Position numbers and translations under genes: made by a program. The notes beneath the pieces were generated by a model. That model worked only from the letters and a program-made list of their open reading frames with translations, was not told the DNA's origin and made no database searches. This document shows, piece by piece, positions 1-9,930 of a stretch of 9,930 nucleotides of DNA. Every line of letters begins with the position of its first letter. Positions within the stretch are counted from its first letter, which is position 1. Location of the stretch: the IMG/VR virus record IMGVR_UViG_2675903504_000002, positions 1 to 9,930 of that record; one strand, 5' to 3'. Origin of the DNA: a virus (taxonomy: Duplodnaviria; Heunggongvirae; Uroviricota; Caudoviricetes).

Positions 1-288
1 TCGGGCGGACCAAATGATACGTCAGTGGGAGAGATCTCACTAAAAACTGGGGATAACGCCTTAAATGGCGAAGAAACGGTCTAAATAGGCTGATTCAAGG
101 CATTTACGGGAGAAAAAATCGGCTCAAACATGAAGAAATGAAATGACTGAGTCAGCCGAGAAGAATTTCCCCGCTTATTCGCACCTTCCCTAGATGACCA
201 CATTACACATCTAAAAGGTAAACTATGCGATTTCCTTAGCAAGAAGTTTGGCGATAGCATTAGCCTGAGTGTTAATGCATTAGCTTCT

Positions 289-753
289 TTGCTTGAACAG
301 GCGTGTCGAGAAAAATCCAAGGTAAAATCCGCAGATATTATTAATTTTCCTGAACTTATTTCACGAAAGGGTTTCTCATCAGAAGCATTGAATGGTGTGC
401 TTGATTCCTTGAATGCAAGTAATAGTTTAAAGCCTGATTGGGACAAAGCTAGTCCCCTATTCAATGATCTTGGCAAAACATCGCTTCAGCTCATTATCCT
501 GCAAGCCATGTTCTCACAAGTTTGCATCGACCTTAACCAAAACAAAAAAAATCCTTCGACTGTATATCTAGAATATGCAATTAGCCTTTACGATGAGGCG
601 AGTGCTCACTCGGATTTGAAATTATATCTAACTGAAACCATGTACAAAATTGATGCACTTTGTCCAGATTATGCATTGACTTTAAAGTCAGGGAAGAAAG
701 AATGCATAGTTATTTACTCAATAATCCAGAAGCTCTTAGAGGGAGGTGAATAA
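289..753 (+). CDS. Hypothetical small protein (154 aa if TTG start at 289; true start uncertain), translationally coupled to the downstream ATPase
   Basis: Frame is open from 151 to the TAA at 751-753 with no in-frame ATG before 508. Stop overlaps the next gene's ATG (TAATG, 751-755). AT-rich like the ATPase. The antisense ORF 81..476 overlaps and is judged spurious. Confidence 0.5.
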   Translation: MLEQACREKSKVKSADIINFPELISRKGFSSEALNGVLDSLNASNSLKPDWDKASPLFNDLGKTSLQLIILQAMFSQVCIDLNQNKKNPSTVYLEYAISLYDEASAHSDLKLYLTETMYKIDALCPDYALTLKSGKKECIVIYSIIQKLLEGGE

Positions 754-2405
754 TGAAAAGCATATACTTTAAAAGTGCTCATATATTATCCCTTCGCGAT
801 AAGAAAGGATTCTCCTTCAAGTTCTCACCTGATATTAATATCATTACAGGTGAGAACGACACAGGTAAGTCTAGCTTTATTAAGAGCTTATATCATACAT
901 TAGGTGCTGATGTTCGACTGGATAAAAAGTGGAAAGAAGATAACTTTGTTTCAAAAGTTGTTATTTGTGTTAATAATCGTGACTATGCGTTTCTTCGCCA
1001 CGAAAAACGTATTTCCATTTTCGATATAACAGCAGGACAAGAGCATCACTTAGTGACCTCTAGCTCTCGTGCAGAGATTGCATTAGCTGTGCGTGATGTC
1101 TTTGATTTCAATTTGGAGCTTGTGACTAAAACTAATTTGGTTCAGGGACAAGCACAACCAGCAAGTCTTTATCTCCCTTACTATATTGATCAAGATAACG
1201 GTTGGGGGAAAGTTTTAGATTCATTTAGCAGTTTGGCTATGTATGAGGACTGGCAAAAAAATATCTTGAATTTTCATACTGGTGTAAAACCAAAGGAGTA
1301 CTATACTTTACAAGGAAAGATTAATTTAATTGATTTCGATCTTGTTGAAATCCGAACGACGTTAAAAGCTCTAAAGAGAGCTAAAAAGCGATTCGAAGAG
1401 TCATTTGGAAGAGTACTTTTCGATGTGGATGTAAAATATTATGAAGAGCTGCTGGAACGTTTCCTTCGTAAGTGCCAAGACTTACATCAAGAAGAAACAG
1501 AATACAGAATTAAGCTCATAAAAATATTATCTCTACGAGATGAATTAGTAACAGAAATAGAGGAATCAAAAAGACAGCTCGATGAAAATGATATAGATTC
1601 TTTGCTACCATCGGCAGGCTTAGAAGCAAGATATGTAGTACTTGAGAATAAAGAAAAGCTATTGCAAATCATACCAAAGTTGTATGAGGAAAAATCTGTA
1701 TATGATGATCAACTCTCTAAAATTAAAGAAGATTTGAAACAGGCTATAAGCTTAAGCTCAGAACTCAAAAACATGCTTCTGGAAGTCAAAGAGCAACTGA
1801 CTCTTCAAGACGTTATTAAGTCTCAAGCAAGTAAGCAGGTTGAGGTAACTTTCGATGAGCAAATTAACGAATTACTGCTAAAAATAGGCGAATTGGATGT
1901 TTCTAGAACTCAGCTTTCAAAAGAAATAGCAAAGTTCGAAGATAAAAAGCGAGCAAAAGAAATCAATGATAAGTTTAAAGAGTCACTGAAGTTTGCGCAA
2001 ACTGAGTTAGGTATCAAAGATCCTAAAGTTGGAACTATTCTTCAATATGGTCCGATTTCTAAGAGCGAAACAGGCAGCCGTGCTCCAAGATCAATCCTGG
2101 CTTATCACTATGCTCTTCTAAAAACAATAGAAGATAAATCGACAAGTCCTATGCTTCCAGTAGTAATTGACTCGCCTAAACAACAAGATCCAGATCCGCG
2201 TACAACAAAAAAGTTATTCGATTTATGTATTAATGGTTTATCAACTAATAGCCAGCTAATTATCGGCTCAGTTTCATTTGAAAGAGAAACGAATCAGTTT
2301 AAAACACTTATTATGACTGAAAAATACAGTCTGCTAAAATCAGAGCTTTACAATCAGGTTTATCAAGAGATTATGCCTCTTTATGAACGAGCTGCGTTAT
2401 CATAA
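753..2405 (+). CDS. SMC/Rad50-like (ABC-type) ATPase with long central coiled coil, 550 aa; candidate defence ATPase of unassigned family
   Basis: SD GGAGG at 742-746, 6 nt before ATG 753. Walker A GENDTGKS at 849-872. Residues ~190-430 are K/E/L/Q-rich and heptad-like. C-terminal signature-like SETGS (2064-2078) and Walker-B-like LPVVIDSP (2154-2177). Confidence 0.8.
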   Translation: MKSIYFKSAHILSLRDKKGFSFKFSPDINIITGENDTGKSSFIKSLYHTLGADVRLDKKWKEDNFVSKVVICVNNRDYAFLRHEKRISIFDITAGQEHHLVTSSSRAEIALAVRDVFDFNLELVTKTNLVQGQAQPASLYLPYYIDQDNGWGKVLDSFSSLAMYEDWQKNILNFHTGVKPKEYYTLQGKINLIDFDLVEIRTTLKALKRAKKRFEESFGRVLFDVDVKYYEELLERFLRKCQDLHQEETEYRIKLIKILSLRDELVTEIEESKRQLDENDIDSLLPSAGLEARYVVLENKEKLLQIIPKLYEEKSVYDDQLSKIKEDLKQAISLSSELKNMLLEVKEQLTLQDVIKSQASKQVEVTFDEQINELLLKIGELDVSRTQLSKEIAKFEDKKRAKEINDKFKESLKFAQTELGIKDPKVGTILQYGPISKSETGSRAPRSILAYHYALLKTIEDKSTSPMLPVVIDSPKQQDPDPRTTKKLFDLCINGLSTNSQLIIGSVSFERETNQFKTLIMTEKYSLLKSELYNQVYQEIMPLYERAALS

Positions 2406-2435
2406 TCTGATCATTTATATGGGAACACGCTCATC

Positions 2436-2459
2436 ACTATGAGTGTGTCTCCTCATAGT
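2436..2459. other. Perfect 8-bp stem hairpin (ACTATGAG / CTCATAGT, 8-nt loop) 31 nt after the ATPase stop
   Basis: Exact inverted repeat read from the sequence. Lacks a following T-run, so not a canonical intrinsic terminator. Confidence 0.4.
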
Positions 2460-2537
2460 TACGCTAGCTATCAATTAAATTAGCCTATTCAATTGACCAG
2501 CTCTTCATTGATCAACAATAAGTGCTATTAGCTACTT

Positions 2538-2597
2538 CAGCTTTCGGCACAGAGCGGACGAGATGGCTGGTTTGAAGGTCCGCTGTGAGCGAAGAGC
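2538..2597. other. Two adjacent stem-loops in the convergent intergenic region
   Basis: CACAG(AG)CGGAC ... GTCCGCTGTG (10 bp with a 2-nt bulge, 18-nt loop), then GCGAAG-AGCGGAA-CTTCGC (6-bp stem). No adjacent U-tract on either strand. Confidence 0.4.
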
Positions 2598-2706
2598 GGA
2601 ACTTCGCGATTAATCTCGCAGTCAAATAGTTGCATTACTCACATTACGGCGTATTAATCAATGGAGAGCAGATCAATAAGAACAGAAATAAACATTCCAA
2701 GCATTA

Positions 2707-3258
2707 CTACAAGTCTGACATTAGAGCCAAACACATAATCCGTTCCCAGTGATTCACAAAAGGCGAATTATTGATTATTGTTTGAAATATAAGGTATTTA
2801 GCAGCATTTTTATCTACGGAGATTGGTAGTACTGAGTTATATAGAGCTAAAAGCACAACTAACCTCGCACCAGCTTCTTTAGAGTATCTTAAAGATAAAT
2901 CAAAATCGTTAAAATGTTTTTCCACTCTTTGTTTATGTGCATTATCCCAATCAGCAGGTGGCGAAACAAAATACTCAATAACTCCAGGCTCATCATTTTT
3001 GCCAACCAAGTATCTAGCCGATATCCACTGTTCATCATAATAACGGCTATCGTCTAAATAGGGATGTATTATCTGTTCTGCTTCATTTCTTGCAAAAGTT
3101 TCCCCTTTACCATCCATATTACAATCTCGACAAGCTGGCACAAGATTAACAGGCAATATAGAAAACTGAGGATAGTGAGCTTTAGGCAAATAATGATCTA
3201 AATTTCGAGGTCGCCCAATCCCACCACAAAATGGGCATTTTTCATTAGCAGCAGTCAT
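2707..3258 (-). CDS. HNH-family endonuclease, 183 aa
   Basis: N-terminal CPFCG...LDHYLPK...N...CRDCN pattern (about 3115..3237 on +), i.e. two CxxC pairs flanking a DH dyad as in McrA/HNH nucleases. AT-rich. No strong SD upstream of ATG 3258. Confidence 0.8.
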   Translation of the reverse strand: MTAANEKCPFCGGIGRPRNLDHYLPKAHYPQFSILPVNLVPACRDCNMDGKGETFARNEAEQIIHPYLDDSRYYDEQWISARYLVGKNDEPGVIEYFVSPPADWDNAHKQRVEKHFNDFDLSLRYSKEAGARLVVLLALYNSVLPISVDKNAAKYLIFQTIINNSPFVNHWERIMCLALMSDL

Positions 3259-3333
3259 CAGGGCATCATAAATATTTCGAGCAGGCTTTTTCTTCCCAAC
3301 AACATAATTTCCATTTATGTAAACTGATTAATG

Positions 3334-3365
3334 AAAACAATAAGTTAGAGTAAAAACAATAAGTT
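3334..3365. repeat. Tandem direct repeat AAAACAATAAGTT x2 (3334-3346, 3353-3365) between int stop and HNH start
   Basis: 13/13 identity, 19 bp period, followed by GGTGGTCAGTGGTGG just before the int stop. Confidence 0.7.
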
Positions 3366-3385
3366 GGGTTGGTGGTCAGTGGTGG

Positions 3386-4441
3386 TTATGACGGGGTAAT
3401 GCCAACCGCTGCCGCCACTTTGTCGCCACTTGGCAGCGTTGCCAGAGGATTGAAACGGAGCGCCGTTTCCAGATGATCCGGTGCCAGATGTGCGTAACGC
3501 ATAGTCATTTTTATATCGTGGTGTCCGAGAATTTTTTGTAAGGCCAGAATGTTTCCACCCGACATCATGAAGTGCGCCGCAAACGTATGGCGCAGAACGT
3601 GTGTGAGTTGACCGCGAGGGAGCACGATAGACGTTTTTTCCATTACGGATAAAAATTGAAAATAGCAGTCTGTGAAGAAATTGAATCCATCAAGCGCCAT
3701 GATCTCTTCATAAAGCTCTTTACTGATAGGGATGCTTCTGTTTTTCTTCCCCTTCGTTCTTACAAAGGTAATTCGGTATTTAGTCACCTGTGATCGGGTA
3801 AGGTTTATTGCTTCTCGCCAGCGTGCGCCTGTGCTTAAGCATATCTTGACTACCAGCGCCAGAATTGGGTCCTGACGTTTGCAATCAGCCAGCAGTTCAA
3901 CAATCTGCTCATGGGTAAGCCATGCCATCTCTTTTTCTGCGATGGTGAATTTTCGCATGTTCTCCAGTGGGTTTGGATACGACCATTCGCCCAGGCGGGA
4001 TAGTTCGCTAAAAACACTACTTAGATAGCTTTGCTCCAGGTTAATGGTGACCGGGCTGGCTCCTTTCTTCCATTTCTCGCTGAAGTAGATCTCACCGGTC
4101 AGGCGTTTATCTCGATAGTGGGCAAACATTTTAGAGGTGAGATTGGTTGCAAGAGGATTGCCTAGAGCGTCAACCATCAGCAGCAATTTGTCATAGACAT
4201 GCTGCCCAGCAGTCAGAGATTTACCATGTAATTTGAACCATAGCTCAACCACGTCTTTCAGGGTTCGACGATCCACTGATTCGCCCAGCCAGGGCTTTGA
4301 TTCGGTTTCTTCCATCGTGTGACGCTCAAAAGCCAGAGCTTCGCCTTTGGTGGCGAATTGTTTACGCACACGACGCCCACTTCGTCCGGCGGGGTAACAT
4401 TCGCAAAGCCATTTCCCTGTGGTGAGTTTTCGTACTGCCAT
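3386..4441 (-). CDS. int: Tyrosine site-specific recombinase (phage integrase, P2/186-type), 351 aa
   Basis: C-terminal catalytic region LSTGARWREA ... HVLRHTFAAHFMMSGGNILALQKILGHHDIKMTMRYAHLAP contains the R...H-x-x-R...Y signature. N-terminus MAVRKL...GRSGRRVRKQF resembles P2 Int as I recall it. Confidence 0.95.
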   Translation of the reverse strand: MAVRKLTTGKWLCECYPAGRSGRRVRKQFATKGEALAFERHTMEETESKPWLGESVDRRTLKDVVELWFKLHGKSLTAGQHVYDKLLLMVDALGNPLATNLTSKMFAHYRDKRLTGEIYFSEKWKKGASPVTINLEQSYLSSVFSELSRLGEWSYPNPLENMRKFTIAEKEMAWLTHEQIVELLADCKRQDPILALVVKICLSTGARWREAINLTRSQVTKYRITFVRTKGKKNRSIPISKELYEEIMALDGFNFFTDCYFQFLSVMEKTSIVLPRGQLTHVLRHTFAAHFMMSGGNILALQKILGHHDIKMTMRYAHLAPDHLETALRFNPLATLPSGDKVAAAVGITPS

Positions 4442-4466
4442 AAAAAAGCCCTCATATCAGAGGGCT
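4442..4466 (-). terminator. Candidate rho-independent terminator downstream of the OLD-like gene; its 3' arm contains the int Shine-Dalgarno
   Basis: Minus-strand RNA reads AGCCCUC-UGAUAU-GAGGGCU then U5-6, directly followed by the int AUG (4441). The 7-bp GC-rich stem's GAGGG lies 7 nt from the AUG. Confidence 0.5.
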
Positions 4467-4511
4467 AAATTTAACTGTATATTTGACCAGTAGTCAATGT
4501 ATGGTTTTTAC

Positions 4512-6500
4512 TTAAAAAACATTCTTATCCCCGTGGAAAAAACGTGCAACGTTCAATAGCCAGTCGGGGGTTTTTATTTCATTTGAATTTGCTAGTATTT
4601 CTAAATATTTTTCGCAAAATTCATTTTTTTTTCCTGGTAATTCGAAATAATCCTCAATAGCTTTTTTTTCTGTAATGTTAAGATTCAAAGCGCCTCCCGA
4701 TACTGAAGACTCCATTAACTGTGGGGTTTCCATAAAGGACAAACTAGTTTCTCCTTTAGTGTAAAGCATTTTCAGAGTTTCTACGTAGAAATCAGCATTA
4801 AGAGACTGCTCAATTTCTGTAGGTGGATAAACTCGATCATCAGTAACTTTAACAAGGCTTATATTAGATAAGTCTTTATCGAGCAAGAGTCTTCTTATTT
4901 TTATACTTGGTATTGTATCTGTAGCATCATATGGACTATATTTGTGATCTGTATCTAATAATAATAATACTTTTCCTGAGATTGTTGCTTTGCGATCCTC
5001 TAACGCCATAACGAGTAAATTATATATTTTTTTTACTGTAGGGGAGCCACCGACGGATAAAACTATTAGTTTCTCAATGTTTTCATAATCCAAGTGAGCG
5101 GAAATATATTTTCTATCAGTTTTTCCTTCGCACAATATCCAGTTATAATTATTTCCAGATGTTATTGAATAAACAATTGATTGTGCTAAGTCGTGATTGC
5201 TTTTCATTTCTAAAACGTCAAGGTAAGAGCCATTTGACTCTTTTGCTAGTTCCTTTAATTCATCCTTGTAGTTTTCCAGATCGAGTGCTTTGATGTATGT
5301 TTGAGAGGGGGAAATATATATGGCTGTACCTGAGCCTGTAACAGGTAAAAAACCATACCAATGAGTTGTACAAATAGTTTGTATGCCTAGGTCGCTAATT
5401 TTTTTTATTTTATCAAATTGATTAAAACATGATGTGGCATGTAAGGATAATTCAGGTTCATCAACAGCAAGAATTGTTGAGTGCTGAGATTTTTGTGGAT
5501 TATGTTTTAAGAAATTGGTAGCAAGATCTAGCAATGCTTTTCTTTTTTCTCCTGAGCTTAAATTTTGCACAGGGGTATCTTTATTAACATCATCAATATG
5601 ATGTAATATTTTATCACTAAAATATGATTCAATTATTTTAGATATCATATGACGTTGAGTGAAACTATTTTGTCGCTGAGATGGTTTTTTAAATTGATAT
5701 CGCCCCTCAAGCTTTGTAGTTAATTGTCTAATAAAATCATTTAAGTGCGAATTTATTGCTGTAATATCCTTTTTCTTAATGATTTTACTGATTTTTTGTT
5801 GGAGATTTTCACCTAATAAAGACTGTAATAAATCGCTTTCAATCCTTGAGTATTCGGATGTGGTTATTTCTGCAGGTAGGTAAATATAATTATAGATATC
5901 CTTAATTGTTATTAATAGCTTAGGTAGTATATTGTTAAAATGATATTTTTTATTATTCGTCGAACTATTTTCATTTGCGAGATCATCAATTTGCAATCGA
6001 TAATCATCTATAGATTCGAAAATTGACATGTAGGGGCGAGGAATATCATTTGCAGTTTCTTTTATTATCCCAAGGGGAATTAATAAATATTCATCTGAAG
6101 AATATTTGTATTCTAGTTGCTTCCTGTGTGATATAAATTTCTCAGCTATAGGACGTTGCAATGTATTAAAAACTTCACTTTCTATTTGCCAAGTGATATC
6201 GCTTACGATTTCTAATGCTTTGTATAGGGAATTATTTATCTTTAGCTTGTTTTTATTTATTAAATAAATTGGCACAATGAATGGTTCTCGAGTATCGAAA
6301 CCTTGACTGCGCGCTTCATTGTTGATATCAAGTCTATTGATATCAGTTTTATTTAGTACAATATCTAATGCTTGTAATATTGAGCTTTTCCCGACACCAT
6401 TTTCACCAATGAGCCAAGAGGATTTATTGTTTAAAGTGAGAGGGATATAATGTTGATTTTTGAAATTCTTGAAATTTCGTAAAATAACACCAATAATCAT
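4512..6500 (-). CDS. OLD-family ATPase-TOPRIM nuclease (class-1 OLD-like single-gene architecture; a fused PARIS AriA-AriB-like protein is an alternative), 662 aa
   Basis: N-terminal ABC/AAA_15-type Walker A LIGENGVGKSS (6384..6407). C-terminal TOPRIM motifs ILCEGKTD (5115..5138) and LLLLDTDH (DxD at 4947..4955). SD AAGGA 5-6 nt upstream of ATG 6500, 20 bp after the cI stop. Very AT-rich (about 28% G+C in a hand-counted 60-nt sample). Confidence 0.85.
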   Translation of the reverse strand: MIIGVILRNFKNFKNQHYIPLTLNNKSSWLIGENGVGKSSILQALDIVLNKTDINRLDINNEARSQGFDTREPFIVPIYLINKNKLKINNSLYKALEIVSDITWQIESEVFNTLQRPIAEKFISHRKQLEYKYSSDEYLLIPLGIIKETANDIPRPYMSIFESIDDYRLQIDDLANENSSTNNKKYHFNNILPKLLITIKDIYNYIYLPAEITTSEYSRIESDLLQSLLGENLQQKISKIIKKKDITAINSHLNDFIRQLTTKLEGRYQFKKPSQRQNSFTQRHMISKIIESYFSDKILHHIDDVNKDTPVQNLSSGEKRKALLDLATNFLKHNPQKSQHSTILAVDEPELSLHATSCFNQFDKIKKISDLGIQTICTTHWYGFLPVTGSGTAIYISPSQTYIKALDLENYKDELKELAKESNGSYLDVLEMKSNHDLAQSIVYSITSGNNYNWILCEGKTDRKYISAHLDYENIEKLIVLSVGGSPTVKKIYNLLVMALEDRKATISGKVLLLLDTDHKYSPYDATDTIPSIKIRRLLLDKDLSNISLVKVTDDRVYPPTEIEQSLNADFYVETLKMLYTKGETSLSFMETPQLMESSVSGGALNLNITEKKAIEDYFELPGKKNEFCEKYLEILANSNEIKTPDWLLNVARFFHGDKNVF

Positions 6501-6520
6501 TTTTTGTCCTTTAAAATTAA

Positions 6521-7111
6521 TTATTTACAGGTCATAATTACTTTAGCGATGATATTAACATCACTGATATTGCACTCTATTTTTTTTGATTTTGACTCTA
6601 GCATTATGCGGTTATTAGGTAACCTCATTAATTCTCGAACAGAATATATACCGTCAATGGCAATCAACCATAACCCATCATCAATCTCATCCACACCTCG
6701 TCTCACGACATAAGTTATATGCTCATGCTCAAGAGCTGAGATATCTTTTAGGTCATTTGGCAATAGTGATAAATCAAAAATTAAATAGCCATTATCAATC
6801 AGTTTGCCATCGATAATTTTCTCTCTGGTCAGGCTTACAACATGCGATTTTGCATCCACATACATGGGGCCTTCAGCTGCGGATAGCCAACGAAGTGAAA
6901 TACCTGTTTCTAACGCACATTGAATTATCCAATCAGCGGGGAATGTATCTCTCATATATCGATTAGCTAACGTGCTTTTAGAAACACCAAGATGTTCAGC
7001 CAAAGCCTGTCGTGTCGTAAAGCCATAAGCTTCGACTAATCGCTCAATCGCAGCCTTACCACCTTTATTGGGATTTATTTTGATCTCACTTGGGTACTTT
7101 GATGTTGACAT
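6521..7111 (-). CDS. cI: Phage 186-type CI immunity repressor (N-terminal HTH, C-terminal oligomerisation domain), 196 aa
   Basis: HTH-like segment GFTTRQALAEHLGVSKSTLANRY. Size and divergent position opposite the apl/cII-like genes match the phage 186 switch layout (P2 C is much smaller). Start codon overlaps the -35 of the rightward promoter. Confidence 0.8.
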   Translation of the reverse strand: MSTSKYPSEIKINPNKGGKAAIERLVEAYGFTTRQALAEHLGVSKSTLANRYMRDTFPADWIIQCALETGISLRWLSAAEGPMYVDAKSHVVSLTREKIIDGKLIDNGYLIFDLSLLPNDLKDISALEHEHITYVVRRGVDEIDDGLWLIAIDGIYSVRELMRLPNNRIMLESKSKKIECNISDVNIIAKVIMTCK

Positions 7112-7158
7112 ATCTCTTTTGCGATCCTAGTATCACTTTTGTTCCCATTTGGGTACTT
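7090..7158. promoter_or_regulatory. Two exact copies of TTGGGTACTT (7090-7099, 7149-7158) bracketing the pR-like promoter; candidate operator or regulator binding sites
   Basis: 10/10 direct repeat read from the sequence, 59 bp apart, flanking the -35/-10. Confidence 0.4.
7105..7133 (+). promoter_or_regulatory. Candidate sigma70 rightward lytic promoter (pR-like): -35 TTGACA, 17-bp spacer, -10 TAGTAT
   Basis: TTGACA at 7105-7110 and TAGTAT at 7128-7133. The -35 overlaps the cI start codon (complement of CAT at 7109-7111). Oriented toward apl/cII. Confidence 0.5.
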
Positions 7159-7206
7159 GTCACGATTACTACAGGCTCACCACAAGCCAATAGGAGATGT
7201 TGCATC

Positions 7207-7428
7207 ATGACCCCTAACATTTCAATAACTCTGAATACGCCACATGTCACAATTGAGCGTTATAGCGAACTTACTGGTCTTTCAATCGACACAATTAACG
7301 ATATGCTGGCTGACGGTCGCATCCCTCGGCATCGCCTTCGGAAAGACAAGAAAAGAGAAAAGGTGATGATCAACCTTGCTGCTCTTACCGTTGATGCACT
7401 TACTGATTGCAATGTTGTATTCAACTAG
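7207..7428 (+). CDS. apl: Apl/Cox-type HTH excisionase / transcriptional regulator, 73 aa
   Basis: SD AGGAG at 7192-7196, 10 nt before ATG 7207. The track's 7090 start runs through the promoter and across the cI start, so it is implausible. HTH-like [24 protein letters not shown]. First gene of the rightward operon, divergent from cI. Confidence 0.6.
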
Positions 7429-7460
7429 TTCCATTTTGGGATACATCAGGGGTGTCGACC

Positions 7461-7970
7461 ATGTTTGATTACCAAGTTTCCAAACATCCACATTTTGATG
7501 AAGCCTGTCGTGCATTCGCACTGCGCCACAACCTGGTGCAACTGGCAGAACGTGCAGGCATGAATGTGCAGATTCTGCGGAACAAGCTGAACCCAGCTCA
7601 ACCTCATTTATTAACCGCACCAGATATCTGGCTACTTACCGATCTGACTGAAGATTCAACGCTGGTAGACGGTTTTCTGGCACAGATTCATTGTCTGCCA
7701 TGTGTACCGATTAATGAGGTGGCAAAAGAGAAACTGCCACATTACGTCATGAGTGCAACCGCAGAGATCGGGCGTGTTGCTGCAGGTGCGGTATCTGGCG
7801 ATGTAAAAACCAGTGCAGGTCGTCGTAATGCTATCAGCAGCATTAACTCTGTAACACGACTGATGGCGTTGGCTGCTGTTTCATTGCAGGCCCGTTTACA
7901 GGCTAACCCTGCGATGGCGAGTGCAGTTGATACCGTGGCTGGCCTCGGTGCTTCATTCGGTTTGCTGTGA
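7461..7970 (+). CDS. cII: Phage 186-type CII lysogeny-establishment activator, 169 aa
   Basis: Starts at internal ATG 7461 ([19 protein letters not shown]...); the upstream extension from 7407 overlaps apl. HTH-like [18 protein letters not shown]. Length and position after apl match 186 CII. Confidence 0.8.
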
Positions 7971-7977
7971 GGTACTT

Positions 7978-8274
7978 ATGCTGACGAAAGAACCATCATT
8001 TGCATCGCTGCTGGTAAAGCAAAGCCCGGCAATGCACTACGGTCACGGCTGGATCATGGGTGAGGATGGAAAACGCTGGCATCCATGTCATTCACAAGAT
8101 GAATTGCTGTCTGAATTGACCACGAGGAAACGGAGAAAGTCAAAATGTATGCAGCGGAAAGTGAAGTGGTTTATCAGTTTCGTTACAGAGGGGAGAGTTA
8201 TTCAGTACCTGAAGATGATTTGCTCTGTTGTTATCCGTCGTTGTCGGGCGATGGCAGTTACTTTTTCACGCTAA
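7978..8274 (+). CDS. Hypothetical early protein (98 aa as drawn; 3' portion doubtful)
   Basis: ATG 7978 is 5 nt after a GAGG overlapping the cII stop. The last ~40 codons overlap the next ORF and read like out-of-frame sequence (C/R/W-rich). Confidence 0.45.
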   Translation: MLTKEPSFASLLVKQSPAMHYGHGWIMGEDGKRWHPCHSQDELLSELTTRKRRKSKCMQRKVKWFISFVTEGRVIQYLKMICSVVIRRCRAMAVTFSR

Positions 8275-8369
8275 AAGATGGGACGTTTTTACGGGGAGAG
8301 CAGGTTAAAGAGACGATACGAAAAAATGTATCTCCTCTTGAACGTTACCGTAATAACAAACAACGATAG
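8145..8369 (+). CDS. Hypothetical early protein, 74 aa
   Basis: SD GGAG at 8132-8135, 9 nt before ATG 8145. Ordinary amino-acid composition. Overlaps the 3' end of the previous ORF in a different frame. Confidence 0.5.
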   Translation: MYAAESEVVYQFRYRGESYSVPEDDLLCCYPSLSGDGSYFFTLKDGTFLRGEQVKETIRKNVSPLERYRNNKQR

Positions 8370-8391
8370 TTGCGTTTTGGGGATATGAATT

Positions 8392-8733
8392 ATGGCAATT
8401 AATGGCGCTGCGGCGACTGTTCCATTAAGCCCCGGTGAACGCCTGAATGGACTTAATCACATTGCGGAGCTAAGGGCGAAAGTTTTTGGCCTGAATATTG
8501 AGTCAGAGCTTGAGCGGTTTATTAAAGATATGCGTGATCCACGGGATATCAATAACGAACAAAATAAACGGGCACTGGCTGCTATATTCTTTATGGCAAA
8601 AATTCCAGCTGAACGTCATAGCATCAGCATTAATGAGCTGACCACTGACGAAAAGCGGGAGTTGATTAAAGCAATGAATCATTTTCGTGCAGTGGTGAGC
8701 TTATTTCCCAGACGGCTAACCATGCCGAATTAA
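8392..8733 (+). CDS. Hypothetical phage early protein, 113 aa
   Basis: ORF with G-rich SD-like GGGGA at 8379-8383. Co-directional with the early operon; no motif recognised. Confidence 0.6.
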   Translation: MAINGAAATVPLSPGERLNGLNHIAELRAKVFGLNIESELERFIKDMRDPRDINNEQNKRALAAIFFMAKIPAERHSISINELTTDEKRELIKAMNHFRAVVSLFPRRLTMPN

Positions 8734-8800
8734 CCAACTAATGAAATTAATGGCGTAAACCCGCCGGGTATCCCTTTATCTAAATTCAGGAGAATTGATT

Positions 8801-9034
8801 ATGCGTAATATTGAAACCCTCACGACTAAAACCGGACCGGATGATGCAGGGCTTAATATTTTACTGACAGAGGCTCGTCTGGAAGAACGCCGGGCAAGGG
8901 CTGAAGCAATGGCAGCTCGCCTTGATAGCCTGGCGTGTCATATCACATCCCGCCAGCTAAACCATGTCGAAGCAGCAGAACTGCTGCGTGTGACCGCTGA
9001 AGCAATCCAGAACGAAGCGCAGGAGATCCACTGA
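8801..9034 (+). CDS. Hypothetical phage protein, 77 aa
   Basis: SD AGGAG at 8788-8792, 8 nt before ATG 8801 (preferred over the TTG at 8795). Stop overlaps the start of the next gene (TGATG at 9032-9036). Confidence 0.6.
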   Translation: MRNIETLTTKTGPDDAGLNILLTEARLEERRARAEAMAARLDSLACHITSRQLNHVEAAELLRVTAEAIQNEAQEIH

Positions 9035-9261
9035 TGGCTGATGCAATGGATCTCGTACAGCAGCGAGTTGAAGAAGAACGCCAGCGTCATATCCGTGCTG
9101 CCCGTGCCAAAACGCCGGGCGTGTCCCGCGTGCTTTGCGTTGAGTGTGAAGCGCCAATTCCGCCAGCACGCCGCCGTGCCATTCCGGGTGTGCAACTTTG
9201 CATTACCTGTCAGGAAATCGCAGAGCTGAAAGGCAAACATTACAACGGAGGTGCTGTATGA
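9034..9261 (+). CDS. TraR/DksA-family C4 zinc-finger protein (likely RNA polymerase secondary-channel regulator), 75 aa
   Basis: CVECEAPIPPARRRAIPGVQLCITCQ gives two CxxC pairs with TraR-like spacing and conserved PGV. SD AGGAG at 9021-9025. Stop overlaps the dam start. Confidence 0.85.
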   Translation: MADAMDLVQQRVEEERQRHIRAARAKTPGVSRVLCVECEAPIPPARRRAIPGVQLCITCQEIAELKGKHYNGGAV

Positions 9262-9930
9262 GCACCATCCTGAAATGGGCGGGAAATAAAACCGCCATTA
9301 TGTCCGAACTGAAAAAACATCTTCCTGCTGGTCCGCGACTGGTTGAACCTTTCGCGGGTTCCTGTGCAGTGATGATGGAGACGGATTACCCCAGCTATCT
9401 TGTTGCGGATATTAATCCTGATTTAATCAACCTCTATAAAAAGGTTGCTGCTGATTGTGAGGCGTTTATATCTCGTGCCAGAGCTTTATTTGAGGAAGCA
9501 AACAGAGAGGTGGCTTATTACAACATAAGGCAGGAGTTTAATTACTCCACTGAAATTACTGATTTCATGAAAGCGGTATATTTTCTGTATCTCAATCGTC
9601 ATGGTTACCGTGGGTTATGTCGTTATAACAAGAGCGAGCATTTCAACATTCCATACGGTAATTATAAAAATCCGTATTTCCCTGAAAAAGAAATTCGCGC
9701 ATTTGCAGAGAAAGCCCAGCGAGCAACGTTTATCTGCGCCAGCTTTGATGAAACGCTGGCGATGCTGCAGGTGGGGGATGTGGTGTATTGCGATCCGCCT
9801 TATGACGGTACGTTTTCCGGCTATCACACTGATGGTTTCACTGAAGATGACCAGTATCACCTGGCATCTGTTCTTGAATATCGATCATCAGAAGGTCATC
9901 CAGTCATTGTTTCTAAGGAAGGTGCGAATA
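9258..9930 (+). CDS. dam: DNA adenine (GATC-type, Dam-family) N6-methyltransferase, 3' end truncated by the window edge
   Basis: SD GGAGG at 9247-9251. N-terminal LKWAGNK and catalytic DPPY (9792..9803). Close resemblance to E. coli Dam along the whole visible length ([31 protein letters not shown]). No stop before 9930. Confidence 0.9.

Follow-up and report, generated by a model that had tools for sequence, protein, structure and literature searches.

Organization of the Locus

The window analyzed here, a 9,930-nt stretch of DNA (IMG/VR record IMGVR_UViG_2675903504_000002), begins with the end of an IS5 element, followed by a 3′ remnant of the effector gene lmuA, an intact lmuB gene, a truncated HNH endonuclease gene on the opposite strand, and the left arm of a prophage. 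The lmuAB region is AT-rich, with a GC content of 0.33-0.38 over positions 500..2500 vs. 0.44-0.47 in the integrase gene, and contains two open reading frames (ORFs) on the + strand, 289..753 and 753..2405, in which the TAA stop of the first overlaps the ATG start of the second (gaaTAATGaaa, 750-755); a Shine-Dalgarno sequence (GAGGGAGG) lies upstream of the latter start. The AT-rich block and the TAATG overlap had both been described in an earlier reading of this sequence (the original prediction), which took the two ORFs for a candidate uncharacterized defense module, and both are present. A scan for promoters and terminators found no more of either than shuffled sequence did, and it was left unused. 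The DNA upstream of the IS5 end lies outside the window; the composite insert described below is taken from strain E3, whose sequence matches the window at 99.9% identity over positions 1..3314.

An Intact LmuB ATPase

The intact lmuB gene (753..2405, + strand) encodes a 550-aa SMC/Rad50-like ABC ATPase, the putative DNA-end sensor of a Lamassu type I system. The original prediction had been unable to place this protein in a named family, and here its profile and fold do so: the PADLOC LmuB model PDLC00255 matches end to end (1013 bits over 1-549/550), and a LmuB family profile reaches PDB 9ux7_A, "Lamassu protein LmuB" (E = 3.6e-24, over 9-536/6-555). Structure prediction, which had been proposed as a check for an SMC-like fold, gave an AF2 model (pLDDT 80, pTM 0.69) that is SMC/Rad50-like and specifically LmuB-like. 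In Foldseek, its top match is 9ux7_A (type I LmuAB-DNA; 2.2e-22), the best matches also include 9uxh_F (type II; 2.3e-15) and 9nyg_B, and the Lamassu structures rank above Rad50 and SMC. The 550-aa ATPase is thus the LmuB of Lamassu type I. Other searches were uninformative: single-sequence phmmer against the PDB returned no match for LmuB or LmuA, a family profile being needed to reach 9ux7, and with Pfam and NCBIfam alone the small ORF drew no match and the ATPase only P-loop matches below threshold.

All three architectural elements originally attributed to this protein are seen. The Walker A motif (GENDTGKS, aa 33-40; 849..872, + strand) has G33, N35, D36, G38, K39, and S40 invariant in 20 homologs, down to 38% identity. 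The antiparallel coiled-coil arm (∼aa 181-418; 1293..2006, + strand) is predicted from AF2 secondary structure, with modeled helix breaks at 219-226 and 349-350 (a kink) and an apex at 279-289; a CxxC zinc hook is absent from LmuB, whose cysteines occur solely at 72, 241, and 492. The C-terminal ABC lobe holds a deviant Walker B region (PVVIDSPKQQDPD, aa 469-481; 2157..2195, + strand) with the motif PxVIDSPKQQDxD, in which P469, V471, and D473-D479 are invariant across the 20 homologs. Here, Ser stands in place of the usual catalytic Glu, and the region aligns with PFCMDSFIKNE of the 9ux7 LmuB. A deviant Walker B has been reported for both BcLmuB and VcLmuB, which still hydrolyze ATP (10.1101/2025.06.23.660979). 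The window protein therefore carries both nucleotide-binding motifs of Lamassu type I: the lysine of Walker A, and a Walker B of the deviant kind (VVIDSPKQQD, 470-479).

Two amino acid differences separate the window LmuB from that of PSS-13. No lmuC is encoded, since the stop of lmuA overlaps the start of lmuB and the stretch from 2405 to the HNH gene has no + strand ORF of at least 60 aa. This absence is a type I feature, and it sets the locus apart from type II Lamassu and ABC-3C systems (LmuA-LmuC-LmuB), the latter having been named in the original prediction. The best PADLOC models for both LmuB and LmuA are likewise of the two-gene type.

An lmuA Remnant Cut Off by IS5

The small ORF at 289..753, read in the original prediction as a translationally coupled partner of the ATPase, is not a gene but lies inside a 3′ remnant of lmuA (190..753, + strand; codons 175-361 plus stop), as identified by PADLOC and by comparison with PSS-13. 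The 289-753 ORF matches positions 207-360/361 of the PADLOC LmuA model PDLC00243 (5.5e-71), and the longer frame at 151-753 matches positions 173-360 (2.3e-90). This frame owes its opening at 151 solely to the IS5 end, out of which it reads; homology to lmuA extends only from 190 to 753. The remnant differs by 1 nt from the intact lmuA of PSS-13, and an intact 361-aa LmuA is found at the orthologous locus in PSS-13 and five other genomes; in E. coli genomes with an intact LmuA, the locus is 99.5-99.7% identical. In PSS-13, the intact lmuAB spans 3659368-3662105 of NZ_AP027704.1.

The intact ortholog contains a Pfam Cap4_nuclease domain (9e-51, aa 15-217), and all 86 LmuA homologs in the database (mostly ∼355-365 aa) carry PF14130. 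In the alignment, the conserved nuclease residues EYHDD50-54 and QVK71-73 are all missing from the window LmuA. What the small ORF represents is the C-terminal part by which LmuA is anchored on the coiled coil of LmuB; the Cap4 nuclease core is gone. The LmuA family profile reached no solved LmuA among the solved structures, giving a weak match (0.089) to "Anti-bacteriophage protein A." The arrangement of an LmuA effector domain and C-terminal anchor upstream of lmuB is found at the PSS-13 locus but not in the window, which is a disrupted member of Lamassu type I. The likeness to Lamassu and the expectation of an effector upstream were therefore well founded, given the LmuB identity and the lmuA remnant. 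The ORF described as small is itself part of that effector, its Cap4 half having been removed by IS5.

The stop-interrupted sequence noted upstream is indeed there, but it is the last 189 bp of IS5 (1..189, + strand), including the last 43 nt of the transposase coding sequence, with the transposase oriented towards lmuB. By Megablast, 3079 of 5426 E. coli genomes contain this stretch, under the annotation IS5 family transposase; it ends in a terminal inverted repeat (TTCGCACCTTCC, 178-189). Strain E3 has a junction identical to the IS5/lmuA junction of the window, and its IS5 is 1194 bp long and contains an annotated IS5 transposase, with the inverted repeat GGAAGGTGCGAA at both ends. Immediately beyond the element is CTAG (190..193, + strand), the target-site copy at the insertion point after codon 174, as judged from PSS-13 and E3. 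IS5 prefers YTAR targets. The tetranucleotide occurs once in the intact lmuA of PSS-13 (AAGC/CTAG/ATGACC), and in E3 it stands at both outer flanks of an IS5-bounded insert. A terminal inverted repeat, a transposase, and a 4-bp duplication of a CTAG-type target are thus all accounted for, the last two from E3.

E3 is the closest genome, and there the IS5 forms the right-hand end of this 14.6-kb IS5-bounded insert, which carries ttr. The 5′ half of lmuA, which ends ...AAGCCTAG, was not found within 9 kb upstream of the IS5 in E3, and a genome-wide search located it 14.6 kb away, beyond the insert. The lmuA gene was therefore cut after codon 174 by IS5, and its nuclease half was removed.

The split lmuAB locus keeps eroding in related strains. 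Two strains with the same split lmuA have also lost an intact lmuB, by an IS1 insertion in C10 and an internal deletion in APEC_AN-25, and in MS 115-1 lmuB is cut by IS3.

The HNH Gene and the Prophage Boundary

Downstream of lmuB lies a truncated HNH endonuclease gene (2707..3314, − strand; codons ∼85-285 of 285), which matches positions 101-277/285 of the PADLOC PDC-M01B model PDLC04256. In PSS-13 and E3, the intact 285-aa HNH gene adjoins, with a 1-nt overlap, a 505-aa ATPase (PtuA model PDLC00282, 800 bits), and in strain MCJCHV-1 the same pair is found without lmuAB, next to icd; lmuAB is also found without the HNH gene. The HNH gene, which the original prediction had treated as a possible part of the module, is the B component of this separate PtuA/HNH pair (Septu-like, PADLOC PDC-M01), outside Lamassu. 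A full-length HNH gene with its ATPase partner is present in PSS-13, E3, and MCJCHV-1 but not in the window, where no ATPase follows the HNH gene because the prophage starts at 3315.

The truncation itself results from integration of this 186/P2-like prophage at a secondary att site within the HNH gene. The putative secondary attB, AACATAATTTCCAT (3301..3314), was recognized by att core comparison and matches the prophage att core, AACAAAAAACCCAT, at 10/14 positions; in strain CE0021a this core is the direct repeat that flanks the same prophage at rcdA/ybjL. Homology to the island ends at 3314, and identity to the phage arm starts exactly after the core position. This HNH/prophage junction occurs in no complete E. 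coli genome searched. The left arm (3315..9930), identified from Pfam matches and genome identity, shares 99.9% identity with the CE0021a prophage and 95.5% with phage vB_EcoM-813R9 and Klebsiella phage 4LV2017. It encodes the integrase (int; 3386..4441, − strand; Pfam Int_N/Phage_integrase), a 662-aa ABC-type ATPase (4512..6500, − strand), and the repressor gene cI (6521..7111, − strand; Pfam Phage_CI_repr and Phage_CI_C), followed by + strand early genes. The integrase next door is thus explained by insertion of the prophage into the HNH gene; the original prediction had set the ATPase beside it, and the two are near each other but not directly adjacent, with the HNH gene and the prophage boundary (3314/3315) between them.

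The spacer between lmuB and the HNH gene contains an imperfect 24-nt inverted repeat (2536..2601; repeat search), and homology to loci with lmuAB only stops close to it, at 2529-2601.

Interpretation and Alternatives

We are confident that positions 190..2405 represent an inactivated type I Lamassu (lmuA-lmuB) anti-phage operon in an E. coli genomic island located at tRNA-Thr, beside proA. The mechanism of Lamassu has been established on BcLmuAB and VcLmuACB (10.1101/2025.06.23.660979; PMC12663957), and by analogy with these systems the gammaproteobacterial LmuAB subfamily would act in anti-phage defense. An intact 361-aa LmuA would combine an N-terminal Cap4/PD-(D/E)xK dsDNA nuclease with a C-terminal anchor domain, and would sit, monomeric and inactive, on the distal coiled coil of a LmuB dimer. 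LmuB, as a Rad50/SbcC-like ATPase, may sense DNA ends arising from phage replication, whereupon LmuA would be released, assemble into tetramers, and degrade DNA, aborting the infection. With lmuA split by IS5, only the anchor domain would still be joined to the intact lmuB; the operon could yield at most LmuB and a nuclease-less stub, so no defense is predicted, and the window allele is expected to have lost this function. Read-through from the co-oriented IS5 transposase gene could possibly express lmuB, with some residual activity of LmuB and the stub.

That the 154-aa ORF and LmuB instead form a working nuclease-less two-gene module, serving as a sensor or decoy or relying on an effector encoded elsewhere, is very unlikely. 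The intact lmuB, the stop/start overlap, and the retained Shine-Dalgarno sequence would agree with such a module, as would the annotation of the ORF as a protein by PGAP in E3 and C10 and the existence of clade O short Lamassu systems, in which LmuA seemingly lacks an effector domain (more than 100 sequences, more than 40 species; PMC12663957). However, clade O keeps LmuC, which is absent here, and the IS5 truncation is confined to a handful of near-identical E. coli genomes in which the other half of lmuA is still 14.6 kb off. With only 1 nt separating the remnant from an intact lmuA, there has been no time for selection, and sister strains go on to destroy lmuB. The sole start of the ORF before residue 75 is, moreover, a TTG (position 289) that lacks an evident ribosome-binding site. 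We give a similarly low probability to the related idea that the stub and LmuB have been kept and are expressed as an effector-less DNA-end binder, acting as a decoy or a modulator of other defenses; if true, IS activity would recently have created a parallel to the effector-less Lamassu clade found in nature.

It is more improbable still that the HNH endonuclease is the LmuB effector, in a system formed by three genes (stub, ATPase, and HNH). The HNH gene does adjoin lmuB within one AT-rich block in at least six E. coli genomes, but it is convergent with lmuB, overlaps its own PtuA-like ATPase, and in the window lacks both its first ∼84 codons and that partner; the independent distribution of the two systems led us to reject it. 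The probability that the ATPase is a housekeeping SMC/RecN/RecF/SbcC paralog for chromosome maintenance or repair is close to nil. Rad50 and SMC structures do come after Lamassu in the fold search, and there are weak N-terminal matches to SMC_N, RecF, Rad50, and an archaeal SMC-related protein (ASRP), but these cover the P-loop only and fall below the curated cut-offs (SMC_N, 20.4 bits vs. 40; RecF, 17 vs. 172; Rad50_Sulf, 13.9 vs. 1000; ASRP, 26 vs. 300), whereas the best full-length matches are LmuB models and structures. The gene is also sporadic: of 5426 complete E. coli genomes only ∼20 carry it, in every case within an island and paired with a Cap4-nuclease gene. A housekeeping SMC/RecF identity was rejected on these grounds, and the defense-island setting proposed originally is borne out.

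The 190..2405 operon is thus a decayed copy of a catalogued and already known system, Lamassu type I, whose subfamily is covered by its own PADLOC models. Given this confident profile hit to a known system, the claim to novelty falls, whereas the guess that the role is anti-phage defense stands. As a discovery the locus matters little. It does provide a compact example of a decaying defense island, with one system split by an IS5-bounded insert and its neighbor by a prophage at a secondary att site, and it holds a lesson for annotation: a "small coupled ORF + orphan ATPase" can be all that is left of a known operon. Because such a stump can mimic a new module, gene fragments should be tested against full-length profiles before systems are called new.

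Comparison With Known Systems

The closest described counterpart is the type I BcLmuAB of Bacillus cellulasensis (PDB 9ux7/9ux8; 10.1101/2025.06.23.660979), which protects E. coli against T1 and needs both the LmuA nuclease and the LmuB Walker A to do so (10.1101/2025.06.23.660979). Both are two-gene lmuA-lmuB systems without lmuC, with an intact LmuA made up of an N-terminal Cap4 nuclease and a C-terminal anchor, and a LmuB of ∼550-560 aa that has a Walker A motif, a Walker B deviating to D-S in each case, and kinks in its coiled coil. BcLmuB has its kinks at 210-225/351-357 and a CQYC hook (10.1101/2025.06.23.660979), whereas the E. coli/Vibrio clade lacks a CxxC zinc hook and has ARY where BcLmuB has CQYC; only ∼18% of residues are identical between the two LmuB proteins, and the window lmuA, unlike that of BcLmuAB, is split by IS5. 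The type II Lamassu/DdmABC of Vibrio cholerae (VcLmuACB; PDB 9uxh, 9nyg) has in common a Cap4-nuclease LmuA and a LmuB that is short and lacks a zinc hook, and is reported to sense DNA ends, upon which LmuA is released and forms tetramers (PMC12663957). It differs in requiring a third protein, LmuC, which is not encoded in the window.

As in Rad50/SbcC and SMC ATPases, the ABC head of the window LmuB is split and its coiled coil is long and antiparallel, and LmuB has been reported to derive from SbcC (PMC12663957). In sequence, however, the resemblance to these families is limited to the P-loop and lies below their cut-offs, and, unlike Rad50/SbcC, LmuB has no Mre11/SbcD partner and is sporadic and island-borne. 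Lastly, clade O (PMC12663957) resembles the window in having an LmuA without an effector domain beside a full LmuB; that clade is old and widespread and includes LmuC, whereas in the window the effector domain was lost recently, through an IS5 insertion present in a few near-identical genomes.

Identity of the Paired ORFs

The lmuB gene for the Lamassu ATPase (550 aa; 753..2405, plus strand) and the small ORF preceding it (289..753, plus strand) are both real and coupled, as the original prediction had it: the TAA stop of the small ORF overlaps the lmuB ATG, and GAGGGAGG lies just 5' of this start. The block was also correctly described as AT-rich, its GC being 0.33-0.38 compared with 0.44-0.47 for the integrase gene. 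The reading frame of the small ORF opens at 151, and the first start codon in it is a TTG at 289, at which no ribosome-binding site was found. Searches with Pfam and NCBIfam returned only sub-threshold P-loop matches for the ATPase (AAA_15, SMC_N, RecF, Rad50) and no match for the small ORF, and the identity of both was decided by a defence-specific profile library (PADLOC). The LmuB model (PDLC00255) matches the 550-aa protein over 1-549/550 (1013 bits), and the model for the Lamassu effector LmuA (PDLC00243) matches the small ORF at 5.5e-71, only at positions 207-360 of 361, growing to positions 173-360 (2.3e-90) when the ORF is extended to 151. This partial profile match identifies the small ORF, by sequence, as the C-terminal part of LmuA (the 3' part of lmuA) and not a separate gene.

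The Lamassu lead raised in the original prediction is thus upheld, and the effector expected upstream of the ATPase is there as a remnant; the proposal that the small ORF is a partner in an uncharacterised module is not, as the matches are to known Lamassu proteins. The window's lmuAB belongs, as a disrupted copy, to the known Lamassu type I family, and dedicated PADLOC models exist for its subfamily. The absence of lmuC rules out type II, and scores far below the cut-offs of all the corresponding models rule out a housekeeping SMC, RecN or RecF.

Sequence and Predicted Structure of LmuB

In an alignment of 20 LmuB homologues, reaching down to 38% identity, four motifs are invariant: the Walker A G33xNDxGKS40, YIDQDxGW (144-151), TGSRxPR (440-446), and PxVIDSPKQQDxD (469-481). 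The profile from this alignment matches "Lamassu protein LmuB" (9ux7_A) in the PDB over nearly its full length (E=3.6e-24), followed by Rad50 P-loops at 0.002. In an AlphaFold2 model (pLDDT 80, pTM 0.69), the ABC head is split and a helical arm spans ∼181 to 418, broken at 219-226 and again at 349-350, with its apex at 279-289. With Foldseek against the PDB, the model first retrieves 9ux7_A (type I LmuAB-DNA; 2.2e-22), next 9uxh_F (type II LmuACB; 2.3e-15) and 9nyg_B, and then Rad50, SMC, MukB, JetC, and AriA.

The D-S Walker B of Escherichia coli LmuB aligns with the D-S of LmuB from Bacillus cellulasensis (BcLmuB), which has been called "naturally deviant" in a complex that still hydrolyses ATP (10.1101/2025.06.23.660979). 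The two proteins differ at the hook position, where BcLmuB has CQYC (10.1101/2025.06.23.660979), whereas E. coli LmuB has no CxxC, its cysteines occurring only at 72, 241, and 492. The clade of the window's LmuB lacks the CxxC zinc hook, yet a Tyr (Y294) is invariant at the position of the BcLmuB CQYC; hook-less LmuB clades, Vc-Cap4 among them, have already been described (PMC12663957). Outside E. coli, the LmuB proteins most similar to it come from Vibrio parahaemolyticus and other Vibrio (91% identity), with Photorhabdus and Aeromonas next. The closeness to Vibrio fits the low GC and points to the low-GC module having recently been acquired by horizontal transfer.

Truncation of lmuA by IS5

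Megablast against complete E. coli genomes divides the left part of the window into an IS5 end (1..188), found in 3079 genomes, where its annotation is IS5 transposase, and a rare island segment (189..3314). Strain PSS-13 and five further genomes have an orthologous locus (99.5-99.7% identity to the window) with the order tRNA-Thr, hypothetical, DUF4297 protein (361 aa), 550-aa protein, HNH endonuclease (285 aa, reverse), AAA ATPase (505 aa, reverse), HigA, and conjugative-element remnants. The intact 361-aa protein matches Pfam Cap4_nuclease at aa 15-217 (9e-51) and the LmuA model end to end. In the alignment with the window, the IS5 end is at 189 (...TTCGCACCTTCC) and lmuA resumes at CTAG (190-193), after codon 174. 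In an alignment of 20 LmuA homologues, the nearly invariant core of the nuclease (E50-Y-H-D-D54 and Q71-x-K73) falls wholly within the missing part. Most of the 86 LmuA database homologues are ∼355-365 aa, and PF14130 is present in 86/86; judged from these sequences, short forms do not occur naturally in the family.

Over 1..3314, strain E3 shares 99.9% identity with the window and has an identical junction; the 5' half of its lmuA is found 14.6 kb away, adjoining a second IS5 in the same orientation. The 14.6-kb E3 insert (L005 745-15372; NZ_CM130010.1 about 3713244-3727871) is bounded by two directly oriented IS5 copies, between which lie ttrRSBCA (tetrathionate respiration), fumD, a Dyp peroxidase gene, a formate dehydrogenase gene, and IS1 copies. 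Intact lmuA has a single CTAG, and the E3 insert is flanked by one on either outer side, the pattern that transposition of an IS5-bounded composite would predict, although recombination after the insertion of one IS5 would lead to it equally. The insert resembles an IS5 composite transposon that carries ttr genes in E. coli. The window begins 188 bp inside the right-hand IS5, and by extension from E3 its own genome may carry the same insert.

Predicted Loss of Function

In the B. cellulasensis and Vibrio cholerae complexes (BcLmuAB, VcLmuACB), the C-terminal domain of one LmuA monomer anchors it to the LmuB dimer at the distal coiled coil, with its nuclease domain held inactive; LmuA is released upon dsDNA-end binding and ATP turnover, and freed LmuA forms tetramers that cleave DNA and abort the infection (10.1101/2025.06.23.660979; PMC12663957). 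Mutation of the BcLmuA nuclease site (K59A) abolishes defence (10.1101/2025.06.23.660979). Because the window retains the LmuA anchor domain and LmuB without the nuclease core, this copy is predicted to give no defence, a reading supported by later lmuB damage in strains that have the split lmuA in common with the window: in C10 (L008 3289-5055), lmuB is cut by IS1 after ∼184 codons, and in APEC_AN-25 (L009 3267-3779), the stub has been joined to the lmuB 3' end by an internal deletion. The lmuA-split locus is eroding stepwise in these other strains. Separately, an IS3 interrupts lmuB in MS 115-1, whose lmuA does not have this split. The window copy, with lmuB intact and two amino acid differences from PSS-13, appears to be at an early point of decay. 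The one alternative that is more than trivial is some effector-less role left to the stub and LmuB, with the effector-less lineage clade O as a natural precedent (PMC12663957); however, the recent IS origin of the truncation and the continued loss of lmuB in sister strains make such a role unlikely.

HNH Gene and Prophage Boundary

The HNH gene (2707..3314, minus strand) is truncated, with its first ∼84 codons missing. The full-length protein (285 aa) matches PDC-M01B, and its gene overlaps by 1 nt that of the 505-aa ATPase, which matches PtuA (800 bits) and PDC-M01A (718 bits). The HNH gene was rejected as a Lamassu component: it has this ATPase partner of its own, the pair occurs alone beside icd in MCJCHV-1, and lmuAB occurs elsewhere without the pair. 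A 24-nt imperfect inverted repeat (2536-2601) in the lmuB-HNH spacer sits where homology to lmuAB loci of other contexts ends (2529-2601), and may be a terminator or module boundary.

Island homology stops at 3314 and prophage homology starts at 3311. In strain CE0021a, the same 186/P2-like prophage lies between rcdA and ybjL, flanked by a 14-bp direct repeat, AACAAAAAACCCAT (the att core; L004 686-699 and 35361-35374). In the window, the HNH-gene sequence AACATAATTTCCAT (3301-3314) occupies the place of the att core, with a 10/14 match to AACAAAAAACCCAT, and the phage arm starts exactly after the att-core position. This arrangement is consistent with the integrase having inserted the prophage at a secondary att site within the HNH gene. 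Such an insertion would account for the integrase lying beside the Lamassu genes and looks to have split a Septu-like PtuA/HNH system. The HNH/prophage junction is absent from all the complete E. coli genomes searched.

Possibly of more interest than the disrupted Lamassu operon is a gene for a 662-aa ABC-type ATPase (4512-6500, minus strand) between the prophage int and cI. The protein matches AAA_15 (1e-20) and, partially, the PADLOC models for AriA (2e-23) and Old (1.5e-17); a weak OLD-like TOPRIM covers aa 454-496, and ∼160 aa at the C terminus have no domain assignment. No sequence match was found in the PDB, and the PHROG families matched are of unknown function. The gene is probably a defence gene carried by the phage, of an undescribed subtype.

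Follow-up and report, generated by a model that had tools for sequence, protein, structure and literature searches.

The closest solved structure to the protein examined here is that of BcLmuB from Bacillus cellulasensis NIO-1130 (PDB 9ux7/9ux8; bioRxiv 2025.06.23.660979), which belongs to a two-gene Lamassu system composed of a Cap4-type LmuA and LmuB, without LmuC. The BcLmuAB complex is reported to hydrolyze ATP, an activity that is lost in the Walker A mutant K37A, and defends against phage T1 (bioRxiv 2025.06.23.660979). A second group, the type II LmuB proteins, is represented by DdmC/VcLmuB of V. cholerae and by SalEnt LmuB (PDB 9uxh, 9nyg, 9ny5, 9hqu; PMC12663957; bioRxiv 2025.03.14.643221); these form Rad50-like dimers that sequester a Cap4 LmuA and sense DNA ends, combine a deviant Walker B with a slow ATPase, and lose defense when the Walker A or the signature is mutated. 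In the presence of DNA, SalEnt LmuACB turns over about 1 ATP per minute, and defense is lost in its signature mutant S536R (bioRxiv 2025.03.14.643221). In short Lamassu the Walker B follows hhhhD[Q/S/T/E], from which slow hydrolysis has been inferred, the number of CxxC hook copies varies (zero, one, or two), and hook-less short LmuB clades have been reported; the same source relays the proposal that Rad50/SbcC was the evolutionary source of Lamassu (PMC12663957). For relatives of the system studied here, the dependence of defense on the Walker A lysine and on LmuA catalysis is known.

The deviant ATPase site of LmuB and its slow hydrolysis are thus already known from reviews and structure papers of 2023–2025, among which three papers of 2025 cover both the Walker B deviation and the slow turnover. 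The published accounts conflict in two respects: the rate is given either as moderate or as about 1 per minute, and the requirement for defense is placed either in hydrolysis or in ATP binding with head engagement. Rad50/SbcC, the ATPase of the Mre11-Rad50 and SbcCD complexes, shares with LmuB an ABC head interrupted by an antiparallel coiled coil, and likewise recognizes DNA ends; unlike LmuB, it carries a canonical LSGGE, hhhhDE, and H-loop His (SLFLDEGF...IGVISH in E. coli SbcC), has much longer coiled coils and a stably bound nuclease, and runs a hydrolysis-driven cycle.

The present study concerns a protein encoded at positions 753 to 2,405 of the window, by which we mean the whole 9,930-nucleotide stretch of DNA that was analyzed, and for which an initial annotation had described ABC ATPase motifs that looked degenerate. 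Taking all lines of evidence jointly, we consider it very probable that this protein is the LmuB of a type I Lamassu system, that its ATP site is non-canonical by design, that it works as a slow switch, and that the locus in which it lies is most likely dead for defense.

Identity and architecture of the protein

The open reading frame at 753..2405(+) encodes LmuB, a Rad50/SbcC-like ATPase that serves as the sensor in a Lamassu abortive-infection system of type I ('clade S'), which comprises two genes (Table 1). The PADLOC LmuB profile PDLC00255 matched it with 1013 bits over positions 1–549 of 550, and 14 more PADLOC LmuB models matched it as well. When the protein alone was searched against the PDB by single-sequence phmmer, nothing significant was returned; a profile of its homologues was needed for a match, which was then obtained with 9ux7_A, 'Lamassu protein LmuB' (E = 1.3e-25, residues 9–536). 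In the AF2 model (pLDDT 80.8), long helices spanning residues 181–418 separate two head lobes, and the model together with the Foldseek matches places the protein in the Rad50/SMC-like fold, with N- and C-terminal ABC half-heads and an antiparallel coiled coil. Foldseek ranked 9ux7_A first (3.5e-23), followed by type II LmuACB and then by Rad50 and SMC heads, with Rad50/SbcC matches at 1e-10 to 1e-7. The subfamily is one that PADLOC already models.

Table 1. Features in the window; nucleotide positions count from the first letter of the window, and residue numbers are those of the window LmuB
Feature	Position	Strand	Basis or description
IS5 right end: 3' end of the transposase gene and terminal inverted repeat, adjoining the CTAG target	1..188	+	megablast
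lmuA remnant, codons 174-361 of the 361-aa LmuA	189..753	+	PADLOC LmuA PDLC00243
lmuB, intact, 550 aa	753..2405	+	Rad50/SMC-like ABC ATPase with coiled coil; sensor subunit, type I Lamassu
Walker A / P-loop GENDTGKS (G33, G38, K39, S40)	849..872 (aa 33-40)	+	canonical GxxxxGK[ST]
Q-loop YIDQD (Q147), end of strand 144-146	1182..1196	+	conservation; strand from AF2 model
Signature-like TGSRAPR (G441, S442, P445, R446), entering helix 445-462	2070..2090	+	position, conservation
Walker B PVVID-S, D473 then Ser474 where the catalytic Glu is expected	2157..2174	+	strand 470-473 (AF2)
D-loop PKQQDPD (Q477, Q478, D479 at nt 2187-2189, D481)	2175..2195	+	conservation
Switch (H-loop) strand QLIIGSV plus SFE; V507 at Q+6, then E510	2253..2282	+	strand 502-506 (AF2)
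OLD-like ATPase-TOPRIM protein	4512..6500	-	ABC-type ATPase, defense or prophage context

The likeness to BcLmuB extends from the two-gene LmuA(Cap4)-LmuB arrangement without LmuC (562 aa in BcLmuB versus 550 aa here) to the fold, in which a coiled coil lies between two head parts, and to the ATP site itself, in which both proteins have a Walker B D-S, an acidic residue at D-loop +6 (E495 in BcLmuB), and Val at the H-loop (V523) with no His. The two differ in that identity over the Foldseek alignment is about 18%, the D-loop of BcLmuB reads DSFIKNE, without the QQ pair of DSPKQQD, and its signature region reads SGSGMDKNKK against TGSRAPR; the H-loop region of BcLmuB is NQSFFSIVSEN, with E525 as the equivalent of E510 of the window LmuB. 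BcLmuB also carries a CQYC zinc hook, whereas the window LmuB has no CxxC, its only cysteines being residues 72, 241, and 492, even though a CxxC hook is present in 142 of the 148 relatives among the aligned best matches. Given the absent hook and the low identity to BcLmuB, dimerization and mechanism of the window LmuB may differ in detail. With type II LmuB, Rad50-like dimerization, sequestration of a Cap4 LmuA, and DNA-end sensing would be shared by homology; the fold matches (7.7e-16), while sequence similarity is detectable at the P-loop only, and type II proteins differ in length (about 650 aa), in needing LmuC, and in having D-Q instead of D-S at the Walker B, where long LmuB has D-D.

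Conservation of the ATP-site motifs

Conservation was assessed in an alignment of 149 sequences (148 representatives plus the query, 24–54% identical to the query), for which relatives were taken from the best 150 of about 560 representatives with E ≤ 1e-30; the counts that follow refer to these aligned best matches. The Walker A residues G38 and K39 are each present in 148 of 149 sequences, as are D146 and Q147 of the Q-loop, with D148 present in 144. At the C-terminal side, G441 and R446 of the signature-like element occur in all 149, S442 in 147, and P445 in 141. By its position ahead of the signature helix, the [TS]-G-S-x-x-P-R element is a candidate counterpart of the ABC LSGGQ. The initial annotation had singled out SETGS (aa 438–442, nt 2064–2078) as signature-like, which was right as to location and a few residues off as to extent: the conserved core is T440-G441-S442-R443-x-P445-R446 (nt 2070–2090).

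The Walker B lies in LPVVIDSP (aa 468–475, nt 2154–2177). D473 is invariant (149/149) and is followed at residue 474 by S in 120 sequences, A in 13, T in 10, E in 5, and N in 1. In the D-loop, Q477 is found in 148 of the 149 aligned best matches, Q478 in 141, and D481 in 142, and residue 479 is D in 78, E in 35, A in 20, and G in 14. The segment QLIIGSVSF (aa 501–509, nt 2253–2279) begins with Q501, which is also invariant (149/149); residue 507 is V in 98 sequences, E in 33, and never His. The observations that the Walker B Asp is followed by Ser-Pro with no Glu (D473-S474 in PVVID-S-P), and that QLIIGSV (501–507, with V507 at Q+6) holds no His, therefore stand with the coordinates and residues first given for them. 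GENDTGKS and VVID-S agree with both the Walker A pattern Gx4GK[S/T] and the Walker B pattern hhhhD[Q/S/T/E].

The clade has thus kept the Walker A, the Q-loop, a signature-like [TS]GSxxPR element, the Asp of the Walker B, and a D-loop of the form DSPxQQ[DE]xD, and nearly all its members are without the Glu of the Walker B and the His of the H-loop. The motifs of the window LmuB are identical in 30 homologues down to 38% identity. Across the family, DSPxQQ[DE]xD and the other parts of the site show little or no variation. This indicates selection rather than decay, and "degenerate," the term first applied to these motifs, is the wrong word for them. The OLD-like ATPase-TOPRIM protein of the same window differs from LmuB in being fully canonical (LSSGE, ILAVDEPE, ICTTH), so the deviations are specific to LmuB and neither genome-wide nor general to ABC defense ATPases.

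Register of the motifs

A misplaced register, with a canonical DE and H-loop lying elsewhere in the C-terminal lobe, has to be weighed. In its favor, profile alignments of the C-lobe to individual C-lobe sequences (SbcC, RecN, and the OLD-like protein of the window; hhalign) had probabilities below 3% and mutually inconsistent registers, and the LmuB profile aligned to full-length E. coli SbcC at the P-loop only (hhalign); these alignments were set aside as evidence in either direction. A C-lobe profile match to the P. furiosus SMC head in the PDB was collinear and not significant (E ~1); the top-ranking PDB match of that profile, a designed helical repeat protein, was judged spurious. Against a misplaced register, a scan of the whole protein found D[DE] at residues 263, 277, 318, and 368 only, all within the coiled coil and none in the C-lobe, and no His after H452, so that the alternative canonical motifs, which the initial annotation had itself named as grounds for setting its view aside, are absent. 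The order of elements in the AF2 model (helix 445–462, strand 470–473 with VVID, helix 482–496, strand 502–506 with LIIGS) is that of a canonical ABC C-lobe, the profile alignment to 9ux7_A pairs D-S with D-S and Q with Q (C-lobe alone, E = 7.8e-6), with the Walker B falling on CMD-S of BcLmuB, and both agree with the published consensus on VVID-S. The motifs are also far from chance, with D473, Q477, G441, R446, and Q501 unchanged in all or almost all of the 149 aligned sequences. We accordingly regard a wrong register as exceedingly unlikely. The profile alignment that had been proposed as a check thus supports the register through BcLmuB, but not through SbcC or RecN, where it was not significant; with respect to canonical ABC proteins, the basis of the register is the topology together with the chain of homology that runs through BcLmuB.

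Probable ATP hydrolysis at a non-canonical site

Lacking the Glu of the Walker B as well as the His of the H-loop, LmuB might be taken for a true pseudo-ATPase that binds ATP, never hydrolyzes it, and serves only as a nucleotide-stabilized scaffold or sensor. E-to-Q mutants of ABC ATPases elsewhere do trap the ATP-bound state (cited in bioRxiv 2025.03.14.643221), a review from 2023 expected hydrolysis to be slight or absent (PMC10586767), and one study suggested that head engagement may suffice for unlocking (bioRxiv 2025.03.14.643221). We nonetheless consider this improbable, because BcLmuAB, which shares the D-S and likewise lacks the His, hydrolyzes ATP in a Walker-A-dependent manner, SalEnt LmuACB has a measurable turnover with DNA (the rate of about one per minute given above), and ATPgammaS cannot substitute for ATP in activation or regulation (PMC12663957; bioRxiv 2025.06.23.660979). 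In the head of P. furiosus SMC, too, the corresponding stretch of the collinear alignment (QFIVITLRD) contains no His, so the superfamily does not strictly require one. The preferred reading remains that of a slow hydrolase at a site that is non-canonical by design; of the two roles first suggested for the protein, the slow, ATP-gated sensor was apt, and the non-hydrolyzing scaffold finds no support given the reported hydrolysis by BcLmuB.

Degenerate sites are familiar from heterodimeric ABC transporters, such as NBD1 of CFTR, in which Ser takes the place of the Walker B Glu, the H-loop His is likewise replaced, and ATP is bound tightly with little hydrolysis, an analogy that underlies the first suggestion of slow or absent hydrolysis; such a site is paired with a second, competent site in the heterodimer. 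LmuB is unlike these in that it is a homodimer with both sites deviant and in that its relatives still turn over ATP.

An acidic-residue swap between the D-loop and the H-loop

Residues 479 and 507 vary in a mutually exclusive way among the aligned best matches, all of them type I LmuB sequences: 113 of the 149 are acidic at 479 only, 30 have Glu at 507 only, and none is acidic at both (Fisher 5.5e-30, uncorrected for phylogeny). Gly occupies 479 in each of the five sequences that carry a Walker B Glu, of which three have E507 and two V507, and a single sequence has neither a Walker B Glu nor an acid at 479 or 507. On NJ and UPGMA trees built with the motif columns left out, at least about 21–22 state changes are needed. 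Either column, 479 or 507, accounts for the whole class entropy (0.77 bits), against 0.25 for the best of the remaining columns; the notion that the two classes are merely two clades was rejected, as no other column exceeds 0.25 of the 0.77 bits. The pattern was repeated among 39 species-representative genome loci, which partly overlap the representative set in origin (29, 10, 0, and 0). E507 is found in about a quarter of the clade.

In ABC transporter nucleotide-binding domains, each ATP site brings together the D-loop of one subunit and the H-loop of its partner. The exclusion, its many state changes, the entropy of the two columns, which argues against a clade signature, and its recurrence in the genome loci would all fit an extension of the main reading in which the catalytic carboxylate has been relocated, to D479 in the D-loop, possibly acting in trans, or to E507 in the H-loop of a minority; BcLmuB, which hydrolyzes ATP, has E495 at the 479-equivalent and V523 at Q+6. 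Other considerations hold us to a tentative view of this extension: residue 508 is often acidic too in the class with acidic 479, which makes "exactly one carboxylate" too simple; what the swap maintains could be a structural contact or a charge at the dimer interface instead of chemistry; and the trees are noisy at 25–45% identity, so that the count of independent switches is uncertain. It is therefore possible, though we would put it at somewhat less than even, that type I LmuB moved its carboxylate without losing it and requires an acid at exactly one of D-loop +6 or the H-loop, and D479 is a candidate for the catalytic residue that the initial annotation had imagined to be supplied elsewhere or in trans.

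The lmuA remnant and its surroundings

Nucleotides 1–188 of the window fall under the annotation 'IS5-like element IS5 family transposase' in E. coli genomes (megablast), and similarity to intact loci begins at nt 189, which places the IS5 junction (nt 188/189) at LmuA codon 174. What follows is a remnant of lmuA that matched PADLOC PDLC00243 (E = 5.5e-71, profile positions 207–360 of 361), has in-frame stops upstream of about nt 150 in its frame, and ends at nt 753, where it overlaps the start of lmuB. In the intact loci of E. coli PSS-13 (NZ_AP027704.1, 3659368-3662105) and Hafnia (H. paralvei ATCC 29927), a 361-aa LmuA with Cap4_nuclease likewise overlaps the lmuB start. Each of the 33 genome loci examined has an ORF directly upstream of lmuB, at a distance of −19 to +74 nt that leaves no LmuC gene, and Cap4_nuclease was found in nine of ten upstream ORFs tested in related lmuB loci.

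In intact LmuA, Cap4_nuclease spans aa 15–217, so the window remnant retains the LmuB-binding C-terminal domain while most of the nuclease is gone, and the 5' half of lmuA was absent from the 8 kb upstream in strain E3. IS5 has thus taken most of the nuclease domain and left an intact LmuB without a working effector, and the Lamassu locus of the window is most likely non-functional for defense. The truncated lmuA and a truncated HNH gene nearby might suggest that the whole locus is a pseudogene remnant of the IS5 insertion and that the ATP motifs of LmuB are decaying along with it. LmuB is full-length, however, and its motifs are identical to those of copies beside an intact lmuA: the Hafnia copy is 99.5% identical at the DNA level, and the window LmuB differs from the intact-lmuA copies by two coiled-coil substitutions only (195 and 384, or 195 and 292). 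Decay of the ATP motifs is effectively refuted, and selection on the site in the wider family is the reading that we retain. The HNH gene stops short at a prophage end, and the P2-like prophage in the window carries its own OLD-like ATPase.

Implications

By homology to the systems characterized so far, an LmuB dimer would bind DNA ends and keep a single LmuA monomer inactive on its coiled coil. Once ATP is bound and the heads engage, slow hydrolysis would follow and LmuA would be freed, to tetramerize and cut DNA indiscriminately. A weak catalytic set would suit a slow timer or a one-way switch and not a motor. At the window locus this switch would have nothing to free, lmuA having been cut by IS5 at codon 174, and the window can be read as a defense island in decay, a small example of defense-island turnover.

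Recognizing the protein as LmuB keeps its site from being mistaken for a novel pseudo-ATPase; the initial annotation had identified neither the Lamassu LmuB family nor the disruption of lmuA. The 479/507 exclusion and the IS5-split lmuA go beyond the published accounts of LmuB that were consulted, and the H-loop and the D-loop are undiscussed in the three LmuB structure papers. One of those papers called for hydrolysis-only mutants that would separate hydrolysis from ATP binding and head engagement in defense, and the exclusion nominates specific residues for such mutants of LmuB. If the carboxylate has indeed been relocated, the site would be that of a hydrolase that has been rewired, not crippled, and D479 (or E507) would offer a hydrolysis-specific handle in Lamassu, where the usual E-to-Q mutant is unavailable.

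Identity and genomic context of the LmuB homologue

The intact 550-aa ORF encodes LmuB of a type I Lamassu system, a known kind of protein for which a deviant Walker B motif has been described previously; this identity and the architecture of the system were shown directly by the analysis, as were the content and conservation of the motifs. The PADLOC LmuB model matched the ORF end to end (1013 bits, positions 1-549 of 550), more than 12 further PADLOC LmuB models also matched, and the Pfam matches (AAA_15 and SMC_N) were weak and covered only the P-loop. A profile of 31 LmuB homologues with 38-91% identity (A1) matched PDB entry 9ux7_A, "Lamassu protein LmuB", over residues 9-536 (E = 1.3e-25), 9ux7 being the type I LmuAB complex of Bacillus cellulasensis (bioRxiv 2025.06.23.660979). 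The AlphaFold2 model of the window LmuB has a Rad50-like layout (mean pLDDT 80.8), and a Foldseek search with it ranked 9ux7_A first (3.5e-23), followed by type II LmuACB and then by the heads of Rad50, SMC, MukB, and JetC.

Features of the window and of its LmuB (positions in nucleotides; residues of the 550-aa LmuB)
Feature	Position	Residues	Strand	Remark
IS5 right end	1-188			abuts lmuA at nt 189
lmuA C-terminal part, upstream ORF	289..753		+	LmuA profile, E = 5.5e-71, positions 207-360 of 361
lmuB, 550-aa ORF, intact	753..2405		+	PADLOC LmuB PDLC00255
Walker A GENDTGKS		33-40	+	LmuB
SETGS, signature-like	2064-2078	438-442	+	LmuB
Walker B LPVVIDSP	2154-2177	468-475	+	LmuB
D-loop D479	2187-2189	479	+	position of acidic residue in LmuB
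QLIIGSVSF	2253-2279	501-509	+	LmuB
V507	2271-2273	507	+	canonical H-loop position, LmuB
HNH endonuclease gene (PADLOC PDC-M01B), cut, 183-aa ORF	2707-3314		minus	convergent with lmuB
OLD-like ABC ATPase, 662 aa	4512..6500		minus	weak TOPRIM match; between prophage int and cI

The system belongs among the type I ("clade S") short Lamassu systems. In E. coli PSS-13 and Hafnia paralvei, a Cap4-nuclease LmuA lies directly 5' of lmuB with no space for an LmuC gene, the gap between the upstream ORF and lmuB spans only -19 to +74 nt in all 33 other genome loci, again with no space for LmuC, and Cap4_nuclease was found in nine of ten upstream ORFs tested. The lmuA-lmuB cassette of Hafnia paralvei ATCC 29927 (locus L006, 2437-4845) shares 99.5% nucleotide identity with window 189-2597, and the similarity between H. 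paralvei and E. coli stops ~190 nt 3' of lmuB, which together point to a horizontal transfer that was recent and involved just the two-gene module.

The window DNA comes from E. coli, and its similarity to intact lmuA loci starts at nt 189, equivalent to LmuA codon 174 and thus within the Cap4_nuclease domain (aa 15-217); the lmuA reading frame has in-frame stops 5' of about nt 150. Given an IS5 junction inside this domain, only the LmuA C-terminal domain is left (window 189-753), and the window LmuB is therefore intact but without a nuclease to control. E. coli strain E3 has the identical junction, and the 5' half of lmuA was not found in the 8 kb upstream in that strain.

Beyond lmuB, the HNH gene is cut at nt 3314 (junction ~3311-3315), where the end of a P2-like prophage begins that is ~95.5% identical to Escherichia phage vB_EcoM-813R9 and Klebsiella phage 4LV2017. 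In other strains the HNH gene encodes 285 aa and is partnered with a 505-aa AAA ATPase, which is missing from the window. None of 5426 complete E. coli genomes spans the HNH/prophage junction, which reflects either an assembly join or a rare event of integration or deletion. The AriA, Old, and GajA models were the best PADLOC matches of the OLD-like ATPase gene, which is probably a defence gene that the prophage carries in an int-cI hotspot.

Register of the ATP-site motifs

The initial annotation had noted a Walker B aspartate followed by Ser-Pro and no H-loop histidine. Both observations are confirmed, with S474 following D473 and V507 standing at Q+6, and the segments from which they were read (SETGS, LPVVIDSP, and QLIIGSVSF) were all located in the ORF, exact in residues and position. 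A canonical D-E pair and H-loop elsewhere in the C-lobe would have refuted the reading of the initial annotation; across the whole LmuB, D[DE] occurs only at residues 263, 277, 318, and 368, all within the coiled coil, and no histidine was found beyond H452, so the C-lobe holds neither. The AlphaFold2 C-lobe proceeds from the signature loop through helix 445-462, strand 470-473 (VVID), a loop, helix 482-496, and strand 502-506 (LIIGS) to a further loop, and this modelled order is the canonical ABC one of signature helix, Walker B strand, D-loop, helix, and strand into the H-loop. Whole-protein HMM alignment to the B. cellulasensis protein (BcLmuB) placed PVVID-S opposite PFCMD-S and NSQLIIGSVS opposite TNQSFFSIVS, and a C-lobe-only profile (A3) gave the identical pairing of both motifs (E = 7.8e-6). 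The register is thus upheld by the C-lobe search, the model topology, and the BcLmuB alignment. Alignment of A3 to the P. furiosus SMC head was collinear but not significant (E ~ 1), with the D-loop Asp and the strand-initial Gln coinciding; that head reads QFIVITLRD at this strand, without a histidine. Profile-to-sequence comparisons of LmuB gave no information on register when run against E. coli SbcC, RecN, or the in-window OLD-like ATPase. In contrast to LmuB, the OLD-like ATPase of the same window has fully canonical motifs (GENGVGKS, LSSGE, ILAVDEPE, and ICTTH).

Conservation of the LmuB site

Within A1, the invariant residues are G33, K39, S40, D146-Q147-D148, T440-G441-S442-R443, and P445-R446, together with D473-S474-P475-K476-Q477-Q478-D479, D481, Q501, and G505 in the C-lobe. 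A whole-library HMM search yielded 1444 representatives at E <= 0.001 (562 at E <= 1e-30), from which the best 148 full-length sequences were aligned with the query (n = 149; sharing 24-54% identity with the query, median 27%). In this alignment of the best 148 plus the query, D473, G441, R446, and Q501 are each present in 149/149, Q477 in 148, D481 in 142, and Q478 in 141; the residue after D473 is Ser in 120, Ala in 13, Thr in 10, Glu in five, and Asn in one; and residue 507 (Q+6, the canonical His position) is Val in 98, Glu in 33, and His in none. About 20% of the clade carries a histidine three residues past 507 in a V[DS]LHG variant (e.g., P0127, P0135, P0142, and P0230), at which point the window LmuB has E510. 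The window protein differs from copies at loci with intact lmuA at just two residues, both in the coiled coil, which along with the motif conservation indicates that selection has kept the deviations as a trait of the family and that they do not reflect decay. The term "degenerate" used earlier is accordingly not borne out for this near-invariant site.

The CxxC zinc hook is absent from the window LmuB subfamily (Cys only at residues 72, 241, and 492 in the window protein), and 142 of the best 148 family representatives carry CxxC at the coiled-coil apex (about aa 279-289 in the window LmuB); clade S without LmuC and hook-less LmuB clades have been reported (PMC12663957). A divergent subgroup from Clostridia MAGs and isolates (loci L033, L035, L038, and L040) has a signature GT replacing the otherwise invariant GS, no QQ pair, and a D-loop reading DSPRAKE or DSPRNME. 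No Pfam domain was found in the L040 upstream ORF, the one tested in this subgroup, and the effector there may differ from that elsewhere.

An acidic residue at position 479 or 507

Gly occupies position 479 in each of the five members whose Walker B is the canonical D-E, and an Asp or Glu stands at this position in most members with D-S. Among the 149 sequences (the best 148 representatives, P0121-P0268, plus the query), 479 is acidic in 113 and 507 is Glu in 33, with no sequence having both (Fisher 5.5e-30, with no correction for phylogeny). Three sequences have neither, namely P0096, with Asn at 479, and two that carry the Walker B Glu. When the motif columns were left out of tree building, at least 21 (UPGMA) or at least 22 (NJ) class changes were implied, the shuffled-label mean being 33. 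Columns 479 and 507 each carry all of the 0.77 bits of class-label entropy and the next best column just 0.25, so the classes are not simply two clades. The same exclusion was seen at 39 loci from species-representative genomes (among L006-L049), where 29 have acidic 479, ten have Glu507, and none has both or neither.

The ATP site in ABC NBD dimers is where one subunit's D-loop meets its partner's H-loop, so either position could place a carboxylate at one spot, in trans or in cis. Judging from these sequence patterns, we tentatively regard the carboxylate at 479 or 507 as a candidate for the catalytic residues that, as one option, the initial annotation suggested to be supplied elsewhere or in trans. 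Against such a relocation, an acidic residue is common at position 508 in both classes, and the swap may keep an interface contact, not chemistry. BcLmuB belongs to the majority class like the window LmuB (E495 at D-loop +6, V523 at Q+6), and it hydrolyses ATP (bioRxiv 2025.06.23.660979).

Implications for Lamassu ATPases

The short-Lamassu Walker B has been given as hhhhD[Q/S/T/E] and termed divergent, with slow hydrolysis inferred (PMC12663957, PNAS 2025), so the original observation is a correct rediscovery of a site already in print. The H-loop, D-loop, and Q-loop of LmuB receive no mention in PMC12663957, bioRxiv 2025.03.14.643221, or bioRxiv 2025.06.23.660979. A 2023 review predicted little or no hydrolysis (PMC10586767). 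The type II SalEnt LmuACB of Salmonella hydrolyses ~1 ATP/min with DNA, K40I and the signature mutant S536R each abolish this activity, and S536R abolishes defence too (bioRxiv 2025.03.14.643221). The proposed slow, ATP-gated sensor agrees with the literature, whereas the non-hydrolysing scaffold suggested alongside it is at odds with the literature, including the SalEnt rate.

Homology suggests how stoichiometry, DNA-end sensing, ATP turnover, and effector release may be arranged in the window system. An LmuB dimer would keep one LmuA monomer inactive on its coiled coil via the LmuA C-terminal domain, and the LmuB head would bind a DNA end; once ATP had bound and the heads had engaged, slow hydrolysis would follow and LmuA would be freed, tetramerise into the active Cap4 nuclease, and kill the infected cell. 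The residual interest of the finding lies in the acid swap between D-loop and H-loop, which could supply hydrolysis-specific mutants.

Follow-up and report, generated by a model that had tools for sequence, protein, structure and literature searches.

The window, that is, the whole 9,930-nucleotide stretch of viral DNA that was analysed, contains the following genes at the integrase locus.

3386–4441, minus strand: int, encoding a tyrosine integrase of 351 residues (Pfam Int_N and Phage_integrase; RefSeq, phage integrase)
4512–6500, minus strand: gene for an OLD-like or AriA-like AAA_15 ATPase, the cargo between cI and int (PADLOC Old, E = 1.5e-17; AriA, 2.3e-23)
6521–7111, minus strand: cI, encoding a 186-type CI repressor, which opens the leftward (lysogenic) operon (Pfam Phage_CI_repr and Phage_CI_C)
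7461–7970, plus strand: cII, encoding an activator of the 186 CP76 family (Pfam Phage_CP76, E = 1.1e-41; RefSeq, CII family protein)

OLD-like is a reasonable label for the predicted ATPase. No tRNA genes were found in the window. In other prophages the slot between cI and int holds an AAA ATPase, a KAP NTPase, HEPN and GmrSD genes, hypothetical genes or a 63-aa ORF, with the same module downstream. The stop codon of the OLD-like gene (TAA, 4514–4512) is separated by a 70-nt spacer from the int start codon (ATG, 4441–4439, minus strand), which directly follows six U. In the spacer, the minus strand of the window reads 5'-TTAAATTT AGCCCTC TGATAT GAGGGCT TTTTTATGGCA and forms a hairpin composed as follows.

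4460–4466, minus strand: 5' arm of the hairpin, AGCCCTC, the anti-SD (sequence, scan and fold; covaries with the 3' arm)
4454–4459, minus strand: hairpin loop, TGATAT (sequence, scan and fold)
4447–4453, minus strand: 3' arm of the hairpin, GAGGGCT, containing the int Shine-Dalgarno (SD) sequence (sequence and scan; the MFE fold leaves no SD base unpaired)
4442–4447, minus strand: U-tract of six U, the putative terminator tail and the spacer between SD and AUG (sequence and scan; its first T closes the stem)

An earlier note on this DNA had described a GC-rich 7-bp hairpin followed by a U-run and the int AUG, with the int SD buried in the stem. Both descriptions are borne out: AGCCCTC (4466–4460) pairs with GAGGGCT (4453–4447), six U follow, and the SD (GAGGG, 4453–4449) lies wholly inside the 3' arm, 7 nt ahead of the ATG. 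The folding-energy calculation that the note had proposed for the minus strand agrees, with the hairpin as the MFE structure at -13.3 kcal/mol (z = -5.4 for a 36-nt segment that is identical in the related loci L008 and L083; z = -2.8 for the 101-nt context). In a consensus scan, the hairpin was the top-ranked terminator-like site of the window, with seven pairs, five of them G-C, and a loop of six. It displays the G+C-rich stem of 5–12 bp and the short loop of an intrinsic terminator, and its U-tract (UUUUUU, 4447–4442) shares the strand of cI and the OLD-like gene. The whole window contains ten terminator-like sites compared with 7.3 ± 3.0 in shuffles, which is no excess, so the mere existence of the hairpin is not significant; the predicted local fold is stronger evidence for it than the site count. 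No Rfam 15 family exceeded its gathering score in the search (the best, RyhB, reached 26 bits against a threshold of 55), and the four sub-threshold matches are all driven by the terminator shape. A bidirectional terminator was considered for this window and set aside; the scan did not call the plus-strand version, in which AAATTTAA comes after the stem. In type B relatives, A and T tracts are present on both sides of the stem. An out-of-frame ATG in the loop at 4455 (ORF 4258–4455) was rejected as a gene, as it is absent from type B stems.

The earlier note had also taken the hairpin to be the only content of the spacer. The hairpin is indeed present, but fills just 20 of the 70 nt, and the remainder consists of conserved sequence with the appearance of a promoter and its operators. 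The integrase control module as delimited here comprises 84 nt (4439–4522, minus strand), with the following predicted elements. A reference copy of the CII motif, located at the start of cII, is listed last.

4516–4522, minus strand: left half-site of a predicted 186-CII-type operator, ATGTTTT (6/7 match to ATGT(A/T)TG)
4497–4503, minus strand: right half-site of the same predicted operator, CATACAT, which follows the left half-site after 12 nt and abuts the -35 hexamer
4492–4497, minus strand: predicted -35 hexamer of the sigma-70-type int promoter (P_int), TTGACT (TTGACT-18-TAAATT, 9/12 matches in the scan)
4473–4492, minus strand: predicted LexA (SOS) box TACTGGTCAAATATACAGTT, CTG-N10-CAG, occupying the interval from the -35 to the -10 hexamer (PWM)
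4468–4474, minus strand: predicted -10 hexamer of P_int, TTAAAT with a 17-nt spacer or TAAATT with an 18-nt spacer (scan)
4458–4462, minus strand: predicted start zone of P_int, most likely 4461–4462 (two geometric estimates)
7461–7487, minus strand: pE-type CII operator at the start of cII, ATGTTTG-N13-CAAACAT (same half-sites and N13 as the annotated 186 CII site)

The predicted LexA box scores 19.9 bits with a PWM that was built from 23 E. coli boxes and validated on two phage sites. The source boxes range from 13.1 to 23.8 bits (median 19.7), and the matrix recovers the annotated 186 p95 site at 25.6 bits. The next-best site in the window reaches 5.1 bits, and the maximum of 200 shuffles was 19.6. 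The palindrome has an A+T-rich centre, lies within the known score range, overlaps the predicted core promoter and is conserved in orthologous loci. A box of 15–25 bits is found 47–54 nt before the ATG in 120 of the 149 related loci, while the remaining loci score at most 5.2 bits. These 120 boxes represent 38 distinct sequences, in which CTG and CAG are essentially invariant and the centre is variable. Exactly two strong LexA boxes are found in the related phage vB_EcoM-813R9, preceding the tum/DinI-like operon and int, respectively. Among the promoter elements, TTGAC is kept in most relatives, and the A and T positions of the -10 hexamer are nearly invariant in both alignments (A1 and A2), though they are outside the LexA box and the stem. 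A -35 hexamer this close to consensus is unusual for an activator-dependent promoter. A small palindrome that RNAfold pairs across this region (TTGAC-N5-GTCAA, 4497–4483) is not conserved in relatives and was treated as incidental, and an IHF site was rejected as a general explanation, since only Rahnella-type sequences resemble its consensus.

The inverted repeat at the upstream edge of P_int has the half-sites of the annotated 186 pE site and of the window's own pE, and matches ATGT(A/T)TG / CA(A/T)ACAT at 13 of 14 positions (14 of 14 in many relatives). The left half-site lies over the final codons of the OLD-like gene; a half-site at this position is kept in almost all of 59 distinct relatives despite unrelated sequence further upstream, and the complete pattern, ATGTWTG-N12/13-CAWACAT, is conserved in nearly all 59 distinct sequences. 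The gap at P_int is 12 nt and not the 13 nt of the pE type (20 bp centre to centre, two helical turns); the repeat thus resembles a CII site and may work like one, but this copy departs from the strict pE type in its gap. Among the relatives, the gap is 12 nt in 33 distinct sequences and 13 nt in 23. Shearwin and Egan reportedly found in 2000 that CII binds with lower affinity when the spacing is altered by 1 bp. Between the right half-site and the -10 hexamer lie 22–23 nt at P_int, 21 at 186 pE and 22 at the window's pE. In a phage record of 38.9 kb, the repeat is found at pE and P_int, with no third copy at the same threshold. Most of the upstream regions scanned in the other loci likewise contain the pE and/or P_int copy only (at least 12/14), and a few have an extra weak match or none. 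A late-promoter site of the Ogr/B type, which is TGT-N12-ACA, was rejected, as the repeat here would be TGT-N18-ACA.

Both estimates of the P_int start fall within or just past the 5' arm, and geometry predicts a start near 4461–4462, inside that arm, 7 nt 3' of the -10 hexamer and 38–39 nt 3' of position 4500, on which the right CII half-site is centred, as at 186 pE. In every lineage the stem begins 0–3 nt past the -10 hexamer, and in type B it overlaps the hexamer, so that most of the 5' arm would lie upstream of the predicted +1. An mRNA starting at this position would consequently lack the anti-SD arm. For read-through RNA of this window, opening of the int RBS is predicted to cost 14.6 kcal/mol with a P(unpaired) of 0.0 for GAGGG, compared with 6.3–7.1 kcal/mol for P_int RNA. 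Across 21 representatives, the predicted cost is 12–21 kcal/mol for read-through RNA of the stable-hairpin lineages and 2–8 kcal/mol for P_int RNA. Some structure is predicted to persist in the short P_int leader, whose SD can pair weakly with int codons 12–17 (P(unpaired) 0.05–0.5).

Alternatively, the hairpin might belong to the int mRNA itself, with a start of P_int or another promoter upstream of 4466, and serve as a constitutive translational attenuator, a 5' stabiliser or the target of a factor that opens it, for instance in Int autoregulation. Such a role would fit the conservation of the hairpin and its buried SD, the partial SD pairing that persists in the truncated leader, and the pyrimidines at the predicted +1 (C4462/T4461; the nearest downstream purine is G4458). 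However, given where the stem begins in all lineages, it would need an unnaturally short distance between -10 and +1, and TACAGT, which was considered as an alternative -10, is just 12 nt from TTGAC. The pE-like CII geometry also independently places +1 near 4462, and a hairpin with a U-tract in the 5' UTR of the only mRNA of int would, in this window, terminate that mRNA. We therefore consider this arrangement unlikely.

Among 5426 complete E. coli genomes, 1119 matched the int gene and spacer, and in all but eight of these the match stops at about 4508–4517. E. coli CE0021a, WY517-2 and E2348/69 are examples of lysogens with this prophage. The module thus appears to occur upstream of this integrase clade whichever gene lies between cI and int; in Rahnella-type relatives, it is placed after ogr and not after cI. 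A similar inverted repeat is also present upstream of ogr in Rahnella-type phages. Most of the 45 distinct hairpin segments have z ≤ -2.5 and the SD in the 3' arm, with about ten unrelated stem sequences. Distant hairpins were misaligned at their stems in the MAFFT-only alignment (A1), which was replaced by a covariance model (R1) and single-sequence folds. The strongest covariation figures come from the R1 alignment, which was fitted to the structure: paired cells make up 96.9%, versus 79.5% in shuffles, and six of the seven stem pairs change on both sides, with 49 double-change cells compared with 10.6 expected, a value reached by none of 500 shuffles. The close family contains one double change only, and locus L132 shows a clean G-C to A-U swap in the stem.

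The earlier note had viewed the hairpin as a terminator combined with SD occlusion, which would keep integrase low in the lysogen. The terminator anatomy and the burial of the SD, with its compensatory changes, hold up, and the U-run is present in this window. The U-run, however, is found mainly in the E. coli/Klebsiella-type (A/B) stems and is missing from stems of the Rahnella, Yersinia, Serratia and Brenneria types. Relatives from Rahnella, Yersinia, Serratia, Ewingella and Brenneria have a hairpin of different sequence that still encloses the SD without a U-run, and some of these hairpins abut the ATG; the conserved property would therefore be enclosure of the SD and not termination. Given this conservation and the predicted opening cost in read-through RNA, low Int in the lysogen through the hairpin is plausible. 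The SD hairpin is weak or missing in Pantoea (L038), Mixta, Winslowiella, Acerihabitans and Pectobacterium (L029), where a separate canonical terminator is located just upstream of the CII site. The part of the earlier view that is probably wrong is its implication that int is expressed by read-through. The hairpin and the rest of the spacer would be better read as a device that tells two kinds of transcript apart than as a simple attenuator.

The analysis shows sequence features that are conserved and covary, together with predicted energies; from these we infer promoter activity at P_int and its start site, binding of LexA and CII, termination at the hairpin and an effect on translation. In the model that we favour, at somewhat better than even confidence, the hairpin would terminate and silence read-through RNA, while RNA from the promoter embedded in it would escape and be translated. 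The hairpin would form the downstream part of the control module in a 186-like prophage whose cI and int are parted by a variable defence-gene slot. Transcripts from upstream (pL/pE through cI and the OLD-like gene) would contain both arms, so that the hairpin would form and, with the U-tract, act on them as an intrinsic terminator. On RNA that reads through, the hairpin would hide the int SD; in the predicted fold of such externally initiated RNA, the 5' arm pairs with the int RBS, and this pairing covaries. Int would be supplied by the dedicated P_int (TTGACT-17/18-TTAAAT/TAAATT), with the LexA box in its spacer and the CII-type operator at its upstream edge, whose mRNA, started at about 4461–4462, would have a leader of about 20 nt, free of the anti-SD arm, and a much more open RBS. 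Int would be made when CII is present, at the establishment of lysogeny, and upon LexA cleavage, at SOS induction, for excision together with Apl, and the constitutive lysogenic or defence-gene transcript would yield no Int.

The assignment of the operators was also weighed. The CTG-N10-CAG and/or ATGTWTG repeats could be bound by proteins other than LexA and CII, or could be relics of cargo-swapping recombination, as the N12 gap, different from the N13 of pE, and the repeat upstream of ogr in Rahnella-type phages might suggest. Against this, the box has a score that falls among those of the E. coli boxes behind the LexA matrix and is as strong as the box of the tum-like operon in the same phage family, the inverted repeat is confined to pE and P_int in the 38.9-kb record, and a relic would not retain an unchanged CTG and CAG around a variable centre; this possibility is improbable. 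The earlier note's own model, in which int has no dedicated promoter and Int comes solely from terminator read-through of cI-OLD transcripts, damped by SD occlusion, draws on the terminator anatomy with the SD in the stem, and int of phage 186 is expressed from the cI operon (PMC7708051). It would leave unexplained why, in 120 of 149 loci, TTGAC, the LexA box, the -10 hexamer and the CII-type operator each keep a set distance to the ATG, and the poor translation expected of read-through RNA would deprive integration and excision of nearly any source of Int, so that we give it little credence. A plain terminator of the cargo or lysogenic operon, with an accidental SD overlap in a compact intergenic region and no translational role, would suit the good terminator features of this window and of all type A/B relatives and the ease with which G-rich SDs become 3' arms of G+C-rich stems, but is very improbable in view of the hairpins of unrelated sequence that enclose the SD without a U-run in the distant genera.

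In the literature searched on P2/186-like phages, neither a LexA- or CII-controlled int promoter nor an SD-burying int hairpin was found described. Rousset 2022 (PMC9122126) mentions a cI-int hotspot in Vibrio K139-like phages and PMC13586616 a P2 hotspot between integrase and primase, neither with a discussion of regulation, and the Salmonella transcriptome and SOS papers concern strains without such a prophage type. The chances are about even, in our estimate, that the locus represents a widespread and apparently undescribed int module of 186-like Enterobacterales prophages, present in about one fifth of complete E. coli genomes, in which a CII-activated, LexA-repressed promoter is combined with a terminator/anti-SD hairpin that its own start bypasses. 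Int would then be uncoupled from the lysogenic operon, the cI-int slot would be insulated, so that defence genes could be exchanged there with the control of integration and excision left intact, and excision would be a direct output of SOS parallel to the Tum antirepressor. If so, a defence-gene hotspot could be accommodated inside the lysogenic operon without int depending on the inserted cargo or its promoters, and Int supply would be a second, direct SOS input to the induction of 186-like prophages, besides the Tum antirepressor. The link between SOS and Int would bear on how antibiotics trigger the excision of prophages in E. coli and Klebsiella. The arrangement would also constitute a compact, testable case of a promoter nested in a terminator, where the origin of a transcript decides its translation, and the 84-nt module is a possible synthetic insulator part.

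Among known systems, the C-int region of P2 is similar in that int lies 3' of the immunity repressor gene and the roughly 115 nt of non-coding DNA between the two include a hairpin. The P2 hairpin (GGTGGCT/AGCCACC), however, excludes the SD and has no U-run, and the P2 spacer examined was found to lack a LexA box, a TTGAC promoter and a CII-type repeat, and thus an equivalent module. Integron intI promoters are LexA-repressed (PMC3108266, PMC3948777). The present locus resembles intI in having a tyrosine recombinase gene with a predicted LexA box over its promoter, which would tie recombination to SOS, but intI belongs to another type of element, and its promoters are not known to have a CII operator or an SD-burying terminator hairpin.

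The int gene of phage 186 is expressed from pL/pE (PMC7708051). The cI stop and int start of 186 overlap, with no spacer, promoter, LexA box or hairpin between them, whereas both operator types (CII and LexA) appear to be combined ahead of int here. The elements themselves have clear counterparts in 186: pE has the same heptamer half-sites and a matching operator-promoter geometry, p95 (the LexA-repressed tum promoter) has a LexA box of the same type, and CI, CII and Fil are homologous between the phages.

The transcript-origin logic has already been worked out for IS10/IS50 and, by another mechanism, for lambda int. In lambda, PI is the CII-activated int promoter, and int expression differs between PL and PI transcripts (sib retroregulation). 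The activation of lambda int by CII (PMC7708051) would be paralleled here by an own, predicted CII-dependent int promoter, and here, as in lambda, the promoter of origin would decide Int output. The CII proteins are unrelated, lambda PI is not known to have a LexA box, and discrimination would occur at the 5' end here, through SD occlusion and termination, as opposed to 3' RNase III processing in lambda. In IS10/IS50, the upstream sequence of external transcripts pairs with the recombinase RBS, while transcription from the native promoter of the element begins inside or past this sequence, so that the resulting mRNA escapes. IS10/Tn10 (and IS50) are guarded in this way from external promoters, reportedly termed fold-back inhibition by Davis, Simons and Kleckner in Cell in 1985 (cited in PMC13181058). 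The present locus would differ in that the protected gene encodes a phage tyrosine integrase and not a transposase, with no sequence homology, in the placement of the 5' arm in the promoter's discriminator and initial transcribed region, in the hairpin's doubling as an intrinsic terminator in this lineage, and in a promoter that is apparently controlled by LexA and CII (predicted). In both, external RNA would hide the recombinase RBS for the same purpose, which is to block recombinase activation by foreign transcription.

The minus strand ahead of int, the tyrosine integrase gene, reads ...CAGTTAAATTT-AGCCCTC-TGATAT-GAGGGCT-TTTTT-ATGGCA. Positions 4466–4460 pair with 4453–4447 (minus strand) in a stem of 7 bp, five of them G-C, around a 6-nt loop. 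There are six U at 4447–4442, the first of which closes the stem, and the int ATG comes next at 4441, opening a reading frame of 351 aa. The GAGGG Shine-Dalgarno sequence (SD, 4453–4449), 7 nt ahead of the ATG, lies entirely in the 3' arm. The hairpin ranks top among the terminator-like sites found in the window by a consensus scan; such sites are not in excess across the window (10 versus 7.3 ± 3.0 in shuffles). Folding of the minus strand returned the hairpin as the minimum free energy structure of a 36-nt segment (−13.3 kcal/mol, z = −5.4), with z = −2.8 in a 101-nt context. Sequence and fold uphold the earlier note's description of a hairpin with the SD in its 3' arm and a U-run before the int ATG; its one inaccuracy is in the int-proximal spacer (4442–4511), which is 70 nt long and of which the hairpin takes up just 20 nt. 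A search of 4440–4511 (minus strand) against Rfam gave no family above threshold. The sub-threshold scores (RyhB, 26 bits versus 55; Trp leader, 20.6 versus 41) are produced by the terminator-like shape and do not point to an sRNA. A 65-aa out-of-frame ORF (4258–4455, minus strand) starting at an ATG in the loop is probably spurious, because this ATG is missing from relatives with the type B stem.

The surrounding sequence (3311–9916) shares 99.985% identity with a prophage of E. coli CE0021a, and the following prophage genes are 186-like:

6521–7111, CI
CII, CP76 family
Fil, 186-like gene
3386–4441, minus strand, tyrosine integrase (int)
4512–6500, AAA_15/OLD-like/AriA-like ATPase, between cI and int

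Positions 1–3310 are non-prophage and differ from the rcdA-ybjJ surroundings in which the E. coli copy of this otherwise identical prophage lies. They contain a Lamassu system (LmuA C-terminal part, 289–753; LmuB, 753–2405, PADLOC E = 0) and a truncated PDC-M01B homologue (2707–3258, minus strand) spanning profile positions 101–277 of 285. With the prophage/host junction near 3311, the prophage therefore adjoins a second defence locus.

Of 5426 complete E. coli genomes, 1119 matched a 401-nt junction query. All but 8 of these matches are limited to int and the spacer, ending at about 4508–4517, and the genes 5' of this same spacer vary among prophages (among them a KAP NTPase, HEPN with GmrSD, a hypothetical protein and a 63-aa ORF). 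The int-proximal spacer is a conserved module independent of cargo. For comparison, the upstream regions of 77 genome loci and 80 viral loci encoding relatives of the window Int were read. In L006 (3121–3312), the commonest relative of the module, with a type B stem, a lone 63-aa ORF lies between cI and int; its signal-peptide-like N-terminus and several cysteines would suit a small secreted protein or a lipoprotein.

In a fold survey of 45 distinct segments from the LexA box to the ATG, most had a hairpin with z ≤ −2.5 and the SD in its 3' arm, and about ten unrelated stem sequences reach the same SD-enclosing hairpin.

Table. Stems enclosing the int SD (5' arm / 3' arm).
Window (type A): AGCCCTC / GAGGGCT
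Type B: ATGCTCTC / GAGGGCAT
Kluyvera: CTCTCCTAA / TTAGGAGAG
Yersinia: CCCCCTT / AAGGGGG
Serratia: GTAGCCC / GGGCTAC
Rahnella: CACATTCTC / GAGAATGTG
Ewingella: CCTCCATT / AATGGAGG

Further stems occur beyond those tabulated, and one related locus (L132) has a clean G-C to A-U swap. The stem of the close family is 98.1% paired, with a single double change. When 53 distinct sequences were aligned to a covariance model, an alignment fitted to the structure and thus biased in its favour, 96.9% of cells were paired (79.5% in shuffles; at most 63.2% in slid controls), both sides changed in six of the seven pairs, and double-change cells numbered 49 versus 10.6 expected, a count reached in 0 of 500 shuffles. 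Single-sequence folds independently agree with this picture. Stems of the E. coli/Klebsiella type (A/B) carry the U-run. The Rahnella, Yersinia, Serratia and Brenneria types lack it, and some of their stems lie directly against the ATG. A canonical G+C-rich terminator lies 84–134 nt upstream of int in loci L035, L038, L043, L048, L040 and L029, from lineages including Pantoea (L038), Mixta, Winslowiella, Acerihabitans and Pectobacterium (L029). These extra terminators directly abut the left CII-type half-site, and the SD hairpin is weak or missing in most of these loci, with a clear one in L035. What is conserved in the hairpin is its structure; since the U-run is lineage-restricted and the SD is enclosed across stems, SD burial is the shared property and termination a predicted lineage-specific addition.

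Directly 5' of the hairpin, TTGACT (4497–4492) and TTAAAT/TAAATT (4474–4468), separated by 17 or 18 nt, form a predicted int promoter, P_int, whose spacer TACTGGTCAAATATACAGTT is a CTG-N10-CAG palindrome. An approximate position weight matrix of 23 E. coli LexA boxes scores this predicted LexA box at 19.9 bits (median of the training set, 19.7), against 5.1 bits for the runner-up in the window and a maximum of 19.6 bits over 200 shuffles. Two phage controls validate the matrix. It recovered precisely the LexA site annotated at 186 p95, the tum promoter (25.6 bits). In the record of the related phage vB_EcoM-813R9 (L164) it found just two strong boxes, one upstream of int (22.6 bits) and one at 21634–21668 (23.1 bits, with a weaker neighbour of 10.9 bits) preceding a two-gene tum/DinI-like operon whose last gene is a DinI-like 'SOS induction modulator'. 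The position of the latter boxes matches 186 p95-tum. This arrangement suggests that this phage family is SOS-inducible via a Tum-like antirepressor. The distribution of scores is bimodal: 120 of 149 related loci (38 distinct sequences) have a box of 15–25 bits, 47–54 nt ahead of the ATG, with CTG/CAG essentially invariant and a variable centre, and the remaining 29 score at most 5.2 bits, many being 186-type loci with cI abutting int. A TTGAC-N5-GTCAA palindrome (4483–4497, minus strand), which shares bases with the −35 hexamer and with the LexA box in its left half and is paired by RNAfold, was discarded as confined to this sequence type and not conserved in relatives.

The promoter is preceded by a predicted CII-type operator, an inverted repeat of ATGTTTT (4522–4516) and CATACAT (4503–4497, minus strand) with a gap of 12 nt. 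Among 59 distinct relatives, almost every one keeps the form ATGT(A/T)TG-N12/13-CA(A/T)ACAT, although the adjoining cargo is unrelated. The same half-sites are found in the annotated CII site of 186 pE (ATGTTTG-N13-CAAACAT) and in the window's own pE (7487–7461). Over about 3.5 kb upstream of int, most loci carry the pE copy and/or the int-proximal copy alone, a few having an extra weak match or none; a 38.9-kb phage record has copies at these two sites and no others. The right half-site lies 22–23 nt from the −10 hexamer at int, 21 nt at 186 pE and 22 nt at the window pE, and the operator-promoter geometry of the predicted P_int agrees with that of pE. The 12-nt gap (13 at pE) may weaken CII binding. 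The heptamer ATGTWTG has 12 copies in the window (4.1 ± 2.1 expected; none of 200 shuffles had as many), with operator-like pairs solely at 4497–4503 and 7461–7487. In Rahnella-type relatives, such as that from Rahnella rivi (L036; 3076–3102, 3129–3362), the module follows ogr, not cI: int comes after gpD and a zinc-finger gene of the Ogr/B-like kind. A second repeat there, ATGTATG-N13-CATACAA, directly 5' of the ogr-like gene, might be a CII site repressing the late activator or a target of something else.

The predicted start site, 7 nt past the −10 hexamer, is at 4461–4462, where the nucleotide is a pyrimidine. The right half-site centre of 186 pE is about 38 nt upstream of the annotated promoter end, and this analogy puts the int start at about 4462. 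Both estimates fall within the 5' arm (4466–4460), inside which P_int transcription would begin. In every lineage the stem follows the −10 hexamer at a distance of 0–3 nt, which puts most of the 5' arm upstream of the predicted +1. Opening the region from −13 to +4 around the AUG is computed to cost 14.6 kcal/mol in the window's read-through RNA and 6.3–7.1 kcal/mol in RNA from the predicted +1. Across 21 representatives, P_int RNA requires 2–8 kcal/mol, and read-through RNA 12–21 kcal/mol in stable-hairpin lineages and 7.7–10.5 kcal/mol in weak-hairpin lineages. The short P_int leader is predicted to be partly closed, its SD pairing weakly with early int codons.

We infer every functional step of the following model. 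Transcripts from pL and pE through cI and the defence gene would fold the hairpin and be terminated, and any read-through RNA would be translationally silent for int. A start at P_int would bypass the 5' arm and give a translatable int mRNA. P_int would be active with CII, both while lysogeny is being established and once pR is derepressed, and on LexA cleavage, which would also free the Tum-like antirepressor in a coherent SOS excision programme. The observation in the earlier note is upheld and its interpretation partly supported: its proposal of a hairpin that holds Int at a low level in the lysogen survives, but dependence of int on read-through does not fit the conserved promoter and operators. 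The module is directly testable by 5'/3'-end mapping and a few reporter constructs.

Full-text literature searches found no description of a LexA/CII/hairpin arrangement at int; two defence-hotspot papers mention a repressor-integrase or integrase-primase hotspot and do not discuss its regulation. The module's elements are homologous to those of 186 pE, and its LexA box is of the same type as that of 186 p95. However, phage 186 has no such module before int, its cI stop overlapping the int start, and the P2 C-int spacer lacks all of the elements. Phage 186 expresses int as part of its cI operon, and in lambda, CII activates int (PMC7708051). The predicted P_int resembles lambda PI, a dedicated CII-activated int promoter, and also integron intI, which places a tyrosine recombinase under LexA control. 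Davis, Simons and Kleckner reportedly described the protection of IS10 and IS50 from external promoters in 1985. The window module shares this logic of protection, and the int module, widespread and apparently undescribed, appears to be a known regulatory principle in a new form.

Follow-up and report, generated by a model that had tools for sequence, protein, structure and literature searches.

What does a gene that parts the repressor and integrase genes of a prophage do for its carrier? The window analysed here, the whole 9,930-nucleotide stretch of viral record IMGVR_UViG_2675903504_000002, holds such a gene at positions 4512..6500 on the minus strand. A preliminary description, made from the letters alone, took it for an OLD-family ATPase-TOPRIM gene inserted into the cI-int operon as a moron in a defence hotspot. 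We find that its product is an OLD-family member that had not been characterised before, by family predicted to be an ATP-driven nuclease, and that the gene is probably an anti-phage gene of a 186-like E. coli prophage. In full, the reading that we favour, with a probability of about 0.72, is that of an OLD-family enzyme of the stand-alone type (an ABC ATPase that bears a helical insert, joined to a putative two-metal Toprim nuclease) that is exchangeable cargo of the cI-int slot in a 186-like (P2-related) prophage and is proposed to act as a lysogen-expressed anti-phage effector.

The gene and its carriers

The gene, which by context belongs to Class 1 of the OLD family, starts with ATG and encodes 662 amino acid residues (RefSeq WP_032286372.1, “AAA family ATPase”). 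A literature search for WP_032286372 gave no mention in any paper. The sequence is 100% identical to the copy in E. coli CE0021a. Among 5426 complete E. coli genomes eight carry it, with 99.6-100% nucleotide identity across a 2.2-kb query. It is annotated as a CDS, under the name “AAA family ATPase”, in all eight, and the open reading frame is intact in these eight genomes as well as in Citrobacter, Klebsiella and Serratia. With a GC content of 31.3% (GC3 24%) the gene is, as had been claimed, far more AT-rich than int (48.6%). The same claim with respect to cI (38.1% overall) holds for the N-terminal part only, because the C-terminal half of cI has a GC content of just 34.5%.

Cargo of the slot between cI and int

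On one side of the gene lies a 186-type CI repressor of 196 residues (6521..7111, minus strand; Pfam Phage_CI_repr and Phage_CI_C) and on the other a tyrosine integrase of 351 residues (int, 3386..4441, minus strand; Pfam Int_N and Phage_integrase), which is 99% identical to Int of phage vB_EcoM-813R9. Comparison with related prophages bears out the proposed insertion: cI and int are adjacent in phage 186, where they overlap by 1 nt, and sister E. coli prophages whose Int is 99% identical have PD-Lambda-1/SNIPE (PADLOC E=3e-120), an ORF of 63 aa or a KAP NTPase at this place. The DUF4041 protein of PD-Lambda-1/SNIPE is a reported anti-phage system (PMC9519451). Across the 5426 complete E. coli genomes the slot holds PD-Lambda-1 in 163 cases, the 63-aa ORF in 592 and the gene for WP_032286372.1 in eight. 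The latter is not a universal part of the backbone, because only eight of the 1135 E. coli genomes that have the same int carry it. The locus therefore shows what is expected of hotspot cargo, or a moron: the same flanks, unrelated cargo in relatives, including a defence gene, and deviant GC (31% vs 49% in int). A hotspot between cI and int has already been described for P2-related Vibrio phages (PMC9122126), and 8% of P2 defence systems are located between integrase and primase (PMC13586616). The concept of a cI-int hotspot is already published, and the locus is a further example of a known arrangement, not a new principle. The junction between island and prophage at ~3311 had no match in GTDB representative genomes and is spanned by no complete E. 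coli genome; it may stem from insertion at a secondary site in the PDC-M01B HNH gene or from a chimeric contig.

Breakpoint comparison delimits a variable AT-rich block at 4507..6902, composed of the cargo and the C-terminal domain of cI, with conserved backbone on either side. On the int side, every comparison locus with a break (seven; the Citrobacter locus aligns throughout) has it at 4503-4507. On the cI side, six loci break at 6884-6903, and the alignment continues uninterrupted through cI in the Klebsiella and Citrobacter loci. The N-terminal HTH part of cI (~6903-7111) belongs to the conserved backbone, whereas the part for the C-terminal domain (6521-6902) falls within the exchanged block. 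Relative to 813R9, the two domains are 85% and 32% identical, respectively, and the GC content of the C-terminal domain is 31-37% in every cargo-bearing relative vs 43% in 186. As judged from these alignments, the exchanged unit covers the cI C-terminal domain as well as the cargo.

This arrangement might suggest that the gene serves the prophage's own life cycle (lysogen addiction or stabilisation, regulation of induction, or DNA processing during excision or replication) and not phage exclusion. It sits within the lysogeny operon, between repressor and integrase, and the cI C-terminal domain travels with it. Furthermore, P2 Old kills recBC hosts, and OLD enzymes can therefore act on the host; archaeal Cran1, an OLD-family protein reported to be apparently not defensive, shows that other roles are possible (PMC12796447). 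However, the gene is dispensable (186 lacks it, and so do over 99% of the related prophages in E. coli), and the cargo that replaces it is unrelated and includes the reported defence gene. Its homologues are also found outside the cI-int context: one with 62% identity, in a P2-like prophage of Aeromonas, is flanked by the portal gene and gpA and thus occupies the classical old/tin hotspot (gpA-gpQ), a Vibrio homologue adjoins the lysis genes of a lambdoid prophage, and a Pseudomonas homologue stands alone in the chromosome. The context was that of a single gene at every locus examined. We consider a role in the prophage's own cycle unlikely.

Expression signals

The 20-nt spacer between cI and the cargo (6501..6520, minus strand) contains a Shine-Dalgarno sequence, AAGGA, at 6507-6511, 6 nt ahead of the cargo ATG; both gap and ribosome-binding site are as first described. 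In a consensus scan of the spacer (6501-6520), no terminator-like site and, on the minus strand, no promoter-like site was seen. Upstream of cI, inverted CII half-sites ATGTTTG / CAAACAT (7461..7487, minus strand; 20 bp centre to centre), identified by comparison with the 186 annotation, are arranged as in 186 pE, the promoter of the leftward lysogenic operon in that annotation. A pR-like rightward promoter, TTGACA-N17-TAGTAT (7105..7133, plus strand; consensus scan), overlaps the cI start region. The context of the gene is of operon type (cI on the same strand, a 20-nt gap, pE sites conserved upstream), and we infer that it is co-transcribed with cI in the lysogen.

A terminator before int had also been proposed. 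A sequence that resembles an intrinsic terminator is indeed present (4442..4466, minus strand), with a hairpin, AGCCCTC-TGATAT-GAGGGCT, and behind it a T-run that reaches up to the int ATG. The hairpin is, as its conservation indicates, part of the backbone and not of the cargo, since it is kept in relatives with other cargo, where its changes are wobble-compatible. The hairpin proper (4447-4466) has a 7-bp stem with five G-C pairs and is followed by six T; a 45-nt segment folds with -14.8 kcal/mol (z = -3.2 vs shuffles). The sole SD-like GAGG for int sits in its 3' arm. Just upstream of the hairpin, a promoter-like TTGACT-N18-TAAATT (4468..4497, minus strand), a consensus match only, has invariant columns across seven loci and is a possible int promoter. 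No CII half-sites were seen in the int leader, and its conserved sequence is unlike the pE sites. Transcription of the gene with cI and termination at the hairpin are predictions from consensus scans.

ATPase and Toprim domains

The preliminary description of a Walker A ATPase fused to a TOPRIM domain with EGxxD and DxD motifs is confirmed. Residues 1-395 (5316..6500, minus strand) form an ABC ATPase head with a helical insert (approximately residues 90-300 in the AF2 monomer model), and Pfam AAA_15 matches residues 1-380 with E=1e-20. The following motifs were located, all on the minus strand: Walker A GENGVGKSS (residues 32-40; 6381-6407), signature LSSGEKR (5541-5561), Walker B ILAVDEPE (residues 343-350; 5451-5474), D-loop SLH (5439-5447) and H-loop (5358-5369). 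In 35 homologues with 33-87% identity, residues K38, Q226, S316, D347, E348, H354 and H380 are invariant; the N-terminal ABC ATPase of the OLD family is thus represented by its Walker A lysine, Walker B acid, signature, D-loop histidine and H-loop histidine. The Walker B aspartate, D-loop histidine and H-loop histidine have the same spacing (+7, +33) in P2 Old, D299/H306/H332 (PMC7049728).

Residues 396-662 (4515..5315, minus strand) comprise the predicted Toprim nuclease domain and a C-terminal helical region. Here the minus strand encodes the EGxxD motif C-E458-G-K-T-D462 (5115-5132), the DxD motif D516-T-D518 (4944-4958), the PPTEIE motif with T561, E562 and E564 (4809-4826), and K625 (within 4617-4637). 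The same 35 homologues have E458, G459, D516, D518, E564 and K625 without exception, always D or E at position 462, and T or S at position 561. Conservation of these motifs on this scale far exceeds a chance motif match, and the conserved residues map to residues of P2 Old and TsOLD whose mutation abolishes function (PMC7049728). Candidates for metal B coordination are T/S561, E562 and E564. The basic residue seven positions past E564, the site of P2 K550 and Ts R487, is absent; the invariant K625 and R537 are candidate catalytic basic residues only, and our guess for the catalytic lysine is K625. Nuclease activity of the product is predicted from these sequence features.

The Toprim domain of WP_032286372.1 scores under the Pfam threshold (14.6-16.7 bits vs 23.2). 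When solved structures were searched with the whole protein, the family profile or the C-terminal profile, only ATPase heads were retrieved (PtuA, AriA, SMC and, weakly, TsOLD). Because the search with the C-terminal profile found nothing for the Toprim part, this domain was tested by fold. The AF2 full-length model has a pLDDT of 83.7, and its best Foldseek matches are GajA (2e-15), the retron Eco8 effector (1.6e-14) and TsOLD (4.5e-11), with ~700 aligned columns each. With the C-terminal domain alone, OLD-type Toprim nucleases are the best fold match, in keeping with a Toprim fold.

Placement within the OLD family

Membership in the OLD family, as originally proposed, is upheld by profile searches as well as by fold and catalytic positions. 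The PADLOC Old model matches WP_032286372.1 with E=1.5e-17, and hhalign aligns the family profile with P2 Old at 98% probability (E=2.6e-13), pairing CEGKTD with VEGKTE (E398/E402) of P2 Old. Approximately 225 full-length colinear cluster representatives (50% identity clusters) were found at E<=1e-30, and this ~650-aa clade is not connected to mainstream OLD or GajA proteins by single-sequence search. No NCBIfam family scored over its cut-off, PHROGs gave only weak matches to families with unknown function, and a tblastn search of 50,697 sequenced phage records gave no homologue at E<=1e-10. A BFVD fold search returned only giant-virus “ATP-dependent endonuclease” and AAA proteins and was uninformative.

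The Class 1 assignment follows from a single gene, with cI and int as its neighbours, that has neither an adjacent UvrD/PcrA-like helicase nor a reverse transcriptase (RT). No helicase or RT neighbour was found in the window or in the E. coli, Citrobacter, Klebsiella, Serratia, Aeromonas, Vibrio and Pseudomonas loci. An Rfam scan of the window gave no match at gathering score, and the window therefore holds no curated retron-type ncRNA family. Class 2 (Gabija) was rejected because there is no GajB helicase gene in the window or related loci, Class 3 (retron) because there is neither an RT ORF nor an Rfam ncRNA match in the window, and Class 4 (PARIS) because DUF4435 was absent from the families that two Pfam scans listed, one at E<=1 and one at E<=10.

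A comparison with PARIS had been suggested at the outset, and the protein could in principle be a fused single-chain AriA-AriB that senses anti-restriction proteins (Ocr) and releases a Toprim tRNA-Lys nuclease. An AriA match exists, but it covers the generic AAA_15 ATPase alone (residues 1-380), and for no member of the protein's own family do the listed Pfam matches, which extend to E<=10, include DUF4435, the AriB family. A fused AriAB model matched only one of 15 C-terminal fragments (E=0.011), and P2 Old, BpOLD and Eco2 match equally well or better than PARIS. Moreover, the PARIS nuclease is released from its ATPase scaffold, and a covalent fusion would not permit this in the same manner. 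A fused PARIS is quite improbable.

It is very unlikely that the gene is inert or in decay, a passenger that encodes an ATPase with a dead nuclease domain and is retained by cI linkage alone, as the weak Toprim sequence signal and its rarity in E. coli (8/5426 genomes) might suggest, given catalytic positions that are all invariant or conservatively substituted at 33-87% identity, the many full-length colinear representatives, intact reading frames in four genera and a confident fold prediction.

A proposed route to phage exclusion

For a lysogen-expressed anti-phage effector, we propose the following sequence of events. In the lysogen, the gene would be transcribed leftward with cI from pL/pE-type promoters, with AAGGA as the ribosome-binding site of the cargo itself. 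Most read-through would be halted by the conserved hairpin and T-run, which would also mask the int ribosome-binding site; expression of int would therefore remain low during production of repressor and nuclease. The OLD protein would be idle until a trigger arrives with an infecting phage; binding or hydrolysis of ATP by the ATPase heads would then license the Toprim site for cutting of nucleic acid. The target may be DNA, which Vc OLD and Ts OLD nick, or tRNA/RNA, the target of P2 Old, AriB and retron Eco2. Infection would be halted, probably by abortive infection, with protection of the lysogen population and the prophage. Anti-phage precedents are P2 Old, Vc OLD, Gabija, PARIS and Eco2 (PMC10568477, PMC12392090, PMC12445682, PMC12405507).

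A more speculative proposal, which we regard as doubtful, concerns the ~650-aa clade as a whole. Compact and separate within OLD, with a Class 1 context and a nuclease region like those of Class 2 and retron Eco2, it might represent an effector that cuts RNA or tRNA and responds to a trigger of its own. Among 186-like phages, exchange of one cassette would carry both the gene and the repressor oligomerisation domain, so that defence cargo and repressor assembly specificity are inherited together, and the backbone hairpin, by masking the int ribosome-binding site, would uncouple the cargo from integrase expression.

To our knowledge, anti-phage activity has been documented for just two OLD nucleases of Class 1: P2 Old, with tRNA as its substrate, and Vc OLD, which nicks DNA. 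The clade described here is a third, divergent and well delimited. Its place in the repressor operon, a natural setting for expression, together with closely related prophages that carry other cargo in the slot, would make this a convenient system for studying triggers and targets of stand-alone OLD proteins. In addition, the locus represents a second slot for cargo in E. coli 186-like prophages, with sharp borders at the cI linker and the int leader, which helps to mine more defence genes, for example the pair of a KAP NTPase and a CI-like protein. Current concepts are unchanged by it.

Comparison with known systems

P2 Old (Class 1, UniProt P13520) is likewise a single prophage gene for an ABC ATPase with a Toprim domain; it is expressed in the lysogen, and we infer the same here. 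Its EGxxD/E and DxD metal sites align with those of WP_032286372.1 (PMC7049728). The two proteins (586 vs 662 aa) are only ~23% identical, in local stretches, and their genes occupy gpA-gpQ and the cI-int slot, respectively. WP_032286372.1 lacks a Lys/Arg at the position of K550 of P2 Old, for which the conserved K625 in its C-terminal helical region may substitute. P2 Old is triggered by RecBCD inhibition and its substrate is tRNA-Thr (PMC12445682). The DNA nickase Vc OLD of Vibrio cholerae (Class 1) is also a stand-alone OLD on a mobile element, and its defence requires Walker A/B and DxD motifs, all of which are present in WP_032286372.1 (PMC12392090); the numbering of these motifs differs, with K48/D313/D468/D470 in Vc OLD vs K38/D347/D516/D518 here. 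Vc OLD resides on a phage defence element with DarTG, whereas the present gene resides in a lysogeny operon.

Class 2 OLD/Gabija GajA proteins (BpOLD 6NK8, GajA 8X5I) rank first in structural comparison, whether with the full-length protein or with its C-terminal domain, and they share the post-Toprim helical region with a conserved lysine. Gabija has the UvrD-like helicase GajB, whereas the loci examined here have no such neighbour. The nearest sequence models for the C-terminal domain are the retron Eco2-type RT-Toprim_I-C (E=1e-4) and AbiLii, which matches in 15/15 family members; for the ATPase, matches are to AbiLi models. The Toprim domain of Eco2, an RNase, shares the E / DxD / SxE / K site (PMC12405507). 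Eco2 has a reverse transcriptase, whereas our locus has neither RT nor an Rfam ncRNA match at gathering score, and AbiL consists of two genes, whereas WP_032286372.1 is one polypeptide.

Finally, lambda rexAB, the K139-like Vibrio cI-int hotspot and the P2 “integrase-primase” hotspot likewise hold exclusion or defence genes of immunity operons that are expressed in the lysogen. Unlike in these systems, the repressor C-terminal domain is part of the exchanged unit here, and insulation of the cargo from int would be provided by a hairpin of the backbone, which overlaps with the ribosome-binding site of int.

A prophage-borne gene of the OLD nuclease family

We propose, with a probability of about 0.7, that the 662-aa open reading frame at 4512-6500 (minus strand; RefSeq WP_032286372.1) is prophage cargo, an OLD-family nuclease that is expressed in the lysogen and defends by aborting infection; its place in the OLD family and its status as cargo stand on much firmer ground than do expression and defence. 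Positions 3311-9930 form the left end of a P2-related, 186-like prophage. First in prophage order is int (3386-4441, minus strand), followed by the OLD gene and the gene for a 186-type CI repressor (6521-7111, minus strand); an Apl/Cox-like gene (7207-7428, plus strand) and cII (7461-7970, plus strand) come next, with fil, DUF5347, DUF2732 and TraR/DksA-like genes to the right of cII. A prophage integrated beside rcdA in E. coli CE0021a is 99.98% identical to 3311-7600 (100% with 4400-6600 as the query) and runs on to the gpA, portal and terminase genes. Its gpA-portal hotspot (20872-23310 of that locus, outside the window) holds further unannotated cargo, hypothetical proteins of 141 and 519 aa, which may be a second defence candidate in the same prophage.

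The left flank (1-3314) differs from the rcdA side usual for this prophage and consists of part of a tRNA-Thr-side ICE/defence island with an IS5 end (1-188), an LmuA fragment truncated by IS5 (289-753), LmuB (753-2405; Lamassu, PADLOC E=0) and the 3' two-thirds of a PDC-M01B HNH gene (2707 to ~3314), which ends exactly at the prophage start. At the junction (~3309-3314) CCAT microhomology alone connects both sides, and none of 5426 complete E. coli genomes and no GTDB representative spans it. Possible origins of the junction are a chimeric contig, a rearrangement or insertion of the prophage at a secondary site within a defence gene.

OLD-family assignment

All elements named in the preliminary description are present in the window. 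The ATG at 6500 lies 20 nt past the cI stop codon and has its own Shine-Dalgarno (SD) sequence, AAGGA, 6 nt upstream; the predicted ATPase and Toprim motifs are Walker A (GENGVGKSS), Walker B (ILAVDEPE), EGxxD (C-E458-G-K-T-D462) and DxD (D516-T-D518). Sequence models clearly recognize only the ATPase: residues 1-380 match Pfam AAA_15 (E=1e-20) and, over the same span, the PADLOC 'AriA' model (2e-23), with the PADLOC Old model at 1.5e-17. Pfam OLD-like_TOPRIM is sub-threshold for the 662-aa protein (E=0.05; E=0.011 for the isolated domain) and matches 26 of 35 homologues (best E=9e-6), while a profile built from the last 265 residues found no solved structure by sequence.

The proposed OLD-family ATPase-Toprim identity was settled by profile comparison with P2 Old together with full-length fold matches. 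The 35-sequence family profile aligned with P2 Old at 98% hhalign probability (E=2.6e-13; residues 244-492 against 212-440), placing CEGKTD opposite VEGKTE of P2, which holds the metal ligands E398/E402 (PMC7049728). For the full-length AF2 model (pLDDT 83.7), the top Foldseek matches in the PDB were GajA (2e-15), the retron Eco8 OLD effector (1.6e-14) and T. scotoductus OLD (4.5e-11), each aligning across ~700 columns; SMC and Rad50 heads aligned only across the ATPase.

A cargo slot between cI and int

The gene is inserted cargo in a hotspot. In phage 186, cI and int overlap by one base and make up the lysogenic operon under pL and the CII-dependent pE, an architecture retained for pE at 7461-7487 (half-sites ATGTTTG and CAAACAT, 20 bp apart), in line with the suggested insertion into a cI-int operon. 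In phage vB_EcoM-813R9, and likewise in Klebsiella phage KP12, Int is 99% identical to that of the window and cI has the same N-terminal domain. There the slot, also 20 nt past cI, encodes a 558-aa DUF4041 protein (PADLOC PD-Lambda-1, E=3e-120), an anti-phage system according to Vassallo et al. (PMC9519451) that some RefSeq records name 'SNIPE associated domain-containing protein'. Such different cargo beside near-identical integrases bears out the earlier view of a moron in a defence hotspot. In further rcdA prophages of E. coli the slot holds a KAP P-loop NTPase with a second CI-like gene, or a 63-aa ORF alone. The former cargo in E. coli LR-48 (4643-7109 of that locus), a 505-aa KAP-family P-loop NTPase with an additional protein of 307 aa that carries a CI repressor annotation, looks like a candidate defence pair. 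The int-attL space is a second cargo slot, with a DUF2971 protein in STEC306 (3389-4141 of that locus) and, in AH04 (3044-4272), a Panacea-domain protein alongside a hypothetical one, consistent with the int-att hotspot of PMC13586616.

This integrase type is present in 1135 of the 5426 genomes, the 63-aa ORF block in 592, the PD-Lambda-1 block in 163 and the OLD gene, as an annotated CDS each time, in eight, which come from cattle, humans, farm environment and river water (New Zealand, Nigeria and Japan for the three looked at in detail). Compared across relatives, it is clearly not backbone in all of them. The same cI-gene-int order recurs in prophages of Citrobacter (87% identity), Klebsiella (72%) and Serratia (58%). 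The protein family also takes up other mobile slots: a 62% homologue occupies the classical old/tin hotspot, portal-gpA (gpQ-gpA), of an Aeromonas P2-like prophage, a 37% homologue is flanked by lysis genes and Dam in a lambdoid prophage of V. cholerae, and a 39% homologue lies by itself on a Pseudomonas chromosome. The best-surviving alternative, that the gene serves addiction or the life cycle of its own prophage, sits ill with this rarity and with the unrelated contexts, and we consider it improbable.

The exchanged cassette is larger than the OLD gene and includes the cI C-terminal domain, as judged from breakpoints, domain identities and base composition. In every comparison with other-cargo relatives that shows a break, nucleotide homology ends on the left at 4503-4507, at the OLD gene stop codon, and restarts at 6884-6903, within cI near codon 70. 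CI of 813R9 shows 85% identity in the N-terminal HTH domain and only 32% in the C-terminal domain, with Int at 99%; against the Citrobacter locus, where the 87% OLD homologue resides, the C-terminal domain is 81% identical. Serratia gives a weaker link (C-terminal domain 33%, OLD 58%). The gene had been described as far more AT-rich than both neighbours, which is true of int (48.6% GC, against 31.3% and GC3 24% for the OLD gene) but for cI only of its N-terminal part, cI being itself only 38% GC and 34.5% in its C-terminal half, so the AT-rich tract extends beyond the OLD gene boundary; GC of that half is 31-37% in all cargo-bearing relatives versus 43% in 186. Variation of this oligomerisation domain (6521-6902) with the cargo may have functional meaning or mark a mere recombination breakpoint in the cI linker.

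Class, clade and catalytic residues

By the context-based scheme (PMC10568477) the protein is a Class 1 OLD, because the loci compared show no helicase or reverse transcriptase neighbour, the window gives no Rfam match, and the Pfam matches listed include no DUF4435. Gabija (Class 2) was rejected for want of an adjoining helicase at loci from seven genera, and a retron (Class 3) for want of a reverse transcriptase at the same loci and of any Rfam match in the window, where tRNA matches were likewise absent. A fused PARIS is still less probable than a life-cycle role: the fused AriAB model matched only one of 15 fragments (E=0.011), and DUF4435 was absent among the Pfam matches listed.

In sequence, the protein falls into a compact clade of its own. 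Among 1.84 billion cluster representatives, phmmer matched no more than 438 proteins at E<=0.001, of which 225 pass E<=1e-30, and those listed are mostly colinear and ~640-660 aa long; INPHARED phage records encode no homologue at E<=1e-10, and we found no mention of the RefSeq protein in the literature. The nearest sequence models of the C-terminal domain are retron RT-Toprim (Eco2 type) and AbiLii.

Across the 35-sequence alignment (33-87% identity), K38, Q226, S316, D347, E348, H354 and H380 are fixed in the ATPase, with the same Asp-His-His spacing as P2 Old. E458, G459, D516, D518, E564 and K625 are invariant in the Toprim part, where position 462 is D/E and 561 is T/S. With catalytic positions so conserved, an inert passenger is very improbable. 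Seven residues past E564, where P2 has K550 and Ts R487, the protein has no basic residue; by analogy with Class 2/Eco2 K562 (PMC12405507), the C-terminal helical region offers K625 as a candidate, if uncertain, catalytic basic residue.

Proposed expression and defence

For a lysogen-expressed defence nuclease, cI and the nuclease gene would share leftward transcripts, initiated at pL for maintenance and at pE for establishment, and the nuclease would be translated from its own SD. A G+C-rich hairpin (4447-4466; 7-bp stem, then six T; -14.8 kcal/mol, z = -3.2 versus shuffles) would stop most read-through and occlude the int SD, so that a lysogen would make repressor and nuclease and little integrase. 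By analogy with P2 Old, Vc OLD, GajA, PARIS and Eco2, the protein may be an ATP-gated Toprim nuclease that awaits an infection cue, and would then cut DNA or tRNA/RNA and abort infection (PMC12392090, PMC12445682, PMC12405507).

The terminator-like structure expected before int is there, but it belongs to the backbone rather than to the cargo: ~65 nt upstream of int, including the hairpin and a promoter-like TTGACT-N18-TAAATT, are kept irrespective of cargo, and stem pairing is preserved across relatives through wobble-compatible changes. The T-run reaches directly to the int ATG; the sole SD-like GAGG for int is within the 3' arm. In this leader (4442-4506, minus strand) the predicted start of the promoter-like element falls in the 5' arm, and an inverted repeat, TTGAC-N5-GTCAA, overlaps its -35. 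Judging by consensus and conservation, transcripts from the leader promoter would lack the full hairpin and leave int translatable, whereas transcripts reading through from cI would terminate and have the int SD masked.

Comparison with known systems

Among prophage OLD nucleases, P2 old is the archetype. For K139-like Vibrio phages a cI-int hotspot has been described (PMC9122126), and the integrase-primase interval accounts for 8% of the P2 defence systems mapped (PMC13586616); the concept itself is already published. The new elements are modest: a well-delimited OLD clade that is so far uncharacterised, its occurrence in the cI-int slot of E. coli 186-like prophages, and a repressor C-terminal domain swapped along with the cargo.
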